The notes below the pieces were generated by a model. It was not told where the DNA came from, ran no database searches, and saw only the letters and a list, made by a program, of their open reading frames with translations. A stretch of DNA of 64,000 bases from a phage. Positions within the stretch are counted from its first letter, which is position 1. Every line of letters starts with the position of its first letter. The position numbers and the translations under genes were made by a program. The stretch lies in the sequence record PZ151149.1, one strand, 5' to 3'. This document shows, piece by piece, positions 1-64,000 of this stretch.

Positions 1-189
1 TTTCTTTTCAAGGTAGTCAATCACGCAATCTTCAACGCTATTAAATGGAAAACGTGACTCTTTCTGCCATCGTTCACATGACCGTACAAACTCGTGTGTA
101 TTCTTAGATGCCAGTGTCAGATCATGCACAGCGCACCCATTAAGCATAGCAACCAAAGCCGCAAGACCAATCAGTTTAATCATTTTCAT
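1..189 (-). CDS. putative lipoprotein, N-terminal part only (gene runs off window start)
   Basis: ATG at 189..187 overlaps stop of upstream gene (ATGA); N-terminus MKMIKLIGLAALVAMLNGC has signal peptide plus lipobox LNGC. Confidence 0.35.
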   Translation of the reverse strand, partial: MKMIKLIGLAALVAMLNGCAVHDLTLASKNTHEFVRSCERWQKESRFPFNSVEDCVIDYLEKK

Positions 190-1010
190 TTAGTCACCTC
201 ACCGAAAATTGTAAATTGTCTACGATTCTCATCGCCGAAAGATTCTACTACGTCGTTTACCTTGACGCAAGTCCCGCGCGGTAAAATTACTTCACATTCG
301 CAAGGGTTCCATGCAATTGACCCAACAACAAAACCTTTATGATCTTTTATGTCAATTACCCATGATACATTACAAGAATGTTGCATCTTTCCGGTCATTG
401 ATTCATATCGATTCTCACAATAAAGGCTAGTGCTGTTTGATAGCCATCCTCCAAAGATGATCGGTGTCATGCTGGTAGATACAAAGTTTTTAAAGGTAAA
501 CTCCTTATCTTCAATGATACGCTCTATTGTCTGAATGTCAAGATGTTGACCGCGATAAAGAGTACCGTTTAACTTTTCGGTTTTATCCATGACGCAATCC
601 ATCAAATCGACAATCTCTGATATCTCATCGGTCATGTCTTCTTCCCCTAAGAGAGCACCATTTACCCATTCGTATTGTTCAGACACATAATCACAGATTG
701 CATTATATTCTGCTGGGGTTATGTTGTTATGTTTGTAATGTTTGAATACATTATCTCCAAAGTCTTCGGAGTGTACTTCATACATCACATTAATGATTTT
801 CTTGACAAATCCATAATCTTGTGTCTCGCGCTCAAGGAAGCGGATAACCTTCACATAATCATCAAAGTTAATCTGATCGCTGATCATCTCAGTGATCATG
901 TAGCCATTAATCCCCTCAATGTCATATGTTTCGATGTAATTATCCATACGTTCCATCATTGATTCGCGTGATTCTTCTGAAAGACGAAAATCCTGTAATT
1001 GTTTGAACAT
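186..1010 (-). CDS. Alt-like ADP-ribosyltransferase paralog (274 aa)
   Basis: ORF with GGGAGG SD; R-S-ExE motifs (LYRG ... FVSTS ... ECEVILPRG) closely parallel those in the adjacent Alt protein. Confidence 0.6.
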   Translation of the reverse strand: MFKQLQDFRLSEESRESMMERMDNYIETYDIEGINGYMITEMISDQINFDDYVKVIRFLERETQDYGFVKKIINVMYEVHSEDFGDNVFKHYKHNNITPAEYNAICDYVSEQYEWVNGALLGEEDMTDEISEIVDLMDCVMDKTEKLNGTLYRGQHLDIQTIERIIEDKEFTFKNFVSTSMTPIIFGGWLSNSTSLYCENRYESMTGKMQHSCNVSWVIDIKDHKGFVVGSIAWNPCECEVILPRGTCVKVNDVVESFGDENRRQFTIFGEVTK

Positions 1011-1034
1011 TTTAAACCTCCCATATAACAGAAA

Positions 1035-1062
1035 ACGGGGCTAGTATAAAACTAGTCCCCGT
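1035..1062 (-). terminator. GC-rich hairpin terminator downstream of alt
   Basis: CGGGGCTAGT-ATAAA-ACTAGTCCCCG perfect stem followed on minus strand by U-rich run. Confidence 0.5.
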
Positions 1063-1088
1063 TTGAGTCAACCATTATTTCTTAAAAA

Positions 1089-3140
1089 TTACATTTTAAA
1101 TTTATCCGGCATTGCGTCTACAGATACCAGATCAGCGATAAGCTGACGTAGAGTTGCCTTATCTGCTTTCTTACGTTCGGTTTTAGCTTCGCTAATGAAG
1201 CTGGAGAAAGACAGGTCAGAAGCAGGTTTAACAACACCTTCACGGATGAATGCATCACCGTCCGCGATCATCTCGCCAGATTCTTGTAATGCTGCCAGTT
1301 CATTTTTGTTCATAATATGTGCCTCAATGTAATAAGTTTCTTGTGAATCCGTCGATGCCGTAGCACGAGTTACCGTATCAAAGGATAACACAACACCGCG
1401 AGGAAGTAAAATCTCGCATTCTTTGTAAGCAAATGCTTTGTTACCTACTGGCAATACAGGGATGTTTTCCGCGCCAGCAATGGAGAAAGCAACATTAGCG
1501 CCACCTTCACCGCGAGAGCCAGCCATAGAATCAACACCAGCAACGGCACTAGCCACGTTTGCATTCCAGCCGCCAAAAATGTTAGGTGCAAGGGAAGTGC
1601 TCACATAGTTTTTAAAGTAAAACGCTTTTTGCTTACGTGCAGTTTCCCACATTTGCGACCGGAAGTCCATACCACGATACAGAATAGTACCCGGATCAAG
1701 TTTAACGCCATAGTTGGAGAAGGCATTATCCAGTGCATCACACATCTTGACCAATTCTTCTGGATCTGCGATGCCTTCAAACTCTTCCAGCTTACGGTCG
1801 GTTAGGAAGTTGTTCATATTGATGTATGCTGCATCGGCATATTCGCTCAACACAAAACCTTCCGCGCCTGGCAGATCAAGATCAATATCTGCCATCATTT
1901 CACCCATGTTGCTAGCAATTGCTTCAAACATACCGGAAGCAACATTACGTAGGGCATCGGTTTTGATCTGGGTGATATGACTACGCAGCATTTCAGCTTT
2001 TACATCTGCTGGCATAGACTGGTCTACTCGATCCATTGCCAGGGCGGTGATCTTGTTTTCGAATACTTCCTCGCTCATGATTTCTTTTAAGCGTTTGATT
2101 GATGCTGCGATAACTTCCGCAGACAACGGATCATATTGATCCTGAACTTTTACCAGTTCGCTTACTGCGTATTTTGCATCGGCTTCGCTTTCAAAAATAG
2201 TACGCATGAAACCATAGCGAGTGATAATATCACTTGTCCAGTCATTCAGAGAACGGGCGGTTGAACGTTCTAAGGCTTGACGGTCAATCAGAGTATTAAA
2301 CTGTTTCTTAGGTTCTGCTTCGGTGATATCTTCTTCCGGTTTAAGATTAATTTTTTCTGGATGATTCACATAGTCGCTGTTATAGGTCGCTTGAGTTTTC
2401 AGCATTTCTTCTTTAGTCAAACGAGATTTAGCCGCTACGCGTTGTTCTGCTTCCGCGTTTCGTTCTTCTTCTGACACAAGACTAGCCGCATATGCTTCAT
2501 CTTTAGTCAGAGATTCGCCAGTAGCTTTAGATACCCAGCGATCACCTAAATCACTTTCTACTTTAGTGAACAAGGATTCATCAAGTTTAATCCCTTTAAT
2601 CTTATCAATCGCCATCCCGCGACGTTTGACAACAACTAAAGCGATCTTTTTGCTGGTCATTACTTCCTGCTGGAATACTTCAAACTTCGGTGTACGACGC
2701 ACCAAACGCTCTATAACGCGCTTAACCAGTTCGGTCTTACCTTTCATGCGGGATACGTTAAAACGGAACATAACAGCGTCTAATTGCGCTTTACGTGCTG
2801 TTTCCATAACCACATCAAAAGCACTTGCCATAACTGCAATCGGGTTATCGCCTAGACCATTTTTAAGCTGTACAATACGACCGCTTTTGTTCATTTCGCA
2901 CAGTACAACATGTGCGGTCTTGTCACCCATACGAATGATTTTAGGTGTTTTGTTGGTGAAGTTACAAAGACGGACAATCACATCTTTATCGCGTGTCTGT
3001 ACTGCAAAAAGCTGTTTAGGATTCTGCTTAGGCTTTAAGCACTGTACCGGGGCAATACTACCAAAGTTTTCTTCCTCTTCCGTCAACAGCCATTTCTCGA
3101 AAGATTCAATCATTAGATCGTCGATTTCTAAGTTAAACAT
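1089..3140 (-). CDS. alt: ADP-ribosyltransferase Alt (683 aa)
   Basis: Length matches T4 Alt (682 aa); ART signature YRG ... YVSTS ... ECEILLPRG; SD GAGGA before ATG. Confidence 0.8.
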   Translation of the reverse strand: MFNLEIDDLMIESFEKWLLTEEEENFGSIAPVQCLKPKQNPKQLFAVQTRDKDVIVRLCNFTNKTPKIIRMGDKTAHVVLCEMNKSGRIVQLKNGLGDNPIAVMASAFDVVMETARKAQLDAVMFRFNVSRMKGKTELVKRVIERLVRRTPKFEVFQQEVMTSKKIALVVVKRRGMAIDKIKGIKLDESLFTKVESDLGDRWVSKATGESLTKDEAYAASLVSEEERNAEAEQRVAAKSRLTKEEMLKTQATYNSDYVNHPEKINLKPEEDITEAEPKKQFNTLIDRQALERSTARSLNDWTSDIITRYGFMRTIFESEADAKYAVSELVKVQDQYDPLSAEVIAASIKRLKEIMSEEVFENKITALAMDRVDQSMPADVKAEMLRSHITQIKTDALRNVASGMFEAIASNMGEMMADIDLDLPGAEGFVLSEYADAAYINMNNFLTDRKLEEFEGIADPEELVKMCDALDNAFSNYGVKLDPGTILYRGMDFRSQMWETARKQKAFYFKNYVSTSLAPNIFGGWNANVASAVAGVDSMAGSRGEGGANVAFSIAGAENIPVLPVGNKAFAYKECEILLPRGVVLSFDTVTRATASTDSQETYYIEAHIMNKNELAALQESGEMIADGDAFIREGVVKPASDLSFSSFISEAKTERKKADKATLRQLIADLVSVDAMPDKFKM

Positions 3141-3186
3141 TTTATATCCTCTAGTTGATAACCTATAAACCTATATTTATGAAAAC

Positions 3187-3210
3187 GGGGCTTAACGCCC
3201 CCTTTTTATT
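3187..3210. terminator. hairpin GGGGC-TTAAC-GCCCC flanked by T-runs on both strands
   Basis: Palindromic GC stem with CTTTTTATT on plus and U-rich sequence on minus; sits between small-gene operon and alt. Confidence 0.4.
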
Positions 3211-3421
3211 ATAATGCACCATCGAGCAATTGCTCTAAGGTGTATCCTGAATAGTCTTTTTCAATCAGGATATATTTTCCTACTCGTTTAATACAACCGC
3301 GCATTTCAACGTATTCTGCGTAGTTGATGGTACGAGTTGTTCCATCTTCCAGTAATGCAGTACCGATTTCGTTAATGCGGTCATAAGTTACGTCGGTAAT
3401 GATGATTTCGATGTTAGCCAT
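3209..3421 (-). CDS. hypothetical small protein (70 aa)
   Basis: Internal ATG at 3421 preceded by AAGGAG SD and conserved promoter cassette; track ORF 3209..3514 starts upstream of the promoter. Confidence 0.5.
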   Translation of the reverse strand: MANIEIIITDVTYDRINEIGTALLEDGTTRTINYAEYVEMRGCIKRVGKYILIEKDYSGYTLEQLLDGAL

Positions 3422-3456
3422 TTGATACTCCTTAGTAGTTCGTTTCGGTATGGGTG

Positions 3457-3486
3457 TATTATGATATACACCCGATCTTATGTCAA
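3457..3486 (-). promoter_or_regulatory. sigma70-type early promoter cassette
   Basis: TTGACA (3486..3481), 17-18 nt spacer, CATAAT/ATAATA -10, then conserved UTR and AAGGAG SD. Confidence 0.6.
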
Positions 3487-3492
3487 CACTTT

Positions 3493-3771
3493 TTATAAAA
3501 TAATTTTTTGACATTTTTCTATGATGTTCGTGTAAGTCACATCAACCGCTAGCACCGTTGCTTCGAATCCACCGTTTAGCCAATGGCTATGATCTTTTTC
3601 GTCAAAGAAGCCGAGGCCAATACGAAGACCTTCCTTATATTCTGCGCGTACATTTAAATCATCGTCGATAAACAGATAAAACCATGAATTTTTACTAGGA
3701 TTGATGATACAACCTTTCAGATTAGGGAGAATATCACGACTAAGAATAAACTTATCACCTACTTTGAGCAT
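3493..3771 (-). CDS. small protein, HxHW/AVDV paralog family member A (93 aa)
   Basis: ATG at 3771 with GAGGAAA SD; C-terminal motif HSHWLNGGFEATVLAVDV shared with four neighbouring ORFs. Confidence 0.5.
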   Translation of the reverse strand: MLKVGDKFILSRDILPNLKGCIINPSKNSWFYLFIDDDLNVRAEYKEGLRIGLGFFDEKDHSHWLNGGFEATVLAVDVTYTNIIEKCQKIIL

Positions 3772-3785
3772 AATATTTTCCTCAC

Positions 3786-4094
3786 TTATAAAGTTTGACC
3801 GTTGTTTTTCGCGTAATGCTGAATGCGTGCTTGATCTGCTTCCGCTGGTGATAGATTCCATGCGATCACTACAACTTCTGACGCATCGTCATCCGTTTTT
3901 GATACCCAATGATTGTGATTCATACAATTGTTTGCTATCGCGTGAGCAAATGATCTCATTACCGGAGACGTATAATCATAGTAACGGATTTTCAGATTTT
4001 CATCAACGTACAAGTAGATCGTATACGGCTTATATTCAGTAACCAGTAACAGACAGTTACGCAATTCTGGGAAAATCTTTTTAGTTAATTTCAT
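3786..4094 (-). CDS. small protein, HxHW family member B (102 aa)
   Basis: ATG at 4094 with GAGGA SD directly after stop of upstream gene; motifs IYLYVDENLKIRYY and NHNHW. Confidence 0.5.
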   Translation of the reverse strand: MKLTKKIFPELRNCLLLVTEYKPYTIYLYVDENLKIRYYDYTSPVMRSFAHAIANNCMNHNHWVSKTDDDASEVVVIAWNLSPAEADQARIQHYAKNNGQTL

Positions 4095-4095
4095 T

Positions 4096-4314
4096 TTATA
4101 ATCCTCGGTCGCGGCTATAGTACACGGTACGCCATACAATTTCATGTTTCGTGTCGCTCCAGCACACGATCTCATTTACTCTTAAATCTTTGTTATCAAC
4201 AAAAGATGAACATTGTGACGCTTCTTTCATCATTTTATCTGCTGTTTTCTCATCAAATACAGCACAGATTTCTTTATACACTCGATAATCTTTGAATTGA
4301 CTCTGGATACCCAT
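4096..4314 (-). CDS. hypothetical small protein, FKDY/KMM paralog 1
   Basis: ORF in track; start uncertain (TTG 4335, ATG 4326 or ATG 4314); paralogous to 4274..4531. Confidence 0.4.
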   Translation of the reverse strand: MGIQSQFKDYRVYKEICAVFDEKTADKMMKEASQCSSFVDNKDLRVNEIVCWSDTKHEIVWRTVYYSRDRGL

Positions 4315-4531
4315 AATTAACACCATTCCAACCAATTGTTTTTGAGAAAACGTTTATCCACTGTTGAGTGTAACATGTTTCTTTCCATGATACAATACGA
4401 GTAGAATAATGGTTTTTGTTTCCAGAAAAGGACGGGCATTTTGATGCATCTTCCATCATCTTTTCGGCGAACTCTGGTTCGTATACTCGCAAGATCTGTT
4501 GATATGCTTTGTAGTCTTTAAATTTGCTCAT
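4274..4531 (-). CDS. hypothetical small protein, FKDY/KMM paralog 2 (85 aa)
   Basis: ATG at 4531; shares FKDYxxYxxI ... KMM(K/E)(E/D)AS(Q/K)C(S/P)SF with neighbour. Confidence 0.5.
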   Translation of the reverse strand: MSKFKDYKAYQQILRVYEPEFAEKMMEDASKCPSFSGNKNHYSTRIVSWKETCYTQQWINVFSKTIGWNGVNYGYPESIQRLSSV

Positions 4532-4796
4532 AATCGTTAACTACCTTATCAGCTTCTTTTATTGTTTTTACATCAACTGCGATAACTCGTAAAGGTTCGT
4601 CATGGTTCCACCAGTGGTCATGAATATCAGCTTGTGATTTATCACCAAAGGAATCACTAATATCATTTTTACATTTATAGCTAATATGGCCTTCATAGTC
4701 AACATAAAGGTAATTATCGAAAATCGGCGTTTTTAAGATCATACCGAAAAATCTTTCTTTGTGTGTCTTATCCAGTGTTGCAGTAATTCGCATCAT
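4518..4796 (-). CDS. small protein, HxHW family member C (92 aa)
   Basis: ATG at 4796 with AGAGGA SD; motifs NYLYVDYEG and HDHWWNHDEPLRVIAVDV. Confidence 0.55.
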   Translation of the reverse strand: MMRITATLDKTHKERFFGMILKTPIFDNYLYVDYEGHISYKCKNDISDSFGDKSQADIHDHWWNHDEPLRVIAVDVKTIKEADKVVNDYEQI

Positions 4797-4808
4797 AATA
4801 TATTCCTC

Positions 4809-4988
4809 TTAGAAAGGGATGGTCATTTCTTGAGCTTGTACATTCTCGTTAGGATTAAACTTCATCCAACCGATATTGTCTACCAGCATATGTACATTTT
4901 TATCATATCCTACGTGAGTAGTCAACACTAAATGTGCTTTACCTTCAACGATGATTTCCATGTACTTCTGAACTTCGATAGCTTTCAT
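4809..4988 (-). CDS. hypothetical small protein (59 aa)
   Basis: Below track cutoff; ATG at 4988 follows conserved promoter/UTR/GGAGAA SD cassette; hand translation MKAIEVQKYMEIIVEGK... Confidence 0.45.
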   Translation of the reverse strand: MKAIEVQKYMEIIVEGKAHLVLTTHVGYDKNVHMLVDNIGWMKFNPNENVQAQEMTIPF

Positions 4989-5020
4989 TTTGATTCTCCG
5001 TTTGTTGTCTTGATGGGAGT

Positions 5021-5049
5021 ATCTTACTACTCCCTTTAATCATTGTCAA
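5021..5049 (-). promoter_or_regulatory. sigma70-type early promoter cassette
   Basis: TTGACA (5049..5044), 17 nt spacer, TAAGAT -10 (5026..5021). Confidence 0.6.
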
Positions 5050-5052
5050 CGA

Positions 5053-5220
5053 TTATTTGTTAATTTCCGGTGCGTTGCTTGGATAGTAGCCTTCTTTAAC
5101 ACCAAGATATTTTGCAACCATTCCGGTGATCTTCTGTGCTACTACGATATCGAATTTCAGGTAGTCTTCACCGTGGTTTGCTACAATGTATGCTTCGCAT
5201 TCTGCTTTAGTCTGGAACAT
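5053..5220 (-). CDS. hypothetical small protein (55 aa)
   Basis: ATG at 5220 with AGGAGA SD downstream of promoter cassette; track ORF 5053..5307 extends upstream through the promoter. Confidence 0.45.
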   Translation of the reverse strand: MFQTKAECEAYIVANHGEDYLKFDIVVAQKITGMVAKYLGVKEGYYPSNAPEINK

Positions 5221-5254
5221 TTTTGATTCTCCTATATCTCGTTGGTATGTGTGT

Positions 5255-5283
5255 AGTATAGGGGATCGGTGATCCCCTGTCAA
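5255..5283 (-). promoter_or_regulatory. sigma70-type early promoter cassette
   Basis: TTGACA (5283..5278), 17 nt spacer, TATACT -10. Confidence 0.55.
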
Positions 5284-5290
5284 CAACTTT

Positions 5291-5806
5291 TTATTCTTCA
5301 TCTTCATTTTTATCTTTATATGCGTACTTCATAAATTTGTCTGCTACTTTGTCCGCGTTTTCAGGTTCTACGTCTGACGCTAGGACAACAGCTAGTTCGG
5401 TTTTGTCGTTTCCATCATACCAATGATTATGAGTGTCGTTTTCTTCGATATAAAACGAATCAGTTGGAGCTGTGCGACAATATACGTCTAAATTACCATC
5501 GATATAAAAGATCCAATCCGAATACAAAATGATTGTTTTAGCCAGATTTTTATTGTCTCTTACAAAAGGTTCCGCGACAAATAGCTTAGTTTGTTCCATA
5601 ATATTTTCCTCAAAATTATACAGCTTCGTAAACTTCCCAATGTCAACACCAGCACGCTTAACGAAAAGGTTTTCTTTGATGTTATTCATAAACGTCTGGA
5701 TGGATTTAATGCGGTTGGAAGGTTTCCAGTCTTCGTTAGCATTGCGACGATACATCATGACATTACCAGTTTGCTTATATTCAGCAACCATTTTAAGACC
5801 ACACAT
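5291..5806 (-). CDS. small protein, HxHW family member D with N-terminal extension (171 aa)
   Basis: ATG at 5806 with GAGGA SD; motifs DWIFYIDGNLDVY and HNHWYDGNDKTELAVVLASDV. Confidence 0.55.
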   Translation of the reverse strand: MCGLKMVAEYKQTGNVMMYRRNANEDWKPSNRIKSIQTFMNNIKENLFVKRAGVDIGKFTKLYNFEENIMEQTKLFVAEPFVRDNKNLAKTIILYSDWIFYIDGNLDVYCRTAPTDSFYIEENDTHNHWYDGNDKTELAVVLASDVEPENADKVADKFMKYAYKDKNEDEE

Positions 5807-5855
5807 AATATTATCCTCAATTTGTGGGAGAGTATTACCCCTCCCAATGATTGTT

Positions 5856-5884
5856 ATATTACATCACACAAAATGGCGTGTCAA
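5856..5884 (-). promoter_or_regulatory. possible early promoter
   Basis: TTGACA (5884..5879) with TAATAT-like -10 about 17 nt downstream; overlaps 3' end of upstream gene. Confidence 0.35.
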
Positions 5885-6196
5885 TGCTTCTTTTGCGGTT
5901 CCGCTAAGACTTTCGATCTCTCCTGGCATAACATCAACCGCCAGAACTTCTACAACATCCTCTGTTCCTAACCAGTGAGTATGACCTTTGTAGAACTTGA
6001 TGGCCATATTTCCTTCTTCGTCCCATTTAACGCCCCATTTAACGTTATCACTAGCCCACCACACATCACCGTCGATAAAGTTGATGTAAAGCACACTACG
6101 CCACATTGAATTAGTTACTTTCAATACTGCGCCTTTCATCTCTTCCACGGTGTGGTCTTCCATTTTGAAGACCTCGCCTACCTGAACTTTTGCCAT
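5864..6196 (-). CDS. small protein, HxHW family member E (110 aa)
   Basis: ATG at 6196 with GGAG SD right after stop of upstream gene; motifs LYINFIDGDV and HTHWLGTEDVVEVLAVDV. Confidence 0.55.
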   Translation of the reverse strand: MAKVQVGEVFKMEDHTVEEMKGAVLKVTNSMWRSVLYINFIDGDVWWASDNVKWGVKWDEEGNMAIKFYKGHTHWLGTEDVVEVLAVDVMPGEIESLSGTAKEALTRHFV

Positions 6197-6197
6197 G

Positions 6198-6464
6198 TTA
6201 CATGCTCCGAATATGTTTAGCTGCATCTTCCAGTTCGTCGATAGTGACACTGTGTGCCAGTAAGTGTACTGGTTGTGGTTCTTCGCCTTCCATAGTATTG
6301 ATCAGATGACCATTTCCTGGGTGGAATGTATCGTTGCCGTTCCAAATAGCATACACATCATCTTCTGTTACATAGATAATAAGTCCAATCGGTGATTCTG
6401 GTAATTGAAAAATTTTACCCACTGCATCTTTGCGATTGTCTACGATATCTTTTACTGTCTTCAT
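6198..6464 (-). CDS. hypothetical protein (88 aa)
   Basis: ATG at 6464 with GAGAGG SD; in operon downstream of promoter at 6698..6727. Confidence 0.5.
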   Translation of the reverse strand: MKTVKDIVDNRKDAVGKIFQLPESPIGLIIYVTEDDVYAIWNGNDTFHPGNGHLINTMEGEEPQPVHLLAHSVTIDELEDAAKHIRSM

Positions 6465-6483
6465 TTAGTTACCTCTCGTTAAA

Positions 6484-6663
6484 TTACATCACAATCACGC
6501 CAGCCGTAGAAAGTTGATGTTTCAACTGAGCATTTTCTGCTACCGTCAAATCAATGATTTCCTGTGACGCTGCAATCATATAGCCATTGGTGATATTGTT
6601 TTGCATCAGTTCAATGGTTTCTTCGTTGTAGCGGATTTTAGCGATGATTTCGTTGAAGTTCAT
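6484..6663 (-). CDS. hypothetical small protein (59 aa)
   Basis: Below track cutoff; ATG at 6663 follows promoter cassette and AGGAGA SD; hand translation MNFNEIIAKIRYNEETIELMQ... Confidence 0.45.
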   Translation of the reverse strand: MNFNEIIAKIRYNEETIELMQNNITNGYMIAASQEIIDLTVAENAQLKHQLSTAGVIVM

Positions 6664-6697
6664 GTTTGATTCTCCTAGTTCGTTTCGGTATGTGTGT

Positions 6698-6727
6698 ATT
6701 ATAGGGGAGTTTAACCTCCCCTGTCAA
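6698..6727 (-). promoter_or_regulatory. sigma70-type early promoter cassette
   Basis: TTGACA (6727..6722), 18 nt spacer, TATAAT (6703..6698). Confidence 0.6.
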
Positions 6728-6740
6728 CAACTTTTTTGAA

Positions 6741-7217
6741 TTATTTTTCTTGATGCTCGCGCTCGTACTTTTCGAAATAAAATTCTACTGGCTGATCGTG
6801 GATTGAAAGCAAGCCAAAGCGTTTAGCCGCACGTAATCCCATGTTACGTTGAATGTACTTCTGGAAGTTCTCGCGTATACACTTACGCCAGTATTCTAAG
6901 CCCATACAGCTTTTATAAAGATTGCATTGCACACACGCCGGATTCATGTTATCAAGTATATCATGTTCCGGTTTATGCATTCCTACAACCTTATACTTCC
7001 ACGATCCATCATCATTACGGGCAATTCGTCCATTTTCATCATAGACTACCTTTGAGCGTCGCAATACTGGTTTGATGTGGTCTGCGTGCCAGCGATCCCC
7101 TAGTTCCTCGCCACAATAGGCACAACGTCCACCATATTTCATTTTCAGGATCTGGCGTTGCTCTTTCTTTGACAATTTTTTAGGTTTAGGGGCTTTCGCC
7201 CCTTCATTATCACACAT
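6741..7217 (-). CDS. HNH endonuclease (158 aa)
   Basis: CAYCGEEL ... HADHIKP ... N ... CVQCN: His-Me finger with two CxxC pairs; overlaps ligase stop. Confidence 0.6.
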   Translation of the reverse strand: MCDNEGAKAPKPKKLSKKEQRQILKMKYGGRCAYCGEELGDRWHADHIKPVLRRSKVVYDENGRIARNDDGSWKYKVVGMHKPEHDILDNMNPACVQCNLYKSCMGLEYWRKCIRENFQKYIQRNMGLRAAKRFGLLSIHDQPVEFYFEKYEREHQEK

Positions 7218-8706
7218 CGAATACCTCTTTTACTGTATTTGCAGTGGTCTTGTCGTAGCGAATACGTTTGATGATCGGGAGAAATAAAGAGAACTCCGGT
7301 TCATCTTCTTTACGTGATTTGCTTCGAATGTACCCGTTGCATGTCATCTCAATGACTTTTCCAATCAGGTTATGACGGTCAGCCCATAACATTTCTCGGT
7401 CGAGTTCATTTCGACGATCGAACGGAATTACACGTTCAATACCATCATCACCTTTTTCGGTTGTGGTGTCGGTTAATCCCGATCCGGTGTTAGTCATCAT
7501 TCGTCCGCACGCACTACGGACAGTAAAACCGCCTACCTTATTAGGATCTTTACTATGCGGATATACATCAACAATTTCAGCGTCGAAGTCAATCACTTCT
7601 TTAAATTTAACCTGGTCTTTACTGCGACGATCTTCAAATACACCATGTAAATTTTTAAGGATAATACCTTCTAAGCCCATGTTTACATAGCGATGATATA
7701 CTTCGCGAGCTTCATCGATATTGTTAACTACAGTATTTTCGATTATCTGAACACGAGGATCGTTAAGTTCTTCAACAATCTGTTTTAGTTCTTCGAATCG
7801 ATCTTTATATTGCTTCGTGGCTTTCTCGTTTCCGTAATACACATCACGGTCGATAACATCCCAGACAGTATAAACAATACATTGGGCTTCTTCTTTTGGA
7901 ATAGTTCCTTTAAGTGATTTGTTGAGGATACCATTTCCGGTCTGACGGTCTGCAACAACGGATTCTTTTACTGCTTCCGCTACTGGCGTTAATGGCATTT
8001 CCTCTTCTTCAAATATCCATGACAGAGTACCATCATAAACGCTCTCAACGAAGTTCTGCGCTGGTGTTTGCGAAAGGGTAGGCATATATACCAATTCGCC
8101 ATCTAGAACAATTCCACGGCCTCGTAGACGCTCTAAAACCGCAAACAAATCATCAAGTCCCTGATAGGTATTACCTGAACGGGTATAGATTGCTAATGTT
8201 TCCCCGTCAATATCAGCCATACCACGAGCACCATCGCTTTTAAGTTGTGCATACGCCGGATACTTGATATTAGCAATAGTCTTATCAGAACATGACGATG
8301 CAAGGTGACACGGTTGCTGGGGGATCAGTTTCTTCCACACCTTGTTTGCAGTGGTAGCGGAACAACCACACTCCAGATCACGATTCAGGACCATCATTGC
8401 AACTTTAGCATCATCCTCTGACAAGCAAGTCAGAGTATCGGTAACTAGCTGTAATGCTGCATTACCAGTTATTTGACGCGTGGCAAGTTTATTTTTAAAG
8501 ACCTGTAATGCGCCAGATAAAGACAATACAGACGAATAGCGCGATGGTTTATCGTATTTCTTTACGCCGAACGTAACCTGTTTGCAATATGCCAGATAAA
8601 AGCATTCTTTAAGCGTTTCATTGCTTGCAGATTCTTTCAGGATCTTTTCTTTCAGCGATGTTTTGTCGGTCGCTGCAAGCTGGTTAATGATATTAAGAAT
8701 TGACAT
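7210..8706 (-). CDS. 30: ATP-dependent DNA ligase (T4 gene 30 type)
   Basis: About 498 aa; adenylation motif QLKSDGARG (KxDG); ATG at 8706 with GAGGTGA SD (track start 8712 is GTG). Confidence 0.85.
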   Translation of the reverse strand: MSILNIINQLAATDKTSLKEKILKESASNETLKECFYLAYCKQVTFGVKKYDKPSRYSSVLSLSGALQVFKNKLATRQITGNAALQLVTDTLTCLSEDDAKVAMMVLNRDLECGCSATTANKVWKKLIPQQPCHLASSCSDKTIANIKYPAYAQLKSDGARGMADIDGETLAIYTRSGNTYQGLDDLFAVLERLRGRGIVLDGELVYMPTLSQTPAQNFVESVYDGTLSWIFEEEEMPLTPVAEAVKESVVADRQTGNGILNKSLKGTIPKEEAQCIVYTVWDVIDRDVYYGNEKATKQYKDRFEELKQIVEELNDPRVQIIENTVVNNIDEAREVYHRYVNMGLEGIILKNLHGVFEDRRSKDQVKFKEVIDFDAEIVDVYPHSKDPNKVGGFTVRSACGRMMTNTGSGLTDTTTEKGDDGIERVIPFDRRNELDREMLWADRHNLIGKVIEMTCNGYIRSKSRKEDEPEFSLFLPIIKRIRYDKTTANTVKEVFDV

Positions 8707-9172
8707 TTTCACCTCGTTTTGTTAAACGTTCACGAATATCATTGAGGATACTACAAAATTCCGATTCAGTCAATATAGTCTTTAACGGATCAGTTCCACC
8801 TATGCTATGACGTAATTTCTTATTTCCTGTAGCGAGTAATGCTTTACAAAATTCTGGGTTATTCCGTGCCATCGTAACAAATGCCAGATGTACCAGTCTG
8901 TAATAATGCTCACTCATTCGATGAATCTGGCGACCCTGAAAATATAACATGTGATTCTCAATCTTTTCAGTTCTTCCGGTTCTTTTTGCTTTGCCACCGT
9001 GCATCAAAAAGATTTCTCTTTGTCTCTGAGGGTTCTTAAATCTTAGCCCCTGTAAAAATCCTTCTGTGCTGTTAATATCACAACCAAATAGACGGAATGG
9101 TCTTTTATTGAAATTGCTCAATTCACCCGATGGATAAGGTCCACCCGCATAGATATCAATTTCAGAAGTCAT
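8693..9172 (-). CDS. NADAR (YbiA/DUF1768)-like protein, putative ADP-ribose N-glycosidase (159 aa)
   Basis: GELSNFNKRPFRLFG ... STEGFLQGLRF ... ALLATG resembles recalled YbiA motifs GDFSNF ... SEHYFQAQKF ... ALLATA. Confidence 0.55.
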   Translation of the reverse strand: MTSEIDIYAGGPYPSGELSNFNKRPFRLFGCDINSTEGFLQGLRFKNPQRQREIFLMHGGKAKRTGRTEKIENHMLYFQGRQIHRMSEHYYRLVHLAFVTMARNNPEFCKALLATGNKKLRHSIGGTDPLKTILTESEFCSILNDIRERLTKRGENVNS

Positions 9173-9378
9173 TGAAACTAATCTCGCTAATCAGAGAGAA
9201 CGGATCATAATCGTCATTAGGAATATCGATAGTAATCGAATGAGGATTTACCCATACACCAAACTGGTCTTCATCGGTGAATACTTCGTTATGGATTTCG
9301 TGGATGTTTACATTCATAGTTTTCATAATAAAATTCCTTAATAATCAATAACTTACAAAATCATATAGCCAAAATATA

Positions 9379-9397
9379 GGCGGGATTATTTCCCGCC
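9379..9397 (-). terminator. hairpin terminator downstream of gene 31
   Basis: GGCGGGA-TTATT-TCCCGCC followed on minus strand by UAUAUUUUGG. Confidence 0.5.
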
Positions 9398-9408
9398 GTT
9401 TAAAATCA

Positions 9409-9732
9409 TTAACCGTAAACTACCACAATATTCTGTTTGTGTGTTACAGTCCATTTCAGGTCGATCTCTTCTTCCTTCTTAACGCCGTTAATAACGTCTG
9501 GGTGAGGAACTTTATTAAGTTTCCCATGAGGAAGCAATACAGTCTTACCCAGCAATTCTTTATCAACGTTATCACCGATATCAATAATCTTACCGACTAA
9601 AGGAATCTCTCCCATAGTTCGTTTTTGTTCGATGATAATACCAAAGTCGCTCTTTACTTCGGTCCCTGCGCTTTCCGCTTTAGCTTCAATGATCACATAG
9701 TCACCAAGTGCTTTAGGAGTTTTAACGGTCAT
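9409..9732 (-). CDS. 31: co-chaperonin GroES-like gp31 (107 aa)
   Basis: Size and position as T4 gp31; conserved NKVPHP-type motif; located between ligase and cd. Confidence 0.75.
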   Translation of the reverse strand: MTVKTPKALGDYVIIEAKAESAGTEVKSDFGIIIEQKRTMGEIPLVGKIIDIGDNVDKELLGKTVLLPHGKLNKVPHPDVINGVKKEEEIDLKWTVTHKQNIVVVYG

Positions 9733-9773
9733 AATTTTATTACCTCTTCAAATCAATACAGTTTAATGATGAA

Positions 9774-10088
9774 TTATTTATAAATTTCTACGATCTGCGC
9801 TGGAGTCAGCCCGTCTACATTAATCAGACTATCAAGCCCAAAACTACGGAAACCTTCAACTGCAATTTCATATACTGGCAAAGATGTTTCTGATTCTTTA
9901 CGCGGTTTTTCAACATTAGGAACTAACCACTTTTCGTATGTTTCGAAAGGCATCAGTGCCGGATCTCGCGTGGCGATCATCTCGCGGACAGTACCATCTT
10001 TCTTAGTAAACTGCAAAAAGTGAGTACCGACCGAAAACATTTTCTTTAGTGCTTCACGAAGTGCGATATTATCAACTTGTTCAGTCAT
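9774..10088 (-). CDS. hypothetical protein (104 aa)
   Basis: ATG at 10088 (track start 10094 is TTG) with GAAGGG SD; overlaps cd stop by 8 nt. Confidence 0.45.
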   Translation of the reverse strand: MTEQVDNIALREALKKMFSVGTHFLQFTKKDGTVREMIATRDPALMPFETYEKWLVPNVEKPRKESETSLPVYEIAVEGFRSFGLDSLINVDGLTPAQIVEIYK

Positions 10089-10587
10089 TATCAATACCCT
10101 TCAAATCAGTCAATAATGCTTTTGGAATACGCGTGATCGTAATATCTGCATTATTCAGAATATCAGCCCAATCACGCCCACCATTTCGATCATATGTGTC
10201 GCAATAGTATAAATGTTTAATTCCACTGTTTGCAATTGCTTTAGCGCAATCTGGACACGGTGAAGCAGTACACCACATACTAGCGCCTTCAATCGATACA
10301 CCGCTACGGGCAGCAAACAAAATAGCATTTAATTCAGCGTGGATCTCGTTTTTCTGTGACCATGCACTATGCTCTGGTCGCTTTTCAGGGATCATTTTAC
10401 CTTCATCATCCAGCCAACCGCTTTTATGTGCATGACAGCTACAGTTTTCTTGTCCTGCTGGAGTACCATTAAATCCAGTAGAAATGATTCGCCCGTCTTT
10501 TTCGATCAGTGCTCCTACCTTCCATGAAACACATTTAGAGTTCTTTGCGATCAGGTAGGCGATCTGCATGTAAGTTTGTGATAACAT
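10081..10587 (-). CDS. cd: dCMP deaminase
   Basis: Zinc deaminase motifs HAELNAI and PCPDCAKAI; synteny between 31 and pseT. Confidence 0.8.
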   Translation of the reverse strand: MLSQTYMQIAYLIAKNSKCVSWKVGALIEKDGRIISTGFNGTPAGQENCSCHAHKSGWLDDEGKMIPEKRPEHSAWSQKNEIHAELNAILFAARSGVSIEGASMWCTASPCPDCAKAIANSGIKHLYYCDTYDRNGGRDWADILNNADITITRIPKALLTDLKGIDND

Positions 10588-10608
10588 AATATAATCCTCA
10601 CATATTAA

Positions 10609-10812
10609 TTAACCGTATACGCGAAAGTATTCTACTGATCCGTCGCTATACTGTTTTACATTGAATGTATTCACACCATGATTATTTCTCATGATGACAT
10701 ATAAACTACGACGTTCATCGCTAAACGGCATAACTGGCGCTGGTTCAATATCAACACTAAAACCACGTTTAGCAAGTGCTTCGCCTAATTGCTTGATTTT
10801 ATCGGTAAACAT
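10609..10812 (-). CDS. hypothetical small protein (67 aa)
   Basis: ATG at 10812 overlapping pseT stop (TAATG). Confidence 0.4.
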   Translation of the reverse strand: MFTDKIKQLGEALAKRGFSVDIEPAPVMPFSDERRSLYVIMRNNHGVNTFNVKQYSDGSVEYFRVYG

Positions 10813-11690
10813 TAAAAGTCTCCGTAGTTAACCTGAAAACATTCTACACCAATTGAGCGGTACATGTCAACCACTTGATCACGATCATCTACTGCCAACA
10901 CAACATGATAACGCGGTGCAATTTCAGTGAAGAAAATCTCTTTCTTCACTTCATGATCAGGACGACGATCATTAGTTTCACGTTGAAAGTGATCACTCGG
11001 TTCAATACCCTGTTCACGCAACCATTGCAGAGTATCTTCTTCGCAAACATCCTCACGCCCTGAGCATGTAATGATACGATAACCATTATCACGATACAGT
11101 TTAAGCATTTCGATAACTTGCGGACGCGGTTTATCTTCTTTGACCTTTGTCCAGTCAAACGGATGACGACCGCCCTTATCCGCTAATGTTCCATCAATAT
11201 CAAAGATCACTGCCTTCGGCAGCATGGTATTCGGTTTGTATACTTCTTGACCCATATATTCCTGCATCAGATAAAATTGGTTACGCAAATGAGAAAGTGG
11301 AATTGCTTTCTCGCCGCGATAGAAATTACGTTTCTTTAGTGTCTCAAATGATTCATTGAACACTTGTTCAGTATACACCGCGTTAAATTCTTTTGCAAGT
11401 TCTTTGTAGAATACACGATGTTTTTCTTTCAGGTTAGTATCAGAGATAATGATACTTAATCCGCGTGATAGAGTCTCGCGAGCAATCATTCTCTGAATAG
11501 ACTCTACCAGCTTTTCCTTTTCCTTAGTATATTTGTATTTCAAAGGTGAGTCAACACCAAACAACATAAGACGAAGATCATCGCGATTCACATTACGATA
11601 ATTACTAAACCGTTTACATGTTTCCATCGCCCATGTAGTTTTACCGGACCCAGAACAACCAACGGTTAAAATCACTTCACATTTCGGCAT
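10812..11690 (-). CDS. pseT: polynucleotide 5'-kinase/3'-phosphatase
   Basis: N-terminal P-loop GCSGSGKTT plus HAD phosphatase motif VIFDIDGTLAD; 292 aa versus 301 aa in T4. Confidence 0.8.
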   Translation of the reverse strand: MPKCEVILTVGCSGSGKTTWAMETCKRFSNYRNVNRDDLRLMLFGVDSPLKYKYTKEKEKLVESIQRMIARETLSRGLSIIISDTNLKEKHRVFYKELAKEFNAVYTEQVFNESFETLKKRNFYRGEKAIPLSHLRNQFYLMQEYMGQEVYKPNTMLPKAVIFDIDGTLADKGGRHPFDWTKVKEDKPRPQVIEMLKLYRDNGYRIITCSGREDVCEEDTLQWLREQGIEPSDHFQRETNDRRPDHEVKKEIFFTEIAPRYHVVLAVDDRDQVVDMYRSIGVECFQVNYGDF

Positions 11691-12142
11691 TATTTCTCCT
11701 TCGGTTTACACCGTTCCTCATTGAGTTCTTTGCGATAATAACACAGGATCAACTTACTTTCAAGTGTATATCTCTTAATATCGGCCAACCAGACTCTAAA
11801 TTTTTGGGAGTCCTCCCACGACATAGAAACTCTAGGCTTACCGTCTATTGTATCCACATTCAGGTCAATGTCAACTTTTTCTATTGGTGCTGGTAGTGGA
11901 GGATGTAATTTCGGTTCCTGTGAATAGTGGTCCATTGTACACGAAGAAAGCGCAAATACAATAGGCACAGCGAAGACATGGATTATGGCGGTCTGAAAAT
12001 TCTTATGTTCTTTCTTAAACATCCAGTGTATCACGAAAATTGAAAACACCATCAGGATAATAATGCTTGCACCTATCCCCAGATAATCAACCAGATTAAA
12101 ATTGCTTATCTGCTCTTGCGTAGGCAATATTTCTATGCTCAT
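11690..12142 (-). CDS. putative o-spanin lipoprotein (start ambiguous: 12142 or 12022)
   Basis: Signal peptide plus lipobox FAVPIVFALSSC, proline-rich PPLPAP; ATG at 12142 has AAAGGAGG SD and ATGA overlap with upstream stop; ATG at 12022 would give 110 aa. Confidence 0.5.
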   Translation of the reverse strand: MSIEILPTQEQISNFNLVDYLGIGASIIILMVFSIFVIHWMFKKEHKNFQTAIIHVFAVPIVFALSSCTMDHYSQEPKLHPPLPAPIEKVDIDLNVDTIDGKPRVSMSWEDSQKFRVWLADIKRYTLESKLILCYYRKELNEERCKPKEK

Positions 12143-12462
12143 TTAGTAGCCTCCTTTAATTCTTCGGTAAACTCCTTAAATGAGTCATTAAGCTGTTTCT
12201 CTACCAACTTGGGTTTTTGTGCTACTACATAGCCTCGTGTAGCGTCTTTCATTGCTTTGTTTTGTTCTTCTGCAAACTTAGTTCTTATTCCGTACATCTC
12301 CTTTTGTAGTGAGTCTACAATCTTCATCTTCTCATCTGTCTTTTTCTTATACTCTGTAAATTCCTGATTCAGTCGATCTACCTCCTTTTTATTTTCCCAC
12401 CACATATTGCCACCTACCCCCAGCAACACAGATATGATAACAATGTATATCAGCTTTGACAT
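12139..12462 (-). CDS. putative i-spanin (Rz-like, 107 aa)
   Basis: ATG at 12462; N-terminal TMD LIYIVIISVLLGVGG then charged coiled-coil; adjacent to pseT as in T4 pseT.3/pseT.2. Confidence 0.5.
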   Translation of the reverse strand: MSKLIYIVIISVLLGVGGNMWWENKKEVDRLNQEFTEYKKKTDEKMKIVDSLQKEMYGIRTKFAEEQNKAMKDATRGYVVAQKPKLVEKQLNDSFKEFTEELKEATK

Positions 12463-12482
12463 ATTACCCCCAACGACAAAAG

Positions 12483-12500
12483 GCGGGGAACTAGCCCCGC
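12483..12500 (-). terminator. hairpin terminator downstream of RNA ligase gene
   Basis: GCGGGG-AACTAG-CCCCGC followed on minus strand by CUUUUGUCG. Confidence 0.5.
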
Positions 12501-12506
12501 TTATTA

Positions 12507-13676
12507 TTACCAATCAATCTTATCAGCCGGAATCAGTTTCTTATAATTCCGTAGATAGTAAGTTTTCATTGAATCCAGAATACGGTCATAATCAAGACCA
12601 TCAAATGCAATCATCAGACACATGAAAATATATGCTTGTGCATCACCATGTTTACGTGATTCGATAGTCGCATTTGATGCATATGTCTTTCTGTCTTCTC
12701 CCGCGTGTGCGTTATAAAATTCTGTTGCTGTCGTGAAGGCATTGCGAAGAATAGACCTGAATGCTTCCTCGAATAGCTCGATTCGTTCCAGTGCTTCCGG
12801 TTCGCCTTCATATGCAGCACGCAAATCATCGGTTTCGCTTTCTACGACATAGTAGATCAGGTTATTAGGAAACATCGATGTGTTTTTAATGTTATGCACA
12901 CCAATATACCATTCACTCTTCACTTTGAACAATTGACCGTCTTTAGTGCGTGCAACAATTCCTTCGATACCTTCTGCGGTCCGAACTTCATCAAGAATAT
13001 TGCTAAACCGCGCTGAATCAACTTGTAACGCATTTACCAGATGAGGACGTAGGATTGCATCAGCGAATAGTATTTGATGCGGTACATACTCTCCTGTGAC
13101 GTTATGGCGTACATTCAGAAGTGTTAGCGACGGTTCAGAATATTCTACAACAATTCGGTTGCTTGGTGCTGTATATTCAAAGTTGAAAGTATAATCAGAC
13201 CCAATATCAGAGATCTTAGCGCGTAGATCTGCATACTTCTCTGAATACAGAAGACCGTTTGCTCTCTCTGCCTGGCTTGAGTACAAGGCCGCTTTAGACT
13301 TCAACTGAACATAGCCGTTATCAATGTATGTGCTTACTAGACTACCGTCCATTTTGTCCATGACCATTTCCACATCTTCCGGCTTAAAGCGAGCGCGATC
13401 ATTCTCACCCAAATTAAAAAACTTCTCCATAGGACGAGATGCGATGCGGACCGGACGACCTTTATCGTCAATTTCAAACATGATCCCGCGACACTCTAAC
13501 GCATCTGGTTTATTCCACATTTCCGGTTTGCTCAAGTACAGATAACTAAAAATGCGCATACGGGTTTGCATCGCCGTAATTTCATCTTTGTAATAGAACG
13601 TATCAGATCCGTCACATAGTGCCATAAGATTTTTGAACAATGCTAAAACTTTTTTGTTGTTTTCTTTTGTTGACAT
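12507..13676 (-). CDS. ATP-dependent RNA ligase (Rnl1-like, 389 aa)
   Basis: Nucleotidyltransferase motif I DKMDGSL (KxDG) at about residue 107; size close to T4 Rnl1 (374 aa). Confidence 0.5.
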   Translation of the reverse strand: MSTKENNKKVLALFKNLMALCDGSDTFYYKDEITAMQTRMRIFSYLYLSKPEMWNKPDALECRGIMFEIDDKGRPVRIASRPMEKFFNLGENDRARFKPEDVEMVMDKMDGSLVSTYIDNGYVQLKSKAALYSSQAERANGLLYSEKYADLRAKISDIGSDYTFNFEYTAPSNRIVVEYSEPSLTLLNVRHNVTGEYVPHQILFADAILRPHLVNALQVDSARFSNILDEVRTAEGIEGIVARTKDGQLFKVKSEWYIGVHNIKNTSMFPNNLIYYVVESETDDLRAAYEGEPEALERIELFEEAFRSILRNAFTTATEFYNAHAGEDRKTYASNATIESRKHGDAQAYIFMCLMIAFDGLDYDRILDSMKTYYLRNYKKLIPADKIDW

Positions 13677-14073
13677 AATTTGTGTTCCATTCTGGTTTAA
13701 ATTTGGTGATCAAAACAGGTTCTTCGATATCGGCAGTGCTTATAATATCCTTACCCGTTGGATTCTCGATGTACAACTCAAAGCACTGGCGGTAATAGAA
13801 TGTTACTGTCTTACCTTCCTCTAGCGCCTTATGAATATTCTTACTCTTTCGAGTATCCGCCGTTGGTGTTTGTCTGTTAATGCTCGTCCGGTAATAATTG
13901 ATCCGCTTTCTGAGATTAACAGTCTGACCAATGTATACCAGTTCACCATCAACCGCAATAGCGTAAAGAACATTTAAACGGTTCTTCTGAGGCGGTAAAA
14001 TCACATCACCATCTTTACACTCTAAACATGAATATTTAACGAATCCATAGTTTTCTATTAGCTCATCAATCAT
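13612..14073 (-). CDS. GIY-YIG family endonuclease (Seg-like, 153 aa)
   Basis: VLYAIAVDGELVYIGQT ... RKRI ... E: GIY-YIG core; GAGGAAAGGA SD; 3' end overlaps RNA ligase start by 65 nt. Confidence 0.55.
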   Translation of the reverse strand: MIDELIENYGFVKYSCLECKDGDVILPPQKNRLNVLYAIAVDGELVYIGQTVNLRKRINYYRTSINRQTPTADTRKSKNIHKALEEGKTVTFYYRQCFELYIENPTGKDIISTADIEEPVLITKFKPEWNTNYVNKRKQQKSFSIVQKSYGTM

Positions 14074-14098
14074 TATCCTTTCCTCACGTCACAACAAA

Positions 14099-14116
14099 GG
14101 CGGGATTTCTCCCGCC
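14099..14116 (-). terminator. hairpin terminator
   Basis: GGCGGGA-TTTC-TCCCGCC followed on minus strand by UUUGUUGUG. Confidence 0.5.
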
Positions 14117-14123
14117 CACCTTA

Positions 14124-14522
14124 TTAACTTTCCAGAATATCGCGAGCTTCGTTACGCTCCTTGATGATTTTCAGGATAAATTCCAGTTTTTCTTTGTTCA
14201 GTGTCCCGTTTTCCATTGCCTCTTTGACGGTGAACACTCCGCCACCTTGCCCGTATACAGTGACAGTGATTTCACCTAACATCGTGGTATGAAAACCGCC
14301 AATTTTCGGTGATTCGAAAGAAACAATTACCTCGCGAACAGTATTACCGTCGTTGATTTCTGAGAGGGTAATGTCGTTTTTGTAGGCGGTTGCTTTAACC
14401 ATACGGATCAGCATAGTCTGATCTGGGGAGATGGTCATTTTGTCCATTGCATGTTGCAATGCAGCGTAACCGAAAACTTTAACGAAGTCCAGAACGTCTT
14501 TGCGAGTTTGAAATTTAATCAT
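14124..14522 (-). CDS. hypothetical protein (132 aa)
   Basis: ATG at 14522 preceded by AAGGAG SD and promoter cassette. Confidence 0.5.
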   Translation of the reverse strand: MIKFQTRKDVLDFVKVFGYAALQHAMDKMTISPDQTMLIRMVKATAYKNDITLSEINDGNTVREVIVSFESPKIGGFHTTMLGEITVTVYGQGGGVFTVKEAMENGTLNKEKLEFILKIIKERNEARDILES

Positions 14523-14555
14523 CTTGATACTCCTTAGTTGTTTTGGTATGGGAGT

Positions 14556-14584
14556 ATCTTACTACTCCCGTGATATGCTGTCAA
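14556..14584 (-). promoter_or_regulatory. sigma70-type early promoter cassette
   Basis: TTGACA (14584..14579), 17 nt spacer, TAAGAT (14561..14556). Confidence 0.65.
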
Positions 14585-14592
14585 CTGCTTTT

Positions 14593-14742
14593 TTATGCAA
14601 CCGCAAACATCAACATTTGAACATTCTTGGCTGTCTGGCTTTCAAAGTTCTGACATTCTTTGATAATGTCCTCTACTTTCTCGCCGGAGATCTCCGCGTA
14701 AGTTTCGATTGCCATTTTCAGTACCGCGTCAAAGTTGTTCAT
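14593..14742 (-). CDS. hypothetical small protein (49 aa)
   Basis: Below track cutoff; ATG at 14742 after AAGGAGAA SD and promoter; hand translation MNNFDAVLKMAIETYAEISGEK... Confidence 0.4.
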   Translation of the reverse strand: MNNFDAVLKMAIETYAEISGEKVEDIIKECQNFESQTAKNVQMLMFAVA

Positions 14743-14780
14743 TTGATTCTCCTTAAAGTGTATTTCGTTTCGATGGGGGT

Positions 14781-14809
14781 ATATTACTACCCCCGTTATT
14801 CACTGTCAA
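14781..14809 (-). promoter_or_regulatory. sigma70-type early promoter cassette
   Basis: TTGACA (14809..14804), 17 nt spacer, TAATAT -10. Confidence 0.6.
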
Positions 14810-15028
14810 CTACTTTTTAATGACAAGTTCGAATTTTGCTACCTTGCGTCCTCGTTTATTGAAAGCAACCCACGGACGGTTTTCAATGTAGAACAACTCT
14901 TCACCTATAATGAATACTGGCTGATTGTAAAGGCGACCCATCAGGTCACGCTGGCGAATGGTAGTAGATTCGTATACTTCGCCTACTACAAAGTGTTTGC
15001 TGATAGAGTCGGTGCAAGTAAATTTCAT
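14810..15028 (-). CDS. hypothetical protein (72 aa)
   Basis: ATG at 15028 after GGAGAA SD and promoter cassette. Confidence 0.5.
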   Translation of the reverse strand: MKFTCTDSISKHFVVGEVYESTTIRQRDLMGRLYNQPVFIIGEELFYIENRPWVAFNKRGRKVAKFELVIKK

Positions 15029-15061
15029 TTTGATTCTCCTTTGTTTCGTTTCGATGGGAGT

Positions 15062-15090
15062 ATCTTACTACCCCCGTTATTCAGTGTCAA
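15062..15090 (-). promoter_or_regulatory. sigma70-type early promoter cassette
   Basis: TTGACA (15090..15085), 17 nt spacer, TAAGAT (15067..15062). Confidence 0.65.
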
Positions 15091-15097
15091 CTACTTT

Positions 15098-15316
15098 TTA
15101 CTTGTTGTATTCATTCCACCATTGGGTGAGCTTATCAATTATTTTTGTGTTTCTATCCAACTTCTCCCACCGTTTTCTAGGGTTTATCAACCGGAATAGG
15201 TAAGGTGTACTTGTTAAGTGAACTTGGTCAATGTAGTGATTGATGTACTGTTTTTCGATTCTAAGTTTCATCTTTTTACGATGAAAATATGCAATGACTT
15301 GTTCTTCTGTTTCCAT
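15098..15316 (-). CDS. hypothetical protein (72 aa)
   Basis: ATG at 15316 after GGAGGA SD and promoter cassette. Confidence 0.5.
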   Translation of the reverse strand: METEEQVIAYFHRKKMKLRIEKQYINHYIDQVHLTSTPYLFRLINPRKRWEKLDRNTKIIDKLTQWWNEYNK

Positions 15317-15340
15317 ATGTTCCTCCGTTTCGATGGGTGC

Positions 15341-15369
15341 ATTATGCTATACCACGATCCGATTGTCAA
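15341..15369 (-). promoter_or_regulatory. sigma70-type early promoter cassette
   Basis: TTGACA (15369..15364), 17 nt spacer, CATAAT (15346..15341). Confidence 0.6.
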
Positions 15370-15384
15370 CACCCAATAACAAAA

Positions 15385-15406
15385 AAGTCGCCACTATGGG
15401 CGACTT
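15385..15406 (-). terminator. rho-independent terminator after HAD-like gene
   Basis: AAGTCGCC-ACTATG-GGCGACTT stem followed on minus strand by UUUUUUGUUAUU; immediately upstream of next promoter. Confidence 0.55.
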
Positions 15407-15416
15407 TGAACAAACA

Positions 15417-15893
15417 TTAATCATGACCGTGATTTGCAATATCCGCTCGCGTCTTATCTTTGTGATTTCCTACGTCAAAGACACGATAACCATTTTCACG
15501 CAAAACTTTAATCACTTCTGGGTTATCCTCAAAGACTCCGACAACTTCATCTTTATCAAAGGATTTAATTACCTCTAATTTGATGTGATAGTCTTTACGG
15601 GAATCGGTACGGCCTCTCATAAAGATTTTATCAAAACACACCCCGTTAGAAATTAACCAATCAATTGTTTCCATGTAAGCATGTGAACTTCGTCCGGTGA
15701 GGATGTAAATCAAATGCCCGTTGTCGGAAAGAGCATTAATAACACGAATTACATCGTAAATGGGGGAATCTCCCCCACATGCCTTGTTATATTCGATCCA
15801 CGACTCGACTTTATCAAGATTTTCGGTTGGCATCTTCGCTAGTCGATGTGTTGGATCTGTGATCGTAAAATCTAAATCGACAAAATATATCAT
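15417..15893 (-). CDS. HAD-superfamily phosphatase-like protein (158 aa)
   Basis: N-terminal DxDxT motif (FVDLDFTITD); downstream of nrdB. Confidence 0.45.
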   Translation of the reverse strand: MIYFVDLDFTITDPTHRLAKMPTENLDKVESWIEYNKACGGDSPIYDVIRVINALSDNGHLIYILTGRSSHAYMETIDWLISNGVCFDKIFMRGRTDSRKDYHIKLEVIKSFDKDEVVGVFEDNPEVIKVLRENGYRVFDVGNHKDKTRADIANHGHD

Positions 15894-17050
15894 AGATATT
15901 TCCCGAATCGGTTGTAGTCGTCGTCTGTTAAATCGGTATTAACCTGAGATACCAGATACATAATCTCTACTTCCTGCGCTGCATTCTGTACTTCGTCAGA
16001 GTTCAACCATTTACGCATCCACGGTAACGGATGACGACGAACACTAAACGGGCTTTTCAGTCCGGCAGCGCGCATACGGGAATCTGCCAGGTATTCTACA
16101 TAGGTTTTCAGAATTTCCGGTGACAGGTTGGGAATTGCTCCCATTGCGAATAGGTGGTCTACCCATTCTTTTTCTTGCTCGACAACATCCAGAAAGATTT
16201 TCGTTGCTTCGCCTTCAAGTTCTTCCGCAATCTGTTTCCACTCATCACCATCAACCCCCGTTTGCCATTGACGAATAATGTATTGTGTTCCTTTTAAGTG
16301 AAGTTGTTCATCACGCGCAATAAATTTCATGATCTTCGCGTTACCTTCCAGTAAACCACGTTCGGCAAAGCTGAAAGTACATGCAAAGGACACATAAAAA
16401 CGAATTGCTTCCAAAGCATTAACGCAGTGTGCACACAGATAAATCGAAGCCATCAGATCTCGTTTTGTATCTTCAAAAAATCTTCTTTCATCATCTAATG
16501 CTGTCTGGTCGTCTCGTTCTTCCCAATAGCGGAGATCTTCTTTTGCATTCTCGTACTTGCGAATCCAATAGAGAACATCATCATAATATTTCCCGATAGA
16601 TTCCGCTCGCTTCATGATAGCAGGGTTATCGATGATCTGGTCAAACTCACTAGCCGGATCAATGAAACAGTTACGCATAATGTGTGTATAGCTTCGGCTA
16701 TGAATCGTTTCGCTGAATGTCCATGTTTGTAACCATGTATCGAGAGTTGGATCAGATACAATTGGACCAAATACACGGGCTGGCGCTCTGCCTTGAATCG
16801 AATCTAGCAAAGTTTGATAACGTAAGTTCTCGGTGAAGAAACGCTTTTCAACATCGCTCATATTCAGATATTGAATGCGGTCAGTCGCTAGCGAGATCTC
16901 TTCTGGACGCCAGAAAAATGACAGAGATTTTTCAATTAATTCTTCAAATACTTGATGACGCTGAATATCATAACGAGCAATCCCTAAATCACTACCAAAA
17001 AACATCGGTTCAGTCATAATATCAACATGTTCACGATTAAATACGCTCAT
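15890..17050 (-). CDS. nrdB: ribonucleotide reductase small subunit
   Basis: About 386 aa, class I RNR beta-subunit size and ferritin-like sequence; directly downstream of nrdA as in T4; ATG at 17050 (track start is GTG). Confidence 0.9.
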   Translation of the reverse strand: MSVFNREHVDIMTEPMFFGSDLGIARYDIQRHQVFEELIEKSLSFFWRPEEISLATDRIQYLNMSDVEKRFFTENLRYQTLLDSIQGRAPARVFGPIVSDPTLDTWLQTWTFSETIHSRSYTHIMRNCFIDPASEFDQIIDNPAIMKRAESIGKYYDDVLYWIRKYENAKEDLRYWEERDDQTALDDERRFFEDTKRDLMASIYLCAHCVNALEAIRFYVSFACTFSFAERGLLEGNAKIMKFIARDEQLHLKGTQYIIRQWQTGVDGDEWKQIAEELEGEATKIFLDVVEQEKEWVDHLFAMGAIPNLSPEILKTYVEYLADSRMRAAGLKSPFSVRRHPLPWMRKWLNSDEVQNAAQEVEIMYLVSQVNTDLTDDDYNRFGKYL

Positions 17051-17052
17051 CA

Positions 17053-17592
17053 CTATTCTCCATCAATTTTGTTTATATTGTAGCCTACGTTGCCTTTTTC
17101 TATTTCTTTCAACGCAACCGAATTAAACGCTCTTGCCGCATCTTGTTCGCTATCAAATCTCCCTATATGAACACTCTTTCCTTGTATATTAATATGAACT
17201 AGCCATCTATTTGTGTACTTACACCAACTTACCCCGTTATATTTTGATGACGCACCTTTAAATTTAGTCCTGTTTCTGTTATTGACAGAATAATCAGTGC
17301 CTCGTAAATTTTCTATATGATTGTTCAGCTTGTTTCGGTCGATATGGTCTATAACTTTAGGCTTATGTCCATGAAACATATGATAAATCACATGATGTAT
17401 TAACTTCTTTCTATTGTCTACTGTTAGTTGAAGATATCCTCCGTTATGTGGACTTCCAACCTCATCACCAACTTTAACTTTATTGCTTGTTGAAACCTTT
17501 CTGAAAAGTTTACCGTCTTCGTATTTAAATAGATAGTGATACCTTTCGTAAAGTATTCGGTCCTCTTCCGTATAATGTATTACCTCATACAT
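17053..17592 (-). CDS. HNH-AP2 homing endonuclease (179 aa)
   Basis: HNH core DHIDRNKLNNHIENLR followed by AP2 DNA-binding domain YNGVSWCKYTNRWLVHINIQGKSVHIGRFDSEQDAARAFN; inserted between nrdA and nrdB. Confidence 0.7.
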   Translation of the reverse strand: MYEVIHYTEEDRILYERYHYLFKYEDGKLFRKVSTSNKVKVGDEVGSPHNGGYLQLTVDNRKKLIHHVIYHMFHGHKPKVIDHIDRNKLNNHIENLRGTDYSVNNRNRTKFKGASSKYNGVSWCKYTNRWLVHINIQGKSVHIGRFDSEQDAARAFNSVALKEIEKGNVGYNINKIDGE

Positions 17593-17602
17593 AATATTTT
17601 AC

Positions 17603-17770
17603 TCACTTTTTAACACAAAAGAACTTAGTATTTCTGTTAACTTCGCTATCCCGCTGCAATTCCTGCACAGCTTCAAAACAATTTTGATGTGATGAAAACT
17701 CTACGCTGGTAACAGTTCCTTTATTATATACGCCTACGCTAACGGAAAGCAATAACCATATTGTAGCCAT
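17603..17770 (-). CDS. tiny hydrophobic-N-terminus protein, tandem paralog 2 (55 aa)
   Basis: Below track cutoff; MATIWLLLSVSVGVYNKGTVTSVEF...; start overlaps stop of paralog 1 (TAATG). Confidence 0.4.
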   Translation of the reverse strand: MATIWLLLSVSVGVYNKGTVTSVEFSSHQNCFEAVQELQRDSEVNRNTKFFCVKK

Positions 17771-17943
17771 TAGTTCACCTTTTGTTTTTCAACGCAATAT
17801 AGATTCATAAAGCGTTTATTGTCTTCACGGATAACCTCGCGAGCTTTAACGCAATCCTGCTTTGTTGCAAACTCAATGCTTGACATATTTCCGTAATTAT
17901 ACATTGAATTGCTGATTGCAATCAATAACCATACAGTAGCCAT
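17770..17943 (-). CDS. tiny hydrophobic-N-terminus protein, tandem paralog 1 (57 aa)
   Basis: Below track cutoff; MATVWLLIAISNSMYNYGNMSSIEF...; start overlaps upstream stop (TAATG). Confidence 0.4.
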   Translation of the reverse strand: MATVWLLIAISNSMYNYGNMSSIEFATKQDCVKAREVIREDNKRFMNLYCVEKQKVN

Positions 17944-18110
17944 TATTCTACAACCTCAAAACATTTATCATCAGGAAGAATAGCCCATTCTATGCCGTAT
18001 TCATCCTCAACGTAGTAGCAAGTCCCGTCATGTCGAGCATCATATACATCACCAACAACAAAGCTATCAGCTAGCTCAAAATCTACAGCAACACATTTTA
18101 ATTTGGTCAT
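17943..18110 (-). CDS. hypothetical small protein (55 aa)
   Basis: Internal ATG at 18110 with GAGGA SD; track ORF 17943..18173 starts inside the upstream hairpin. Confidence 0.35.
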   Translation of the reverse strand: MTKLKCVAVDFELADSFVVGDVYDARHDGTCYYVEDEYGIEWAILPDDKCFEVVE

Positions 18111-18147
18111 AATAAAATCCTCACTTGTTTTTGATGGTTGTATTATA

Positions 18148-18165
18148 GCGGGGATTTCTCCCCGC
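18148..18165 (-). other. GC-rich stem-loop downstream of nrdA (no clear U-tract)
   Basis: GCGGGGA-TTTC-TCCCCGC. Confidence 0.3.
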
Positions 18166-18178
18166 GTCAACACTTATT

Positions 18179-20422
18179 TTACAGCTTGCAAGATGAGCAC
18201 TCGCTAGCGTCTTCCGTACCATCTGCACCATCACGCACGTTAGCGTAATACAGGGTTTTCAGACCGTAATATTGAGCAAACAGCATATCATCTAACACAT
18301 CAGCAATATCGACTTTACCAGTCTTATAAGTGCTTGGATCATAGGATGTATTGGAACTAATCGCCTGATCCACAAACTTCTGCATGATCGCTGCCAGTGT
18401 CAGATAAGGCTTGTTACCTTTCTTGATCAGTGTCCAAAGCAGGTCAATAACATCAGCATTATTCTCTACGTTCGGAATAACCTGATTAAATTGCCCTTCT
18501 TTCGATCCTTTAACCGATACAATCCCGCGAGGCGGTTCAATACCGTTTGTGCTGTTAGATACCTGAGAAGACGACTCACACGGCATCAGCGCCGAAAGTG
18601 TACTGTTACGAATGCCATATTTTTTCAGGTCTTCGCGCAGTTCTTCCCAATCCATCTCATACACCGGATCAACCAGTTCATCTACTGTCTTTTTGTACCA
18701 GTCGATAGGCAGTTCACCGCGACCATAACGTGTTTCGTGCATCAGTTCGCAAGCACCCTTCTCTTTTGCTAGTTGCACACTAGCCTTAATCAGAGCATAT
18801 TGCAAGCGTTCAAACGTTTTATGCGTAAACTCGTTAGCGTCTTCATATGTGAAGAAATTATCCGCGAGATACGATGCAAAGTTAGTCACGCCAACACCCA
18901 GAGAGCGACGTTTTTTGGCTGTCAGAGCTTGTTCTACTGGATAATCCTGGTAATCTAACAAGTTGTCAAGCGCACGCACCATAACCATAGCAATGCGTTC
19001 TACTTCTTCCATGTTTTCGATATCGAAATTACCTAAAACATATGCTGCCAAAGTGCATAGACTGATCTCTGAATCATCACGACCCATCGGTTTTGTCGGC
19101 AGAGCAATTTCACAACACAGGTTAGATTGTTTAATCGGTGCTACATTACGAATAAACGCCCCGTGATTGTTCATGTTGTCTGTGAACGCTGGATAGATTC
19201 GACCAGTGTTAAAACGTTCAATTGCCACCGCTAAAAACAGGTCTTCGGCTTTAACACGAGTTTTACGAACACTCGGATCTTTTTCCAGTTTTTCGTAAAG
19301 CTGGCGGAAACCTTCCTCATCTCGGAAGTACAGATCCCACAACAAGCCACCTGCAACATCTGGACTAAACAGAGTAATGTAATCCCGTTTAAGGAATCGC
19401 TCTACCATCAGGTTATTAATCTGTACGCCGTAATCAAGATGACGAATGCGGTTATCTTCCACCCCCTTATTGTTCTTCAACACAATAAGACTTTCAAACT
19501 CTAAATGCCACATTGGGTAATAGAGAGTCGCCGCCCCGCCACGAATACCGCCTTGCGAGCATGACTTAACGGCAGTCTGAAAATGTTTCCAGAATGGGAT
19601 AACGCCAGTATGACGAACTTCACCATGCCCGATCTTAGATCCTTCCGCGCGAATCATGCCAGCGTTGATACCGATACCAGCACGCTTGCTAATATACTTG
19701 ATGATTGCATTTGCTGTTTCGTTGATGCCCTGCAATGAGTCATCACTTTCAATCACCACACACGAACTAAATTGGCGTGTTGGGGTACGCACACCTGCCA
19801 TAATCGGAGTAGGCAGAGAGATTTGCTTATTCGCAACAGCATTATAAAAATCAATCACATGTTCAAGTCGATTTTCTGTCTCTTCTTGATGCAAGCACAT
19901 ACCGATCAGCATATACGCAAATTGCGGTGTTTCAATGATTTTCTTAGTGCTGCGATCCTGAACAAGATATTTCTCTTTTAACTGCATCGCACCAGCATAG
20001 GTCATTTTAAAATCAAGTTTATGGTCGATGAATTTCTCCAGATATTCCACTTCTTCACGGGAATACTTTTGCAGAATTTCACGATCATATTTTCCGGTTG
20101 CAATATTACGCTCAATATGGCTGTAAAAATCAATCGGTTGGAATTGACCGTATACTGATTTACGAAGCGCGAACATTGCAAGGTTACTTGCTACATATTG
20201 ATAATCAGGTGTTTCTACAGTAATGTTATCTGCTGCGACCTTAATCAATACTTTCTGGATATCATTGGTAGACATACCTTCTGTCAGAAGTGGTTCAACC
20301 ATATCAAACAATTCATATGGATCAACGTTATGACCTTCGGCTGCCGCTTCCAGAATTTTCATTACTTTTTCTTTTTCAAACGGAACAGTCAGACCGGAAG
20401 ACTTAACAACATTTTTAATCAT
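18179..20422 (-). CDS. nrdA: ribonucleotide reductase large subunit
   Basis: 747 aa; active-site NLCCEI; C-terminal redox tail ECSSCKL; GAGGT SD. Confidence 0.9.
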   Translation of the reverse strand: MIKNVVKSSGLTVPFEKEKVMKILEAAAEGHNVDPYELFDMVEPLLTEGMSTNDIQKVLIKVAADNITVETPDYQYVASNLAMFALRKSVYGQFQPIDFYSHIERNIATGKYDREILQKYSREEVEYLEKFIDHKLDFKMTYAGAMQLKEKYLVQDRSTKKIIETPQFAYMLIGMCLHQEETENRLEHVIDFYNAVANKQISLPTPIMAGVRTPTRQFSSCVVIESDDSLQGINETANAIIKYISKRAGIGINAGMIRAEGSKIGHGEVRHTGVIPFWKHFQTAVKSCSQGGIRGGAATLYYPMWHLEFESLIVLKNNKGVEDNRIRHLDYGVQINNLMVERFLKRDYITLFSPDVAGGLLWDLYFRDEEGFRQLYEKLEKDPSVRKTRVKAEDLFLAVAIERFNTGRIYPAFTDNMNNHGAFIRNVAPIKQSNLCCEIALPTKPMGRDDSEISLCTLAAYVLGNFDIENMEEVERIAMVMVRALDNLLDYQDYPVEQALTAKKRRSLGVGVTNFASYLADNFFTYEDANEFTHKTFERLQYALIKASVQLAKEKGACELMHETRYGRGELPIDWYKKTVDELVDPVYEMDWEELREDLKKYGIRNSTLSALMPCESSSQVSNSTNGIEPPRGIVSVKGSKEGQFNQVIPNVENNADVIDLLWTLIKKGNKPYLTLAAIMQKFVDQAISSNTSYDPSTYKTGKVDIADVLDDMLFAQYYGLKTLYYANVRDGADGTEDASECSSCKL

Positions 20423-20469
20423 ATTACCTCACTTCATATTTTAGCAGGAACAAGTTTATCCTCCATAAC

Positions 20470-20485
20470 GGGGGCTTTCGCCCCC
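20470..20485. other. palindromic hairpin GGGGGCTTTCGCCCCC between td and nrdA
   Basis: Perfect palindrome; identical element occurs again at 31955..31970. Confidence 0.3.
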
Positions 20486-20490
20486 TTTGT

Positions 20491-21711
20491 TTATACTGCC
20501 ATTTGAGCGGTGATTGCTGGATGGCTTTGATAGTTGTGAATTTTAAAGTCTTTCGGAGTCTTTGTCAATACCTCATCTAAAGATTTAAATTCCGGCAACT
20601 CAATTGTTGGTTTATCAAACGGAACACGGCTTAACTGTTCCATAACCTGATCAAAATGGTTTTTGTAAATGTGAGTATCTCCACCAGAGAAAATCAGTTC
20701 TCCTACCTCAAGATCACACATTTTCGCTATGATGTGAGTTAACAGCGCATAGCTGGCAACATTAAAGGGCAAGCCCAAAAAGCTGTCTACGCTTCGCTGA
20801 AACCACATACAAGACAATTTACCTTCATTGACATAGAATTGCACGAAAGGATGACATACACCTAATACAGCATTATGTGTTCCTTGTACGTTCCATGAGT
20901 CAATAATGATCCGGCGATCCGTTGGATTGTTTTTAATTTGTTCAATCACGTTTTGTAACTGGTCTTCCCAAATCTTCGGGCGATAGACATATTCTTCATC
21001 GTCTTTAGTGCTCGATGTGTCTACGTCCATACTAGCAAAGATCGTGGTATCCGGTGCTAAAATGTCACCGCCCAGATATTCATTATCAAGCAGATAACCG
21101 AAATAACCATCATCTACCCATTCCTGGAATCCCCATAAGCAATATGCATCATTAACAAAATTAGATTGAGTCTTCCAGTGGTCTGCTACCAGAATATAAT
21201 CAAACTCTTCATAACGCATACCACGCCAGATAGCACATAAACGGTCTTCTGTGTCATTGGTTGGTGTAAAGTCTTCTACCCACGGGTGCTTAAATGTATG
21301 TGTATATTTGCTCTTAACGCGCTTAATTTTGATTTCACCGTGTGGATGAATCGGTTTGCGTCGCCATGCCATGCCATACATATTTCCAACATTATAACCA
21401 TTGAATCTCAAAGGATTCTTTTCTTTCATATCAAGACAGTTGCCGCGCCAAATGTCGAAGGCTTCTTCGTCAAACTTACCGCGTGTAATTTCCTGTAAGC
21501 GACGGCGGTCAAGTGATCCCTCCATAAACCATAGCAATTCGCCAATTACAGAGGCTGTAGCCATCTTTTTAGTGGTAAGTAAGGGGAAACCCTTGCTTAA
21601 GTCAATTCGCATTTCTGCACCGAATTTAGAGAGCGTACCTACCCCCGTTCGGTCTTCACGAGGCCAGCCATTATCAAGAACATCACGCAACAGTTTCAAA
21701 TATTCTTTCAT
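20491..21711 (-). CDS. td: thymidylate synthase with large internal insertion (406 aa)
   Basis: Conserved ThyA blocks DRTGVGT, FPLLTTK, RRIIIDSWNV, LGVCHPFVQFYV, GLPFNVASYALL, GDTHIY; about 125 extra residues between the WRRKP and IWEDQ blocks. Confidence 0.85.
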   Translation of the reverse strand: MKEYLKLLRDVLDNGWPREDRTGVGTLSKFGAEMRIDLSKGFPLLTTKKMATASVIGELLWFMEGSLDRRRLQEITRGKFDEEAFDIWRGNCLDMKEKNPLRFNGYNVGNMYGMAWRRKPIHPHGEIKIKRVKSKYTHTFKHPWVEDFTPTNDTEDRLCAIWRGMRYEEFDYILVADHWKTQSNFVNDAYCLWGFQEWVDDGYFGYLLDNEYLGGDILAPDTTIFASMDVDTSSTKDDEEYVYRPKIWEDQLQNVIEQIKNNPTDRRIIIDSWNVQGTHNAVLGVCHPFVQFYVNEGKLSCMWFQRSVDSFLGLPFNVASYALLTHIIAKMCDLEVGELIFSGGDTHIYKNHFDQVMEQLSRVPFDKPTIELPEFKSLDEVLTKTPKDFKIHNYQSHPAITAQMAV

Positions 21712-21952
21712 CCCACATCACCTTTTTCTTGTTGATTGCTTTCTTACGCAGTTTTGCTACTGTCTCGTCAATATCGATAAAGACAACACCCGGATCGAAT
21801 ACAGTAACAGGTCTTGAAATATCGCTATTTTCTTGCACCGGAAGCCATGATGCTCTCGCTTCATCATAGAGATATTGTAAACCATAATAATCTACGGCTA
21901 CTGCGTAGTTTTCACTGGTAGCCGACCATAGTTGAATAATGGTTATTTTCAT
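21683..21952 (-). CDS. hypothetical protein (89 aa)
   Basis: ATG at 21952 with GGAAGGGA SD; overlaps td start by 29 nt. Confidence 0.4.
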   Translation of the reverse strand: MKITIIQLWSATSENYAVAVDYYGLQYLYDEARASWLPVQENSDISRPVTVFDPGVVFIDIDETVAKLRKKAINKKKVMWDERIFETVA

Positions 21953-22044
21953 TATTGTTCCCTTCCGCAATGTAAACACCGACTACCAGCAAACATCAAA
22001 GATTCACCACAATGTTTGCACTCATAATCTGTCAGAATTTTCAT
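21952..22044 (-). CDS. 30-aa zinc-ribbon peptide
   Basis: Below track cutoff; MKILTDYECKHCGESLMFAGSRCLHCGREQ has two CxxC pairs; TAATG coupling to downstream gene. Confidence 0.3.
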   Translation of the reverse strand: MKILTDYECKHCGESLMFAGSRCLHCGREQ

Positions 22045-22045
22045 G

Positions 22046-22627
22046 TTACGCCTTCTTACGTTCTAAAATTTGCTCACTGATCAGATAATTATCAAGGAAG
22101 TAATTATGTTCTTCTTTTGTTGCAAAATCAAAAGATAATTCCTGAATCATTTCCTTAGAGATGCCAACATCATATTCAAACGGATCATTAATTCCTGATC
22201 GTTGAACATACGTTAACACAATACGGTCCGCAAAGTCAACTGCTTTTTCAATCAGGGAAGGTCCGCCAATAACGCTTACCAAACCTTGCAATTTCTCTAT
22301 GACCTCTAATAATTCCTTCAATCCACCATCATTAGTAATCGCGGTATACACATCTGGTTGGTCGCCGTTTTTTGCTTTCGGTGTTGGCTTACTGGTATCG
22401 GTGCTAACAACCACATTCACACGACCTTCCAGTGCTTTAGGGAGACTTTCAAAGGTATTACGTCCCATTACAACCGCCGCAAGATCAACATCTCCCATAG
22501 TGCGCATTTTAAAGTTTTCCATGTCCTTTTTGATTGGACGACCCCACGGTAAACCGCCTTTAAAACCAAAAGCCCAATTTTCATCTGACATTTTAGTATC
22601 ACCAATCGCAAATACACATTGAATCAT
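22046..22627 (-). CDS. frd: dihydrofolate reductase
   Basis: 193 aa (same as T4 Frd); DHFR motifs GGLPWGRP and VVMGRNTFESL; upstream of td. Confidence 0.85.
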   Translation of the reverse strand: MIQCVFAIGDTKMSDENWAFGFKGGLPWGRPIKKDMENFKMRTMGDVDLAAVVMGRNTFESLPKALEGRVNVVVSTDTSKPTPKAKNGDQPDVYTAITNDGGLKELLEVIEKLQGLVSVIGGPSLIEKAVDFADRIVLTYVQRSGINDPFEYDVGISKEMIQELSFDFATKEEHNYFLDNYLISEQILERKKA

Positions 22628-22642
22628 AATATAAATCTCCCA

Positions 22643-22972
22643 TCAAATCAGTTTGAAATAGTTTTCGTTTACATTTTCTTCTGTGATTGCTGTCTTAAAT
22701 TCTTGACCGTTATCCGGTGTGATGAAATAACGGTCAGAATAATCACGAAAACGTTTTAAGTGAGATACCCCAACATTAACACCATGTTCCAAAAAACGAA
22801 AGGTAATCATTTTTGGTTCATATCGATAGTCGCTGGTTAACACAGTACCATCCCCGCGACGGGCTTCATAAACCGTAATACATTCACGATTAGCGGCTTT
22901 AAGGCATTCTTCAATAGTGCCGCACGAGATAATACTTACTTTTTCATCTACGATTTGTTCTACAGTCCACAT
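22643..22972 (-). CDS. hypothetical protein (109 aa)
   Basis: ATG at 22972 with GAGGA SD; possible promoter (GTTGCA, 17 nt, TATAAT) at 23005..23034. Confidence 0.5.
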   Translation of the reverse strand: MWTVEQIVDEKVSIISCGTIEECLKAANRECITVYEARRGDGTVLTSDYRYEPKMITFRFLEHGVNVGVSHLKRFRDYSDRYFITPDNGQEFKTAITEENVNENYFKLI

Positions 22973-23004
22973 AATATAATCCTCTCTTTATTTCGATATG
23001 TGCA

Positions 23005-23442
23005 TTATACTTTGATTCTTACAAACTTGCAACCTAATTCTTTTTCAATTTGTTTCTGGCGCTCTATGTCCTGAGTAATTTTGTATTTGTGTTCCGGTTC
23101 GTCGATTTCATAAGCAACGTTATTAACCGGATCATAACCATCAATTCTATACCCCAATATAGGGTATTGTCGTTTTAATTTTATATTCAAAAGCTGTTCT
23201 ATTGTGTCTAGTGCAATCTTTTCGGCAGCTGATAATCCAAAACGTATTCCAAAATATTGTTTCCTCACCGCTTCCGCAAGTTCTTCTGTTAAAATTATTT
23301 GCTTCTGTTTTCTACCATACACATCAAAATATTCACTATAATCATAACACAGACCTGTGTTTCTTGCAACCTTTTTTATGTCTCTAGTTACATTGGCATG
23401 ACGTTTATTAAATTCTTTCGCAATATCCAGTGAGCTAATCAT
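23005..23442 (-). CDS. Rha-like N-terminal domain fused to PD-(D/E)xK-type endonuclease-like C-terminus (145 aa)
   Basis: N-terminus SSLDIAKEFNKRHANVTRDIKK resembles phage Rha regulatory domain; C-terminus GYRIDGYDPVNNVAYEIDEPEH ... GCKFVRIK resembles DUF559-type nuclease fold. Confidence 0.5.
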   Translation of the reverse strand: MISSLDIAKEFNKRHANVTRDIKKVARNTGLCYDYSEYFDVYGRKQKQIILTEELAEAVRKQYFGIRFGLSAAEKIALDTIEQLLNIKLKRQYPILGYRIDGYDPVNNVAYEIDEPEHKYKITQDIERQKQIEKELGCKFVRIKV

Positions 23443-23469
23443 TTTATCCTCCGTTGCTTAGATGAGTGT

Positions 23470-23497
23470 ATTATACATTACCACATCATCATGTCAA
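23470..23497 (-). promoter_or_regulatory. probable early promoter
   Basis: TTGACA (23497..23492), 16 nt spacer, TATAAT; followed by GGAGGA SD and ATG at 23442. Confidence 0.45.
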
Positions 23498-23559
23498 CAC
23501 CTTTTTCATAAAATTTTAGGCAATAAAAAAGCCTCCCCGAAGGAAGGCTTTAAAATTCA

Positions 23560-24534
23560 TTACATCCCTAACAGAGCGTCAAGATCATCCAGATCAGAAG
23601 CGGAGGAAGTACCGCCACCCAGGTCCAGAGATGCCATCAGGTCATCAGCGGAAGAACTCGACGCTGCGATAGCTGCGGTAGAAACTGACGCGGCGATAGC
23701 TGAGGTAGTGCCAGCATCGAATGCATTCATCTGTGCGTCAAAATCGTCAAGCTGGCTGTTAATCGCTGCCGCAGCACTGGAAGCCGCAGCACCAGCTACC
23801 ATAGAAACGCCCATAGTTTTCTTAAATTTGGTTTCCAGTTCATCGAACGGTTTAAACTGGCTAGGCGCTACAATCTCACCCAGATCAACCATGTTTTCCA
23901 TCAGATATTTCTGATATGCTTCGTCTTCAATCTTCGGAAGCTGTGATTGCTGCATGAAACGAGAATCATCATAGTTCTGGTGTTTATCAACCTTCTTAGC
24001 TTTCAGGAGGAAGTTAGCACCGGAGAACACACAAGTTACATCTACCGGAACTTCGCCCATGTCGGTATTCACGTTCACCATTGCAACGATCTTATCATAA
24101 ATTTTCTGACCGAAGCGGAATTTGAATACCTTACCTTCGTTTTCTGGTGCTTGAGGATCTTTCAGTACCAGAATATTTGCGTAGTAAGAGGCTTTACGCT
24201 TAATCAGTTGCCATTCTGTTTTATCGGTATTGTACAGATCTTTTTCGTTAATATATTTGCACACAGGGCAAGAATCAAAATCACCGTGGGTGCTGGAGCA
24301 GTTTTCCCAATACCATTTGCCATTAACTTTGAAGGAATGGTTTACCAGTTTCACAATCGGCAGACCGTCTTCTGTCTTAGACGGCAGGAAGCGAATCAGG
24401 GCTTCACCGTTACCCGCTGCATCAGTCTTAATCTTCCACTCTTTCGGATCTTCTTTGGAGAAACCGTTGCCACCTTTCAGTGCGGCCAGTTGAGCTTGCA
24501 GTTTGGAGCTATCTTGACGACGGAACATGTTCAT
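23560..24534 (-). CDS. 32: single-stranded DNA-binding protein gp32
   Basis: 324 aa; zinc-binding H/C cluster CSSTHGDFDSCPVC; acidic C-terminal tail DLDDLDALLGM; synteny 59-32-frd. Confidence 0.85.
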   Translation of the reverse strand: MNMFRRQDSSKLQAQLAALKGGNGFSKEDPKEWKIKTDAAGNGEALIRFLPSKTEDGLPIVKLVNHSFKVNGKWYWENCSSTHGDFDSCPVCKYINEKDLYNTDKTEWQLIKRKASYYANILVLKDPQAPENEGKVFKFRFGQKIYDKIVAMVNVNTDMGEVPVDVTCVFSGANFLLKAKKVDKHQNYDDSRFMQQSQLPKIEDEAYQKYLMENMVDLGEIVAPSQFKPFDELETKFKKTMGVSMVAGAAASSAAAAINSQLDDFDAQMNAFDAGTTSAIAASVSTAAIAASSSSADDLMASLDLGGGTSSASDLDDLDALLGM

Positions 24535-24594
24535 AATTATACCTCTTTATACATTAACTATTGATTAATCTACGTTTTATACTATATCAGATAC

Positions 24595-25191
24595 TTAATT
24601 GCTTGTCAATATTTTATCAATTATATCTAACAGTTTTGGTTTTCTATTTTCAAATTCTAACATCTCTTCGGGAGAAATGTCAACTACTTCTGTTTTGTTG
24701 AAAAAGTTTGGGTCTATAGCATCAGCAACAAAGTTTCTCGCAAGTGCTGCCGCTTTCTCATGAACATATATTCCCAAATATATCAACTTCTTTCTTTCGA
24801 CCTGAATATTGGCAACATATTTACCATCTCGTTTATAAAGACTAACACCGATATATTCAGATGATCGACCTTTCTGTTTACCCATATTTCTTGAGTTCTG
24901 TTGCTCGTTCGCATCTCTCAAGTTTTCAATCCGATTATCTGTTATAATTCGGTTAATATGGTCAACGTATTTTGGCATGTATCCATGATGCATAAAGAAA
25001 ATTATTCTATGCTCTTTATGATGTTTACCATCGATACATACCAATCGGTATCCATGACTAGGATTAACTCCACCCGCTCTAGATCCGACTTTGTGCTTTC
25101 GGTTTGTCGATATCTTGCGAATCAGCTTACCGTTATCATATTTAAAGAGTTCATGACAACGAGCATACAATTCAGGATCATATGTTTTCAC
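24595..25191 (-). CDS. HNH-AP2 homing endonuclease (198 aa)
   Basis: Paralog of 17053..17592: HNH core DHINRIITDNRIENLR plus AP2 domain YIGVSLYKRDGKYVANIQ; GTG start; inserted between 59 and 32. Confidence 0.7.
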   Translation of the reverse strand: MKTYDPELYARCHELFKYDNGKLIRKISTNRKHKVGSRAGGVNPSHGYRLVCIDGKHHKEHRIIFFMHHGYMPKYVDHINRIITDNRIENLRDANEQQNSRNMGKQKGRSSEYIGVSLYKRDGKYVANIQVERKKLIYLGIYVHEKAAALARNFVADAIDPNFFNKTEVVDISPEEMLEFENRKPKLLDIIDKILTSN

Positions 25192-25855
25192 CTTTTAACC
25201 TCGATATTTCTTTACACTCTTTAACTACTTTAACAAATAATGCTCTTGCTTTTGCGGCGTCAATAACAAGTAGTTTCTTGTACGCCTTCATTTTAACACT
25301 ATAAGTTTGCCAAATCAAGTCTTTGGCTACCTTGTCGTGTTCGTCGATTATATTTAGAAAGCTATCTAACAACATAAACGACTCAAACGATATAATCCGA
25401 TTTTGCAGTAGCTTAAAGATACCGCTTGTTTCGGTTGCGGGATTGTATGTAATTAGCTCTTTAAGAGTAACCCCGCGTTTTTCGGAGAAATATACCAGAC
25501 TTTTAATGTCATCGTCAAACCTTGTTGCAGCATCAGTGATCTTACCGATATACTCCATGTAAAATCCGTATGCGTCAACATCAGTGATTTCACCTACCCA
25601 TGCATCGGTATTAGCTACCAGATTGCTTAGGAATAGGAAGTATAATTCTCTTAGATTGTACTTTTCCGCTAATTTAGCAAAATAATACTTATCTCTGCGT
25701 TTATTGAATGCGGCATCAGATAACCGCATCCTCCAATTATATTTTACGCAATCATAACGCCCGTTCATATGAGCTTTCATCATGCAATATAACATATACA
25801 CAGATTTAGCATTAATTCGCATATCTGGACCTGGAGGAAGACGGTTTCTGATCAT
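25178..25855 (-). CDS. 59: helicase loader gp59
   Basis: 225 aa; N-terminus MIRNRLPPGPDMRINAKSVYMLYCMMKAHMNGRYD resembles recalled T4 gp59 N-terminus; position upstream of 32. Confidence 0.65.
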   Translation of the reverse strand: MIRNRLPPGPDMRINAKSVYMLYCMMKAHMNGRYDCVKYNWRMRLSDAAFNKRRDKYYFAKLAEKYNLRELYFLFLSNLVANTDAWVGEITDVDAYGFYMEYIGKITDAATRFDDDIKSLVYFSEKRGVTLKELITYNPATETSGIFKLLQNRIISFESFMLLDSFLNIIDEHDKVAKDLIWQTYSVKMKAYKKLLVIDAAKARALFVKVVKECKEISRLKGENI

Positions 25856-25864
25856 ACATACCCC

Positions 25865-26134
25865 TTAAATATCGAGAGTGTTTGTCGGTTCGTCGATCAC
25901 TCCCTTCCTGAGCGTTCTATTTACTATACATTCTTGTGTGATCTTGTCAATAATGGACACCGGAATATACTTCTGATAGTGACCATATTCGATAGAGTTT
26001 TCCTCTACAAACTGAGTTGTTGCTTCAAGATAGGTCAATCCCTCTTCAACAACCAGTTTTTCGATTGCAAGACCGTTTGCTGTTTTATTCGCGGCTTTTA
26101 CCGCATGTTCATTAAGCATTGAACACCCGATCAT
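25865..26134 (-). CDS. hypothetical protein (89 aa) in the syntenic position of gp33
   Basis: Position between 59 and rnh where T4 has gene 33; no motif confirmation. Confidence 0.4.
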   Translation of the reverse strand: MIGCSMLNEHAVKAANKTANGLAIEKLVVEEGLTYLEATTQFVEENSIEYGHYQKYIPVSIIDKITQECIVNRTLRKGVIDEPTNTLDI

Positions 26135-26387
26135 AGAGTTCTACCGCCTCGTCTCGTTCTGCTTCGAAGGTTTCGCGCTGTTGCTGGTGATACAGTTTAA
26201 ACAGAATGCCCCACATTTTACCGTCTACGCCTAATTCTTCTTTAGCACGCTTTTTGATCTCTTTGATCTTATCGCCGTATGCTTCTTGAATGGTTTTCTG
26301 ATCGCTGGCTTCTTTAATCAGTTGTGCCAGGGTGTTTCCGTGTACTGCTTCGTCAAATACTACTTTTTCTTTTTTCTGTTCAGTCAT
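26112..26387 (-). CDS. hypothetical protein (91 aa) in the syntenic position of DsbA
   Basis: Size and position similar to T4 dsbA; highly charged, no motif confirmation. Confidence 0.4.
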   Translation of the reverse strand: MTEQKKEKVVFDEAVHGNTLAQLIKEASDQKTIQEAYGDKIKEIKKRAKEELGVDGKMWGILFKLYHQQQRETFEAERDEAVELYDRVFNA

Positions 26388-26391
26388 AATA

Positions 26392-26988
26392 TTAACCCTC
26401 TTTAGTCATTAATTGAAAACCACGTTCAGCTTTTGAGATTTCGCTATGACGTAAATCATCACCTACATATTCTAGCATCATTTCTTGGATAATGTCAAGT
26501 GCTTTTTCATCACCTGATTTTAACTCGAACTCAAGTTCATAGTGAGCCTCTCCCATTCTTTCGCCGACTTTACAATAATAGAAAGTGTCTTTGCACATTT
26601 CCACTATAGCACACTCAAGGTCAAGTGTCAATGACTTGCGGTATGTAATTACTTGCAATAAAGGAACGATAAGGTCGGAGTTTACGCCTAGACTATCAAC
26701 ATAGTGATAGAAATCATCCGTTGTTGAAAAAGTAATTTCTTCTCGGTTGAAGAGTCCAGATTCACTATCACCTATTTTGACCATGATCAATGATCTGTTA
26801 ACGTCAAGTCGAGCATAAATTCCTTTTTGACGCAGTGCATGATCTTCGGTATCATAATAAAATTCGTGTTTTAGAATGTTATCATGATCTACTAGATTGT
26901 ACCCGTCATACATTGCCACCCACAAATCACAGATGGTTTCGACGCCAATTTGTGAGTGTGCATAGTATTTTAATTCAAGTTCTTTCAT
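26392..26988 (-). CDS. hypothetical protein (198 aa)
   Basis: ORF with ATG at 26988, in operon with rnh. Confidence 0.5.
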   Translation of the reverse strand: MKELELKYYAHSQIGVETICDLWVAMYDGYNLVDHDNILKHEFYYDTEDHALRQKGIYARLDVNRSLIMVKIGDSESGLFNREEITFSTTDDFYHYVDSLGVNSDLIVPLLQVITYRKSLTLDLECAIVEMCKDTFYYCKVGERMGEAHYELEFELKSGDEKALDIIQEMMLEYVGDDLRHSEISKAERGFQLMTKEG

Positions 26989-26998
26989 ATGTCAACCC

Positions 26999-27946
26999 TT
27001 AGAACTCACCAATTTTCTGCAACATTTTAACTAACGCATTTGTTACAAAATAGTTATAAATTTTACCGCGTGGTGCTGGTTTAGATTTCTCCCATGCTAA
27101 CAAAATTTCATATTCGATGTTATCAGGAATAAATTCAAAATCAATAAGTTCGCGGTTTTCGTCAAATCGTCGTGCTTCTTCCTCTGTCATCAAAGACTTT
27201 GGGTCTTCGGCATCGAAAATTTGCTCTAACCATTTGGTTGCAACTGGTTTAGCTCGTTCCCCTTCCAGTCGAGAGATAATGAAATCACTACGACACTTGA
27301 CAGAAGCCACACCGTCTTTTGCGTCACCCTTAACACATTTTACCATAAGGTCTTTGTAAGGGCTACCATATTTGCATTTCTTCCATGCTTTCTGTACTGG
27401 CGCCCACTGTTTCACGTTTTTGTATTTGTGCAATTGTGTGTAGTCACCATCACCGGAGTTAATTAGCACCTGGCGACCTTCTACAGAAAACTTTTTAGTT
27501 AACACAGCGATTATATCATCCGCTTCAACTTTGTCAACCTTAATAACGTGATAAGGCATGTTCTCTTTAAACTCTTCGGTGATCTTATTGATCGCAGCAA
27601 AGATCATCTCCCAATCACGCGGATCTGCGTCTCGCTTTTCCTTTCGGTTGCGCTTGTAATAAGGTGCAATATCACGTCGCCAGTAACCTTTGCTTGAATC
27701 AAAAGCAAGTACCGTAATCGGGTATTGTTCTTTGAATTTTGTCATATTATAACGCATGGTGTCAAGGATAAGATGACGGATCATGCCTTCATTAATAGGA
27801 TCTTCCGGTTTAAAGGTATGCGAGATAGTAGCAATCATAAGCTGCGACATATCAATCAAATGCACACCTTCCGGCAATTTATCTTCTGGATCATCAAAAA
27901 AATCATTAAGTGTAGCGGTAGTTTTTGTAAACGGGTTATACGTCAT
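26999..27946 (-). CDS. rnh: RNase H / flap endonuclease (FEN family)
   Basis: 315 aa; acidic catalytic clusters including INSGDGDYTQL; adjacent to fibre gene 34 as in T4. Confidence 0.8.
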   Translation of the reverse strand: MTYNPFTKTTATLNDFFDDPEDKLPEGVHLIDMSQLMIATISHTFKPEDPINEGMIRHLILDTMRYNMTKFKEQYPITVLAFDSSKGYWRRDIAPYYKRNRKEKRDADPRDWEMIFAAINKITEEFKENMPYHVIKVDKVEADDIIAVLTKKFSVEGRQVLINSGDGDYTQLHKYKNVKQWAPVQKAWKKCKYGSPYKDLMVKCVKGDAKDGVASVKCRSDFIISRLEGERAKPVATKWLEQIFDAEDPKSLMTEEEARRFDENRELIDFEFIPDNIEYEILLAWEKSKPAPRGKIYNYFVTNALVKMLQKIGEF

Positions 27947-27948
27947 AA

Positions 27949-28134
27949 TTAAGTTCTCTCCACTCTCACAACAACAGACTCATCAAACGAGCTGGATACT
28001 TCACGGTCATACCCGTATTTCTCCATAACTCGCAGAATTGCATTGTTTAATTCGGCACGAAAATAAGTGTAATCCTTATCAGGGATTCTGTCAACTACCC
28101 ATTTTGCACCGTCTGATAAATCAACTTTAACCAT
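27949..28134 (-). CDS. hypothetical small protein (61 aa)
   Basis: ORF immediately downstream of rnh. Confidence 0.35.
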   Translation of the reverse strand: MVKVDLSDGAKWVVDRIPDKDYTYFRAELNNAILRVMEKYGYDREVSSSFDESVVVRVERT

Positions 28135-28172
28135 AGTATATCATCCTCTTTTGTTTCTATCAAGCCTCATTT

Positions 28173-28180
28173 TATAAATA
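28173..28180 (+). promoter_or_regulatory. T4-type late promoter TATAAATA for gene 34
   Basis: Exact TATAAATA 28 nt upstream of ATG, followed by AAAGGAG SD. Confidence 0.6.
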
Positions 28181-28208
28181 TGAACATACTATAAAAGGAG
28201 ACCCAATA

Positions 28209-31200
28209 ATGGCAGATTTTTCTCAACATTTCAAGGCCACATTTGGCTTTGACGCTGGTAATGAAAAGGTCGTCAATGTAGCATTGGCTGATAAGAATGT
28301 CAACACCGATGCGGTCAACGTTGAATTTTTCAATTACCATAATGGTATTACTCAGTATGACACAACTCGCGGTTATGATCAATATGGCACTACAATCTAT
28401 CAAAACCGCCCGTATTATGCAAAAGAAGATATCACAAAGCCAGCAGGTGATTTTGACCCGACTAAATGGCAAGCACTGCGCACGGACCCACGTTGGGATT
28501 ATGTTGCAGCAACTTCCGGTGATACTCCTTTAAAGTCCGGTGATTATATCGCAGCGGACTGTCAGTTTGCAAACTTGACATTCTCAATGCCTACTAATCC
28601 GGTAGATGGCGACACTATAACAGTAAAAGATATCGGTGGCAAGTGCGGTGTTAATGAGTTATCGTTCCTTTCGGTTGGTCATGAGTTCTATCATAACGGT
28701 GTGGTAAACAACCGCAAATGGTACTGTACTACCCCTTACGCTATGAACTACTTCATTTTTGTTCGCAACCGTTGGCACGTCTACCAGACCGGAACAGAGC
28801 CACGCGGGGTATATGCACAACCATCTATCGACCCGATCCAGATGCAAAACGGTGATCAGGTATTCCGTCGTAGTTCTTTAGGTAACATTGTTTTGATGCT
28901 TCCTAAGTTTGCTAATAACGGTGATATGATTCAGACTACCGATCTTGACGGATTAACCGCAACCAACCATGTTACAGTAAAAGTACATGAAGGTGCGCAA
29001 GAACAATCAATTGGCACTTTCGGGGTAAAAGAAATTGTTGGTAAGCGTAGCGGTCATGGTGTATTCATCTTTGACAAACCGGAAAACTTATGGCGTTTGT
29101 GGGATGGTGATCAGTCTGTTCGATTGAATCCTATCATTAGTGATACTCGATTATCCCCTAATAGCTATGTTGCAGTATTTGGTGATCGTGATGTTACCTT
29201 GACTTTACCGACCAACGTCGAGCATGGTGATCGTATTCAAGTTTCTATGCAGTATATGCACGGAAACCAGACTTGCCGAATCATTACCACAGAAGAGGAT
29301 ACAAAAATCCTCATGCAGAAAAACATGGTTCAGTTTCCTAAGCGTAGCGAGTATCCATTCAATGGGACCGATACATGGAAGGAAGTGTCTGAATTATCTT
29401 TTAATGCTGCCGATGATTATGTTCCTTATCTGGAGTTCTCTTATTCAGAAGGTGATGATGGTAAGAAACACTGGTTGGTAGCACATGCGCACCCGATTGT
29501 AGAACGAGTAGATCCGACTCGTAAAGATCGTGTTGGTGTTATTGCGCTTGCAACTCAGGAAGAAACCAACAAAAACCATGAAGATAATCCTAGCGACGAA
29601 GTTGCAGTAACGCCAAAAATGCTTGCCAATAAGACTGCCAACGAAACGCGTCGAGGTATTGCTAGAATCGCTACTCAAGAAGAAACGCACCAACATACAG
29701 GGGCAAATTTTCTTGATGATGTGATCGTAACTCCTAAAAAACTAAATGCGTGTGTTGCTTCCGAAGAACATCGAGGCGTGTTGGAGATTGCAACTCAGCT
29801 TGAAACCAACGAAGGTTTAGACGATACACGCGCAATCACCCCTAAGAAATTAGAGGAACGTCGCGCGTCCGAGGATCTTGCTGGTATCGCTGAAATTGTT
29901 CAGATGGGCGGTATCGCTGCCGAACGACGTGGCGAAGCTGGTACAGGGGTTTATAACATCAACGACCATGCTAAAATCGTTACTCCGCAAAACATCAATG
30001 AAGTTAAAGCTACTGAAACATCTCGCGGTGTTGGGTATCTGGCGACGGATGCGGAAGTTCAAGGGGCGACGGAATCAACCCCGCAAGATGCATTGCTGAT
30101 CACTACTCGCACGTTAACTAAGCGTACTGCTACCGAATCCCGTACTGGTATCGCTGAAATTGCTACGCAGGAAGAAACTAACTTAGGCCAAAGTGATAGC
30201 CATATCATCACGCCTAAAAAACTGCATACTCGCCGTGCAACTGAAACTTTACATGGTTTAGCAGAAATTGCAACTCAACCGGAATTTGACGCAGGTCGTG
30301 ACGATGCTCGCATTTCTACCCCATTGAAGATTAAAACCTTCTTTGAGAATGCACAGCGTTTGAGAGTAGACCCGACTCAGGGGCTTAACCTTACTGGCGA
30401 TCTATGGCAAGGTATCACGATCAGCGGTCTGGATGCAACCGAAGATACAAAAGGTGTCGCGAAAGTTGCCACCGCTCAGCTTACAGATGCGGGAGAAGAT
30501 GACGCCACGATCATTACTCCTAAAAAGCTGCAAGGCAAAAAGGCCACCGAAGGTAAAGAAGGTATCATCCGCGTTGGTACTCAAGCCGAAACCGTCGATG
30601 GTGCACTGGACAATGTAGCAATTTCTCCGAAGAACTTCAAATATGTTGTTCAGACAGAGGATACATGGAAAGCAACCGAAGCGCGTCGCGGATTCCTGAA
30701 AGTAGCAACACAAGAAAACTGTTTTGTTGGTGACAATCTGCAAGGTTCGACTCAAGAACTTGATGATTATCAACATGACGGAATTGCGGTAACTCCGAAA
30801 GGATTAAACTACGCTCTTGCTAATTTCTTACCTAAGATGGCAACCGCCCAGAATAGTTTGAAATTGGGTAACGTAGAGGCCGCTAAATGGGCGCGTAGAG
30901 ACATTGACCAGACTATCGAGAGCAATTACACCTTTAAGAAAAACGTCAACGTAGAGGGCGATTTAGAGTGCTTAAAATCAGGTTCTTTTGAAACTCTCTT
31001 TGTGACTAAGAACTCAACCGATGATCCGAGTAATGGTCATCTGGTATTGGGTGAGCGTGGCGTTGATGGTCACACCGGAATTACATTGCATGGCACTACC
31101 TTAGAACAGGGCGTTGAAAACTCATGGTCTATTATCGTTGGTGGTACTGGAACGGCACAAACAGTTAATAGTGATGCTATCGCTTTCTGTAAGATTGACG

Positions 31201-31949
31201 ATTCTGGATCTGTTGAGCACTACTCCTTTGCTATGGAACATGACGGCGATGCGTTAGCATATAGAGACTTCATAGCAGGTCGTAACCTGTATGCGAAACA
31301 AGGCGGTTTATATATTGTAGACCACTCTAATCCGGCAATGACTCGCTCTCCAGACGGTATGTTGAATATCGGTCATGGTGGAAGTGTTAACATCAAAGCA
31401 GGTTATCAGAATCTGACTACAGAGATCGCGGGGGAGAAGTATCAGATCGTCCACGCAGGAAACGCAGACGAAGTTCTCAACCGTCAGTTTGTCAAGAATG
31501 CTGGCGATACGATGACCGGAAAGCTGATTATGGACAATGCGCCTATTGTTTCTGTTAAGCATGAAGCTAGCGCGGCAACCGCTCCGGCAATCGGTAACAT
31601 CGGTTTCTGGAACATGCGAGTAACTACCCAAAACATCAAAGAAACCTATCCAGAAAAGAAAAATGGTACATTGATGCAATGGGGTACTGACGAGGACGGG
31701 CTTACTCAGATTTGGTCCCCTGATGGTACTCACAAGCATTATATCCGTTCCGGTACAGATGGTCAATGGACCGCATGGGGTGAGATTTACACCAAACAGA
31801 ACAAGCCTACCGCTCAGGAAATCGGGGCAGTGGTTGCAGATGGCGGTTTAATGAACTCTATGACGGTTCGTGACTGGATCAAGGTTGGTAATGTTAAAAT
31901 TGTTGCCAATAATCTGACTCGTACCGTAGATTTTATCTGGGAAGACTAA
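28209..31949 (+). CDS. 34: long tail fibre proximal subunit (gp34-like, 1246 aa)
   Basis: Size as T4 gp34; multiple about-30-aa fibre repeats (GIAEIATQEET ... ITPKKL) and GDTMTGKL motif; late promoter. Confidence 0.8.
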   Translation: MADFSQHFKATFGFDAGNEKVVNVALADKNVNTDAVNVEFFNYHNGITQYDTTRGYDQYGTTIYQNRPYYAKEDITKPAGDFDPTKWQALRTDPRWDYVAATSGDTPLKSGDYIAADCQFANLTFSMPTNPVDGDTITVKDIGGKCGVNELSFLSVGHEFYHNGVVNNRKWYCTTPYAMNYFIFVRNRWHVYQTGTEPRGVYAQPSIDPIQMQNGDQVFRRSSLGNIVLMLPKFANNGDMIQTTDLDGLTATNHVTVKVHEGAQEQSIGTFGVKEIVGKRSGHGVFIFDKPENLWRLWDGDQSVRLNPIISDTRLSPNSYVAVFGDRDVTLTLPTNVEHGDRIQVSMQYMHGNQTCRIITTEEDTKILMQKNMVQFPKRSEYPFNGTDTWKEVSELSFNAADDYVPYLEFSYSEGDDGKKHWLVAHAHPIVERVDPTRKDRVGVIALATQEETNKNHEDNPSDEVAVTPKMLANKTANETRRGIARIATQEETHQHTGANFLDDVIVTPKKLNACVASEEHRGVLEIATQLETNEGLDDTRAITPKKLEERRASEDLAGIAEIVQMGGIAAERRGEAGTGVYNINDHAKIVTPQNINEVKATETSRGVGYLATDAEVQGATESTPQDALLITTRTLTKRTATESRTGIAEIATQEETNLGQSDSHIITPKKLHTRRATETLHGLAEIATQPEFDAGRDDARISTPLKIKTFFENAQRLRVDPTQGLNLTGDLWQGITISGLDATEDTKGVAKVATAQLTDAGEDDATIITPKKLQGKKATEGKEGIIRVGTQAETVDGALDNVAISPKNFKYVVQTEDTWKATEARRGFLKVATQENCFVGDNLQGSTQELDDYQHDGIAVTPKGLNYALANFLPKMATAQNSLKLGNVEAAKWARRDIDQTIESNYTFKKNVNVEGDLECLKSGSFETLFVTKNSTDDPSNGHLVLGERGVDGHTGITLHGTTLEQGVENSWSIIVGGTGTAQTVNSDAIAFCKIDDSGSVEHYSFAMEHDGDALAYRDFIAGRNLYAKQGGLYIVDHSNPAMTRSPDGMLNIGHGGSVNIKAGYQNLTTEIAGEKYQIVHAGNADEVLNRQFVKNAGDTMTGKLIMDNAPIVSVKHEASAATAPAIGNIGFWNMRVTTQNIKETYPEKKNGTLMQWGTDEDGLTQIWSPDGTHKHYIRSGTDGQWTAWGEIYTKQNKPTAQEIGAVVADGGLMNSMTVRDWIKVGNVKIVANNLTRTVDFIWED

Positions 31950-31954
31950 TTAAA

Positions 31955-31970
31955 GGGGGCGAAAGCCCCC
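31955..31970. other. palindromic hairpin GGGGGCGAAAGCCCCC between genes 34 and 35
   Basis: Same 16-nt palindrome as at 20470..20485. Confidence 0.3.
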
Positions 31971-31982
31971 TATGGGGTTATT

Positions 31983-33122
31983 ATGACACAAGAGATAGAA
32001 TTACGCAATACTGGAATAAAATTTGCGCATTTCGATGAGGACTCCGCGACATTTACCAGCATTTCAGAAAACAACTCTGTGATGTATAAGCTGGAAGTGC
32101 GCGGGTCTAATGCGGATTCGACCAAACCAGCAAGGATTAGATTTAATGGAGTGGAGATCGTCGGGACTGGTTATGAAACTGGCCTAAACTTTAAAGTTCT
32201 TACTCCAACTGGACAATTGCACGAAGAAAAGGTATTCTATGGTCGTGGTGCTGTATTGGCAATGCGTGATTATCTTTCTTTGCTGAAAGGTGATTATATT
32301 ATTGCAATGGCATCACATGGAGAACTATTTGCAGATGTTATAAGTGATGACATCTTCGCAAAATTGGGTTCGGTGTCTTTCCCTAACCATATTTTGTTAC
32401 AGCAAATGCCTCGCGTATCATATGCCGCAATTTATTCTACTAAAATGGGTAAAATTGTTTGTGAGGGTATGCAAGCGACCCACGGGGAAGGACAAGATTC
32501 GTCTATACAAATTGAGAAGGTTTATGATACTATAGATGATCTTGCGATCACAGGAACACCACAACGATTTTTAGATTATCCGGTTGAGTATGTTAGCGAA
32601 GATGCCGAACATTTCGAGCTAATACAATGGCCTCATGATGAGATAAGCGCACCACTTGAAGATTTTAACATAAAGGCAGGTGACAAACTATCAATATCTT
32701 TTGAATTGTTCCGTGATAGTGCCGCAGCCGCAGCAAACGTAACAGCGCGATTCTTCCATAACTATTTTATGGAGGGGCAATATAAAACAGGTGTTCGTTA
32801 CAATGCCAGCCAGAAAGATCAATGGGAAAAGTTCGAAGCTGTTTATACTGTACCGGAAGGTGTCGATAGTGTAGTGACTGGTTGTATCAGATATCCGACC
32901 AACTCCAATGAAGGTGTTGTTAAGGTTAGAAACATACTAATAACGCCGATCAGTGGAGTAGTCAAAACTACTGGTCCTACTTCATTTGGTGTTAATGGTG
33001 TTAGAACAACTCACATTCAGGATAACGGTGATTTTACTAACCCTGTAATGAGTCTTCTTAAACTGCCTAGAGATAATAAACACATCACATCCAACAACTT
33101 TAAAGAGTTCGATGTTGATTAA
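31983..33122 (+). CDS. 35: tail fibre hinge protein (gp35-like, 379 aa)
   Basis: Size (T4 gp35 372 aa) and position between 34 and 36. Confidence 0.65.
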   Translation: MTQEIELRNTGIKFAHFDEDSATFTSISENNSVMYKLEVRGSNADSTKPARIRFNGVEIVGTGYETGLNFKVLTPTGQLHEEKVFYGRGAVLAMRDYLSLLKGDYIIAMASHGELFADVISDDIFAKLGSVSFPNHILLQQMPRVSYAAIYSTKMGKIVCEGMQATHGEGQDSSIQIEKVYDTIDDLAITGTPQRFLDYPVEYVSEDAEHFELIQWPHDEISAPLEDFNIKAGDKLSISFELFRDSAAAAANVTARFFHNYFMEGQYKTGVRYNASQKDQWEKFEAVYTVPEGVDSVVTGCIRYPTNSNEGVVKVRNILITPISGVVKTTGPTSFGVNGVRTTHIQDNGDFTNPVMSLLKLPRDNKHITSNNFKEFDVD

Positions 33123-33132
33123 CATTTTTAAC

Positions 33133-33163
33133 AAGCCGATCCTCGTGGTCGGCTTTATTTTTA
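33133..33163 (+). terminator. rho-independent terminator after gene 35
   Basis: AAGCCGA ... TCGGCTT stem followed by TATTTTTATA. Confidence 0.5.
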
Positions 33164-33283
33164 TACAGTTGGTTAAAACATAACCAAAACGAAGAAAGAT
33201 CTTTAGAATAATAGAAAATTTGTTTCGGTTAAAAAATAGTCAGTGCCTACGGCACGTCGCGAAGCGATATTTTGTTAACATTC

Positions 33284-33291
33284 TATAAATA
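33284..33291 (+). promoter_or_regulatory. T4-type late promoter TATAAATA for gene 36
   Basis: Exact TATAAATA 33 nt upstream of ATG, GAGG SD. Confidence 0.6.
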
Positions 33292-33324
33292 CTCGGAACT
33301 ATAACTAATTTTTGAGGTTACTTT

Positions 33325-34815
33325 ATGGCAGATTTGAAACATGGATCTACTGTAGGCGGATCTCCCATTTGGACGCAAGGAAACTTGACGATCCAGCCAG
33401 CGGGGGATCAGCTTTTCTACAAAGGTCATAAAATCTATACCGCTTTTGATAAACCTTCGGCTGCCGATTTTGATGCTGTTAGTGCTAAAGACGGTGGCAC
33501 ATTTCAAAAGCAGGTCCATTTTGAGGAAGGTTTAAGCGTCGGTAGTGCATCGGCTGGAGAAACCAAAAAGAACGGGATCTTTAAAGGAAATAGTGATGCG
33601 GCTAACTTTGATGGTGTAAGTTGGGGTTTGCATTCGTGGAAATCTATTGGTTTTGTTAATGCTCGTGATGATGTTATCATGGCTTATATTGACACTACCA
33701 CAGGTGATTTTAAAACTAAAGGGACTATCGAAGGGACAGCCATTAAAGACACAGGTCAACGCGTCTATAGCCCTGTTAATAAACCAACGAATAATGATTT
33801 AGATTTGGTGTCTCGTCGCGGTGATACCCTCACAGGAACATATAATTTAAACACTGTCACTGTTAAACTATCGGTTGATTCGAAATTAATTGCAAGGGAA
33901 CGTGATTTAATTAATTTTGATGCGACTAAGATCTATTATGGTAACGTTCTTGATACGTTGGTCTTCCGAAGTAAAGATGAGCCTACCATTTTTGTTAATG
34001 GTAAAGAAGGTCGTTTTTATCACACCAACAATAAACCAACTAAAGCCGATGTGGGACTAGGCAATGTCACCAATGATGCACAGGTTAAACGTGCTGGTGA
34101 TATTATGGAAGGTAACTTGCAAGCGCCTAGAATGTTGGCGACAAACGATCCGGCTGGACCTAATGAATTGGTTCGTTTGAGCTACTTTGAGAAAAAATCA
34201 ATGGTAGCAAATCCAACCATCATTGGAAACGTTGATTGGAACACTCTTATTAATCGCGGTATCTATCGTGTGGAAAATGCTGGGTCAGGTACTAATAAGC
34301 CGTCTGATAGCTATTATAACGGCGTTTTGATGGTATATCGCCCAGAAGATGCGGTCGGTACTCGTCGAATTGTTCAGGTGTATTATCCTGAATCTATTGA
34401 TCATCCGATGTGCTGGCGTTCGTGTTCTAATGAATCATGGACTGCATGGAACTATGTAGATCACCGTAAATTGGCTGATATTCGCTATGTTAACGTAACT
34501 GGCGATACCATGACAGGACCGTTAACTGTTCCGGCTGCAAACGGTGTTAGAACAGCTAGAGGTGCATATAATGGTGATAACTACTATGCTGGGTTAAATA
34601 GTGCCGATGGTACGGCTATGATTCACCGTATAAGCGATATTAAAGCCACCGAAAAATTGGGTATTACCCATGATTCTAAGGCTGTTTTCATCAAATCGCG
34701 TGGAAATACTCAGGACACCGACCGTTATGAACTTTATCACGAAGGGCATAAACCTACCCCTGCCGAAGTTGGCGCGGTTCCACTTAATGCGGTGATTGAT
34801 TTTGGTACTTTCTAA
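33325..34815 (+). CDS. 36: long tail fibre distal-half proximal subunit (gp36-like, enlarged, 496 aa)
   Basis: Fibre motifs NKPT ... DVG, GDIMEGNL, VTGDTMTGPL; position between 35 and 37. Confidence 0.65.
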   Translation: MADLKHGSTVGGSPIWTQGNLTIQPAGDQLFYKGHKIYTAFDKPSAADFDAVSAKDGGTFQKQVHFEEGLSVGSASAGETKKNGIFKGNSDAANFDGVSWGLHSWKSIGFVNARDDVIMAYIDTTTGDFKTKGTIEGTAIKDTGQRVYSPVNKPTNNDLDLVSRRGDTLTGTYNLNTVTVKLSVDSKLIARERDLINFDATKIYYGNVLDTLVFRSKDEPTIFVNGKEGRFYHTNNKPTKADVGLGNVTNDAQVKRAGDIMEGNLQAPRMLATNDPAGPNELVRLSYFEKKSMVANPTIIGNVDWNTLINRGIYRVENAGSGTNKPSDSYYNGVLMVYRPEDAVGTRRIVQVYYPESIDHPMCWRSCSNESWTAWNYVDHRKLADIRYVNVTGDTMTGPLTVPAANGVRTARGAYNGDNYYAGLNSADGTAMIHRISDIKATEKLGITHDSKAVFIKSRGNTQDTDRYELYHEGHKPTPAEVGAVPLNAVIDFGTF

Positions 34816-34821
34816 TTTTAT

Positions 34822-34845
34822 GCGGGGTTCTCTCCCCGCTTTTCT
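34822..34845 (+). terminator. rho-independent terminator after gene 36
   Basis: GCGGGG-TTCTCT-CCCCGC followed by TTTTCT. Confidence 0.55.
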
Positions 34846-34885
34846 AAATAATATTATTCTAATAACCGTTTAAGGATTTTATAAA

Positions 34886-37800
34886 ATGGCAGATTTAAGC
34901 AGAATCCAATTTAAACGCACTAGCACTAAAGGTCGTAAACCTGATGCTAGTACGATGTATCCGGGGGAATTAGCAATCAACCTTGCGGATCAATACATGT
35001 TTACTAAAAATGATTCGGGGACTCTCATCAATTTAAGTTGTCCTCCGGTGTATAACCGTGACGTTGTAATGGCGGGTAAGGTTAAAGGAAATGATTATAT
35101 TTTAAGCAAAACCGCTAATTATTTTGAAGACCAAACCGCGCGAGATCTTAATTATTTTGGTGCGTTTCGACCGAATAATGCTGATGGTTGGTCTAACTTG
35201 ATTCTGAACATTCCTCACCCCAGCGGTAAAGCACACGGTCGCGGGTTTGAATTTCAATATGGTTCTAGTTCCTCTCAGGTTAAAACCTATGGCTTTGATA
35301 AAGATGGTGCTAAGCGATTCAGCTTTCGCATGTATCATGAAGGTGATAAACCTACCCCATCGGAATTGAACGTTTACAGCAAACAAGAAGTTGATCGCAT
35401 GTTTGTTAAAAACGTTAAAATGTCAACTCCTAGCAGTGCAACAGGGTATTTCAAAATTGCTACCGCTATGATCCCACAGCAAGGAAAAATGGTATTTATT
35501 CGTATCTATGGTGGTAATGGATACAACGTTAACTCTCCGACTCAAGTTGATTTTGTAGAAATCGTGATTCTTGGTGGGAATGGAAATCCTAAAGGTGTTA
35601 CTGTTGCTGCATATCGAAGAAATTCTTTAAATCAACTTGAAGTGTTTGCTATTAATACATCCGGTGACAACTATGATATCTACGTAAAATATGGTCGGTA
35701 TACCGATAATGTTATTGTAGAATTTGGTAAAACGGTTGGTGTTAATTTAACTGTTCATGATGTTCCAGATTTTTCGGAAGCAAAACCTGCTGGTACTACC
35801 TTTGAAGGTCGTATTATTACCATGTTTAATACTGAAAATAAACGAGGTTCTTTGTATTTCGATCAAAACACGCAAGAGACTTATGATATTATCAGTTTGT
35901 GTGACTATTCAGGTACTGGCAAAAAATATATTCGTAAATTCCGCAGTGGACCAAGCTACGCAATCTGGCATGAAACTGTTCAAGACGACACATATCGTCT
36001 ATCAACTGGTACTACCGATTCTAACGAAGTTCTACGAATCACAGGTCGTACCATGTATACCGGAAAACTGGTAGTGGATGCAGGAAGTAATGCTATTCGT
36101 ATGCTGCGACCTACCGGACAAAGTAACTATCTGGAATATGTGGATAATCGCAACGGTGCTAGCAAGCGTCAAGGATGGATCGGTTTTGGTAGTATTGAAA
36201 ATGATAACTTCCAATGGTATAGCGACGTAGGTAAAAACTCATTACAGTTAGATACTACTGGTCAAATATCATTAACCACAGGTGCAACAAAAATTGTATA
36301 CGCTAATGGTCAATATGTATCGGCTAACTCTGATGCGTATCGTATGATCTACGGTAATTATGGTGCATTCTGGCGTAATGATGGTGCTAGCGTTTATCTT
36401 CTGTCTACTGCTGAAAATGACAAATTTGGTGCTTGGAATACCTACCGACCGTTTATCTATAATTTAGTATCTGGAGACGTTAAATTAGGTGGTACTAACA
36501 CCGCATGTTGTTTGTATCTGGGAATTGATGGTAGTACCCGTATCGAGGATAAATTAGTTTTCAGGGCGGGATCTCGTCAATCAATGGACTACTTAGAATT
36601 TGTTCATTGGGGGGCAAGCAATACAGGTCGAAATAACGTTTTAAGTCTTCGTGACTCAAAAGGATTTTTAGCAGAATTTGAGCGTAAAGGTGATAACACC
36701 ATTCAAAATACATTCTTCGGAAGATTTAAAGTCAATGGTGATTCTAACGCTATTACCATTAATGCTCCTACTGATTCTGATGCTGTTTATGTGAAAGGTA
36801 CTTGTAATGATGTAGATAACTGGTATATCGGTAAAGGTGGTGCTGGTAATGGATTAGTTTTTTGTAGTTATAAGACTAATGCGGCTGTTCATCTCACAGA
36901 TAATGGTGAGGTTTTATTAGCCCCACAAAACACCGCAATTGTTAACATCAATCGCGACCGTATACACATCAACGGTACACAGTGGGTGGCAAATCAGCCA
37001 CATGGCTGGGGTAATCAGTGGCTGTCCGAAGCTCCTATATTCGTTGATTTTGGTACTGGTGTTCCATATGATACCTATATGCCAATCATTAAAGCCCGTA
37101 GCCAAACTGCTGGCGGTTATGCAACTAAGGCCGATTTTGGTATATATCGTCGTGGTGCTGGTGATAATTGGGGTTGGGGTGATGCTGTTATTCGTGTCGG
37201 TTCTGCCGAAAGTGCCGATTCTTCACATCCAAATGCTAGATTCATGTTCCAAGCAAATGGAGATTTTAGAGCACCTGCTGGCCTCCGTGCTGGTGTTAAC
37301 TTGGGTGTTGGTACTGATCCTGCATTGGGTGGACATTCTATTGCTATCGGTGATAATGACACTGGCTTAATGTGGGGTGGTGATGGTCGTATTAACCTGC
37401 TTGCTAACGGACAGCATATTGCGTCATGGGGTGTTTTCCATCAAGAACATCCTGGGCTATGGTCTGTCGGTGCTGGGTTCTGGACAGAAGTCGATAAAGC
37501 GATTATTTCTCACGGTCACTTGATTCAGGCGAATGACAGCTATTCTACATATGTTCGTGACATTTATATCCGTTCGGATATTCGCGTGAAGAAAGACCTA
37601 GTTAAATTTGAAAATGCATCTAAGACACTTTCAAAAATTAACGGTTACAAATATCTTCAAAAGCGCGGGACCAATGAAGACGGTAGCGAACGTTGGGAAG
37701 AAAACGCTGGTTTGATTGCTCAGGAAGTTCAAGCTATTTTGCCGGAATTGGTTGAAGGCGATCCAGATAGCGAAAACCTTCTTCGTTTGAACTATAACGG

Positions 37801-37942
37801 TGTTGTTGGTTTAAATACTGCTGCGATCAACGAACACACCGAAGAAATTGCACTTCTTAAAGAAGAAAATAACCGTCTGAAAGAAGAAAATAAAATTCTT
37901 CATGATCGTCTTGCTGCAATTGAAGCAAAATTATTTGGTTAA
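34886..37942 (+). CDS. 37: long tail fibre distal subunit (gp37-like) with C-terminal intramolecular chaperone domain (1018 aa)
   Basis: N-terminus MADLSRIQFKRTS ... GELAINLADQ; C-terminal about 122 aa with SDIRVKKD motif, GLIAQEVQ and coiled coil typical of S74 self-cleaving chaperone domains. Confidence 0.8.
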   Translation: MADLSRIQFKRTSTKGRKPDASTMYPGELAINLADQYMFTKNDSGTLINLSCPPVYNRDVVMAGKVKGNDYILSKTANYFEDQTARDLNYFGAFRPNNADGWSNLILNIPHPSGKAHGRGFEFQYGSSSSQVKTYGFDKDGAKRFSFRMYHEGDKPTPSELNVYSKQEVDRMFVKNVKMSTPSSATGYFKIATAMIPQQGKMVFIRIYGGNGYNVNSPTQVDFVEIVILGGNGNPKGVTVAAYRRNSLNQLEVFAINTSGDNYDIYVKYGRYTDNVIVEFGKTVGVNLTVHDVPDFSEAKPAGTTFEGRIITMFNTENKRGSLYFDQNTQETYDIISLCDYSGTGKKYIRKFRSGPSYAIWHETVQDDTYRLSTGTTDSNEVLRITGRTMYTGKLVVDAGSNAIRMLRPTGQSNYLEYVDNRNGASKRQGWIGFGSIENDNFQWYSDVGKNSLQLDTTGQISLTTGATKIVYANGQYVSANSDAYRMIYGNYGAFWRNDGASVYLLSTAENDKFGAWNTYRPFIYNLVSGDVKLGGTNTACCLYLGIDGSTRIEDKLVFRAGSRQSMDYLEFVHWGASNTGRNNVLSLRDSKGFLAEFERKGDNTIQNTFFGRFKVNGDSNAITINAPTDSDAVYVKGTCNDVDNWYIGKGGAGNGLVFCSYKTNAAVHLTDNGEVLLAPQNTAIVNINRDRIHINGTQWVANQPHGWGNQWLSEAPIFVDFGTGVPYDTYMPIIKARSQTAGGYATKADFGIYRRGAGDNWGWGDAVIRVGSAESADSSHPNARFMFQANGDFRAPAGLRAGVNLGVGTDPALGGHSIAIGDNDTGLMWGGDGRINLLANGQHIASWGVFHQEHPGLWSVGAGFWTEVDKAIISHGHLIQANDSYSTYVRDIYIRSDIRVKKDLVKFENASKTLSKINGYKYLQKRGTNEDGSERWEENAGLIAQEVQAILPELVEGDPDSENLLRLNYNGVVGLNTAAINEHTEEIALLKEENNRLKEENKILHDRLAAIEAKLFG

Positions 37943-37950
37943 TTTAAATG

Positions 37951-37968
37951 GCGGGGAGAAATCCCCGC
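37951..37968 (+). other. stem-loop between gene 37 and first Gly-rich paralog
   Basis: GCGGGGA-GAAA-TCCCCGC, no U-tract; followed by AAGGA SD. Confidence 0.3.
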
Positions 37969-37980
37969 TAAGGATCTTAA

Positions 37981-38277
37981 ATGGGCTATTGGGTAAGTAA
38001 TGAACAAGGCACTAAAATAGATGCTGTAAAATGGCATGTTTTTGATATTCCTAATGGATATGTCCCCGGTCGTGCTGGTGTTGCCGTTTTGCGGCATACT
38101 GCTAATGATGTTTGGGGTGATATTCATATTTCCGTTGACGGTGTGGTCGCCGCGCGTCGTCGTGGTGGTGGGGATTGGGGATTTACGGTTAATGCGTTTG
38201 TTCCTGCTGGATGTACTGTCACCTTTGGTCATGGTGGTGGCGGTGGTATTGAATACTTTAAATTTATGGAGTTTTAA
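37981..38277 (+). CDS. glycine-rich small protein, paralog 1 (98 aa)
   Basis: MGYWV ... VFDIPNGYVPGRAGV ... RRGGGDWGFTV ... GHGGGGGIEYFKF; first of three tandem paralogs. Confidence 0.5.
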   Translation: MGYWVSNEQGTKIDAVKWHVFDIPNGYVPGRAGVAVLRHTANDVWGDIHISVDGVVAARRRGGGDWGFTVNAFVPAGCTVTFGHGGGGGIEYFKFMEF

Positions 38278-38279
38278 TT

Positions 38280-38585
38280 ATGGCTGGATGGGTTGCGGGA
38301 AGAATGGCTAATGCTATTAGCATTTATGCTAATGGTGGGTGGTTTGGTATCCCTAATGGTTGGGTGGCTGATTCATGCGGTATTGTGTCTGTTCATGCCG
38401 AAGCAGTTGGCGGTGGAGGTGACTTGGACGCCGAATTATATGTAAACGGTACTCTCGAATCAGGTCATCACGCTGGTAATGCCGGAAGTTGGGGAGCTAG
38501 TTCTTTAGTTGGTGTTGGCGCTACTGTCAGTTTTAGCATTGGTAAAGGAAGTTTACATCACTTCCAATTTAGGAGAATGCATTAA
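38280..38585 (+). CDS. glycine-rich small protein, paralog 2 (101 aa)
   Basis: WFGIPNGWVADSCGIV ... AVGGGGDLDAELYVNG; ATG 2 nt after previous stop. Confidence 0.5.
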   Translation: MAGWVAGRMANAISIYANGGWFGIPNGWVADSCGIVSVHAEAVGGGGDLDAELYVNGTLESGHHAGNAGSWGASSLVGVGATVSFSIGKGSLHHFQFRRMH

Positions 38586-38887
38586 TGGGATATTGGGTGT
38601 ATGGCGTTTTAGACAATAAAGCCGGTAAAGCGAATCAGGGATGGTTTGATATTCCTAACGGGTGGACGCCTGACGCTTTCGGTACGGTTTCATTTGGTGC
38701 TAGTTCTGCTGGTGGTGGCGGTGGTGACTCAGAATTGCTTTTGCATGGCTTTTGTGTGTCTGGAAGTCATAAGGGTCATGATTGGGGACAGATCCATTCT
38801 TGTATTGTGCCGCAGGGAGTAACGATCACGGTAACTACAAACAGGGGTATTTCCCATCTTCGTTATAGACGCTTGAGCAACCGTTAA
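38585..38887 (+). CDS. glycine-rich small protein, paralog 3 (100 aa)
   Basis: MGYWVYG ... WFDIPNGWTPDAFGTV ... SAGGGGGDSELLLHG; TAATG overlap with paralog 2. Confidence 0.5.
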   Translation: MGYWVYGVLDNKAGKANQGWFDIPNGWTPDAFGTVSFGASSAGGGGGDSELLLHGFCVSGSHKGHDWGQIHSCIVPQGVTITVTTNRGISHLRYRRLSNR

Positions 38888-38940
38888 AAAAAGAATTAAG
38901 GAAAACTCCCAGGGAAGGGAACTACTAAGGAGAAACGGCT

Positions 38941-39180
38941 ATGGTCTATAATATCGTCATGGGTGCTTTGTCTAATTTCGGAATGAAACTATTGTCAAAG
39001 TTAATTAGTGAAAAGATGCTCACTAAAATTTTCTTCTATTGCGCTCGTCGTCTTGCGGCTTATACTAATACGCCAATTGATGATCGTTTTGTGGAAGAAC
39101 TTTATAAGGAGTTTAATAAAGATCAGTCAGAAGATAGTAACGAGCAAGATAAACCTAGTGATAGTCAACTACCTAAATAA
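38941..39180 (+). CDS. hypothetical protein (79 aa)
   Basis: ATG with AAGGAG SD; hydrophobic N-terminus, acidic C-terminus. Confidence 0.4.
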   Translation: MVYNIVMGALSNFGMKLLSKLISEKMLTKIFFYCARRLAAYTNTPIDDRFVEELYKEFNKDQSEDSNEQDKPSDSQLPK

Positions 39181-39213
39181 GAGTACACTGTCATAGTTAT
39201 CTTAGGGCATTAT

Positions 39214-39870
39214 ATGCAAGTTTCTGAAAAAGGGAAAGACTTTGCTATCTCAAATGTCCTGCGCGCTATTTTCACAACTAAAAGCACGGAGTTGCTCGTA
39301 CTTCGTGTTTTTGCTGCCGTCGTGTTGTCTATATTAGCATTTGTCGTTTATAGTAAAAACGAGTTATTTGCGCTTTATAAAGAGACTCGTTATGAGACTT
39401 ATGCTCACGTTCTCCAGGTAGAGAAAGACCGCAATTTTGATAATGCAGCACAGGAGCAGTTACAGATAGTTCATGTGTCGGCTGATGCCGATTTTTCTGC
39501 TGTTTTTAGTTTTCGTCCGAAAAACCTAAACTATTTTGTTGATTTGGTGGCATATGAAGGAAAGCTACCGCATACAATCGATGAAAAAAATTTAGGCGGA
39601 TTCCCTATCAATAAAACGAGTGAAGAATATCGTAGGCATCTTTTAGGTAAATCCTATTTTACCGATAAAGATTTCCAGTATATTCCATCAAGAGAAAAGA
39701 AATTAGAGAGTATCGATATAGGGGTTATGTATTCTTGTCCTATATTCAATCTCGACAATGTCTATTCTGGTAGTATCTCCATTGCATGGAAGAATAAACC
39801 GGATATTGACATTGAGAATTTAGATACTCTTTGCAATCAATCTGCCAGAATCCTCGGAAGGATTAGATAA
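39214..39870 (+). CDS. t: holin T
   Basis: 218 aa (same as T4 T); single N-terminal TMD; long blocks matching recalled T4 T (LQIVHVSADADFSAVFSFRPKNLNYFVDLVAYEGKLP, YSCPIFNLDNVYSGSI, ARILGRIR). Confidence 0.85.
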   Translation: MQVSEKGKDFAISNVLRAIFTTKSTELLVLRVFAAVVLSILAFVVYSKNELFALYKETRYETYAHVLQVEKDRNFDNAAQEQLQIVHVSADADFSAVFSFRPKNLNYFVDLVAYEGKLPHTIDEKNLGGFPINKTSEEYRRHLLGKSYFTDKDFQYIPSREKKLESIDIGVMYSCPIFNLDNVYSGSISIAWKNKPDIDIENLDTLCNQSARILGRIR

Positions 39871-39876
39871 CTTAAA

Positions 39877-39908
39877 GGGGAAGCCTTTCGGCCTCCCCTT
39901 CTTTTTAT
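39877..39908. terminator. bidirectional terminator between convergent genes
   Basis: GGGGAAGCC-TTTC-GGCCTCCCC hairpin followed by TTCTTTTTAT on plus; minus-strand gene ends at 39905. Confidence 0.55.
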
Positions 39909-40153
39909 TGGCGCATAGAAGCCCCTGAATCGCATTTTGACGCTGTATGATGAAAACATGTAGCGTACCAGTCATCTGCTTGTTTGTCTTCGTCAGAAAA
40001 CGCGTAATTTCGTTGTACGCCGTTTTCTACTTTGACCAGTGCAATAGCTGTTTCTGGAAGATCAATCAATCGAACAAAATCACCATCTTCCCACTCTACA
40101 CGAGCAATATCATAACCCATCTCAAAATATACAATCGCTTGCTCTAATTTCAT
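39905..40153 (-). CDS. hypothetical protein (82 aa)
   Basis: ORF with ATG at 40153. Confidence 0.45.
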   Translation of the reverse strand: MKLEQAIVYFEMGYDIARVEWEDGDFVRLIDLPETAIALVKVENGVQRNYAFSDEDKQADDWYATCFHHTASKCDSGASMRQ

Positions 40154-40434
40154 TCTGGAAACTTCCCGTAAATGTTCTCTGCCAGCTTACGTGCATCGCT
40201 AATAATATCTTTCATGTGATGGTCGTATTGCTTTGCCATAATAAGAATACAATCAATGAAGAATGAATAACGTCTAGAATTTACTAAAAAGTTTTTACCT
40301 AGTGAATCAAACGGATCTGGATCATCAAGTTCGATAGATTCTCTAACTTTAGACAATTCTTTCATTACAAGGTTTACATCGTTTATAATATCTTTTGATT
40401 TATATGCGCCTTTCTTTAACAATGTGGCGGTCAA
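40150..40434 (-). CDS. hypothetical protein, ENIYG paralog 1 (94 aa, start uncertain)
   Basis: Track start is TTG with no SD; C-terminus DARKLAENIYG matches neighbour. Confidence 0.4.
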   Translation of the reverse strand: MTATLLKKGAYKSKDIINDVNLVMKELSKVRESIELDDPDPFDSLGKNFLVNSRRYSFFIDCILIMAKQYDHHMKDIISDARKLAENIYGKFPE

Positions 40435-40506
40435 TTCTGACGCAGTTTCTTGAAATTCTTTCTGATAAGCTGAGTTTACATCATCGATATTAAAAATAAT
40501 CGCCTC

Positions 40507-40839
40507 TCAAATATTGCCGTAAATGTTTTCGGTCATGGTTCTTGCTTCTTCCAGCATTTTGGTCATGCTCATAGTGTAGTTGTTATCTCGTACAGACTTA
40601 ATAACGACAAGCAAGGAATCTAGAAAAACTTTATAAGCTCTCCATTCTACTCCATTGCCGAACAGTTTTAGATCTTCCACTTTATCGATCAGATAACCTA
40701 AAACAGATAGCGCCTCGTTTACTTCTTCCGTTACTTTACTGCCACTAAACCAGATAGGGTAAAGCTGGATTGACAGCGACCGCGCTGCCTCTTTCAATTC
40801 GGTCGCTTTCCATGATTCATATTTGTCATAATTAAACAT
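40507..40839 (-). CDS. hypothetical protein, ENIYG paralog 2 (110 aa)
   Basis: ATG at 40839; C-terminus EARTMTENIYG. Confidence 0.45.
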   Translation of the reverse strand: MFNYDKYESWKATELKEAARSLSIQLYPIWFSGSKVTEEVNEALSVLGYLIDKVEDLKLFGNGVEWRAYKVFLDSLLVVIKSVRDNNYTMSMTKMLEEARTMTENIYGNI

Positions 40840-40851
40840 TGTATAATGTCC

Positions 40852-41184
40852 TTACAGATGAAAACCTGTTACAATCACCGCATCGATCATACCGCTAGGA
40901 ATAAACGGTTCACCCTCTTTTATTTCAACTTTGAATTGATGCCATTTCGCTAATACTTCTTCCGGTACACCCAGCGATTCGGCGTCTGCTTTAGTTTCAT
41001 CCATAATCCAACTAGGCTGCATGAGAGCATAGTTTACATAGTCCATTTCTGGGGTCATGTCATCAATGTTAATATATTTGCAGTTGACGCGTTTCAGAAT
41101 TTCAAATTCTTTATTGTCAACCTGTACCATGTATAATTCAGTAGTTTCTGGAATCAGTTCCCACACAATCAGTACATTTTTCAT
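40852..41184 (-). CDS. hypothetical protein (110 aa)
   Basis: ATG at 41184. Confidence 0.45.
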   Translation of the reverse strand: MKNVLIVWELIPETTELYMVQVDNKEFEILKRVNCKYINIDDMTPEMDYVNYALMQPSWIMDETKADAESLGVPEEVLAKWHQFKVEIKEGEPFIPSGMIDAVIVTGFHL

Positions 41185-41192
41185 AGTTCACC

Positions 41193-41561
41193 TCACTTAA
41201 CAAAGATTTTCTTTAATGCTTTCAGGATCGTTGCTTCCGGCGCTTCTTCCGGTGGAGGAAGCAATTCTACAACTTCCTCTTCCAACTCGATATAGTCTAC
41301 CAGATATTCTACATAGAATGCAAGTGCTTCCATGAAATTAGATGCTACATCCGATTCGCCACACGCGCCTACATGCATTGTATAAACATCACTGCGATCA
41401 AGTTTGTGAATACTCCCCAGATAGTTCCGGTTATACCAGACTTCCCACACTTTCAGCTTTCCGGTTTTGGTTGATGTTTTATAATCGGTTTCGTAATGAT
41501 GCAATTGACGTTGCAGATCATTGATAATAACACATTTTTCGTAATTGTTTTGAATTTCCAT
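41193..41561 (-). CDS. hypothetical protein (122 aa)
   Basis: ATG at 41561 with GAGGA SD. Confidence 0.5.
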   Translation of the reverse strand: MEIQNNYEKCVIINDLQRQLHHYETDYKTSTKTGKLKVWEVWYNRNYLGSIHKLDRSDVYTMHVGACGESDVASNFMEALAFYVEYLVDYIELEEEVVELLPPPEEAPEATILKALKKIFVK

Positions 41562-41571
41562 GATGTAATCC

Positions 41572-41763
41572 TCACTTATCGTTAAGAAGTTCTAAAACTT
41601 TCTGTCGTACTTTGTCAATATTAGTTGATTCAAAAACTGTACGGTATCCCCAGCTTTGACCGTATGATCGCGAGCAATCCCCATATCCCCATTGTTCAAC
41701 CTGATAGTATTCAAGGAATGGGTGTTGCCGAACTATGATACCATCGCGATTAAAAATTACCAT
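41572..41763 (-). CDS. hypothetical protein (63 aa)
   Basis: ATG at 41763 with GAGGA SD. Confidence 0.45.
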   Translation of the reverse strand: MVIFNRDGIIVRQHPFLEYYQVEQWGYGDCSRSYGQSWGYRTVFESTNIDKVRQKVLELLNDK

Positions 41764-41786
41764 AATATAATCCTCACGTCAACAAA

Positions 41787-42065
41787 CTATTTTCGGTTAT
41801 ACTTCTGCCACTTTCGGTAATACTGCTTGTAATATTGTTTAATGTTTGGTGGTTCGTCACTATACATGTTATCGACCATCATGTCAATAAGACCTTCCGG
41901 TGTTTGATAATTACCCGCTCTGATAAGTTCTTTAATCAAAAGATCTTGTGGTTCTTTGTATTTGACAATAACAACTGTCGTTTCTGCCTTTCCAATTCCG
42001 ATCCTGTCGTTAGCTCTCATCGCGTCCCACCAGTCTTTTGTAATCTTCATGTTATTGAATTGCAT
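41787..42065 (-). CDS. hypothetical protein (92 aa)
   Basis: ATG at 42065; basic C-terminus. Confidence 0.45.
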   Translation of the reverse strand: MQFNNMKITKDWWDAMRANDRIGIGKAETTVVIVKYKEPQDLLIKELIRAGNYQTPEGLIDMMVDNMYSDEPPNIKQYYKQYYRKWQKYNRK

Positions 42066-42068
42066 AAT

Positions 42069-42869
42069 TTAACCCTTCTTATATTCGCAAACATATTGAG
42101 TACCATAATCATAGCTAATGCGGCCTTTCTCGATGACCTCAAAGCGGATTTCATCGTTTTCCCCTACCCACATTTTGTACTCGTTGAAGTATCCTGCTAC
42201 ATCCGGTTTGCTCATACCAACAACCATATTTTTATATTGTTTGCTGCGTGTCAGATTTGATTTAAACACTTCGCGCTCATCAACATATACGAAAGAAGAC
42301 AATTCACCTTCGGTCATGGTCATTTTCAGCTTGCCGCCCTTGTTACCATAAGTAGAGTTGCCATACAATGGATCTTTGCGGCTGTCTGTTTCAATACCAT
42401 CAATGATTTTCCATGTAAATTTTGCAATGCACTGATAAGTGATAGATCCAGAGATTTTCTCTTCTTTCTTCTGTTCTTCCACCACTTTTTCTTCCTGTTT
42501 CGGTTGTTCTTCTTCAACCTTCGCAGAAGTCTCTGAATCGCTTTCTGACTCGGTTTCTTCTTTAGGTAATACATTCATCAAGTTTTGGATTTGAGCGTTG
42601 TATACAGCCTCCAGTGGCTGAATCTGCCCGATATTGATCATTGTATCACGAACAGTTTTATTCCAGTTGCGTTGCTCTTGTTTCAGAGACGGATCAATCT
42701 TAACAGCTTGAACATATACTTCATGAAGTTTAGAATCCAGTGCGGAGATAGACTCATTAGCACAAATAAACTTCTCTGATTTGGTAGTGGCTTTAGCGCA
42801 ATCAAAGGACGCAGCGTTAGCACCGAAAGCAGTAGCAGAAAGAACGATAGCAGCGATAATGTTTTTCAT
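42069..42869 (-). CDS. secreted LprI/DUF1311-like protein (266 aa)
   Basis: Signal peptide MKNIIAAIVLSATAFGANA; then FDCAKATTKSEKFICANESISALDSKLHEVY resembling the lysozyme-inhibitor LprI N-terminal domain; acidic linker; own promoter. Confidence 0.55.
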   Translation of the reverse strand: MKNIIAAIVLSATAFGANAASFDCAKATTKSEKFICANESISALDSKLHEVYVQAVKIDPSLKQEQRNWNKTVRDTMINIGQIQPLEAVYNAQIQNLMNVLPKEETESESDSETSAKVEEEQPKQEEKVVEEQKKEEKISGSITYQCIAKFTWKIIDGIETDSRKDPLYGNSTYGNKGGKLKMTMTEGELSSFVYVDEREVFKSNLTRSKQYKNMVVGMSKPDVAGYFNEYKMWVGENDEIRFEVIEKGRISYDYGTQYVCEYKKG

Positions 42870-42902
42870 AATATATTCCTCAATGTTTTTCTTGATGGGA
42901 GT

Positions 42903-42931
42903 ATCTTACTACTCCCTTAATCCGGTGTCAA
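42903..42931 (-). promoter_or_regulatory. sigma70-type early promoter cassette
   Basis: TTGACA (42931..42926), 17 nt spacer, TAAGAT (42908..42903). Confidence 0.65.
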
Positions 42932-42938
42932 CTACTTT

Positions 42939-43151
42939 TTAATTTTTACCCGCTCGTGCATTAATACGCATTTTCTGCATAGCCATGATCTGGTTTACTG
43001 CTTCTTCTTTACGTTCTTGCGTGATAACGTGACCAGATTCCGCAAACTCTCCAGAGACCTCTTCCACGATCTCGCGAACTTGAGAACGTCCAAAGATGCG
43101 GTTTCCTTCGTAGCTCATAAACTCTGTTACTACTTGCTCGATAGATTTCAT
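42939..43151 (-). CDS. hypothetical protein (70 aa)
   Basis: ATG at 43151 after GGAGAA SD and promoter cassette. Confidence 0.5.
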   Translation of the reverse strand: MKSIEQVVTEFMSYEGNRIFGRSQVREIVEEVSGEFAESGHVITQERKEEAVNQIMAMQKMRINARAGKN

Positions 43152-43180
43152 GTGATTCTCCTTTCGTTTGGTATGGGAGT

Positions 43181-43209
43181 ATCTTACTACTCCCGTTTCT
43201 TTACGTCAA
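43181..43209 (-). promoter_or_regulatory. sigma70-type early promoter cassette
   Basis: TTGACG (43209..43204), 17 nt spacer, TAAGAT (43186..43181). Confidence 0.6.
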
Positions 43210-43216
43210 CTGGTTT

Positions 43217-43732
43217 TTAGAAATTTTTCGCTTCTTCTTCGGTCATCATAACCGCGCATTCGTGCATAACTTTGAAAACCGGATCAATCATGTCGAATGC
43301 TTCGCGAGACAGTTTACGAGAAGCGATTTTGATTGCTTCAACGTCTTCTACTACAGGAACAAAAACAGTTTTCAGTTCATCGAGCACGGCAGCTTCTTTT
43401 TCATTCAGGAAGATTCCAGCGTCGTACAGTGCAACTTCGATAACATTAACTTTAACCATTTTTATTTCCTCCAGTTCGTTTCGGTATGGGAGTATAATAC
43501 TACCGATGACCTTTGGCGTCAACTGCTTTTTATTATTTTCGTGAAAATTTTTCGTTGCCTCTAGGTTCTTTTCGACCTTCATCCATTCCGCGTATTCTTG
43601 CGCGGCTACTTTCGGATTTAGTCCGTCTTCGTACATTGCTTCAAGTAATTCTTCGTCGGTGGGCTTATACCCTAAATAAGCCTCCACCTGATTTTTCCAA
43701 ATTTTATACCAGTTCATATTATCACCAATCAA
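43217..43732 (-). CDS. hypothetical ORF (171 aa) containing an internal promoter; C-terminal 81 aa probably also made separately from ATG 43459
   Basis: Continuous ORF; promoter/UTR/GGAGGAAATAAAA SD cassette lies in-frame at 43465..43522 just before internal ATG (MVKVNVIEVALYDAG...). Confidence 0.4.
   Translation of the reverse strand: MIGDNMNWYKIWKNQVEAYLGYKPTDEELLEAMYEDGLNPKVAAQEYAEWMKVEKNLEATKNFHENNKKQLTPKVIGSIILPYRNELEEIKMVKVNVIEVALYDAGIFLNEKEAAVLDELKTVFVPVVEDVEAIKIASRKLSREAFDMIDPVFKVMHECAVMMTEEEAKNF
43494..43522 (-). promoter_or_regulatory. sigma70-type early promoter cassette inside ORF 43217..43732
   Basis: TTGACG (43522..43517), 17 nt spacer, TATTAT -10. Confidence 0.55.
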
Positions 43733-43994
43733 GAGCGCGTGTCTCTGCGTCTTCCCATGCTTGATTCATAACAGCATTGAAAACATATTCTAAAGTATCA
43801 TCTTTAGAGAATCCGAAGATTTTAGACGGAATATCTTCAATTGCTACTCCCGCAACTTCTGCATTACGTGCTTGGCAATAATGCAACTCTAAGTTATCGA
43901 GATAGCGACCGCCTAATTTCTCCATATCATCCCAGCATTTCCAGTAACCTACTTTATTTGCAATTGCTAACACTTTGCTGTTTTCGTTGCTCAT
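43722..43994 (-). CDS. hypothetical protein (90 aa)
   Basis: ATG at 43994 after GGAGAA SD and promoter cassette. Confidence 0.5.
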   Translation of the reverse strand: MSNENSKVLAIANKVGYWKCWDDMEKLGGRYLDNLELHYCQARNAEVAGVAIEDIPSKIFGFSKDDTLEYVFNAVMNQAWEDAETRALDW

Positions 43995-44026
43995 CTTTGA
44001 TTCTCCTGTTGTTTCGGTATGGGAGT

Positions 44027-44055
44027 ATTATGCGGTGCTGGATTATGGAAGTCAA
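44027..44055 (-). promoter_or_regulatory. sigma70-type early promoter cassette
   Basis: TTGACT (44055..44050), 17 nt spacer, CATAAT. Confidence 0.55.
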
Positions 44056-44104
44056 CAACTTTTTAAAATAAAAAGCCGACCACAAGGATCGGCTTAATAA
44101 TCAG

Positions 44105-44500
44105 TTACTTACTAAATTTCTTTTTGGCTTCGTCTACTGCATGAGATGCTAGTACCGCTGCCGCATGTGCACTTTTATCTGTGTTGCAGAGAACACCCAG
44201 ATAAACATCACGCCAAAGTTTAATCATCTCATAGATCATATCAATATCATTTTCTTGTTTGTTGGTGATGCTATTCGTTGTTATCTGGTAAGGTAACGGC
44301 TTAATCTGTACTGGTTCCGCCATCGGGCTACTCGGTTTCGGATCAGTCATAATAGGTGCTGTTGTGTGTGGTGTTTTCCATACGCCATTATTCCACGGTT
44401 TAATCGTTGTATCGTAAAGTTTATAAGGATTTTTGTCTGGGTCAACCATCCATGCATGATGAGTACCCAAACCATTTGAAGTGATGCGTCGTTCAGTCAT
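44105..44500 (-). CDS. hypothetical protein (131 aa)
   Basis: ATG at 44500; proline-rich middle. Confidence 0.5.
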   Translation of the reverse strand: MTERRITSNGLGTHHAWMVDPDKNPYKLYDTTIKPWNNGVWKTPHTTAPIMTDPKPSSPMAEPVQIKPLPYQITTNSITNKQENDIDMIYEMIKLWRDVYLGVLCNTDKSAHAAAVLASHAVDEAKKKFSK

Positions 44501-44503
44501 AAT

Positions 44504-44701
44504 TTATTTCCTCTCTGAAAATTCTTTCATCAAGCTGTCGATCTTTGCTCTGTGTTCTGGCGTGTTTGTCATCTCTGCTAATTTACTCAGAGATTCACTG
44601 GTGATCCGGTTGGATTCTTCCAGTGTTTCAACGACAATTGGCACAATCTTTTTATTGTTGTACAGAAATGCAATATAACCGCCTTCTGGATATTCTTTCA
44701 T
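44504..44701 (-). CDS. hypothetical small protein (65 aa)
   Basis: ATG at 44701 (track start is TTG) directly after gene 52 stop. Confidence 0.4.
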   Translation of the reverse strand: MKEYPEGGYIAFLYNNKKIVPIVVETLEESNRITSESLSKLAEMTNTPEHRAKIDSLMKEFSERK

Positions 44702-44703
44702 AA

Positions 44704-46050
44704 TCAACCCTTCTTAAGTTCTTTAAGATCTTTCTTATATTCCTTCATTGCGGTCGTCTTTGTCCAATACTCATATTCACTATGATGTTTATCGGCATCT
44801 TTGACCAGTCGATCATACTCTTCTTGAGTAACGCTATACAATGGCATAGAAACTAGCTTATCGGCGTATGGACGCAGTTTTTCATGTCCATTGATGGATT
44901 GCATTACCTCGGCCTTTTTCTTTCCCTGTAGCTCGATTTCGCCCTTAATTACGCGATCGATAAATTCGGCTTTAGCCATTGCATAATTGTATGCTTCCAG
45001 CGTTTCCGCTTGCATCAATTCAATGCGTTTATCGACATACCCTAATCGGATTTCGACGAATCGACGGATCAGATCGCTCGCTTTCTCGAATACTTCTACT
45101 AAACCACGTTCGTTAACTACTACGATATTCTGGGCTACTAACTGCGTTAGTTTAAAATCCTTCATTATTTGCTCATGTCGAGCGGATTCATCTTCGCTTT
45201 TGAAATAATCGCGTTTCAGTGTTACTTCAAATCTGAATCCGTCCTTAGAGCAACGATCATTATATGAGACAATCAGATCTTTTTCTTCCAGTGCATCCAG
45301 TACCGCTACATATTCTTCACGGTCGAACTTATAAGGAACTTCTGATATTGTCAGTTTAGTCTTGCCGTTTAGTTCATATGTACCCTCAAGAATCACACCA
45401 TCGCGATCATCTCGCGGGATAACTTTACCAGTGAATTTTGGGAATTGAACACTAGGTTCTTTATCCAGTTTTCCGGCAAGTGCTAGCTCTGTGCATTCAA
45501 TAAGGCTTTCCAGTGAATGCGGTAAAATGTCAGTTTTATACCCTGTAGCAATACCACTAATACCATTAGCCAATACCATTGGCACAACCGGCAAGTAGAA
45601 CGCTGGCGGGATGTGTTCCAGATCTTCGTGCTTAGGTGCGCAATTCATATCTTTATAGATTTTAAAGAAGTTTTCATGCACACGAGCAAAGATATAACGT
45701 GCCGCACCTGCTTTCTGGACTAAACGCGATCCGAAGTTACCTTGACCGTCAAGCAGTGGAGTATTATTGCTCCATGTATTCGCCATGAGTGATCCGGCTT
45801 CTACGGCATTAGTTTCCCCGTGGTGATAACCCAACTCAGCGACACCAGATCCAATATCTGCCATCTTACGGAATTTCTTACGGTCGCCTTTACTCTTTTG
45901 CAAAGCACATTCCATAACAAAGCGTTGCACTGGTTTAAGTCCATCCACCAATTGAGGAATCCCGCGTTCCTCGGCAGAATAGATCGCATATTCCTTAGCT
46001 TCATTATGTACAATGCTTTCAAGGCTACGGTAAGTAACTGATTTATTCAT
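44704..46050 (-). CDS. 52: DNA topoisomerase II medium subunit (GyrA-like)
   Basis: About 448 aa (T4 gp52 442 aa); GyrA-type breakage-reunion sequence; ATG at 46050 with GAGGTGA SD (track start is GTG). Confidence 0.85.
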   Translation of the reverse strand: MNKSVTYRSLESIVHNEAKEYAIYSAEERGIPQLVDGLKPVQRFVMECALQKSKGDRKKFRKMADIGSGVAELGYHHGETNAVEAGSLMANTWSNNTPLLDGQGNFGSRLVQKAGAARYIFARVHENFFKIYKDMNCAPKHEDLEHIPPAFYLPVVPMVLANGISGIATGYKTDILPHSLESLIECTELALAGKLDKEPSVQFPKFTGKVIPRDDRDGVILEGTYELNGKTKLTISEVPYKFDREEYVAVLDALEEKDLIVSYNDRCSKDGFRFEVTLKRDYFKSEDESARHEQIMKDFKLTQLVAQNIVVVNERGLVEVFEKASDLIRRFVEIRLGYVDKRIELMQAETLEAYNYAMAKAEFIDRVIKGEIELQGKKKAEVMQSINGHEKLRPYADKLVSMPLYSVTQEEYDRLVKDADKHHSEYEYWTKTTAMKEYKKDLKELKKG

Positions 46051-46057
46051 CTTCACC

Positions 46058-46420
46058 TCATACACGCTTACAAATCACATTCTTTACTTTATCAGATTTA
46101 TCAGCCCAATCCAATAGCCATTTTAACGGAAGGATTGAAACAATAAACGGGGCAGCAATCAAAGCAAACATGATACACCGGATAATCAGGAAAGCGCAAG
46201 TAACAAAGCTAGCGATCGTGATCCCGACAAAACAAAATACCATAGAAAACAGAGTAATGATATAGAAAGGCCAGAATACCCACTCCCGCATCTTAACGCC
46301 TTTGTATTCTCTGAATTGCTTAAAATCTACAAACAACTCTCGGATAGACGCATACAGGACCGAAAAATCATCTTTCATTGCTCTGAATGAGCAATCTTCT
46401 ATTTTAGAATGACCTAGCAT
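46058..46420 (-). CDS. membrane protein (120 aa)
   Basis: Two long hydrophobic segments (WVFWPFYIITLFSMVFCFVGITIASFV, IMFALIAAPFIVSILPL). Confidence 0.5.
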   Translation of the reverse strand: MLGHSKIEDCSFRAMKDDFSVLYASIRELFVDFKQFREYKGVKMREWVFWPFYIITLFSMVFCFVGITIASFVTCAFLIIRCIMFALIAAPFIVSILPLKWLLDWADKSDKVKNVICKRV

Positions 46421-46422
46421 TA

Positions 46423-46716
46423 TTAACCGCCTTTCATCATTGATACTGGAATTGTTTTCTGATTTGTGTATAATTGTCCTACTTCAATTTTTTCTTGAAT
46501 CACCACGACGTTACAATATCCACTGTCTTTAAGTTTTCTGATAATGACTCGCTTTTGTTCGTCGGTGATAGGATTGACTGTTCTCACCAATTCACCGCAA
46601 ATAATAGCACCATCTTTACAATTACCAGTAACTTTCATGCTACGACCGTGAACAACAACCACATCACCGTAAATCACATTTTCGTCGTCGTATTTGGTAA
46701 TAACCGTGACCGTCAT
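46423..46716 (-). CDS. hypothetical protein (97 aa)
   Basis: ATG at 46716 with GAGGGA SD. Confidence 0.5.
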   Translation of the reverse strand: MTVTVITKYDDENVIYGDVVVVHGRSMKVTGNCKDGAIICGELVRTVNPITDEQKRVIIRKLKDSGYCNVVVIQEKIEVGQLYTNQKTIPVSMMKGG

Positions 46717-46736
46717 AATATATTCCCTCTAAGAAA

Positions 46737-46753
46737 GGCCGCGCAAAGCGGCC
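46737..46753 (-). terminator. possible hairpin terminator/attenuator
   Basis: GGCCGC-GCAAA-GCGGCC followed on minus strand by UUUCUUAGAG. Confidence 0.35.
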
Positions 46754-46761
46754 TATGTTGA

Positions 46762-47079
46762 TTATTGTTCTACAGTATAACCGTTGTTTTCAAGCCATGC
46801 AATAACAATCTTTTCGCCAATTTCATCGAGCATTTCATCAGCGCCATATTCTTTAATGAAAGTCGATGGATCATTATTGCTTACTACATGCTGAATAACA
46901 ACATGTTCAGGGATTGCATCTAACAGTTCATCATGGTCATACTCGTTAGCAATATCTTCAACGGTAACATTATTAGCCAGATCCACCTCGTCTAAAGTCA
47001 CCGTAACGCGTCGAGTTGGATATGATCCCTGTTCTACTTCAACCTGTGCACTTTCGCAAGTAACCTTCATATCAATCAT
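46762..47079 (-). CDS. hypothetical acidic protein (105 aa)
   Basis: ATG at 47079 with AGAGGA SD (track start is TTG). Confidence 0.45.
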   Translation of the reverse strand: MIDMKVTCESAQVEVEQGSYPTRRVTVTLDEVDLANNVTVEDIANEYDHDELLDAIPEHVVIQHVVSNNDPSTFIKEYGADEMLDEIGEKIVIAWLENNGYTVEQ

Positions 47080-47093
47080 AATCAATTCCTCTG

Positions 47094-48086
47094 TTAGTAA
47101 TGGCTAAAACCTTCGGTTACATCTTCAACCACATAGTAACGATGACAGCGCATTTTAGCATTCGCATAATCTTTCGGGATACTTACAACGTGACGCGGAT
47201 CAACTTTGCATTTAATGATTCGGCCTCGTCCACCGCCATAGTGCGGAATGTAGTGTTTCGCTGCAACGTGGAGGCCATTAGAGCAAGTGCGATCATCATC
47301 TGGGTCCACGTCTTTACGTTTCATTTTAACCGTGCGCCCTGGGCTATTATCAAATGTATGCGTAAAGAAATCTTTATAATCAACATCAACACGTTTCCAT
47401 GCATAGAAACAACCATCTTCCCCGATCTCAATGTCGTTGTGCTCTAAGAAGTCAAACAGACGATCTACCGCCTTACGGCTAGGGTTTTTCTTGCACTTCT
47501 CAAAGAAGTTCAGATAGTGCGTATATGGCTTATTCTCTTTAATCGATTCCACAACTCGGCGAGTCAGATTATTATCAAGAACAATATTATGATAATACAC
47601 AATACCATTTTCGATACGGAAAGCGCCGTGATAATATACTTCAACCGCTTTCTTAATGTCAATCAGCGTAATAGCTTTGATGAAATCATTATGTTTAATC
47701 GCTTCCAGTGCTTCATTAAAGTTAACATGCGACGGATCAGCAGTATAAACAATGTCACCACATGTAATAGTAATAAACTTAGTTGAGGCTATTGCTACGA
47801 TTTTTGAGGAAGTAGTCACGGGCTTTTTTGCGCGTTCACCGCCTTTTCCTTTACTGGTTTTACGGCGTGCTTTACGTTTTTCTAGTGCCTTGCGACCTTC
47901 CGCTACTGCGTCTTTCTGAATCAGTAATACACGGGAGGCAGTGCGACGAGATACACCAAATGCTGCCGCAAGTGCTTCGCGGGTAGTAAACTTACCTTCG
48001 CCCCACTGTTTAGCCAGTTTGATTTGTTTTTCAGAATCCAGGCATTGAACGTTACGGTCAGAGACGGTGATTTTTGCTTTAGTCAT
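47094..48086 (-). CDS. rIIB: rIIB protein
   Basis: Immediately downstream of rIIA; C-terminal blocks RLFDFLEHNDIEIGEDGCFYAWK, FDNSPGRTVKM, GLHVAAKHYIPH, VVSIPKDYANAKMR, VVEDVTEGF match recalled T4 rIIB; N-terminal HTH. Confidence 0.65.
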   Translation of the reverse strand: MTKAKITVSDRNVQCLDSEKQIKLAKQWGEGKFTTREALAAAFGVSRRTASRVLLIQKDAVAEGRKALEKRKARRKTSKGKGGERAKKPVTTSSKIVAIASTKFITITCGDIVYTADPSHVNFNEALEAIKHNDFIKAITLIDIKKAVEVYYHGAFRIENGIVYYHNIVLDNNLTRRVVESIKENKPYTHYLNFFEKCKKNPSRKAVDRLFDFLEHNDIEIGEDGCFYAWKRVDVDYKDFFTHTFDNSPGRTVKMKRKDVDPDDDRTCSNGLHVAAKHYIPHYGGGRGRIIKCKVDPRHVVSIPKDYANAKMRCHRYYVVEDVTEGFSHY

Positions 48087-48148
48087 AGTATTCATTCCTC
48101 TATTAGTTGGGCGACTATCGCCGCCCGATTCACATCATTATACCAGAA

Positions 48149-48280
48149 TTATTTTGCTTCTACAACCTTGCGGATTGTGCGGTCTGATACATTATAGATT
48201 CGTGCCAGTTCGCCTTTAGTCAAGCCGCGAGCGTATTGTTTACGGATGGTTTCTTTCTGGATAGCGGTCAGTTTAGTCAT
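48149..48280 (-). CDS. 43-aa helix-turn-helix mini-protein between rIIA and rIIB
   Basis: Below track cutoff; MTKLTAIQKETIRKQYARGLTKGELARIYNVSDRTIRKVVEAK; AGAGGTGA SD; resembles rIIB N-terminal HTH. Confidence 0.4.
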   Translation of the reverse strand: MTKLTAIQKETIRKQYARGLTKGELARIYNVSDRTIRKVVEAK

Positions 48281-48291
48281 AATATCACCTC

Positions 48292-50400
48292 TTAAAATTT
48301 AACATTCTTAACCAGTTTCATAAAGTCTTGTGCGCGTTTGTCGTTATGCAGAATACGATACCAGTTATCTACAATATCATACAGTAACGGGCTATTCTCT
48401 TTAAACTTCGCACAAACTGCTTTAATTCGTTCGTTTGCTGCCGTGAATTTTTCATCACAGATCTTTTTAGTTTCTTCGTCCATAATCCAACGAGTACGAA
48501 GGAGTAACTTGGAAACCTCTTTATTATAATGACGACCGTACAGTCTGTCAATAAATTCTGGAACACAGCGTTCTAGTTCATCGTCATGAAACAACATAGT
48601 GATCACACCCAGATATTCGCCATACCCCAGATGATTGGTCTTAACCTTCTTAGCCAGACCAGCCAGCTTACCGCGAACAAATTCTAGCGCACATTCCAAT
48701 TGTTCGTCAACGAGATATTTTTGTGTCTCGTTACGGGTAATAATATACTTTGTTACCCCGAAGTAGTCAAGCGCCGTGTGTAATGTATTTTCACTATGGA
48801 TCGATTTACGACTACGGCTTTCGAATGCATCACCTACGCGGAACATGTGCAAGCCTGATAACTCGCGAATCTCTGCCGCTTTCATGTGATGGCTGGTTTT
48901 ATGCCAACTGTCACCAATCTTTTCCATGATATACACGTTAGGCAGCTTAGGAGTCGCTTCACGTTGTGTACGCTCGGTCTTCTCCGGTTTAACTGCTTTA
49001 GCACGCAGATCATCGGCCTCAGACACTTTAATCACGGTCATTTCAGAATCATCATAATACTGTTTGATGTACTCGAAAGTCTCCATATGTTTTTCGTTGC
49101 GCTGACGGAACACAAGTACCTTTTTATTGATTCCGTATTCCTGGACCATGCCGTTAAGAGTCAGTGCACGCAGTTTCGGTTTATCGGTATCATCAATTAC
49201 ACACAGAATATCTTCTTTATGCATCCATACAAAATGCGTAATGTTGTATTGACTGCTAACGAAAGCAGGGCGCAATTTACTGATTGTGTGACGAGTACGA
49301 CACAGAGTATACACCTGACCTTCTACGTCATTAGGCGAATCTTTACCCGCATTCACAAACTTATTATAGATTGCTACCGGATCATCCCATTGTCCGATCT
49401 TACCCATCTTGCTAATAATATTGCGTTGAGTCGATGAATACTCGCTCATAAATTGCGCAAGTTTACGCTCTGTTTTAATGTTGGCGATCTTTTCTTTAAC
49501 CTTTTCCAACATCATTTCATTGATTTCTGCAATGCGTTTTTCGATGTTCGCTTTAGTCTCAATTGACAAGTGAACTTCTTCACGCGATGGCATCAGGTCC
49601 AGATCACCCAACTCAAAATTAATGTAAATGGTCTGGCGCTGGCGGTTTACAGCTTCTAACCATGTTCCGCGAACATATTCATACGGGATCGGATACTGGA
49701 TCTTACCCATGATTGCATATACTACATAGGAATCGTTATCACGCCCATTACAAACATAATAATTATCAAAGCTAGGGAAATAATTAATTTCGATTGCATT
49801 GATATTAGGTTTGTGTTCCCCAAAATGACGCAGTACAAATTGCGCTTCTCGATGCCATGTCTGAATGTCTTTTTCTTTCACCGGAATAGTGATTTTCAGA
49901 CCATTGTCTTCATAGGTCGGTTCGTCGAAAATCTGCACCATTTTCGGCATAGAGTTTTGCACGAATGCAGTAAATCCATAAGCGCGACCATTGTAATAGT
50001 TTACGATTGTAAAGGTGTCGGTATAGCTATAAGCAGACTTCGCACCTAAACCAAAAGATCCGATATAGTCATTAGTCTGGTCTTTTGTTGATTCAAAGTA
50101 AACCGTAAACAGTTGTTCTAATTCTTTCTTAGACGGAATACCCGTACCATAATCACGCACAGAAAAATACGGTTCGATTGCAGTCGGTAAATGAATATCA
50201 AACGGACGGTCTAAGGTTCCGGCTTCTTTGTGAGTGTCGGTAGCATTGCACGAATACTCACGGACGCAAGCACGCTCACAATATTGATAGGTATTCTTAG
50301 AAAGCACCATAAAAGCCTTGCTACTTGCTTTCAGTGAAAAATCAACCGCACCGCTCAGATCACTACCAAATACTTCTTCATTATCGATATGCATTTTCAT
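48292..50400 (-). CDS. rIIA: rIIA protein
   Basis: 702 aa (T4 rIIA about 725 aa); GHKL/Bergerat ATPase-like motifs (DYGTGIP ... GSFGLGAKSAY); followed by rIIB. Confidence 0.8.
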   Translation of the reverse strand: MKMHIDNEEVFGSDLSGAVDFSLKASSKAFMVLSKNTYQYCERACVREYSCNATDTHKEAGTLDRPFDIHLPTAIEPYFSVRDYGTGIPSKKELEQLFTVYFESTKDQTNDYIGSFGLGAKSAYSYTDTFTIVNYYNGRAYGFTAFVQNSMPKMVQIFDEPTYEDNGLKITIPVKEKDIQTWHREAQFVLRHFGEHKPNINAIEINYFPSFDNYYVCNGRDNDSYVVYAIMGKIQYPIPYEYVRGTWLEAVNRQRQTIYINFELGDLDLMPSREEVHLSIETKANIEKRIAEINEMMLEKVKEKIANIKTERKLAQFMSEYSSTQRNIISKMGKIGQWDDPVAIYNKFVNAGKDSPNDVEGQVYTLCRTRHTISKLRPAFVSSQYNITHFVWMHKEDILCVIDDTDKPKLRALTLNGMVQEYGINKKVLVFRQRNEKHMETFEYIKQYYDDSEMTVIKVSEADDLRAKAVKPEKTERTQREATPKLPNVYIMEKIGDSWHKTSHHMKAAEIRELSGLHMFRVGDAFESRSRKSIHSENTLHTALDYFGVTKYIITRNETQKYLVDEQLECALEFVRGKLAGLAKKVKTNHLGYGEYLGVITMLFHDDELERCVPEFIDRLYGRHYNKEVSKLLLRTRWIMDEETKKICDEKFTAANERIKAVCAKFKENSPLLYDIVDNWYRILHNDKRAQDFMKLVKNVKF

Positions 50401-50414
50401 AATATAATCCTCAA

Positions 50415-50672
50415 TTAACCTTCTACATCGCCTATGTCAGTTTCTGCGTAGATTACATACCACGCCCATAAATCAATAAACGCATTATATGTCACGGTGC
50501 AATCGTTGTCAATCACTTCTTTCGCATATTTCTTGATGTTTTCGTAGGAAACTTGCGAATCAATTTTGTGTTTCCGTAGGTGTGCATATTCATACCTCAA
50601 ACATTTCATAAACAGATCAATCGATTTCTTGTCTGTTCCCACCGAAGAAATATAATCAAACAATAGACTCAT
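50415..50672 (-). CDS. hypothetical protein (85 aa)
   Basis: ORF upstream of rIIA. Confidence 0.45.
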   Translation of the reverse strand: MSLLFDYISSVGTDKKSIDLFMKCLRYEYAHLRKHKIDSQVSYENIKKYAKEVIDNDCTVTYNAFIDLWAWYVIYAETDIGDVEG

Positions 50673-50683
50673 TTTTCTACTCC

Positions 50684-50878
50684 TTATACATTTTCAATCA
50701 ACCATTGCAGGTGGGCTTCTTCGGCAACCAGTTCAGCGCGGCTTTTCTCTAAGCACTTGCTATATTCTTTACGTTCCCAGTCAGCAATTTCGTTTTTCAG
50801 GACTTCTTCATAGTAAGCAATTACGCCTTTCAGGTCTGAAACTTTACGGCTTGTCAGTTCGATGTAATGGTTACGCAT
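50684..50878 (-). CDS. hypothetical protein (64 aa)
   Basis: ATG at 50878 overlapping stop of a 27-codon upstream leader ORF. Confidence 0.45.
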   Translation of the reverse strand: MRNHYIELTSRKVSDLKGVIAYYEEVLKNEIADWERKEYSKCLEKSRAELVAEEAHLQWLIENV

Positions 50879-51096
50879 TTTGATTCTCCTTTGTTACTAG
50901 ATAACGAATTTGGTCTTGCATTGCAATCAGTTCCCAGCGTGCTACTTTCATCATGGAAACTGTCTCTTTGAACATAATATTAGCCCTTTCCTTCTCTCCT
51001 GTCAAGTAGATTTCTGCAATTTTTTTCACAAAATTTTTGGGTTTCTTCATTCTTAAACGGTTTCATATAAGTCAACCTTTTGTTTTCGATGGGGAT

Positions 51097-51125
51097 ATTA
51101 TGCTATATCCCCGATCTGGTGTCAA
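51097..51125 (-). promoter_or_regulatory. sigma70-type early promoter cassette
   Basis: TTGACA (51125..51120), 17 nt spacer, CATAAT; a second TTGACA at 51005..51000. Confidence 0.5.
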
Positions 51126-51134
51126 TAACTTTTT

Positions 51135-51434
51135 TTAATCTTTTTTCAGTGCATCCATTACTCGCTCTGCGATCAGTTCTCTTAAGCACTGATAACCATG
51201 ATATTTGATGGCAATGTCACGCAGATCATTAACCAGTTCCCGTACTTCATGGTCTTTCAAATCGTCTCTGTATTTCGATTTAACCGTGTCTTTAGGTGGA
51301 TTGCGGATAACCTGAAAACCTTGTTCTGCAATCACTGCGGCTTCTCGCTGACGTTCATGCTGTACGGTGTTTTTGATCAGGTCCGCTTCCATGAACTTTG
51401 CCATGCTCATCATCATGTTATTCTTTTTGCTCAT
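51135..51434 (-). CDS. hypothetical protein (99 aa)
   Basis: ATG at 51434 with GAGGA SD (track ORF begins at 51470). Confidence 0.45.
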   Translation of the reverse strand: MSKKNNMMMSMAKFMEADLIKNTVQHERQREAAVIAEQGFQVIRNPPKDTVKSKYRDDLKDHEVRELVNDLRDIAIKYHGYQCLRELIAERVMDALKKD

Positions 51435-51501
51435 TATTAAATCCTCATAAAAGAAAAGGGAGACTCCCATTATAGAGAATCTCCCTTGTATGTCAAGTGT
51501 T

Positions 51502-53325
51502 TTAGCTACACATCCACTCTTTACGGCGGTCTGAATCTTCGCTATAGAGCAAATCGAATAGCTCTTTATAGTTTTCTGGTAACGTGATGATCTCCATTAC
51601 AGGATCGTTGATAACGCGATGATAATCTGATTCTGTAAGCGATGCTAACCCTTTAATATATCGAATGTTATAACCTTTGATATTATCTCGATCGTTCTCG
51701 AAATCTTCTAGGTCATAATACCATCGAACATCATCACCTTTCTTTGGTTCCGCAATGATAATAGGTGTTTTGATAAACCGGATTCGTCCATCTTCGAACA
51801 ATTCAGGCCAACGTGCAAAGAAAGAGATCAGACTAGGTTTAATAGACCCGATCCCGTCGGTATCCGCGTCGGTCATAATCGCAATATTTTTGTATTGCAT
51901 AACTTCCAATGCATCAACACCAAATTGCAAGCCAGTGATCGCCATGATGTTAAAAATTTCGGCGTTCTTAACGATCTTTGCCTCCGGTTGTTCCCACGTT
52001 GTAAGAGTTTTGCCTCGCAACGGGAAACCTCCATGTAAATCTTGATCACGTACAGAGATCAGATAGTTGATCGCGGAATCACCTTCCGTCAAAAACAGGG
52101 TAGTTTCTGCGTCAGTTCCAATAAGGTTAGCTTTAACGTGTTTTGCTACCTTAGCCCGTTTTGCTGCCTTTGCTGCCTTAGTCGCTGCCGCTTTATCTGC
52201 TGCCTCTTTGCGTGCCAGGACTACAGCAATAATAGGCATGATAATGTTTTCTTTCTTCGCAATGACTTTAGCCAGCTTTTTAAAATCAAGATCAATATGA
52301 CGCTTGATATCACCAGTTGGATTAGTCAATCGTTCTTTTGTCTGTGAATCAAAACGAAGGTTAGGCAATTCACGAACAATAAGAATACAGGTCAATCCAG
52401 ACTTAACCGCAGCTTTAGTAACATCAACCTTATATTCTTTCTTGATTCGTTTTACAATCTCTTCACAAAGATCATCTGTCACGTAGTCTACGTGGGTTCC
52501 CCCGTTTTTGGTAAACAGACCATTAGCAAAGGATACTGATTTAAAACCTTCACCCTCAACCGCAGGAACTAGAGCAAGTGAAAAGTTTTTATCTTCGATG
52601 ACAAACGGATCATCATTGTATAGTTTAGCATAGTCCTTGAACTTGCTGGTTATCTTTTTGCCATTAAACTTAAACGTGATCTTAGGAAAGATTACACTTA
52701 AGGAATACATACGGTCACAAATTACATCTGAAATTTCTTGTGACATGATCATGCCTTCAAAATGATCGAAATCAGGGCAGAATGTAACCTTAGTCCCTTT
52801 CAGCTTTGATGGTTTAGATGACCAACTAATATTTTCAGCACCATTGGTGCATTGTACGGTCAATTCATTCTCACCATCGCATGTCACACCAGTAAACCAC
52901 GATGAGAAAAATGATGTGAGAGCGCTTCCTATCCCATTCATCCCCATAGTGACACGATTTGTATCATCAAAGTTAGATCCTGCTTTAGCTCGTGTCCATG
53001 CAGCCACTGGTTGGGGAATCTGTTTCCCTTCTGGTGTAGTGACTATATGTTGTGGAATGCCGCGACCGTTATCTGTTACCGACACAATGTTATCTTTGAT
53101 ATCTACGCTAATAACATTAGCGTATTCAAAATTAGTGCGGATCGCTTCGTCTACCGAGTTGTCGATAATCTCATCAATAATTTTAACTAGACCTGGAACA
53201 TATGATACTTTGGTCCATTTTCCAAAAAGGAAACGATTATGTGATTCATAAGTCGTTGACCCGATGTACATTGAAGGTCTTTTAAGACAGTGAGCGCGAT
53301 CATCTAACAGCAAAAATTCACTCAT
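51502..53325 (-). CDS. 39: DNA topoisomerase II large subunit (GyrB-like), unsplit
   Basis: 607 aa single ORF; GHKL ATPase motifs (DNGRGIP, GMNGIGSAL) and TOPRIM LTEGDSA. Confidence 0.85.
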   Translation of the reverse strand: MSEFLLLDDRAHCLKRPSMYIGSTTYESHNRFLFGKWTKVSYVPGLVKIIDEIIDNSVDEAIRTNFEYANVISVDIKDNIVSVTDNGRGIPQHIVTTPEGKQIPQPVAAWTRAKAGSNFDDTNRVTMGMNGIGSALTSFFSSWFTGVTCDGENELTVQCTNGAENISWSSKPSKLKGTKVTFCPDFDHFEGMIMSQEISDVICDRMYSLSVIFPKITFKFNGKKITSKFKDYAKLYNDDPFVIEDKNFSLALVPAVEGEGFKSVSFANGLFTKNGGTHVDYVTDDLCEEIVKRIKKEYKVDVTKAAVKSGLTCILIVRELPNLRFDSQTKERLTNPTGDIKRHIDLDFKKLAKVIAKKENIIMPIIAVVLARKEAADKAAATKAAKAAKRAKVAKHVKANLIGTDAETTLFLTEGDSAINYLISVRDQDLHGGFPLRGKTLTTWEQPEAKIVKNAEIFNIMAITGLQFGVDALEVMQYKNIAIMTDADTDGIGSIKPSLISFFARWPELFEDGRIRFIKTPIIIAEPKKGDDVRWYYDLEDFENDRDNIKGYNIRYIKGLASLTESDYHRVINDPVMEIITLPENYKELFDLLYSEDSDRRKEWMCS

Positions 53326-53424
53326 TATTAAACCTCTTCATAACATAACCATAACTTACTGCAACCGCCACAAAGACGGCTGCAACAATCATATTAAAAA
53401 TTGAGTGATTGTCAAGTATATGAC

Positions 53425-53598
53425 TCATGACACGCGCACATTTTTATCATAATACCCGCCATTAATCCCGCGCGGGGCAGTTAATCCCTGTTTACATTCT
53501 TTCCCACATTCAGGACATTCTGCCTTTTCACGCTCGGAAATTTTGCGGATTTTCTGAAATTGACCGTGTTCTTCACAAGAATAATCATATAATGGCAT
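53425..53598 (-). CDS. FmdB-type zinc-ribbon protein (57 aa)
   Basis: MPLYDYSCEEHGQF ... CPECG: CxxC-type ribbon; ATG at 53598 overlapping dexA stop. Confidence 0.45.
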   Translation of the reverse strand: MPLYDYSCEEHGQFQKIRKISEREKAECPECGKECKQGLTAPRGINGGYYDKNVRVS

Positions 53599-53599
53599 A

Positions 53600-54268
53600 T
53601 TATCCCCTTTGTTTCTTAACTGAATTTGGATCTGGATTTTCTGGCAAGTCTTCCAGACCCATAGCATAACGTTGTGCATAGATTAGCATAAGAATATCGC
53701 GAGCGCAATCATGAATTGCATCATGCGCTATAAATCCGTCTAGCGTACCCATTGGTAACGGGCATTCACACATACCGCGATGCATCAATGTACGCTCAAT
53801 GGCGGTACGAACATCTCGGATGTTCCAGAATCGCACAGGTTCAAGATTGAACGTCTCACGGGTATTATGAGCACGTCGAATCATATCAACCAGCAACGGA
53901 ATATCAAACGCATTACCGCGTGACCACATTACTGATTTAACCGGATCTACTCCTACAGATTCACAGAATGCGTTAAAACGCGCTAAACCTTCTTTAGTTG
54001 ATACTTCCGTACCATTTGTGATTAATTGCTTTCTCATGCCTTCTGAGGCGGTATTCTTCCACCATTCAACCACACCATGATCAAACACCCTTACACCTTT
54101 CTGGGAAGGAATATCAAATTTTACCAGAAAGGAATTGTCAACCAGTTCTTTAAATGTAGGTGGATTGTGCGGATCTTCTTTAAATCCGATTGCCGCCATA
54201 TTGATCACCGCCCCATCAGGCGGATAACCTAAACTTTCAAAGTCAATCATTAAATCCACTGGAAGCAT
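53600..54268 (-). CDS. dexA: 3'-5' exonuclease (DexA-like, DnaQ fold)
   Basis: Exo motifs IDFESLG and HDAIHDCARD; ATG at 54268 with GGAGGA SD; position between dda and gene 39 as in T4. Confidence 0.7.
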   Translation of the reverse strand: MLPVDLMIDFESLGYPPDGAVINMAAIGFKEDPHNPPTFKELVDNSFLVKFDIPSQKGVRVFDHGVVEWWKNTASEGMRKQLITNGTEVSTKEGLARFNAFCESVGVDPVKSVMWSRGNAFDIPLLVDMIRRAHNTRETFNLEPVRFWNIRDVRTAIERTLMHRGMCECPLPMGTLDGFIAHDAIHDCARDILMLIYAQRYAMGLEDLPENPDPNSVKKQRG

Positions 54269-54269
54269 T

Positions 54270-54512
54270 TTAAATATCCTCCGCGATATGCCGGAACAAA
54301 TCCAGATCGTTTTTATCCAGAATGAAACCGCTACAATCAATAATCCCGTTACCGTAATTATCGGTTAACAGTCGGTCCGTTGCCATGTATGCGCGTACTT
54401 TGTTGTTAAAATTAATTACATGTTGTGCATAGTCACAATGAATCTTTTGACGGTTCCACGCGACAATTGATTGTAGATGTATTACATTAGCAATATTATT
54501 AATAACAACCAT
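54270..54512 (-). CDS. hypothetical protein (80 aa)
   Basis: ATG at 54512; follows a 55-aa gene. Confidence 0.45.
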   Translation of the reverse strand: MVVINNIANVIHLQSIVAWNRQKIHCDYAQHVINFNNKVRAYMATDRLLTDNYGNGIIDCSGFILDKNDLDLFRHIAEDI

Positions 54513-54513
54513 A

Positions 54514-54681
54514 TCAAAAACCTCGCTTAGTGAAATGCTCGATCATTTTATTGATACATGCAGCTTCACTATCGCCGGACACGTTCCAGCCGTATAGACC
54601 CCATCTAAAGCACATGGTAACAGTTCCATTGTGACGGCTTACCGTCACATCATTAAATTCTGGGATACTTCGCATAATCAT
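54514..54681 (-). CDS. hypothetical small protein (55 aa)
   Basis: Below track cutoff; MIMRSIPEFNDVTVSRHNGTVTMCFRWGLYGW...; GAGGA SD. Confidence 0.35.
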   Translation of the reverse strand: MIMRSIPEFNDVTVSRHNGTVTMCFRWGLYGWNVSGDSEAACINKMIEHFTKRGF

Positions 54682-54691
54682 AATAATTTCC

Positions 54692-56083
54692 TCAAATATA
54701 GTCTACTCGATACCTCGCACGGGTAACACCCACATATAATAACTGCATTGCCAATTCAAAGTCAACATTGTCTGTACACATGCAAGGAGTATACAGGAAC
54801 ACGCGGTCTACGCTGATCCCTTGTGACTTATGAATGGTGCAAGCTGGTAATGCTTTTACATTCAAGAACATACGCTTCATCGTCCAGAATGAATCCCAAT
54901 CTGGTTTAAATTTTGGATTCTCTTTCTTCATTTCGCGATATTGTCCGGCGACCGTATTCAGATAGATAGAGAAAATGTTCTTCTGACGTTGTTCTGTCAG
55001 AATGTTGATTTCTACTAAATCCGGTTTATCTGTAGTGATTCCGACTGCATCTAAACCGACTTTCTGATTTAGGATTTCTTTGTCTTCGTCATCATCGACG
55101 CTTTCCACTTTCAGAGTATAGCCTAAAACTGGTTGCGGATCGACCCCCGTGCAACGTAATATAAATTCACGCGGGATGACCTCTTTAACTCGGATCATCT
55201 CACCATTGTTAAAAATAACATTGGGAATCTTCTTCCCGCGTTCATCTCGCAGATATTCGATCAATGGTTCCTGAGTAACCAGAATTTCATCTACAATCAC
55301 TGGTTCATCGGTGTTATAAACGCGCTTACGTACAATTTCATTGAGTTTTTCGACGCTCTTGTTAGTGTAGGCCAGAATACGGTTTTCTAGAAGGTCTTCC
55401 GGCGTTTTAACGGTTTCGAAATAATGCTTCATAAATTCCGGCAGAGTTGAGCTATGGAATACACCCTCGTTACCGCACTGCTTTTCGAATACCCATTTAC
55501 CGTTACGGACAGCGGTCGCCACATCAATGATCGGTGCATTAGATCGTTTAATTTCTGTCAACTCCACGTTTTGAAAATTTTCATCCGTGAAGAAAGGAGA
55601 AATTGACGTTGCACCGCTCGGATCAACTGGTCGTAACTGGTGCGGATCGCCAACTGCAATAACAACAATTCGACCGTTGATACTCTTCATGAGAATATCA
55701 AATAACTTCTTATCGACCATACTCGCTTCATCAACAATGATGATCTGAACATCATCTAGCTTAGGAGTATCTTTTTGCTCAAATACTTGAGTATCTTCAT
55801 AGTTGGTCGGGTTTAGTCGCAGTAGTGCATGTAAAGTAAATGCTTGACGACCTACCGCTTTACTCAAAACTTTTTTAGCTTGGTGGGTAGGCGTTGCCAA
55901 AACCACACCAGTTACACCACGGCGGACCATTTCCTGAACAATGAATTTCATCATTGCGGTTTTACCAGTACCCGCCGCACCACGGACAGTTGTATGCTTC
56001 TTTTGTTCAATGCGTTTCATTAGAACATCAAAAGCATGTTTTTGCCCGTCTGTCAACATATCGAAAGTTAATACTCTGCTCAT
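54692..56083 (-). CDS. dda: Dda-type SF1 DNA helicase
   Basis: 463 aa; Walker A GAAGTGKT, Walker B IIVDEASM; position next to dexA. Confidence 0.8.
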   Translation of the reverse strand: MSRVLTFDMLTDGQKHAFDVLMKRIEQKKHTTVRGAAGTGKTAMMKFIVQEMVRRGVTGVVLATPTHQAKKVLSKAVGRQAFTLHALLRLNPTNYEDTQVFEQKDTPKLDDVQIIIVDEASMVDKKLFDILMKSINGRIVVIAVGDPHQLRPVDPSGATSISPFFTDENFQNVELTEIKRSNAPIIDVATAVRNGKWVFEKQCGNEGVFHSSTLPEFMKHYFETVKTPEDLLENRILAYTNKSVEKLNEIVRKRVYNTDEPVIVDEILVTQEPLIEYLRDERGKKIPNVIFNNGEMIRVKEVIPREFILRCTGVDPQPVLGYTLKVESVDDDEDKEILNQKVGLDAVGITTDKPDLVEINILTEQRQKNIFSIYLNTVAGQYREMKKENPKFKPDWDSFWTMKRMFLNVKALPACTIHKSQGISVDRVFLYTPCMCTDNVDFELAMQLLYVGVTRARYRVDYI

Positions 56084-56397
56084 TATCCTAAAATCCTCAC
56101 CTTGCGAACACAGATAGTATTGAGTTCTCGCCGTACCCGTTCTTTTTCATATTCAGGAATTTTATATTCGATACCATCCCGAACAATTTCAGAAGACCGG
56201 ATTATGCCAAATTTTCGTTTAGGTACAACCTTGTATTTCGGTTCACCTGCCAATAGACTCTCACAATAATCTATCTGATCACACATTGACGCTAACGCAG
56301 CATCATGTGTTTCGCAAGTTAGGACGCGACCTTTCGCGTCCACTGAGTATTGAAAGAATCCGTCTTTATCACGATAACATACAGCAAATACATGCAT
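56083..56397 (-). CDS. hypothetical protein (104 aa)
   Basis: ATG at 56397, stop overlaps dda start. Confidence 0.45.
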   Translation of the reverse strand: MHVFAVCYRDKDGFFQYSVDAKGRVLTCETHDAALASMCDQIDYCESLLAGEPKYKVVPKRKFGIIRSSEIVRDGIEYKIPEYEKERVRRELNTICVRKVRILG

Positions 56398-57152
56398 TAT
56401 AAACCTACCTTCGCTTTCATCAATTCAATCCACGACGCATCAATCGGAAGCCCGTATTTCACGCGTTCTTTTTGTGCTGGCGTTAAGTTCTCATACTTAG
56501 AAAGAGATTCAATCAAAACGCTGGTATATTTTAGCACGATTTCGGTATTGTTTGCAATAGCCTTAAGTTTTTCTTCTTTCTTGTTGATTTCGCTAAGGGC
56601 TTGCTTGAGATCTGCAATTTTCTGATAACGTTCTTCCATACGGAAGAGAGTATTTTTAATCGCTCTCTCGGCTGCCTCTGCTTTCTCCGGTTCGTTGTGC
56701 TTTTTGTGGCGCTCGATTGCTAATTTCTTTTCTTCGATTGCCATTTCCTGATTTTTGATGCGATTCTCGTTAAGTTCGATCCACTCGATGTACTTCGCAC
56801 GTAGGGCAATTTCATCATCAGAAAGTTTACCGTTAGTTCCTAGTTCCTGGATCTCTTTAAGAGATTCGATAGTGTGATTACCACGGAAAGAATTGTATTT
56901 CAGTTTAACTGGAATCACATTGCCATCAACATATCCCAGATTGCAATCAATACGCTCTAAGGAGAGTCCATCATCACCTTCACCAAACTCCTCACCTGAA
57001 TATGCGCAATGAGTCTGGCGATAGATGTTACGCACAGTGACTAAGCTCATAGAGAAGTCTTTGTTACGACGAGAAGCGCCAGCCATGATAGAGTTCAGAC
57101 GGAAAACAACCAGCGCCAATTCTTCGTTAGATTTAAAAGCAAACAGTTTCAT
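56397..57152 (-). CDS. hypothetical protein with C-terminal coiled coil (251 aa)
   Basis: ATG at 57152 after GGAGAA SD and promoter; C-terminal heptad-rich region. Confidence 0.5.
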   Translation of the reverse strand: MKLFAFKSNEELALVVFRLNSIMAGASRRNKDFSMSLVTVRNIYRQTHCAYSGEEFGEGDDGLSLERIDCNLGYVDGNVIPVKLKYNSFRGNHTIESLKEIQELGTNGKLSDDEIALRAKYIEWIELNENRIKNQEMAIEEKKLAIERHKKHNEPEKAEAAERAIKNTLFRMEERYQKIADLKQALSEINKKEEKLKAIANNTEIVLKYTSVLIESLSKYENLTPAQKERVKYGLPIDASWIELMKAKVGL

Positions 57153-57180
57153 AATTGATTCTCCTTAGTTGGTATGTGTG

Positions 57181-57210
57181 TATTATTGTCTATCTGGTTT
57201 GTGTTGTCAA
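57181..57210 (-). promoter_or_regulatory. sigma70-type early promoter cassette
   Basis: TTGACA (57210..57205), 17-18 nt spacer, AATAAT/ATAATA -10. Confidence 0.55.
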
Positions 57211-57213
57211 CAC

Positions 57214-57717
57214 TTAAATTAAAGAAAATTTGTAAATCTCTATCAGGTCGCCATTGCACGCGTAAACTTCCTCAATCTCATCAAGGATCATGGTCGTCCC
57301 TGTCTTGTATATGCACTCGCGCTCATCCGCCAACATAGCATACAAAGACAGTCGAGTAGTCGGATTGTCATATTCTTTAGACACCACTCGGTCAATAGCA
57401 TGTTCGTAATAATTCATGCAAGGCTTGGTGGGTTTTATTGCAATAATCTTTCCTGTTGCATAAACATCGGTTGCAAAGTCCTCTGCTGTTGATTGCAGTG
57501 GCGTAAAGCTCATAGGACGCTCTACAACGAAAGAATCGCCTACAATTAAGGTATCCAGCTTACGACCTTCTCTTTTGCTCACACCGCGATACAAGGCTTC
57601 GTGATGCACTAACCGCTCAGTCTTTTCAATCAATCCATTAAGGATCGACATATCGATATTTTCTTTAGAGTTCATCACTTCATCAATGATGTTAAGTTCT
57701 TCTGGTGTGAATTGCAT
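57214..57717 (-). CDS. Mod-like ADP-ribosyltransferase candidate (167 aa)
   Basis: R-S-ExE-like pattern (ALYRG ... LQSTAED ... ADERECIY); located in the dda-to-61 region where T4 carries modA/modB. Confidence 0.45.
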   Translation of the reverse strand: MQFTPEELNIIDEVMNSKENIDMSILNGLIEKTERLVHHEALYRGVSKREGRKLDTLIVGDSFVVERPMSFTPLQSTAEDFATDVYATGKIIAIKPTKPCMNYYEHAIDRVVSKEYDNPTTRLSLYAMLADERECIYKTGTTMILDEIEEVYACNGDLIEIYKFSLI

Positions 57718-57726
57718 AATAAAAAA

Positions 57727-57750
57727 GCCTCCAATCTTTCGACGGGAGGC
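57727..57750 (-). terminator. possible terminator (hairpin plus U6)
   Basis: GCCTCC ... GGAGGC stem with long loop, followed on minus strand by UUUUUU. Confidence 0.3.
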
Positions 57751-57798
57751 ATAATAAAACCATGATAGAGTAGTGTCAACTATAAAGTGTATGTGATC

Positions 57799-57806
57799 TA
57801 TAAATA
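57799..57806 (+). promoter_or_regulatory. T4-type late promoter TATAAATA for plus-strand HNH gene
   Basis: Exact TATAAATA 30 nt upstream of ATG 57837, AAAGGAG SD. Confidence 0.55.
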
Positions 57807-57836
57807 AGTTTGTCAGAACTAAAAGGAGATCACAAA

Positions 57837-58766
57837 ATGAACTATAAACGTATTTATGATAACCTGATTGAACGTGCTAAGACTAGAACTATCGACGGAT
57901 ATACAGAAAAGCATCACATCATACCACGTTGTATGAATGGAAGCGATGATGATAGCAATCTAGTTAGACTCACCCCAGAGGAACATTACATTGCTCACCT
58001 TCTGTTAGTTAAGATTTACCCAGATAACAGTAAATTGGTTTATGCTGCAAATATGATGTGCGTTTCTTCTGATTCACATAATGGAGAAAGACAGTCAAAT
58101 AAACGTCATGGTTGGTTGCGTAGAAAAATGGCTGAGGCACATAGTAAAAGAATCCGCGATAGAATGGAGAACGATCCTGAATATAGAGCTAAGGTTTCGG
58201 AATGGGCTAGAAAAATGGGTAAAGCCATGAAAGGAGTTAAGCGAGGACCGGAATTTAGCAGAAAGTTGGCAGAAAGAAACAGAAATACCGTGATGAAAGA
58301 AGAAACTAAACGTAAAATCGGGGAAGCCAACAAAGGAAGGAAACGTACAGAAGAATATAAAAGAAAACATAGTGAGCGGTATAAGGGTGAAGGTAATCCG
58401 ATGTATGGTAAACGAGGAAAGGACCATCCGGCATATGGTACTAAACCGTGGAACAACCAAACATCATTTGTTGAGCAGAAAGCATGGTGGCGGTTCGCTG
58501 GCATGTTCTATGACTGGTATCAGATGGATATTGACCGTGGGAAACATAAACGCCACGGTCATAAAAGAATGCTTGATGAATTGGGTTTTGTTGGTTGGCG
58601 AGAAAAAGAGCCAGCCGCAGCAAGACGATCAATTGAAATGTTTGCTAAAGGCTGGAATCCTTATGAAGACCAAGAATGGTTAGATTATATTAATACCCGC
58701 TTTCCAAACGACGATAGTTTTCCGCGTTCTTCAACATATACAAAACAAACAAATCCTTTGCAGTAA
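57837..58766 (+). CDS. HNH homing endonuclease (309 aa) on opposite strand
   Basis: KHHIIPRCMNGSDDDSNLVRLTPEEHYIAH: HNH core; lysine/arginine-rich C-terminal half; only plus-strand gene in a minus-strand block. Confidence 0.7.
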   Translation: MNYKRIYDNLIERAKTRTIDGYTEKHHIIPRCMNGSDDDSNLVRLTPEEHYIAHLLLVKIYPDNSKLVYAANMMCVSSDSHNGERQSNKRHGWLRRKMAEAHSKRIRDRMENDPEYRAKVSEWARKMGKAMKGVKRGPEFSRKLAERNRNTVMKEETKRKIGEANKGRKRTEEYKRKHSERYKGEGNPMYGKRGKDHPAYGTKPWNNQTSFVEQKAWWRFAGMFYDWYQMDIDRGKHKRHGHKRMLDELGFVGWREKEPAAARRSIEMFAKGWNPYEDQEWLDYINTRFPNDDSFPRSSTYTKQTNPLQ

Positions 58767-59208
58767 GACCTAATGCTAGGAATTTACACATAATAAAATG
58801 GAGTTGGTCCACCGCCTCTAGGTATGTTTCTAGACGATCCGCCTCTGGCAAATCACTAAAGAGGCGGTTTCGTGCTTCCATGTGATTTGCTTTCCAGTGT
58901 TTCCATACCGCGCTCGCGTCCTTCCCGTTAGACATTCCACCTAATGAAGTATACAATTCTCGTGTTTCGTCGTCAAGAGCATTATCATTCGCTCGAATAA
59001 AATCTAAAATTTCTCCACACGTTTTCAATTCGTCAATTTTTGCCACCCACGGACGGTCCTTAGACACCTGATCCTGTAACGCTTTTTGCATATTCATCAT
59101 GTGTTGGAACGGGTTATCACCGTTGGCGATGATTTCTTTATATTTTTCTTCTGCAAAATTCAGAGTTTCCGCATTTACTAAGTGTGCACAAGAATTAAAT
59201 TCTGACAT
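58690..59208 (-). CDS. MazG-like nucleotide pyrophosphohydrolase, probable dCTPase (172 aa)
   Basis: Size and position next to primase as T4 gene 56; all-helical sequence; ATG at 59208 with GAGGTGA SD. Confidence 0.45.
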   Translation of the reverse strand: MSEFNSCAHLVNAETLNFAEEKYKEIIANGDNPFQHMMNMQKALQDQVSKDRPWVAKIDELKTCGEILDFIRANDNALDDETRELYTSLGGMSNGKDASAVWKHWKANHMEARNRLFSDLPEADRLETYLEAVDQLHFIMCKFLALGLTAKDLFVLYMLKNAENYRRLESGY

Positions 59209-59222
59209 ATTCACCTCATTAA

Positions 59223-60251
59223 TTAAAATTTACAATATTTCATAAACCGCATTTTAGCCATCAGACCTTGTACGGTGTTTTCTTTGATGTATTCCATGAT
59301 CTGGTCGCGTGTAGCTCCCTCGTCCTGAATCATGGCGTTAACGTCTTTAGAATGCCACGGGCAACGGTCCCACAAAACAATCTTTTCCCCTGCATTGATA
59401 AACTTTTCCAGTCGGTGCATTGTATCGGCAGACCGTGGTTCGGCGTCAAGTACAAACACTCGCTGGTCTGGGAAAGGGATTTCATCTAATCCCAAAGTAC
59501 CGCCAGTAATTGCACACCCGTTATCAATAAACAATGAATCGATCGGACCTTCTAAGAAATACACTGGTTTACTCGGATCAGCACGTTCAAGACCGTAGAC
59601 CTTACTCGCTAACTCATGAGTTTTAATCGTCATATATTTGGTCTTTCCGTAATCCTTTCTCAACGCTCGCCCCTGAATGGATTCTATCTTGTTCTCGCGG
59701 TTAAAGATAGGAATCACTAAACGCGGTTCAGGTTGTGGATTCTTGAAGGTATCAGCTTTAATGTGATTTGCTACCTTTTGCCATTCTCTCGTGAAATACA
59801 GAAGATCCCATTTATCGTGAGGGATGCAACGATCACTGACATACTTTATTATAGGATGATTAGCCGGAAGAGTATCTAATCTCTCGCAGAAAGGCAATGT
59901 TTGCACTTTCTTAATCTCCGGCTTTTCTACCTTTTTCAGTGGCTTAAACGTGGTGTTCTTGTGGTCGCCTTGTTCCTTCCGTCGTTCCATAAGCCATTCC
60001 CTGAATAGGTCCGGCTTATATTGTTTAAGAAATTCACCTAACGGCTGATTGTAGTTACAGTTGAAACAACCACAACGCAAACTATCTTTGTAGGTATAGA
60101 TACGGAATCGCGCTTGAGTATGATTTTTCTTTGAGTCACCGCAGATCGGACAACTACAGACCAGCGTAAATGAGCTAGTATGCAACCGTTTAAAATTTCG
60201 TTCGCCGTATATGGCTTTTTCCGCTATTTCATAATCTGCGTAGTAAATCAT
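59223..60251 (-). CDS. 61: DNA primase
   Basis: 342 aa (same as T4 gp61); N-terminal zinc ribbon CSCPICGDS ... CGCFNCNY; TOPRIM-like core. Confidence 0.8.
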   Translation of the reverse strand: MIYYADYEIAEKAIYGERNFKRLHTSSFTLVCSCPICGDSKKNHTQARFRIYTYKDSLRCGCFNCNYNQPLGEFLKQYKPDLFREWLMERRKEQGDHKNTTFKPLKKVEKPEIKKVQTLPFCERLDTLPANHPIIKYVSDRCIPHDKWDLLYFTREWQKVANHIKADTFKNPQPEPRLVIPIFNRENKIESIQGRALRKDYGKTKYMTIKTHELASKVYGLERADPSKPVYFLEGPIDSLFIDNGCAITGGTLGLDEIPFPDQRVFVLDAEPRSADTMHRLEKFINAGEKIVLWDRCPWHSKDVNAMIQDEGATRDQIMEYIKENTVQGLMAKMRFMKYCKF

Positions 60252-60260
60252 AATAACCTC

Positions 60261-60464
60261 TTATAGCTCAAATTTCATGAAAGTTCCAACACTTTCATTT
60301 TCATTCTCTCCGTTTTCATCTAAGCCAAATTTGTAGACACTACCATCTGGCGATGTGTAAGAGAATACACGAAAACGGCCTACCGGATCAAGTTCTGTAA
60401 ATTCATATTCTTTTCCGGCTTCAAAAAGTGCATATGTGCTTTTAAGACATTTCATCGTAATCAT
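60261..60464 (-). CDS. hypothetical protein (67 aa)
   Basis: ATG at 60464 overlapping stop of upstream membrane peptide (ATGA). Confidence 0.45.
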   Translation of the reverse strand: MITMKCLKSTYALFEAGKEYEFTELDPVGRFRVFSYTSPDGSVYKFGLDENGENENESVGTFMKFEL

Positions 60465-60604
60465 TTAATCGCCACCGATAACAGAATGAGAACTACACCA
60501 ACATACATTGTGATCTCGGATAACTTTTCTGTTTTTGTTTTGTGTCCAGATAATCCGAAAACAACAACACCGATAATAGCGGACAGCAAGCCAACGATAA
60601 ACAT
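60461..60604 (-). CDS. small two-TMD membrane peptide (47 aa)
   Basis: Below track cutoff; MFIVGLLSAIIGVVVFGLSGHKTKTEKLSEITMYVGVVLILLSVAIK. Confidence 0.3.
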   Translation of the reverse strand: MFIVGLLSAIIGVVVFGLSGHKTKTEKLSEITMYVGVVLILLSVAIK

Positions 60605-60611
60605 GATGATA

Positions 60612-60788
60612 CTAAGCACCGTCTTTCTCCTTCTTGCGTTTTTCTTTACCCACTACGCTAGGTCCACGATTGGTAATAGATCCGCTCGTTTCCCCTGCTG
60701 CGATCTTCTCAGGATTGCCGCCAGCATCGCCAGCGGTCATATCTTCTTTGAGTTTATTTTCTTCAACAAACTGTTTAAAGCCAATCAT
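60612..60788 (-). CDS. hypothetical small protein (58 aa)
   Basis: Below track cutoff; ATG at 60788 overlapping stop of upstream gene; glycine- and lysine-rich. Confidence 0.3.
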   Translation of the reverse strand: MIGFKQFVEENKLKEDMTAGDAGGNPEKIAAGETSGSITNRGPSVVGKEKRKKEKDGA

Positions 60789-61162
60789 AGAATAATCTCT
60801 TTCAGTAGGTCAACAATCTGGTCTTTCGTCAGTTTATCCTGATTCTCTACAATCTTGATAACACAAGCATTAACATCTTTTCGAGTAACGCGGGAGATCG
60901 TTTTAATACGATGAAACGGTTCGTAGAAATATACTGCTTCATTATAGAGCGCAGCAATTTTTCGACGCATTTGATCTTTATCTGACAAGAAAACAAGTGC
61001 TGTTTTATGACCTTCTACACCCGCCACGTTATATAGTTCAGCAACACCCCAGCGACCTTCCGGTTCAATCATTCCGGCGTGTTTACCGTCGATAAAAATA
61101 AGAATATCTCCGTTGAATGCGGTTTTGAATGCTACATCTTCCGGCGTAATCATATTTTTCAT
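60785..61162 (-). CDS. hypothetical protein (125 aa)
   Basis: ORF between helicase 41 and primase 61 (61.x region). Confidence 0.5.
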   Translation of the reverse strand: MKNMITPEDVAFKTAFNGDILIFIDGKHAGMIEPEGRWGVAELYNVAGVEGHKTALVFLSDKDQMRRKIAALYNEAVYFYEPFHRIKTISRVTRKDVNACVIKIVENQDKLTKDQIVDLLKEIIL

Positions 61163-61192
61163 AATATAGTCTCCTTAGAGTTTCATTATAGA

Positions 61193-61828
61193 TCAAGCGA
61201 ATGTAGAAAGCAAATGTTTTGTTTCTTTCAGTTGTCGTTCAAGATCTTTGCGTTTCTCTTTAAGTTGCATTTTAGCATTATTTCGCTGTTTTTCAACATC
61301 TTTATCAATACTCTTATTCCAGTTATCAATATCAGAATAAGTTGGCATACCCAATTCTAGACCTAATGCGGTTGGATACAAGGTAACAGTCCATAAACCG
61401 CTAATCTTCTTAAATAGGTCGGGGTGTAGTGTACTATCTACATCTTCCGGTGTCAACTCTTTTTCTTCTTTCAGTGGTGGGATCTCGTCATATGGTTCCA
61501 GTGCATTTACTTTAATGTCAGATACCTCATCAAAGAATCCGCGTACATCCGCAGGAAATACACAAGCAATTTCCCAACCGTGATCACGCAGAGAAGTAAT
61601 ATTTTTCACTCCCCCACCATGTGTGATGATTGATGTGACATTGCCATCAAGGTCCACCGAATTTACGAGAAATGGCTTATCGTCTGTCAGATCATTATAA
61701 AACTGTGCTTCGGCTGTAGTCATCTCCAGAAACAGATCTCGGATCGGACGACCATCAGGTGCGTTACCTTCCTTGAGAGTATAAAAGCGACTTACGATCC
61801 ATTTTGGCGGTAAAGCATTAGCGATCAT
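61193..61828 (-). CDS. hypothetical protein (211 aa)
   Basis: ATG at 61828 with AGGAGA SD; C-terminal coiled coil; 61.x region. Confidence 0.5.
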   Translation of the reverse strand: MIANALPPKWIVSRFYTLKEGNAPDGRPIRDLFLEMTTAEAQFYNDLTDDKPFLVNSVDLDGNVTSIITHGGGVKNITSLRDHGWEIACVFPADVRGFFDEVSDIKVNALEPYDEIPPLKEEKELTPEDVDSTLHPDLFKKISGLWTVTLYPTALGLELGMPTYSDIDNWNKSIDKDVEKQRNNAKMQLKEKRKDLERQLKETKHLLSTFA

Positions 61829-61878
61829 GTTATATCTCCTATCAAATCATTCACCAGCGCCCCGCAGGGCGCATTTTA

Positions 61879-63291
61879 TTAGAAAGTCATGTTATTTGCT
61901 AGCTCGTCGAGTTTTTCTCTTTTCTCGGCTTGCTGTGCGCTTTGTGGTTTAACTTGTGCATTCTCCTGATCTGCGATCTGGTTTGGTACTTCATACCAAC
62001 GCTGATTGCCTTTCTTCACACCAACGTTAAACCGTGAATAATAGTTCTTATCACCGTAACGAGACTTGATCTGCTTCATGAGTTGGACGCCCATTTTAGC
62101 CAGGTCTTCGGTTTCGATAACACCCAACATAAAGTCGGCAGTAGCCGGAAGACCTGCTGATTCAGCGGTATCACTCATGTTAAGGTCGGAAGCATCCCAA
62201 CCCGCGCGGGTAGTCTGTGCCGCAGTCCAACCAACAACATCCCACTTAACAAAAAATCCTCGCAGTTCTTCCGCAATCGCCTTAACTAGTGTGTAACTAT
62301 TTTCAGAGTATACACGCAAGCGAGACGATGCGCAAATCCCCAGATAGTCAACAATCACAACATCAGGTTTAAACTGTTTCTTGAGTCGCAATTCATTCAT
62401 TAACGCCTCAAAGTGATTGGAGTTTGCGCCACCCGTCGGATACTGCTTGATCATCAATTTTCCAACCGGACGATCTCCGATCTTCTTATTCTTAACACGC
62501 TTCATACGTGCGGAATATTCCGCAAAAGAAACATTACCATTATCCAATTCATCTAATGTAATGTCAAGCAAGTTTGCGTCGATACGTTTGGCTACGACAT
62601 GCTCTGCCATCTCCATTGAGATATACAATACATCATAACCACATTCCATATAATCCGCAGCAAGAGAACACAAGCCCAATGATTTGCCAACGTTTACACC
62701 AGCAAGCAACACATTTAGCGTTTTTCTTTCCGCACCTCCTTTCGTGATTTTATTCAACATCGGCAGCTTAAACGGGATCTTATTCGCCTTAGTCTGATAT
62801 AGCAAGAATCGTTTTTCAAAGTCATTAAACCAGTCATGACCTACATCAGAATCAAACGTAATGGATAGTGCTTCCTGCATGATCTCAGGAATAGCACCCT
62901 CACTCGGCAATTTCTTATTCTGTTTCTCTTTTGGTAGTTGTGCGTTCGCCTGAATCTCTAGCGCCCGTGACATTGCATTATACATAGCGCGGTCACGAAT
63001 AAATTTTTCGGTTTCCTTCATTAACCAATCAAGGTCTTCCGGCGTATTCTCCAGCGAATCGAGAAGAGTTTTAGCCCCTTCATATGTTGTCTGATTGCCT
63101 CTCTCCTTGTCTAAAGCAATCTGTAATGCAGTTGGCGTAGGAATATTGGAATATTCGTCTACGTGCTTTTTAATCAGCTTATAAATCAGTTTTTCTTCGT
63201 CTTCGGTGAAGTAGTCCGCTTTAAGATGAGGCCATACATTCGTAAAGAATGCGCCATTGTAAATCAACTGTGAAAAGATAGTTTTAATCAT
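61879..63291 (-). CDS. 41: replicative DnaB-like helicase
   Basis: 470 aa (T4 gp41 475 aa); Walker A GVNVGKS; RecA-like core. Confidence 0.85.
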   Translation of the reverse strand: MIKTIFSQLIYNGAFFTNVWPHLKADYFTEDEEKLIYKLIKKHVDEYSNIPTPTALQIALDKERGNQTTYEGAKTLLDSLENTPEDLDWLMKETEKFIRDRAMYNAMSRALEIQANAQLPKEKQNKKLPSEGAIPEIMQEALSITFDSDVGHDWFNDFEKRFLLYQTKANKIPFKLPMLNKITKGGAERKTLNVLLAGVNVGKSLGLCSLAADYMECGYDVLYISMEMAEHVVAKRIDANLLDITLDELDNGNVSFAEYSARMKRVKNKKIGDRPVGKLMIKQYPTGGANSNHFEALMNELRLKKQFKPDVVIVDYLGICASSRLRVYSENSYTLVKAIAEELRGFFVKWDVVGWTAAQTTRAGWDASDLNMSDTAESAGLPATADFMLGVIETEDLAKMGVQLMKQIKSRYGDKNYYSRFNVGVKKGNQRWYEVPNQIADQENAQVKPQSAQQAEKREKLDELANNMTF

Positions 63292-63605
63292 ACATAGCCC
63301 CCGACTACACGCATAACAAAGGTCTTGAGTTTATACCAGAAAGTTTCCTTTTTCAACTTTTCTTCTGCTTCTTTGATCTGCGCGGTTAACGCCTTAATGA
63401 CGTGAGGATATACCACATCACGATCTGACGGCGTGGAGTAGTCGACCACAATACCTTTAGTGTCTGGATCGTATTCAACATTATGAATATAGACAATATG
63501 ATGCTCTCCCTCTTCATCAACAATTATCAATTCCTGAATAACTGTCTTCATTGCTTCTTGAATCAAGCTGTGTGCTTCTTCTAAACTTGTTGGTTTCTTA
63601 TCCAT
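63288..63605 (-). CDS. hypothetical protein (105 aa) in the syntenic position of gene 40
   Basis: Between uvsX and 41; hydrophobic C-terminus; ATGA overlap with 41. Confidence 0.45.
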   Translation of the reverse strand: MDKKPTSLEEAHSLIQEAMKTVIQELIIVDEEGEHHIVYIHNVEYDPDTKGIVVDYSTPSDRDVVYPHVIKALTAQIKEAEEKLKKETFWYKLKTFVMRVVGGYV

Positions 63606-63660
63606 AATATAATCCTCTCTAGATATGAAAAAGGGGCACGTAGCCCCTTTACTACCATTG

Positions 63661-64000
63661 TTATGCTAACATATCTTCGATTTCTTTGTCAACTGCTTCG
63701 TCGCTGATCACTTGCCCCAGCTTATAATGATCGTTGATTGCTTCGTTGAACTTATCGTTTGTCAGAAGTGGTTTCCAGAACTCAATGCTATTGGTTTCTT
63801 TAGCACGGAACTTGCGTTCTTCGGTTTCCATCTCTCCGGTCTCAATATTCAGGATTGAACGAGAATACCAGCCGTTTGACGGTTTCACTACCCAACCTAA
63901 CTCTACAGCCAATTCCAGCAAGCCAGAATAAGGATCGATACCACCGCTAAATGTTACGCTAATCGGGAACTTAGATTTTTCTTTAACGGTTCGTGATTTT
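63661..64000 (-). CDS. uvsX: RecA-like recombinase UvsX, C-terminal part only (runs off window end)
   Basis: Frame open to the window edge; C-terminal GWYSRS motif like RecA G(A)WYSY; position upstream of 40/41; track start at 63921 is an internal TTG. Confidence 0.5.
   Translation of the reverse strand, partial: KSRTVKEKSKFPISVTFSGGIDPYSGLLELAVELGWVVKPSNGWYSRSILNIETGEMETEERKFRAKETNSIEFWKPLLTNDKFNEAINDHYKLGQVISDEAVDKEIEDMLA

Follow-up and report, generated by a model that had tools for sequence, protein, structure and literature searches.

The thymidylate synthase (TS) encoded by td in a phage genome (sequence record PZ151149.1, of which a stretch of 64,000 nucleotides, referred to as the window, was analyzed) contains a single block of 126 extra residues in a surface loop. 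This block is probably the fossil of a homing-endonuclease-like mobile module that entered the loop in frame and is not spliced. We propose only tentatively that the longer inserts found at the same site in other phages (UE-S1, KP13-7, and ph0011) and in >90 TS clusters from metagenomes might be an undescribed homing element, with the block in PZ151149.1 as its fossil, which might now serve as an acidic domain on the enzyme surface.

The inserted block and the enzyme that carries it

The td open reading frame (positions 20491..21711, minus strand) encodes 406 amino acids followed by a stop codon, the length given in a preliminary description of the sequence. According to the annotation in relatives, its downstream neighbor is nrdA, coding for the large subunit of ribonucleotide reductase (18179..20422, minus strand), and its upstream neighbor is frd, coding for dihydrofolate reductase (22046..22627, minus strand). 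The order frd-td-nrdA is the order of T4-type phages. The td region was 96 to 98% identical to Krischvirus genomes such as RB49, Phi1, and JSE; PZ151149.1 is a Krischvirus, i.e., an RB49-like coliphage.

Td matched Pfam PF00303 in two pieces with 283.4 bits (threshold, 24.3) and TIGR03284 with 283 bits (threshold, 108), and E. coli ThyA chains in the PDB matched residues 1 to ∼82/117 and 250 to 406 (E. coli residues 1 to ∼100 and 110 to 264). The N-terminal TS core (residues 1 to 120, ending GNMYGMAWRRKP; 21352..21711, minus strand) aligned to residues 1 to ∼101 of E. coli ThyA, and the C-terminal core (residues 247 to 406; 20494..20973, minus strand) aligned to residues 110 to 264. In an alignment with the TS of E. 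coli, T4, and L. casei, R21, C286-H287, Q291, R266, R306-S307, D309, N317, H347, and Y349 were invariant, and the codon of the catalytic Cys286 is located at 20854-20856 (minus strand) within the C-terminal core. Td of PZ151149.1 has the TS fold, and the invariant catalytic columns confirm the earlier statement that the conserved ThyA blocks are intact.

An insertion of ∼125 amino acids between the WRRKP and IWEDQLQNV blocks had been described at positions 20976 to 21351. Alignment to ThyA placed all of the extra length in a single uninterrupted block, which runs from W116-R117(-RKP) to D250-Q251, and extra residues spread over several variable loops were not found in this alignment. The block consists of residues 121 to 246 (IHPHGE...YVYRPK), as first described, and its exact codons are 20974..21351 (minus strand), so that the earlier start was off by 2 nt. 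The loop at this site (E. coli residues 102 to 109) connects the GxxYGxxWR motif with the DQ(L/I) helix and reads PTPDGRHI in E. coli and DFGGV in T4. The WR-to-DQ spacing was 132 residues in PZ151149.1 versus 5 to 33 in 25 ordinary TS. Insert-bearing td genes, coding for proteins of 406 to 411 amino acids with 89 to 99% amino acid identity, were present in all 59 of the Krischvirus records found, and no insert-less td was seen among them. A 4-amino-acid indel (SEYN) within the insert distinguishes RB49-type inserts from that of PZ151149.1.

In the AlphaFold2 model of the whole protein (mean pLDDT, 93.7; pTM, 0.92), the insert is predicted to be a compact domain of helices and beta strands on a two-stranded stalk that projects from an intact TS fold. 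The insert modeled alone was also predicted to fold separately (pLDDT, 92.8). The first strand of the predicted beta stalk comprises residues 118 to 130 (21322..21360, minus strand), and the second, residues 241 to 250 (20962..20991, minus strand), leads into the TS helix 251 to 261, which starts at DQLQ. The globular part of the module (residues 153 to 227; 21031..21255, minus strand) has predicted helices at 153 to 171, 177 to 189, and 195 to 200 and strands at 206 to 209 and 224 to 227. It contains the conserved residues W162, W179, F185, and D188, which were invariant in an alignment of 20 TS inserts. An acidic coil (residues 228 to 240, SMDVDTSSTKDDE; 20992..21030, minus strand) is modeled between the globular part and the second stalk strand.

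The Krischvirus insert is under purifying selection. Among Krischvirus genes, its dN/dS was 0.12 to 0.28, and that of the globular part was 0.09 to 0.17 at a dS of 0.7 to 1.2 in comparisons with the most divergent allele. The TS core gave 0.09 to 0.17 in the only comparisons with enough core divergence. Constraint at the nucleotide level, suggested by a low dS in the stalk-coding segments, was rejected after sliding windows pointed to a mosaic structure of td in the genus. Purifying selection that equals that on the core in strength is also compatible with an exapted domain that has a function.

It is conceivable, if unlikely, that the insert is such an accessory domain, retained in Krischvirus because it has a function of its own; docking of Td to the nucleotide-synthesis or replication machinery, regulation of the enzyme, or service as an acidic decoy might be examples. 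Its presence in all 59 Krischvirus records found, a dN/dS (0.09 to 0.28) near that of the TS core, and a confident, rigidly placed fold in the model (pTM, 0.92) are consistent with exaptation, and so is a shift to a net charge of −11 that looks consistent and not like random decay. However, any folded insert in a needed enzyme would be expected to be under purifying selection, and no partner or activity is known. Moreover, the pieces missing from short forms of the insert differ between lineages, and these forms have gained no new common motif, as would be expected of decay.

Relatives of the insert within and outside thymidylate synthase

A profile search with the insert alone, proposed in the preliminary description, found no significant family in Pfam, PHROGs, or NCBIfam; relatives emerged by tblastn and by way of longer inserts. 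With the insert alone as the query, tblastn recovered same-site inserts in the 517-amino-acid TS of the jumbo phage UE-S1 (1e-11) and in a 477-amino-acid TS-family protein of Vibrio phage D69 (4e-6), which is annotated “HNH endonuclease.” These longer inserts matched PHROG 2081, 953, and 374, all of which are named HNH endonuclease (4e-32 to 1e-14). A profile built from three inserts recovered further insert-bearing TS and ∼30 free-standing phage proteins of ∼200 amino acids. These share the core LYxIWxxMxxRCY...VCxxWxxFxNF...QLDKD...YSPDTCxF...N, which is followed by a weak AP2 or I-HmuI NUMOD-like domain. When the profile was made from the free-standing proteins only, the long TS inserts scored 53 to 91 bits, and the insert of PZ151149.1 scored 18.5 bits over residues 172 to 239. 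As judged from these matches and the alignment, the insert is homologous to those of the UE-S1 and D69 proteins and to the (L/I)DKD module family (PHROG 953/2081/374).

In its full form, the insert is ∼240 to 280 amino acids long and tripartite: a beta-rich subdomain at the N terminus is followed by a core module of ∼90 amino acids with the pattern LYxIWxxMxxRCY...VCxxWxNFxNFxxD...(L/I)DKDyyGsNxYSPxTCxF...N and by a small NUMOD-like subdomain at the C terminus. Free-standing phage genes that join the module to an AP2 or NUMOD DNA-binding domain have the same architecture. Structure matches in BFVD were to long TSs first and then to proteins named homing endonuclease, AP2, or NUMOD.

The module family does not have the canonical HNH histidine; (L/I)DKD takes the place of the DH of canonical HNH_3. 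No Pfam HNH match was obtained with 23 module sequences, and a search of all PDB sequences with the module profile returned only chance bromodomain matches (E, ∼0.5). The window also contains a canonical HNH_3-AP2 gene (24595-25191). Its product matched the same PHROGs only via the end of its HNH domain and its AP2 domain, so that the module occupies the usual place of the catalytic domain in those proteins. Comparison of the module profile with this product by hhalign gave no similarity (probability, 0.3%), and the HNH label thus depends on the domain architecture, on the names given to the PHROGs, and on a weak match to PacI. The assignment of the module as an HNH nuclease is weak. In the insert of PZ151149.1 itself, the motif position reads LDNE with no His, the segment after strand 2 is modeled as a coil, and a beta-beta-alpha-metal motif with a catalytic His and an Asn/His ligand was not found. 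The lack of a canonical HNH His, a Pfam HNH match, and a PDB relative in the module also counts against reading the block as a homing-endonuclease-like fossil.

A word-indexed search with the full protein returned ∼17 TS clusters (401 to 613 amino acids) with inserts at this site. In an exhaustive HMMER search, in which a profile of 20 insert-bearing TS was compared with 1.84 billion cluster representatives, the best 150 TS representatives were mostly 390 to 739 amino acids long, and the module was found in 131 of these 150. The match to the TS profile was broken within positions ∼115 to 125 in most module-bearing representatives; in the remainder, the break was further off or the N-terminal match stopped near 65 to 75, in a variable region. 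In no module-bearing TS representative was the insertion site clearly different. A two-peptide-pattern scan of limited sensitivity, applied to species-representative genomes of bacteria and archaea, detected nine module loci, all of which were free-standing ORFs and none of which was inside TS.

A distant TS-family paralog (P0012, L003) carries the module at the corresponding site. L003 was considered as a td-family gene split by the module, but its two pieces flank a scaffold gap of 10 N, up to which the downstream frame stays open, so that a split gene and a continuous one are indistinguishable here.

The proposal that the insert is a novel domain stands insofar as the module has no Pfam family, no PDB relative by sequence profile, and no description in the literature searched; it fails insofar as the module is neither unique to this Td nor lacking in relatives. 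The opposite possibility, a domain common in phage Td, proved to be partly correct, as at least 131 TS cluster representatives carry the module. Neither the td insert of RB49 nor any TS insert of the endonuclease type was found to be mentioned in the literature available in full text, subscription-only papers aside; this literature included a comparative study of jumbo phages and a review on the mobile elements of T4-related phages.

Mobility of the long forms and decay of the Krischvirus copy

In Asteriusvirus, one td locus with identical neighbors has three alleles, coding for 309 amino acids in 121Q and most relatives, 517 in UE-S1, and 546 in ph0011. The DNA flanking td and the first ∼270 nt and the last ∼250 nt of the gene were 90 to 95% identical, and the center of the gene (1029 nt versus 405 nt) had no detectable DNA similarity, with sharp boundaries. 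The encoded proteins have common ends; they differ in the insert and in ∼26 residues on its N side and 75 to 100 on its C side. This is the pattern left by an element copied in together with flanking sequence, and it shows that insert-bearing alleles replace insert-less td alleles along with flanking td sequence. Similar patterns could arise by recombination between td alleles, and the replacement of the cassette could stem from ordinary homologous recombination of this kind.

The insert common to UE-S1 (Asteriusvirus) and KP13-7 (Alcyoneusvirus) had a dS of 0.55 versus 1.1 to 1.6 for the surrounding core, which makes the insert younger than the gene in which it resides, and the dN/dS of the module between these two phages was 0.07. 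In a tree of TS cores from which the insert had been removed, most insert-bearers formed one loose clade, so that much of the distribution could be explained by one ancient acquisition and subsequent gene exchange. An exception is P0054, an insert-bearing TS with a core 84% identical to that of an insert-less TS. Comparisons at the sequence level thus support mobility of the long forms. The mechanism, we infer, would be homing, in which an empty td allele is cleaved and then repaired from the occupied allele. The claim of mobility does not extend to the lineage of PZ151149.1, because no td without the insert was seen in Krischvirus.

An ordinary gain of a domain is a rather improbable explanation for these patterns. 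A DNA-binding module would have been fused to TS once and then spread by general recombination of td, and the free-standing relatives would merely have a domain in common with it. The clustering of most insert-bearing TS cores, the variable loops of 5 to 33 amino acids that ordinary TS already have at the site, and the fact that no nuclease motif has been demonstrated are consistent with such a history. However, it does not readily account for the module of P0054, in a core so similar to that of an insert-less TS, for the distant paralog with the module at the same site, for three Asteriusvirus alleles with abrupt boundaries at one locus, or for an insert that is younger than its host gene by dS. 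The series of decreasing length and decaying motif also resembles the life cycle of homing endonuclease genes.

The copy in PZ151149.1 is a decayed form. Compared to the long forms, it lacks the beta-rich N-terminal subdomain (∼65 amino acids), ∼9 residues of the RCYNPxxxxY region in the helical part, and the NKxLNGGG segment and NUMOD-like tail, where it has the acidic coil of residues 228 to 240 instead. The helix after the second strand is also gone. No flanking DNA-binding subdomain (AP2, NUMOD-like, or beta-rich N-domain) was found in the alignment of this insert, and the conserved combination of an (L/I)DKD motif and an Asn after YSPxTCxF is not present. The decayed counterpart of (L/I)DKD is LDNE (residues 208 to 211; 21079..21090, minus strand), and near relatives have LDSD, LDCD, LSCK, or LSLV at this position. 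Among 144 of the 147 module-bearing TS (three fragments of <350 amino acids were set aside), (L/I)DKD was kept in 80 of 90 long forms (>490 amino acids), 17 of 34 mid-length forms, and 1 of 20 short forms (430 amino acids or less). The net charge of the module was −11 in PZ151149.1 versus ∼0 to +4 in the long forms, with a median of +2 in the free-standing proteins, which counts against DNA binding. With its subdomains gone, its motif changed to LDNE, and its surface acidic, the PZ151149.1 copy most likely no longer binds DNA or moves; these missing parts, the lost motif, and the charge suggest a loss of function.

Under the fossil interpretation, a homing-endonuclease-like module would have colonized one surface loop of phage TS in frame. 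As it is not part of an intron or intein by which it could be removed, it would be translated as a permanent internal domain of the enzyme. In the Krischvirus lineage, the element would then have decayed, losing the flanking subdomains and the motif and becoming strongly acidic, with selection keeping the remnant folded and in frame. The remnant may persist because precise deletion is rare and misfolding would harm the enzyme, or because the domain was put to new use. In the long forms, an endonuclease-type module could spread between td genes inside a working enzyme, borrowing the expression signals of the host gene.

It is very improbable that the insert in PZ151149.1 is a still-active homing endonuclease, as its homology to the module family might otherwise suggest. 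DKD has become LDNE in this copy and varies in close relatives, both DNA-binding subdomains are absent, the net charge is −11, a coil follows the second strand in the model, and the genus has no empty alleles left to home into.

T4 td carries a group I intron, and inteins are often found in phage nucleotide-metabolism genes; a block that is absent from the mature enzyme would have precedents in such genes. The preliminary description had seen neither an intein signature nor an intron of the T4 td type, and both observations were upheld. The reading frame is continuous, and Rfam gave no match at an E value of ≤1 in 20300-21900. Pfam detected no Hint or intein domain in the insert, and the junctions, between P120 and I121 and between K246 and I247, do not suit an intein: the N junction has Ile, and the C junction has no His-Asn and is followed by Ile, not Cys/Ser/Thr. 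An assembly or frameshift artifact is excluded by the presence of the block, with 89 to 98% amino acid identity, in 59 phage records, and the block evolves as protein-coding sequence conserved across many independent genomes. Removal of the block as an intein or intron or by translational bypass, or its origin as a sequencing artifact, can therefore be dismissed for practical purposes, given the continuous frame, the absence of Rfam, Hint, and intein matches, the unfit junctions, selection at the protein level with a dN/dS well below 1, and conservation in 59 independent genomes.

Significance and comparison with known systems

To our knowledge, homing endonucleases are known as free-standing genes, in introns, and in inteins, all of which leave the host product endonuclease-free. 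In phage TS, an endonuclease-type module appears to persist in frame and unspliced within an enzyme in which all catalytic residues are retained. Should the complete forms be active, they would represent a fourth way of life for homing endonucleases and a natural insertion of a large domain into TS with the fold intact, and they would provide new modules for site-specific binding or cleavage of DNA. A range from complete to vestigial forms is available in public data, with at least 131 clusters at 50% identity. The insert also explains phage TS of 400 to 600 amino acids that are labeled hypothetical protein or HNH endonuclease. The significance for PZ151149.1 itself is more modest: Td of the RB49 type would have a conserved, folded relic domain, which GenBank has contained ever since the RB49 genome was entered and which, as far as the accessible full-text literature goes, appears never to have been discussed.

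The closest comparison is with free-standing phage genes in which a catalytic module is joined to AP2 or NUMOD, such as HNH_3-AP2 genes, including the one at 24595-25191, and genes for I-HmuI-type enzymes. The TS module is homologous to the N-terminal module of the phage proteins of ∼200 amino acids in which AP2 or I-HmuI NUMOD-like domains follow, and the long TS inserts retain a NUMOD-like tail. In contrast to the free-standing genes, the TS module is an internal domain of an enzyme and not a separate gene, and the copy in PZ151149.1 has neither the DNA-binding parts nor the motif. The module family also differs from canonical HNH_3 in having (L/I)DKD in place of DH and in lacking a Pfam HNH match.

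Like inteins with homing endonucleases, the TS inserts are in frame at a conserved site of a nucleotide-metabolism enzyme, occur sporadically, and decay to mini forms. Unlike inteins, they have no Hint domain or splicing junctions and must stay in the mature protein, and their site is a permissive loop on the surface and not an active-site motif. The T4 td intron with I-TevI resembles the TS inserts in its host gene, in being a mobile element tied to an endonuclease-type protein, and in the co-conversion of flanking td sequence. However, the TS insert is at another position in td, has no RNA structure, and is translated through, and its module is not GIY-YIG.

In phage Aeh1, nrdA is reportedly split by a mobE-type gene, another case in which an endonuclease-type gene without a splicing element interrupts an essential gene of nucleotide metabolism whose function is retained. 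The difference is that the TS frame is continuous, which leads to one chimeric polypeptide. The 50-amino-acid insert in the small domain of L. casei ThyA likewise demonstrates that extra surface residues are tolerated in TS and that the fold is kept. Unlike that insert, which lies between IWDEWA and GDLGxVYGxQWR, the insert of PZ151149.1 is downstream of the WR motif and is predicted to be a separately folding domain with relatives outside TS.

Mosaic structure of td within Krischvirus

The thymidylate synthase gene td (20491-21711, minus strand) is a mosaic among Krischvirus genomes. Its divergent tract lies at 20650-20950 (td codons ~255 to 355), where the relatives JSE, GEC-3S, and KFS-EC share only 52 to 81% identity with the window. 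Elsewhere in td the same three phages match it at 92% identity or more almost throughout, the exception being one 20-codon window in KFS-EC in which identity drops to 85 to 90%. The mosaic breakpoint is located ~7 codons 3' of the insert, and the alternative tract carried by JSE, GEC-3S, and KFS-EC is similar to the insert-bearing td of the type represented by P0005-7. Variation was also detected within the insert itself, in the form of a 4-aa indel at td residues ~171 to 173 (window ~21195-21210). The RB49-type allele at this site is EFDSEYNLFLVA, in a td of 410 aa, versus EFDYILVA in the window-type td of 406 aa.

Genes in the vicinity of td

The start of td is overlapped by 29 nt by a 98-aa ORF (21683-21979, minus strand). 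All relatives label its product a "hypothetical protein," and it belongs to no Pfam family. A 145-aa ORF (23005-23442, minus strand), with a Rha-type N terminus (PF09669) and a DUF559/Vsr-like endonuclease C terminus (PF04480), lies in the interval between frd and gene 32 (23560-24534), an interval that is polymorphic across Krischvirus genomes. Most relatives align to window positions 19000-24000 in two pieces, with 91% coverage, and in these genomes other "endonuclease" genes occupy the frd-gene 32 interval. A canonical, free-standing homing-endonuclease gene of 198 aa (24595-25191, minus strand), with HNH_3 (PF13392, 5e-12) and AP2 (7e-5) domains, adjoins gene 32.

Insert-bearing and insert-less relatives of thymidylate synthase

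Vibrio phage D69 encodes an insert-bearing protein of the thymidylate synthase family (L001, 2632-4065) whose sole annotation is "HNH endonuclease." Its thymidylate synthase portion is divergent, with ETRSGK in place of DRTGxGT and SFYNIWSY in place of LPFNIASY, and the protein may have ceased to be a thymidylate synthase. A distant paralogue of the thymidylate synthase family with the module at the same loop as in td, in which ECAF replaces PCH, is present on a metagenomic phage-like contig (L003, 5450-7152). Because a 10-N scaffold gap separates its two pieces (an N-terminal 128 aa and a further 383 aa), a split gene and a continuous one are indistinguishable.

Many phage thymidylate synthases that lack the insert have an extension of 28 to 34 aa at the insert loop (for example, P0056 to P0058 and the enzyme of jumbo phage 121Q [L006, 3099-4028], where it reads EWEDYKFSS...GVVMKRTTDQL). 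This extension could be a preexisting hairpin into the tip of which the module was inserted. Alternatively, it could be all that is left of an insert that has decayed completely.

The insert-bearing enzyme is also shared across jumbo-phage genera. It is found in Klebsiella phage KP13-7 (L025, Alcyoneusvirus) and in UE-S1 (L002, Asteriusvirus), with 87% identity between the two, and the corresponding locus in most members of Asteriusvirus encodes a thymidylate synthase of 309 aa.

Follow-up and report, generated by a model that had tools for sequence, protein, structure and literature searches.

A small Rha-type winged-helix and Vsr-like nuclease fusion in a variable slot of Krischvirus genomes is a probable free-standing homing-type endonuclease

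Between gene 32 and frd of a phage genome lies a small gene that appears to join a Rha-type DNA-binding domain to a nuclease, and the question raised by this locus is what such a protein does there. The DNA analyzed is one 64,000-nucleotide stretch of record PZ151149.1, called the window here. The original prediction described the gene as an unusual fusion of a Rha-like N terminus with a DUF559-type C terminus, served by its own promoter-like element, and left it as either a mobile nuclease or a DNA-targeting regulator. The gene starts with ATG, ends with TAA at 23007-23005, and is listed with its neighbors in Table 1. Its predicted position between gene 32 and frd was correct, with one further ORF of 109 aa standing between it and frd; the local order on the minus strand is gene 59, an HNH-AP2 gene, gene 32, the Rha-nuclease ORF, the 109-aa ORF, frd, a small ORF, and td. 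The 2.6 kb around the Rha-nuclease ORF are 98.7% identical to Escherichia phage vB_ESM-pEJ01 (pEJ01) and 90-97% identical to many Krischvirus (RB49/phi1-like, Straboviridae) coliphages.

Table 1. Positions in the window of the Rha-nuclease gene, its parts, its flanks, and neighboring genes.
Feature	Position	Strand	Basis
nrdB	15890..17053		
179-aa HNH_3 + AP2 gene	17053..17592	-	Pfam
nrdA	18179..20422		
td (thymidylate synthase), 406 aa	20491..21711	-	
frd (dihydrofolate reductase)	22046..22627	-	annotation in relatives; DHFR_1 on L005 orthologue
109-aa ORF, phrog_16287, directly downstream of slot	22643..22972	-	ORF list, PHROGs
Downstream partial PeSL: promoter-like TTGCAA-17 nt-TATAAT (10/12), then 5'UTR and SD of 109-aa ORF	22973..23032	-	promoter scan
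Inserted cassette, approximate extent against the empty-slot allele	22977..23443		alignments with PHB13
Rha-nuclease ORF, 145 aa, Rha-type winged helix + Vsr-like/DUF559 nuclease	23005..23442 including stop	-	ORF list, Pfam (two models)
C-terminal minimal nuclease domain, aa 72-145	23008..23229	-	Pfam DUF559 over aa 82-142
N-terminal DNA-binding domain, aa 1-63	23254..23442	-	Pfam Phage_pRha over aa 2-54
Shine-Dalgarno (SD) GGAGG of Rha-nuclease ORF, 5 nt 5' of ATG	23448-23452	-	read from sequence
Complete upstream PeSL	23551->23448	-	
Resident early promoter TTGACA-16 nt-TATAAT, sigma-70 consensus 12/12	23470..23497	-	promoter scan
Gene 32 terminator stem-loop AAAGCCTTCC-TTCG-GGGAGGCTTT, then T run; stem-loop of upstream PeSL	23528..23551	-	terminator scan; kept in all relatives
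Gene 32 (ssDNA-binding protein), upstream slot boundary	23560..24534	-	annotation in relatives; Pfam gp32 on L005 orthologue
198-aa HNH_3 + AP2 endonuclease gene	24595..25191	-	Pfam

Both halves of the protein were compared with profiles, a check that had been set beforehand. The N-terminal half matched Phage_pRha (PF09669) with 34.4 bits (E 3.3e-8), above the Pfam gathering threshold of 29.9 bits, and the C-terminal half matched DUF559 (PF04480; the Vsr-like branch of the PD-(D/E)xK fold) with 23.5 bits (E 5.3e-5), above the threshold of 20.6 bits. Each half therefore has a significant match, a confident structure model agrees with both assignments, and the outcome in which neither half finds a profile did not occur. 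Among 40 aligned homologues, the Rha model was matched by 38 and the DUF559 model by 37 (best E 3e-8), and the N terminus of the window protein also matches the Rha and anti-repressor families of PHROGs. The Pfam Vsr model (PF03852) gave no match at E <= 10 for this protein. Neither the protein nor the family profile retrieved anything relevant from the PDB by sequence search, and solved structures were reached by fold comparison only.

The relationship to Rha regulators proper is confined to the N terminus. Canonical Rha (PF09669) has a homologous N-terminal winged helix, which in the Rha protein encoded beside the prophage homologues is 33% identical over 83 aa, but it is about twice as long, has a different C-terminal part, and has no nuclease domain. 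The score of the window protein against NCBIfam TIGR02681, the phage_pRha subfamily of full-length Rha regulators, was 29.2 bits, under the cut-off of 45.95. Because only the N-terminal domain is shared, "Rha regulator" is the wrong name for this protein. A recent capture of the DNA-binding head from the neighboring prophage Rha gene was also considered and was rejected, as the identity is at most 33%.

An AlphaFold model of the Rha-nuclease protein, computed from a 40-sequence alignment, has two domains and a mean pLDDT of 88.5. The predicted fold of the nuclease core is alpha-beta-beta-beta-alpha-beta, restriction endonuclease-like, and resembles solved Vsr/DUF559 structures. The matches of the model among predicted viral structures include Bro-N proteins of large DNA viruses and phage proteins that bear the names homing endonuclease, VSR endonuclease, or DUF559; one match, A7KV39, an entry listed without a name, has 266 residues, the length of I-Bth0305I. 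Ten residues (E74, E82, D101, G102, Y103, E112, D114, E115, H118, and R128) are invariant in all 40 aligned members, and D125 is kept in 39 of them. From this set, E74, E82, D101, E112, D114, H118, D125, and R128 are putative catalytic residues.

I-Bth0305I (PDB 3R3P; PMC3239194), encoded by gp29 of Bacillus phage 0305phi8-36, is the prototype "EDxHD" Vsr-like homing endonuclease. In that enzyme D196 is a metal ligand, H213 is the general base, and D222 is catalytic, with one extra conserved acidic residue (Taylor et al., PMC3239194). In a hand-made mapping from position and fold, the spacing of D101-E112-H118-D125 in the window protein (11/6/7) is similar to that of D196-E206-H213-D222 in I-Bth0305I (10/7/9). 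Based on the invariant residues and this spacing, the nuclease is predicted to be a Vsr-like, His-dependent ("EDxHD"-type) variant of the PD-(D/E)xK fold from which the catalytic lysine is absent. I-Bth0305I itself matches the same Pfam DUF559 model with 29.7 bits. Direct comparisons of the Rha-nuclease family with I-Bth0305I by hhalign, BLASTP, and hmmsearch (family HMM, filters off) were all non-significant, and we therefore do not claim membership of an EDxHD family at the level of sequence; the proposed link rests on the shared Pfam model, the predicted fold, and the residue mapping. The two proteins also differ in several respects. I-Bth0305I has 266 aa, is intron-encoded, binds DNA through NUMOD/HTH repeats (multiple HTH hits), and has proven activity, whereas the Rha-nuclease protein has 145 aa, is free-standing, carries a single Rha winged helix, and has predicted activity.

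The fusion was called unusual in the original prediction, and this holds in one respect only. A search of 50,697 phage genomes found the gene in one other record, that of phage vB_ESM-pEJ01, whose UYE95259.1 ("hypothetical protein") is 99% identical to the window protein. The fusion is not unique, and it belongs to a large, recurrent family; the rarity applies only to T4-like phages. At least 276 full-length homologues were found by a word-indexed search, and the best 120 of these 276 have 145-203 aa and align over 97-100% of the query. Their sources include E. coli and Salmonella prophages, Chromatium okenii, and many metagenomes, and those that carry names are usually called "Rha family transcriptional regulator." An exhaustive profile search that covered 1.84 billion cluster representatives gave 13,407 hits at E <= 1e-3, 1,648 at E <= 1e-10 (a count that includes proteins matching one half only), and 78 at E <= 1e-30. 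The best of these hits have 140-205 aa and match over the full length or over the C-terminal module alone.

Within this family, mean pairwise identity is 34% in the N-terminal domain and 64% in the C-terminal domain. The same nuclease module is also found joined to Bro-N, not Rha, in phage mEp044 (203 aa) and in Vibrio phage 355E48.1 (168 aa; a myovirus), and these Bro-N-fused modules are 50-53% identical to the nuclease module in the window. A conserved cutter combined with a fast-evolving, swappable reader is the pattern expected of site-specific selfish nucleases.

Some members lie in settings of their own. In Vibrio phage 355E48.1 (locus L020), the gene for the Bro-N protein with the Vsr-like module is at 2222-2728 and an nrdD annotated as a fragment (part 1) is at 3946-5112, about 1.2 kb downstream; this arrangement could be a nuclease-associated split gene. 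Chromatium okenii has at least three diverged family members (P0042, P0067, and P0101). One lies amid toxin-antitoxin, integrase, and ParA genes, another copy adjoins a DDE transposase fragment, and at locus L021 (PPGH01000037.1) a family gene is at 5001-5492. These contexts suggest that the family has spread on other mobile elements as well.

In E. coli prophages, two alleles (P0002-like and P0012-like) are found at one site and match the two heads found in Krischvirus (see below). The site is directly after a 276-aa Rha gene and before terminase. A comparison of carrier and empty sites (locus L024) showed that the same site is empty in other E. coli strains, the difference being a clean indel of ~590 bp, within which lies the terminator of the gene itself. 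Among the 56 genomes that have this prophage region, only one covers 80% or more of the query.

The distribution of the gene among related phages, a check proposed in the original prediction, was determined by comparing the contents of the slot over 11 Krischvirus loci. PHB13 and FL20 have an empty slot. Its content is otherwise the Rha-nuclease gene in the window, in pEJ01, and in a Krischvirus contig from Logan (L005); a 392-460-aa CapR/zinc-finger "endonuclease" gene (phrog_681) in Phi1, AV108, Skers, and Cognac; a 182-aa remnant, a truncated copy of the phrog_681 gene, in MIZ4; and an unrelated 109-aa ORF in kvi and Cognac. The phrog_681 occupants (L004:1521-2903, L011:1321-2499, L012:1692-2909, and L013:1308-2486) have four CapR-homology repeats and a DUF4379 treble-clef zinc finger; the one in Skers is annotated as GIY-YIG, and Pfam found no GIY-YIG domain in it. 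The alternative occupants (Phi1 ORF240, 460 aa; MIZ4, 182 aa) were examined as possible carriers of the same nuclease domain, and this was rejected because they show no similarity and belong to a different family.

Of special interest is the comparison of the window with L005. Gene 32 is ~97% and frd ~94% identical in DNA between the two, and the 109-aa ORF is ~70% identical in DNA and 66% in protein. The last 230 nt of the Rha-nuclease gene and the UTR downstream of it are 100% identical, and the 5' half is only ~45% identical, that is, a non-homologous head. An identical nuclease half is therefore present in two diverged backgrounds and is joined to two different heads. Together with the two prophage alleles, the two Krischvirus alleles suggest that the protein may be retargeted by swapping heads.

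Two other places near the slot vary. The 109-aa ORF of the window and its orthologues in L005, L013, and L014 are sharply diverged alleles (66-81% aa identity); a match between the occupant of the slot and the allele of this ORF was considered and rejected, as the occupant is uncorrelated with allele class. The 3' region of gene 32 (~23650..23710) has an indel and a divergent patch relative to L005, in the low-complexity Ala/Ser/Asp-rich C-terminal tail of gp32.

The flanks of the gene are those of a PeSL, the early-promoter/stem-loop element described for RB49/phi1 (PMC2839356). On the minus strand, the upstream flank runs from the gene 32 stop codon through a G/C stem-loop, an AT-rich tract, a sigma-70 promoter, and GGAGG to the ATG, which is a complete, textbook PeSL (PMC2839356; PMC4122927). 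The downstream flank is a partial copy that, unlike a standard PeSL, has no stem-loop and takes its -35 from coding sequence. This -35 lies inside the last codons of the Rha-nuclease ORF and the -10 contains the stop codon, with the -10, UTR, and SD retained; from the -10 on, the copy differs by one base from that preceding the 109-aa ORF in MIZ4 and AV108, and upstream of the -10 it is coding sequence. Known PeSL cassettes mostly carry ORFans, whereas the cargo here is a predicted nuclease that could itself stimulate recombination.

The original prediction had given the gene a promoter-like element of its own. A promoter is present, and it agrees with the sigma-70 consensus at every position. 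It is part of the resident PeSL, however, and because the empty-slot phages PHB13 and FL20 have it too, the promoter is to be counted as a phage element and did not come with the inserted gene. The GGAGG Shine-Dalgarno sequence is likewise kept ahead of every slot occupant.

Alignment with the empty slot of PHB13 places the left junction of the cassette between SD and ATG and the right junction in the -10/UTR region. At the empty-slot junction of PHB13 (L002), just upstream of the start of the 109-aa ORF, the sequence is GGAGGATAATATTATATTATG, with the 10-bp palindrome ATAATATTAT. This palindrome is approximately at the insertion point of the cassette in the window and is a candidate target, and in so AT-rich a region it may be there by chance.

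PeSL-PeSL crossovers and mini-circle junctions have been mapped experimentally in RB49/phi1 between the -10 and the ATG (Arbiol et al., PMC2839356), and both junctions of the cassette coincide with these positions. Because the junctions fall at known crossover positions, the arrival and loss of the cassette can be explained without activity of its own nuclease. The best surviving alternative, which we regard as unlikely, builds on this observation: the gene would be a passenger moved by PeSL recombination alone, by excision as a mini-circle and reinsertion, and its nuclease would serve competition or exclusion, for example against DNA of a competitor phage, a prophage, or the host, or would process DNA during infection. 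The empty-slot alleles do resemble simple PeSL x PeSL deletions, and the prophage gene, in the late region beside the Rha gene and terminase, is in a typical accessory (moron-like) place. PeSL shuffling accounts for Krischvirus, however, and not for the clean indel in unrelated temperate prophages, and it leaves unexplained the signature of a selfish nuclease, that is, a nuclease conserved across the family together with a rapidly diverging, swappable DNA-binding domain. A role in exclusion also finds little in the PADLOC models, where the only match, a weak one of 18 bits, is to the core of a methyl-directed restriction enzyme; on this basis, a known defense system was rejected. Movement by PeSL recombination and homing are not mutually exclusive.

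Free-standing endonuclease genes of T4 provide a second comparison. Such genes are cassettes without a promoter of their own; they rely on promoters lying upstream and carry, within their coding sequence, promoters that serve the genes downstream (PMC2988022). The Rha-nuclease gene has the same arrangement, as it is predicted to be transcribed from the upstream resident promoter and to embed a promoter for the downstream genes. Like T4 segG and mobE, it is a small optional gene between conserved genes, in the orientation of its neighbors, with an upstream promoter and an embedded downstream one (PMC2988022); unlike it, segG and mobE have GIY-YIG or HNH catalytic folds and not a Vsr-like one. 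One feature argues against a homing endonuclease: the predicted promoter here is of the early type, whereas T4 has middle or late promoters, never early ones, directly in front of its free-standing endonuclease genes (PMC2988022).

Another counterpart is Hef of the T-even-like phage U5 (Sandegren et al. 2005, cited in PMC3239194 and PMC2988022), a homing endonuclease that, like the Rha-nuclease gene, is free-standing and belongs to a T4-type phage; Taylor et al. (PMC3239194) place it in the Vsr-like family. Hef takes the place of another endonuclease gene, mobE, in an intergenic slot of variable content, which resembles the alternation of the Rha-nuclease gene with a CapR-type endonuclease. 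The locus of Hef is nrdA/nrdB, unlike gene 32-frd, and no Rha domain has been reported in it.

The window contains other endonuclease genes near this slot. The HNH enzymes mentioned in the original prediction were confirmed by Pfam as HNH_3 + AP2 genes. The 198-aa gene separates gene 32 from gene 59, where T4 has segG; it is absent in PHB13 and Phi1, in which gene 59 directly follows gene 32. The gene is found in pEJ01, MIZ4, and Skers, and kvi, Cognac, FL20, and L005 have an ORF of equal length at this position. The 179-aa gene lies between nrdB and nrdA, the mobE/hef position of T-even phages. With the Rha-nuclease gene, there are therefore three free-standing nuclease genes within ~8 kb. 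In the same region, the Pfam model of thymidylate synthase matches td in two stretches, the better of which aligns profile positions 110-266 with residues 250-406, and ~140 extra residues are apparently inserted in the middle of the protein; td of relatives encodes 406-411 aa.

The possibility that the protein is a Rha-type regulator or an anti-repressor-like protein, with a catalytically silent nuclease-like fold used for dimerization or DNA binding, is improbable. All of the expected Vsr-type active-site residues are invariant in 40 diverse members while the DNA-binding half varies freely. The protein falls under the NCBIfam cut-off for Rha and is without the C-terminal parts of the canonical 276-aa Rha proteins. 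Moreover, the host phage is a virulent T4-type phage without a repressor circuit, and the gene is dispensable in close relatives. A phage-encoded Vsr-like T:G mismatch repair nickase acting on the phage's own DNA is very hard to credit, since the resemblance to Vsr is at the level of fold with the Pfam Vsr model unmatched, the long Vsr helix and N-terminal region are missing from the 75-residue core, a separate sequence-reading domain is attached, and the patchy distribution of the cassette differs from the stable inheritance expected of a repair gene.

Based on the above results, we consider the Rha-nuclease ORF to be probably (roughly 0.6) a free-standing homing-type, site-specific endonuclease carried as an optional cassette in a hyperplastic Krischvirus slot. 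Of the two roles offered by the original prediction, the mobile nuclease is thus much the better supported, by the invariant catalytic-type residues and by the behavior of the gene as a cassette, present or absent, in two unrelated phage backbones.

As a homing-type endonuclease, the protein would recognize its sequence through the N-terminal Rha-type winged-helix domain and hydrolyze DNA through the 75-residue C-terminal Vsr-like domain in a Mg2+-dependent reaction. In the predicted active site, D101 and E112/D114 would be metal ligands, H118 the general base, and D125 its partner, which is the arrangement described for Vsr and for the "EDxHD" enzyme I-Bth0305I. A monomer would be expected to nick its predicted target site and a dimer to make a double-strand break. 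In a mixed infection, homing would then proceed by cutting of a relative that lacks the gene and repair from the carrier genome, by which the cassette would be copied over. The identical PeSL repeats that bracket the slot could supply the homology for this repair, and they would also permit the excision and insertion already shown for the RB49/phi1 group of phages. Transcription of the gene would come from the resident early promoter, and the promoter-like site over the stop codon would keep the downstream ORF, frd, and td expressed.

Parts of this picture are already known. Vsr-like homing endonucleases have a precedent in I-Bth0305I and, by the assignment of Taylor et al., in Hef, and optional endonuclease genes around gene 32 and nrd are classic in T4-type phages. 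Searches of the literature on DUF559 homing endonucleases, DUF559 in phage, Bro-N/Vsr, and Rha/Vsr did not find this architecture described. What is new is the combination of a single Rha or Bro-N head with a 75-residue core, within a protein of 145 aa; the extent of the family and the misleading annotation of its members; the natural swap of heads between alleles; and the packaging of a nuclease in PeSL elements.

A wider proposal is offered tentatively, and we hold it to be possible rather than probable. It is that the family represents a large, unrecognized class of minimal (~145-200 aa) homing endonucleases, built from a 75-residue Vsr-like core and an exchangeable Rha or Bro-N head and annotated as Rha regulators, whose members may be retargeted by head swaps, may cross between temperate and virulent phages, and might drive PeSL shuffling in Krischvirus with breaks of their own. 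So far, this shuffling has been attributed to passive recombination.

If the protein is inactive, the gene is an accessory cassette of the ordinary kind, in a region already known as hyperplastic. If it is active, it would be among the smallest two-domain site-specific nucleases known, with a winged-helix reader and a 75-residue cutter, and a Vsr-like enzyme would be added to the endonucleases that come and go near gene 32, frd, and nrd in T4-type phages. The swap of heads between alleles with identical nuclease halves would then be a natural experiment on target change, and there would be a connection, open to testing, between breaks made by the nuclease and the shuffling of genes through PeSL elements in the RB49 group. 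Many of the proteins now named "Rha family transcriptional regulator" would, in that event, be mobile nucleases.

Follow-up and report, generated by a model that had tools for sequence, protein, structure and literature searches.

A predicted self-cleaving gp37 tail fibre and three small jelly-roll paralogues in the usual gp38 slot of an RB49-like Krischvirus

The distal tail fibre gene at 34886-37942 of the phage DNA analysed here (record PZ151149.1, a stretch of 64,000 nucleotides, hereafter called the window) ends in a domain expected to cut itself off, and the question raised by this locus is which protein occupies the tip that such a cut would expose. Fibres of this type, in which gp37 carries its own intramolecular chaperone, normally require a separately encoded tip adhesin, gp38. 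The chaperone itself is already known; the unusual part of the locus is its neighbourhood, where a trio of small paralogous genes fills the usual gp38 slot and may form a new receptor-binding cap.

The gene is gp37, the distal subunit of the long tail fibre of an RB49-like Krischvirus (a coliphage). It lies on the plus strand, starts with ATG and has 1018 codons plus a stop; PHROG 1699 (long tail fiber protein distal subunit) matches it with E 2e-160. The order gp34-gp35-gp36-gp37, upstream of the holin gene t (holin Pfam match, E 3e-60), is that of the fibre cluster. The original prediction of a gp37-like protein is thus borne out by the family match, by the N-terminus and by the position in the cluster. 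The features of this part of the locus are the following.

33284..33291, plus strand: T4-type late promoter motif TATAAATA, exact match, upstream of gp36
33325..34815, plus strand: gp36-like distal connector of the long tail fibre, 496 aa (Pfam Phage_T4_gp36, E 5e-6)
34886..37942, plus strand: gp37, large distal subunit of the long tail fibre, 1018 aa, mosaic
34886..35035, plus strand: N-terminal docking motif of gp37, aa 1-50, IQFKR...GELAINL...FTK
36176..36460, plus strand: Gp34_trimer-type trimerisation domain, aa 431-525 (Pfam PF21446, E 1.3e-28)
37951..37968, plus strand: GC-rich hairpin GCGGGGAGAAATCCCCGC between gp37 and the first gene of the trio

The motif TATAAATA has four exact matches in the window, another of them at 28173 before gp34. 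The copy at 33284..33291 is the probable start of a gp36-gp37-trio late transcript, a role assigned by position only because the number of matches is no higher than in shuffled sequence. The hairpin at 37951..37968 is annotated as a putative terminator in phage G2248, and no T-run follows it on the plus strand; a similar hairpin, with the same GCGGGG/CCCCGC stem and another loop, lies at 34822-34839 between gp36 and gp37. The N-terminal anchor motif had been described as one common to many unrelated phage fibres. Indeed, IQFKR...GE.A.NL.D is also found at the N-terminus of fibres in unrelated siphovirus-like prophages, but it is nothing other than the usual beginning of a gp37, with 56% identity to residues 1-50 of T4 gp37 and matches in 1102 phage records. 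The Pfam family gp37_trimer (PF20744) scores 20.3 bits on the protein, against a cut-off of 21.7.

The expectation that the fibre is mosaic holds both for protein and for DNA. At the protein level, aa 1-150 are 96-98% identical to phage G37-3, Delraymugoa is the closest relative overall for aa 1-540, aa 551-650 are 96-98% identical to kvi, aa 851-950 are 90-96% identical to G2248 and UPWr_E1, and the whole of aa 551-1018 is 74-100% identical to an E. coli prophage fibre. At the DNA level, a prophage of E. coli UTME-12 shares 93.2% identity with 36377-38901; the homology to prophage L030 starts at 36377, and the left recombination junction of the prophage-shared cassette (about nt 36377) falls inside the Gp34_trimer-type domain. 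The C-terminal half of gp37, its chaperone and the trio thus make up one 2.5-kb cassette (36377-38901), swapped with temperate E. coli prophages.

The features of the C-terminal part of gp37 are given below.

37319..37573, plus strand: S16-type fibre tip, aa 812-896, with the GDNDTG motif, aligned to residues 21-92 of 6F45_A
37574..37939, plus strand: intramolecular chaperone, aa 897-1018, with the S74 core at aa 897-956 and a helical/coiled-coil tail from about aa 976
37574..37576, plus strand: codon of Ser897 (TCG), predicted nucleophile and cleavage site (between Arg896 and Ser897), invariant in alignments
37589-37591, plus strand: codon of Lys902, five residues past Ser897 (S897-D-I-R-V-K902)

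The original prediction placed here an S74-type end of about 122 residues with the motif SDIRVKKD, a cleavage serine at about codon 897 and a terminal coiled coil, and these elements are recovered, the coiled coil as weak matches. The Peptidase_S74 family of Pfam (PF13884) covers aa 897-956 at 45.2 bits (E 1.2e-11), its gathering threshold being 22. This hit above a curated threshold, together with the E 1.9e-44 match to S16 gp37 given below, goes far past what chance would produce. SDIRVKKD occurs once in gp37, and its serine opens the S74 domain; Ser897, Asp898, Arg900 and Lys902 are invariant in an alignment of five Krischvirus gp37 variants, and these four residues of the SD.R.K motif are kept in 23 related fibres. 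The chaperone is about 50% identical to the corresponding segment of S16 gp37 (E 5.9e-30) and weakly matches the MYRF auto-processing domain. The last 40 or so residues show heptad-like spacing of hydrophobic residues and weak coiled-coil-type matches, to ZapB and Leu_zip (981-1016), consistent with the predicted helical tail.

The catalytic role of the S74 serine and lysine residues is established for endoNF and T5 pb1. In the first step of the mechanism that we propose from sequence and homology, the C-terminal chaperone would very probably help its own gp37 to trimerise and then cut itself off between Arg896 and Ser897 by means of the Ser897/Lys902 dyad. By computed masses, the full protein of 112.59 kDa would be divided into a remaining fibre of 896 aa (98.85 kDa) and a freed fragment, Ser897-Gly1018, of 122 aa (13.76 kDa). 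The new C-terminus of the fibre would then be the S16-type tip at aa 812-896; gp37 aa 812-1004 match the structurally solved S16 gp37 C-terminus (6F45_A) in sequence with E 1.9e-44, and the tip has a 12-residue insertion relative to S16.

This fibre had also been regarded as a different architecture in a T4-like backbone. That claim of novelty fails because published work gives a self-cleaving gp37 to most T-even-like phages, with T4 as the exception (PMC3157838, PMC6851490, bioRxiv 10.64898/2026.05.12.724579). Cleavage of gp37 followed by its capping with gp38 has been described for RB49, T2, T6 and S16 (PMC9569957, PMC3157838, PMC6851490), and a self-cleaving chaperone on gp37 is textbook knowledge for the T-even relatives.

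We found no gp38 in the window by tblastn with two gp38 types, and the ORFs downstream of gp37 have no match to Pfam GP38 or Gp38_N. The remote slot where gp38 may reside is located about 28 kb beyond the end of the window, and its flanks have no counterpart in the window; the absence of gp38 is therefore claimed for the window and not for the whole phage. The complete genome of G2248, searched by tblastn with two gp38 types, contains no gp38 homologue. Across 59 Krischvirus records, among them three independent genomes with an intact trio, the intact trio and gp38 never occur together. The remote slot is filled in 44 of the 59 and empty in 13, of which three have the intact trio and ten have gp38 beside gp37. 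KFS-EC, with a filled slot, keeps gp38, and its trio is wrecked by an A::C fusion and a frameshift. A co-variation of the trio with one type of tip is out, since it pairs with three: S16-like, Delraymugoa-like and kvi-like pre-cleavage tips are each accompanied by gp38 or by the trio, depending on the locus. The matter of gp38, and the trio in its slot, had been missed by the original prediction.

The genes of the trio are as follows.

37981..38277, plus strand: gene A, 98 aa, N-terminal helix and jelly-roll beta-sandwich
38280..38585, plus strand: gene B, 101 aa, paralogue of A and C, starting 2 nt past the stop codon of A
38585..38887, plus strand: gene C, 100 aa, paralogue of A and B, its start overlapping the stop of B (TAATG)

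The genes overlap or leave gaps of no more than 4 nt, and their products share 27-31% identity among themselves. No Pfam family matches the trio at E<=1; the only hit is a weak one, E 0.002, to phrog_18834, whose function is unknown. Two independent AF2 models (pLDDT 84.7 and 82.6) consist of an N-terminal helix and a C1q/TNF-like jelly roll, which can be superposed on C1q/TNF domains; the best PDB matches include C1q, TNF, BclA and phage receptor-binding heads, and the best named viral matches are tail fibres. The predicted fold is unlike the polyglycine sandwich of gp38. A divergent gp38 is also out on the sequence side, with no Pfam GP38/Gp38_N match and an hhalign probability of 0.3% against the kvi gp38, and there is no match to the known tail fibre assembly chaperone families (T4 gp38/gp57A, Mu/P2 Tfa). 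All three genes are under purifying selection (dN/dS 0.05-0.42), and gene-wide positive selection on the trio was not seen; the values are 0.05-0.22 for B (0.05-0.07 between close relatives) and 0.17-0.42 for A. In the product of A, variability is concentrated in the helix and in aa 37-55 and 80-86, which may hint at variable loops.

The order A-B-C directly after a fibre gene ending in S74 was observed in all 23 loci with a readable upstream gene, comprising 4 from Krischvirus, 13 from enterobacterial prophages or contigs and 6 distant metagenomic ones, one of the last with a T7-type fibre N-terminus. In a prophage late operon, the trio is closely flanked by the fibre gene on one side and the tail tube gene on the other, all on one strand. 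The family is rare: it accounts for 37 clusters in a set of 5.8 billion proteins and for 19 representatives in one of 1.84 billion, and occurs in 15 of 5426 complete E. coli genomes. A search of the literature on UPWr_E1 and on fibre adhesins of a heterotrimeric or TNF-like kind brought up no account of the trio. An N-terminal Trp, invariant in 29 enterobacterial members, is replaced by Leu, Met or Asn in distant ones, and its equivalence to the three Trp plugs of gp38 fails there, leaving a weak analogy. The shared extreme C-terminus ...RLAAIEAKL(F)G is doubtful as a docking signal because it is absent from the Salmonella and metagenomic loci; it probably reflects linkage at the recombination junction.

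In relatives, the freed tip is capped by gp38. We consider it on balance probable that here, once the chaperone has cleaved off, the products of A, B and C (37981-38887) would take over this capping step as the adhesin. The three genes appear translationally coupled, and the products would probably be made in equal amounts, so that one copy each of A, B and C would probably sit on the three-fold tip and form a receptor-binding knob. The full form of this reading, in which A, B and C make a 1:1:1 heterotrimeric C1q/TNF-like knob on the cleavage-exposed tip and that knob is the actual receptor-binding protein, is put forward tentatively, as a possibility that we rate below even.

Fibre genes are often followed immediately by genes for their chaperones, as in the case of T4 gp38, Mu/P2 Tfa and Pam3 gp25 (PMC9608196), and the trio could by the same token encode non-virion assembly factors that aid the chaperone domain in folding or releasing the fibre tip, the cleaved gp37 tip itself binding the receptor. 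A beta-sandwich with a trimerising helix is also present in Pam3 gp25 and Tfa, the strict tie of the trio to S74 fibres would fit a chaperone-related role equally well, and the broken trio of KFS-EC implies that a Krischvirus can live without it. However, this fibre already has a chaperone of its own, the trio has no similarity to any Tfa or gp38-chaperone family, and its fold resembles ligand-binding heads and not known fibre chaperones. Moreover, neither the mutual exclusion of trio and gp38 across the 59 genomes nor the retention of gp38 alongside the broken trio in KFS-EC would be explained, and we regard the assembly-factor role as rather unlikely. The trio might instead supply three alternative adhesins, with a single kind, monomeric or homotrimeric, on each tip; as a bet-hedging counterpart of gp38, they would give one virion fibres with up to three specificities. 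A single gp38 molecule is indeed sufficient to cap the trimer (PMC6851490), and both the low identity among the paralogues and their unequal evolutionary rates, with the lowest dN/dS for B between close relatives and higher values for A, would agree with this reading. Yet independent adhesins would be expected to differ in copy number, whereas there are always exactly three genes, in the fixed order A-B-C, at every locus and in three phage morphotypes; the sole locus with a loss, that of KFS-EC, has gp38 instead, and the tight translational coupling suggests a complex of fixed ratio. Alternative adhesins thus seem distinctly unlikely.

Fibre loci are known hot spots for the insertion of accessory genes, and the G+C content of the trio (46%) exceeds that of the window (40%), as would be expected if the trio were cargo unrelated to the fibre, such as genes for superinfection exclusion or anti-defence hitch-hiking at a recombination hot spot. 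We hold this to be very improbable, as the linkage of trio and fibre survives transfer among myovirus, siphovirus-like prophage and T7-like contexts, the prophage late operon places the trio between virion genes on one strand, no signal peptide or membrane segment is evident in the trio sequences, and trio and gp38 are mutually exclusive. Finally, since cleavage of the product of 34886-37942 is predicted by homology, the S74 domain could be present with its cleavage lost, and the 1018-aa protein would remain intact in the virion. This would be most surprising given that the four motif residues are all kept, that the domain scores far over the Pfam threshold, and that cleavage has been reported for close homologues (PMC9569957, PMC3157838).

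Efforts to engineer or predict the host range of T4-like phages work mainly with gp38 or with the tip of gp37, and tools trained on gp38 would yield no prediction for the phage described here, G2248, G37-3 or UPWr_E1. The last of these features in papers on phage application in poultry. According to a recent preprint (10.64898/2026.05.12.724579), many chaperone-bearing fibres must depend on "undetected external adhesin partners", and the rare trio family can be named as a concrete candidate. If the knob exists as proposed, it would be a second, unrelated answer to the task of gp38 and the first multi-gene heteromeric fibre-tip adhesin, belonging to a cassette that moves among myoviruses, siphovirus-like prophages and T7-like phages; it would make the fibre depart from three-fold symmetry, as monomeric gp38 does, and so allow it to engage an asymmetric receptor. 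If confirmed, the trio would also constitute a compact, portable specificity module of 0.9 kb and would clearly exemplify the passage of fibre modules between temperate and virulent phages.

Several known systems share parts of this arrangement. The endosialidase (K1F/endoNF) tailspike, the L-shaped T5 fibre pb1 and the GA-1 neck appendage have a domain of the same Pfam family at the same C-terminal position on a trimeric fibre, with the same Ser...Lys(+5) motif at its start. The family HMM is the only link, as gp37 gives no direct sequence match to their PDB entries at E<=10. In those proteins the mature C-terminal domain itself binds the receptor, and we know of no separate cap. RB49 and the other Krischvirus phages belong to the same genus and share the backbone gp34-gp35-gp36-gp37-Dc5-holin; over its N-terminal half, their gp37 has 77-86% identity to the present one at the DNA level, and every gp37 variant has an S74 chaperone at its end. 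What differs is the adhesin: gp38 lies about 57 kb away in RB49-type phages and adjoins gp37 in kvi-type ones, and the trio stands in its stead in this window, G2248, UPWr_E1 and G37-3.

The S16 tip, (gp37)3-gp38 (PDB 6F45), a type also present in T2 and T6, has a homologous gp37 C-terminus, with GDNDTG in its tip and an S74 chaperone bearing SD.R.KKD, as here. The principle is shared too, in that after the departure of the chaperone the tip receives a cap from a gene of its own (PMC6851490), a step that is proposed for the present phage. In S16 the cap is one molecule of gp38, which combines a Gp38_N attachment domain with a polyglycine sandwich, whereas here the slot holds three jelly-roll paralogues of about 100 aa with no detectable likeness to gp38, and the tip carries its insertion. 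That the adhesin slot can take a specificity domain unrelated to T6 gp38 is known from the RB43-type gp38 of 174 aa (PMC3157838), which retains the Gp38_N attachment domain missing from the trio. Cyanophage Pam3 gp24 (PDB 7YPX), a small receptor-binding protein, has the same order of parts as the members of the trio, namely an N-terminal helix, which serves for docking and trimerisation, followed by a jelly roll of the TNF type and by a part rich in glycine (PMC9608196). Pam3 gp24 is encoded by one gene, forms a homotrimer, docks on the baseplate and needs the external chaperone gp25, whereas the trio consists of three genes behind an S74 fibre and has no sequence similarity to gp24. Finally, the globular head of C1q, with its A, B and C chains, and trimers of the TNF family such as lymphotoxin a1b2 are among the closest known systems for the trio.

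The phage behind the window is an RB49-like Krischvirus (Straboviridae) with E. coli as host. Here the genes run gp34, gp35, gp36, gp37, Dc5-like ORF and holin t, with three small genes, A, B and C (the trio), between gp37 and Dc5:

28209-31949, gp34
33325-34815, gp36, 496 aa; Pfam gp36 domain only over aa 57-164
34822-34839, GC-rich hairpin 1, gp36/gp37 spacer, followed by a T-run
34886-37942, + strand, gp37, 1018 aa
gp37 aa 431-525, Gp34_trimer (Pfam, E 1.3e-28)
gp37 aa 621-674, gp37_trimer (Pfam, sub-threshold)
gp37 aa 897-956, Peptidase_S74 (Pfam, E 1.2e-11, 45.2 bits against a cut-off of 22)
37951-37968, GC-rich hairpin 2, gp37/trio-A spacer, without a T-run after it
37981-38277, trio gene A, 98 aa
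38280-38585, trio gene B, 101 aa
38585-38887, trio gene C, 100 aa
38941-39180, Dc5-like ORF, 79 aa (phrog_402, unknown function)
39214-39870, holin t (Pfam E 3e-60)

The gp36 homologue is far longer than T4 gp36, which has about 220 aa (PMC3157838). Matches to the T4-type late-promoter consensus, TATAAATA, precede gp34 and gp36 in numbers not above chance. The two hairpins have an identical GCGGGG/CCCCGC stem and different loops; both are labelled terminators in the annotation of the Krischvirus phage G2248, and they might be attenuators or RNA-stability elements setting the gp36:gp37:trio ratios.

gp37 matches phrog_1699 (E 2e-160), named as distal subunit of the long tail fibre, and the HMM search bears out the original prediction that it ends in an S74 intramolecular chaperone. 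The motif SDIRVKKD occurs once, starting at Ser897 (nt 37574-37576), exactly the codon named as the cleavage serine; Ser897, Asp898, Arg900 and Lys902 are unchanged in five otherwise very different Krischvirus gp37 variants and invariant over 23 fibres in total. Three kinds of pre-cleavage tip have in common the pattern [ND]D[VI]x[IVMY]R|SD.R.K around the cut. The top solved relative is the gp37 C-terminus of Salmonella phage S16 (6F45_A; E 1.9e-44 over gp37 aa 812-1004, and E 5.9e-30 for the chaperone segment by itself); the MYRF auto-processing domain matches this segment weakly. By homology, gp37 would very probably trimerise, after which the chaperone would cut between Arg896 and Ser897 and depart, a computed division into 896 aa (98.85 kDa) and 122 aa (13.76 kDa); a non-cleaving chaperone is hardly credible.

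The original observation is borne out yet ordinary, since a self-cleaving chaperone on gp37 is already known for Krischvirus. The fibre had been described as a different fibre architecture in a T4-like backbone, and this framing was wrong: T2 and T6 also have a self-cleaving gp37 that is then capped by gp38 (PMC3157838), and the T4 fibre is the less common type (PMC6851490). The remark that the N-terminal anchor motif is found in unrelated fibres holds, since the motif also heads siphovirus-like prophage fibres; otherwise this is an ordinary gp37 N-terminus, 56% identical to T4 gp37 aa 1-50 and matched by 1102 phage records.

What is new is the trio, an uncharacterised three-gene family that travels with S74 fibres and replaces the tip adhesin gene gp38. 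The family is very uncommon: a set of 5.8 billion proteins yielded 37 clusters, and one of 1.84 billion yielded 19 representatives. Of 50,697 phage records four carry it, each a Krischvirus, and so do 15 complete E. coli genomes out of 5426, where all copies are chromosomal and annotated "hypothetical protein x3". At all 23 loci with a readable upstream gene, the genes stand in the order A-B-C directly 3' of a fibre gene ending in Peptidase_S74. Krischvirus contributes four of these loci (the window, G2248, UPWr_E1, G37-3); the others are E. coli and Salmonella loci in siphovirus-like prophages or related contigs, and six distant metagenomic loci. In the siphovirus-like prophages, for example that of E. 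coli UTME-12 (L030; NZ_CP157095, 5255-9907) and likewise L005, L007-L010 and L013-L017, a fibre of 1029-1235 aa and the trio have the head genes on one side (portal, a protease-capsid fusion and three small ORFs) and the tail tube gene on the other, an unusual position for a fibre. At one of the metagenomic loci (L024; contig SRR24146890_393561, 106-2959), a distant A-B-C follows a fibre of 615 aa with the Phage_T7_tail N-terminal domain and Peptidase_S74; therefore the cassette is also found on a T7-type fibre.

A gp37 of the S74 type would be expected to have a gp38 adhesin. Neither a GP38 nor a Gp38_N domain is present in the window's ORFs downstream of gp37, and two types of gp38 used as tblastn queries gave no match. 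RB49-type phages carry gp38 about 57 kb away from gp37, as also reported elsewhere (PMC3157838; bioRxiv 10.64898/2026.04.02.716166), and as the window ends short of this remote slot, the absence of gp38 from its phage is deduced from the closest relatives. In G2248, whose genome is fully assembled, a search for gp38 homologues at E<=1 gave none. When its empty remote slot was searched against 59 Krischvirus records, the slot was filled with gp38 in 44 and empty in 13, the remaining two matching partially. Three of the empty-slot records have an intact trio (G2248, G37-3, UPWr_E1), and ten have gp38 adjoining gp37 (kvi, FL20, FL15, MIZ4, MIZ5, G2494, G5211, Skers, KMB43, LF73P4). The sole phage with a broken trio, KFS-EC (L011; NC_055757, 4676-5105), has gp38 in the remote slot; there a deletion and frameshift fused A to the second half of C at glycine-rich motifs, and B was lost. 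From the slot survey and the gp38-free G2248 genome it follows that an intact trio and gp38 exclude each other, a pattern resting on three independent intact-trio Krischvirus genomes. Each kind of tip is paired with gp38 at some loci and with the trio at others:

S16-like tip: gp38 in S16; trio in the window, G2248, UPWr_E1 and prophage L008
Delraymugoa-like tip: remote gp38 in Delraymugoa; trio in G37-3 and most prophages
kvi-like tip: gp38 in kvi; trio at metagenomic locus L027

G2248 (L019; MK327932, 6894-9038) has an extra hypothetical ORF of 714 aa, G2248_00084, about 1.4 kb from the empty slot; the region has a counterpart in Delraymugoa without that ORF, which could encode another receptor-binding or accessory protein.

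That gp37 is mosaic, as proposed originally, is evident from sharp shifts in protein identity along its length. Delraymugoa is closest overall over aa 1-540, and G37-3 is 96-98% identical over aa 1-150, kvi 96-98% over aa 551-650, G2248 and UPWr_E1 90-96% over aa 851-950, and an E. coli prophage fibre 74-100% over aa 551-1018. The UTME-12 prophage shares 36377-38901 with the window (2.53 kb, 93.2% DNA identity). The left cassette junction lies within the Gp34_trimer domain and the right one 14 nt past gene C; Krischvirus backbone DNA identity picks up again at 38884-38888. The trio region (37981-38887) has a G+C content of 46% versus 40% for the window, consistent with a foreign (prophage) origin, glycine codons being part of the cause. 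The Dc5-like ORF, directly after the variable adhesin slot, keeps about 98% DNA identity throughout Krischvirus and marks the right-hand recombination boundary.

The trio genes each have a good ribosome-binding site and are spaced by 2 nt (A/B) and a 1-nt overlap, TAATG (B/C). Via translational coupling the proteins would be made in equal amounts and, as comparative genomics and the modelled fold on balance suggest, would cap the exposed tip and bind the receptor. They are paralogues (mutual identity 27-31%), each with conserved orthologues in other phages, and all three are under purifying selection (dN/dS 0.05-0.42). Among the rival readings, a role as assembly factors is unlikely, three alternative single adhesins are less likely still, and unrelated cargo is very improbable. 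Three in every case and in constant order, on a tip with three-fold symmetry, they are most economically read as a 1:1:1 A/B/C heterotrimer, which we put forward tentatively as one possible arrangement.

Neither a Pfam family nor an informative PHROG matches the trio, and profile comparison found it unrelated to gp38. AlphaFold2 models of A and C (pLDDT 84.7 and 82.6) predict a seven-stranded beta-sandwich preceded by an N-terminal helix (aa 2-12), and the fold match is generic. Each member has one such helix, with a Trp that is invariant in enterobacterial members and not in distant ones. In the published S16 structure, gp38 has three helices that each insert one Trp into the gp37 base, which offers three equivalent pockets for them (PMC6851490). 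The closest architectural analogue of the trio members is Pam3 gp24, with a helix, a TNF-like domain and a Gly-rich part (PMC9608196). The trio adds a variation on a known scheme, that of a cleaved fibre with a separately encoded cap.

Follow-up and report, generated by a model that had tools for sequence, protein, structure and literature searches.

T-even phages carry gp38 directly behind the distal tail fibre gene, and the question raised by the present locus is what three consecutive small ORFs are doing in that place. The window, i.e. the whole stretch of 64,000 nucleotides that was analysed (PZ151149.1), comes from a Krischvirus (RB49-like, T4-type coliphage) and is 92-98% identical to phage vB_EcoM_G2248 (G2248) across most of its length. 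An initial annotation, made from the sequence alone, regarded the three ORFs as a triplicated, diversifying receptor-binding or fibre-tip cassette. As described below, the three proteins are probably a new kind of fibre-tip host-recognition module, although our view of their evolution and of their relation to gp38 differs from the original proposal.

The three ORFs and their surroundings

The features needed for the argument are listed here in the order of their position in the window.

33284..33291, + strand: T4-type late-promoter consensus TATAAATA, 5' of gp36; the window has four matches, a number within chance, and position is the sole argument for this one
34886..37942, + strand: gp37-like distal long-tail-fibre subunit, 1018 aa, with Gp34_trimer and gp37_trimer matches and a C-terminal Peptidase_S74 domain
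37949..37970, + strand: GC-rich hairpin GGCGGGGA-GAAA-UCCCCGCU between the gp37 stop and the ribosome-binding site of P1, without a U-tract
37981..38277, + strand: P1-type subunit, 98 aa; signature VFDIPNGY, C-terminus ending FKFMEF; AlphaFold pLDDT 82.6, predicted beta-sandwich
38280..38585, + strand: P2-type subunit, 101 aa; signature SIYANGGWF, LVGxGA, FRRMH
38585..38887, + strand: P3-type subunit, 100 aa; signature AGKxNQGWFDIPNGW, GDSEL, VSGSH, HSC, RYRR; AlphaFold pLDDT 80.2
38941..39180, + strand: Dc5-like ORF, 79 aa, phrog_402; right edge of the cassette
39214..39870, + strand: holin T (t), 218 aa; context only

The lengths and coordinates of the three ORFs (P1, P2 and P3, together the trio) are exactly those initially given. 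Each is read in a different frame; a gap of 2 nt follows P1, and the stop of P2 shares the sequence TAATG with the start of P3. Shine-Dalgarno-like sequences (AAGGA, GGAG and AGGAG) are found 8-10 nt 5' of the trio genes. The abutting or overlapping stops and starts, together with a separate ribosome-binding site for every gene, fit equimolar synthesis of the three proteins. The late transcript running through gp36, gp37 and the trio likely starts at the 33284 consensus. In RB49 the Dc5-like ORF comes straight after gp37.

That the three proteins are paralogues was borne out by BLASTP (E=1e-6 for P1/P2, 4e-16 for P2/P3); among themselves they share 27-40% identity. All three are under purifying selection (pairwise dN/dS 0.05-0.42, even with synonymous sites saturated), hence they are genuine coding genes. 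The motifs that had been described as common to the trio are so only in part. The FDIPNG(W/Y) block and the aromatic/basic C-termini are shared, but the central GGGG(G)D run occurs in P2 and P3 only; P1 has NDVWGD at this position and its glycine runs are elsewhere. What is conserved in the family as a whole is M-x-x-W at the N-terminus, the FDIPNG(W/Y) block, a single Asp, a number of Gly and, at the C-terminus, a strand of aromatic/basic character. The loops with glycine runs vary from lineage to lineage and some members lack them, and of this region the family keeps the Asp that follows the run.

The hairpin at the gp37/P1 junction (-17.1 kcal/mol, z=-2.7) is kept in all trio loci of E. coli and Salmonella, with the loop flipped in UPWr_E1; in the T7-like contig L015 the stem sequence differs yet still pairs. 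In the G2248 record it is annotated as a terminator. As it has no U-tract, it may set the fibre:trio ratio, either by attenuation or through the stability of the RNA.

Over the trio (38100-38700) the GC content is 0.46-0.47, compared with about 0.37-0.40 in the flanks, and the G-skew, which reaches +0.43, is caused by the glycine codons. The part encoding the fibre tip (36900-37500) is GC-rich like the trio, and the G-skew rises there, too. The raised GC content over the trio and the fibre tip is consistent with import from enterobacterial prophages.

Predicted fold and the conserved triad

In the AlphaFold2 models of P3 and P1 a low-confidence N-terminus of about 18 residues is followed by a compact beta-sandwich. 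The comparison of predicted structures that had been suggested in the initial annotation was done with Foldseek: the best ranks in the PDB were taken by C1q-type proteins (cerebellin, C1QL and C1q), and in BFVD the matches were phage tail-fibre C-terminal domains and phage proteins with C1q/collagen repeats. It must be noted that the similarity is moderate, and other jelly-rolls such as capsid proteins, carbohydrate-binding modules and lectins score as well. Jelly-roll is a safe description of the predicted fold, and C1q/TNF-like is our best guess.

In Pfam, including the C1q/TNF families, the trio had no match at E<=1. A sequence search of the PDB returned nothing significant, the best hits being designed 'Pizza' proteins (E about 5e-3), and the one weak PHROG match (phrog_18834, E=2e-3) has no assigned function. 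Known chaperone families (Tfa, Caudo_TAP, T4 gp38 chaperone) were not matched in Pfam, PHROG or NCBIfam, NCBIfam as a whole gave no match, and the PADLOC models of defence and counter-defence systems were not matched at E<=1. Reading of the P1, P2 and P3 sequences showed neither signal peptides nor transmembrane segments.

The family is rare. Among deposited phage genomes tblastn detected it only in G2248, UPWr_E1 and G37-3, with a remnant in KFS-EC. About 40 family clusters were found among 5.8 billion proteins. When 1.84 billion representatives were searched exhaustively with an HMM, about 15 clusters proved genuine, all consisting of free-standing proteins of about 100 aa. Matches to giant proteins (ankyrin, Ig-repeat etc.) were rejected as spurious, because they were sums of stretches scoring <=18 bits each, mostly <11. 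All orthologues of the trio are annotated as 'hypothetical protein', and we found no mention of these ORFs in the literature on Krischvirus fibres, phage FJ63A, UPWr_E1 and the genomes of Korf et al. The family appears to be undescribed, as had been suspected.

We examined 20 loci from T4-like myoviruses, siphovirus-type prophages of E. coli and Salmonella, and T7-like podoviruses. The set comprised four Krischviruses, nine chromosomal E. coli/Salmonella prophage loci belonging to one siphovirus-type family, the T7-like contigs L015/L016 and L023/L024, and other metagenome contigs (L017-L019, L025/L026). Every intact locus has a single P1-, P2- and P3-type gene in fixed order, and the stop of one gene usually overlaps the start of the next. 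Wherever the contig shows the gene upstream of the trio, it is a fibre gene ending in Peptidase_S74 (recorded for L006-L015 and L023). In the 13 loci that were scanned, the deletion chimera of KFS-EC excepted, the content was one P1, one P2 and one P3 in the order P1-P2-P3, placed immediately behind an S74-ending fibre gene. The same triad was seen again in the metagenome contigs L015/L016, L017-L019 and L023/L024, the fibres of L015 and L023 having a T7-type N-terminus besides S74, and on the short contigs L025/L026 genes of the P1 and P2 types are accompanied by a third ORF that is cut short. The proteins of G2248, UPWr_E1, G37-3 and the prophages are true P1, P2 and P3 orthologues in the same arrangement (72-99% identity in E. 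coli phages and prophages, 42-66% in Salmonella); the P2 orthologues of prophages have N-terminal extensions.

In a neighbour-joining tree the sequences form three clades according to gene position, and every lineage is represented in each clade. Together with the dN/dS values this topology means that the triplication is older than all known carriers and that each copy has been retained. The paralogy described initially is real, but a triplicated, diversifying cassette is not supported: the three genes are ancient orthologous types, present once each, in fixed order and under purifying selection. Judged from the sequences, the three-gene pattern is that expected of non-redundant subunits and not of a diversifying cassette.

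In KFS-EC the trio has collapsed into a single chimeric ORF (L002 4749-5180), in which P1 to about residue 92 is joined to mid-P3. The deletion occurred between GGTGGTG runs of glycine codons, with an extra G shifting the frame, which indicates that such repeats act as recombination sites between the paralogues. The invariant 1:1:1 gene content and gene order, and the loss of the set as a whole, argue indirectly for a heterotrimer, as does the predicted fold: C1q/TNF domains form obligate trimers at the ends of fibrous stalks, and in C1q the trimer is made of three different paralogous chains, whose genes lie in tandem.

These observations can also be used to judge the possibility that P1, P2 and P3 are alternative, independent tip adhesins, each a homo-oligomer, which compete for the fibre tip and provide three specificities per virion population; of the readings considered, this one comes near to the initial idea. 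C1q/TNF domains are often homotrimers, the M-x-x-W and FDIPNG elements common to all three proteins could serve for docking, and each paralogue and lineage has variable loops of its own, some of them rich in glycine. Redundant genes, however, should come and go, and no locus was found with one, two or four copies or with a duplicated type. Furthermore, the gene order is the same even in lineages so distant that synonymous sites are saturated, gene-wide diversifying selection was not seen, and the sole natural loss takes the whole set. We consider independent adhesins quite unlikely.

The genomic position bears on a third possibility, namely that the trio has no role at the fibre tip and is an accessory cassette (superinfection exclusion, anti-defence or lysis) hitch-hiking with the mobile 3' end of the fibre gene. 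The gp37-t interval is a hot spot of variation, and in Krischviruses and T7-like phages the holin gene follows closely behind the trio. In the prophages, however, the trio belongs to the structural operon, where its neighbours are the fibre gene and the tail-tube gene and the lysis genes are distant, and in L017 it sits between two fibre genes. The place in the prophage structural operon and the adjacency to S74 fibres in three virion architectures tie the trio to the fibre, not to lysis. The lack of signal peptides, transmembrane segments and PADLOC matches also speaks against an accessory cassette, which in addition would leave the strict complementarity with gp38 (see below) unexplained. 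We find this explanation very improbable, and have little doubt that P1, P2 and P3 are real, fibre-linked genes.

The trio, gp38 and the distal fibre

The upstream fibre does have its own self-cleaving chaperone, as initially claimed: Peptidase_S74 was detected by Pfam at aa 897-956 of the 1018-aa gp37-like protein (nt about 37574-37753, E=1.2e-11). From what is known of the S74 family, autocleavage presumably takes place between ...DIYIRS and DIRVKK. The fibre is a mosaic. Compared with L003, L005 and L020-L022, residues 1-620 are RB49-like (62% identity) and residues 481-797 are similar to fibres of the gp38 type (G5211, ETEC4085). An additional segment of about 90 residues (about 800-890) on the N-terminal side of the S74 cleavage site is found only in the window, G2248, UPWr_E1 and prophage L009, and the final 15 or so residues (LAAIEAKLFG) are common to two otherwise different types of chaperone domain.

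From the presence of this chaperone it had been concluded that a classical gp38 chaperone is not needed. This reasoning does not hold, because the S74-bearing fibres of phage G5211 and prophage ETEC4085 have a genuine gp38 adhesin encoded behind them, and phages of the RB49 type possess one elsewhere in the genome. Among Krischviruses and members of the prophage family alike, the position behind the S74 fibre is either empty (RB49, prophage DEC5A), or occupied by a true gp38 (G5211, kvi, phiS, KMB43, prophage ETEC4085; Pfam GP38 with or without Gp38_N, E=1e-65 to 4e-72), or occupied by the trio. According to a 2026 preprint, some Krischviruses have gp38 about 55 kb away from gp37. We found such a distant, T2-type gp38 (258 aa, with glycine-rich motifs) near rI in JSE, RB49, Phi1, KFS-EC and many others; three examples, about 55 kb from gp37, are located as follows.

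JSE: 47101-47877 (L027 2423-3199)
RB49: 45370-46143
KFS-EC: 153144-153917

The distant gene is often annotated as 'assembly catalyst' or 'hypothetical'. About 14 Krischvirus genomes have a gap of ~870 bp in place of the distant gp38, and all of these that were examined possess either a gp37-adjacent gp38 or the trio. In the complete genome of G2248 no gp38 was detected by tblastn at E<=1 (positive controls worked). As the distant locus lies outside the window, the absence of gp38 from the window phage is deduced from G2248, its closest relative. G2248 has a 714-aa hypothetical ORF inserted beside rI.-1 (46893-49037; L028 8894-11038), which is absent at the JSE site.

The trio and gp38 are thus mutually exclusive alternatives in the Krischviruses and in the prophage family, with the whole-genome scan covering G2248 alone. 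This exclusivity in two lineages is the main argument for the trio doing the job of gp38, and it agrees with the initial placement of the trio as a fibre-linked cassette in the gp38 slot. KFS-EC, with its collapsed trio, has retained the distant gp38. An earlier argument for the dispensability of the trio, built on RB49 and KFS-EC, was dropped, since the distant gp38 is present in both. Prophage DEC5A has neither the trio nor an adjacent gp38 next to its fibre, thus such a fibre may work alone, which counts against the replacement model.

A resemblance of the trio to the glycine-rich motifs of gp38 had been suggested, and we rejected the idea that the trio is a gp38 homologue: there was no Pfam GP38/Gp38_N match, and hhalign of the trio profile against G5211 gp38 gave a probability of 0.1% (GP38/Gp38_N positive controls 1e-65 to 4e-72).

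T4 gp38, which occupies the same slot behind gp37, is a fibre chaperone, thus the equivalence of position fits adhesin and chaperone alike. The trio may accordingly be a fibre-assembly factor only, with the role of T4 gp38 or Tfa, which binds the distal fibre transiently while it folds, trimerises or releases its chaperone domain and stays outside the virion; the receptor would then be bound by the fibre tip itself. Like the genes of tail-fibre chaperones, the trio stands directly behind the fibre gene in every case. The pre-cleavage motif GNGxFNDVYIRS is seen in gp38-partnered and trio-partnered fibres alike, which suggests docking on a generic fibre end, and a chaperone would fit equally. 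We looked for co-variation of the trio sequence with the type of fibre tip or intramolecular chaperone (IMC) and found none, near-identical trios being placed behind two different tip/IMC types. Between the window and G2248 the trio is 89-97% conserved, and the adjacent fibre tip about 52%. Conservation exceeding that of the adjacent tip and the lack of co-variation are unusual for a host-range determinant and count against this role, and they fit a factor recognising the generic end ...NDVYIRS. There is also a structural precedent, the Pam3 chaperone gp25, whose beta-sandwich domain embraces the fibre tip (PMC9608196).

Four observations stand against an assembly factor. The fibres in question already have the S74 intramolecular chaperone; the gp38 alternating with the trio in the Krischvirus lineage is the T2-type adhesin with glycine-rich motifs and not the T4-type chaperone; fibres with closely related tips have gp38 as partner or no neighbour of either kind (RB49, DEC5A); and C1q/TNF-like jelly-rolls are typically terminal knobs, not chaperones. 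On balance we think that a purely assembly-related function is unlikely. A point against the tip-module model is that the trio domain was not found fused to a fibre C-terminus, either in the exhaustive profile search or in a second, dedicated one.

The loci also reveal exchange between phages of different life styles. In prophage ETEC4085 a Krischvirus segment containing the fibre tip, gp38, the intergenic sequence and the start of Dc5 replaced P1, P2 and the 5' half of P3, leaving a scar (L022 6925-7200, protein P0028) in which the first Dc5 codons (MVYNI...) are fused to the 3' half of P3. Conversely, G37-3 has prophage-type intergenic sequence to the right of the trio. Together these indicate that lytic T4-like phages and temperate prophages have been donors as well as recipients, and the trio locus documents a recent two-way traffic of fibre-tip modules across the divide of strictly lytic and temperate life styles.

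The fibre module of the prophage family is placed between the head and tail genes (L006-L014, L021, L022). It is preceded by a protein of 276-277 aa (L008 3541-4374 and homologues in L006-L014, L021 and L022), whose N-terminus resembles the major tail (tube) protein phrog_158 and whose C-terminus resembles gp36 (...IDFGEF). This protein may be an adaptor anchoring a T4-like jointed fibre to a siphovirus tail.

Proposed mechanism and comparison with known systems

We give about an even chance to the reading that the trio is a non-homologous replacement of gp38 at the fibre tip, most probably in the form of a 1:1:1 heterotrimer. According to this model P1, P2 and P3 would be paralogues that parted long ago within a family of small jelly-roll (C1q/TNF-like) proteins, and they would be expressed late along with the fibre. 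The fibre trimer would fold with the help of the S74 domain, which, going by family knowledge, then cuts itself off between ...YIRS and D. The three proteins, produced in equal amounts from the coupled ORFs, would assemble into a C1q-like heterotrimeric knob of presumed 1:1:1 stoichiometry. The knob would attach to the long-tail-fibre trimer at its exposed distal end, becoming part of the virion, and it would provide or shape the receptor-binding tip, as gp38 does in sister phages. The module would travel with distal fibre segments among lytic Krischviruses, temperate enterobacterial siphophages and T7-like phages.

Taken in full, the proposal is that of an undescribed receptor-binding apparatus: a free-standing, heterotrimeric C1q-like cap made of three dedicated paralogues, which is snapped onto a homotrimeric fibre after S74 has been shed, is interchangeable with gp38, and is shared horizontally among myo-, sipho- and podoviruses, including the two-way exchange between lytic and temperate phages. 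We put forward this combined claim tentatively, as one a little short of an even chance.

The host range of T-even-type phages is now predicted and engineered mainly through gp37 and gp38. Some Krischviruses, E. coli and Salmonella prophages and T7-like phages have the unannotated trio, not gp38, in the slot behind the fibre, and receptor-prediction models and fibre-swapping designs would miss the likely specificity determinant of these phages. If the heterotrimer is true, a symmetric fibre carries an asymmetric tip with three distinct faces, and S74-type fibres expose a generic docking end open to unrelated adhesins.

It is informative to compare the trio with systems that resemble it in one respect or another. 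Its closest functional analogue is the T2/T6/S16-type gp38 adhesin (PF05268 and Gp38_N, PF21721). Both occupy the slot after gp37, both have S74-bearing partner fibres, and both contain glycine-rich stretches. They have no sequence or profile similarity, and they differ in construction: gp38 is one monomer of 245-260 aa, has the fold of a polyglycine-II sandwich and conserves its glycine-rich motifs, whereas the trio consists of three proteins of about 100 aa with a predicted jelly-roll and with glycine runs that are not conserved.

T4 gp38 and the Tfa/gpU-type assembly proteins are similarly small and encoded directly 3' of the fibre gene that they serve, and some Tfa proteins remain on the tip and add to binding. 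They are not homologous to the trio and are single proteins, in contrast to three paralogous subunits; moreover, the partner fibres of the trio already possess an intramolecular chaperone. The best structural matches of the trio are the C1q/TNF heads (C1q A/B/C, cerebellins, collagen VIII/X NC1, lymphotoxin, BclA), and the three tandem paralogous genes of C1q are mirrored by the conserved P1-P2-P3 triad.

The closest conceptual precedent comes from the tail of the virophage DSLV2, where three consecutive related genes, present as a conserved set, were reported to encode a heterotrimeric receptor-binding fibre (PMC12724248). Like the model proposed here, this is a 'three genes, one trimer' fibre part. 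The DSLV2 proteins are gp37-like fibre shafts unrelated in sequence to the trio, whose members are predicted jelly-rolls of 100 aa that would be added to a homotrimeric fibre. Seen against these systems, the trio appears to be new in two respects, as a protein family and as a proposed three-subunit architecture among accessory fibre-tip proteins.
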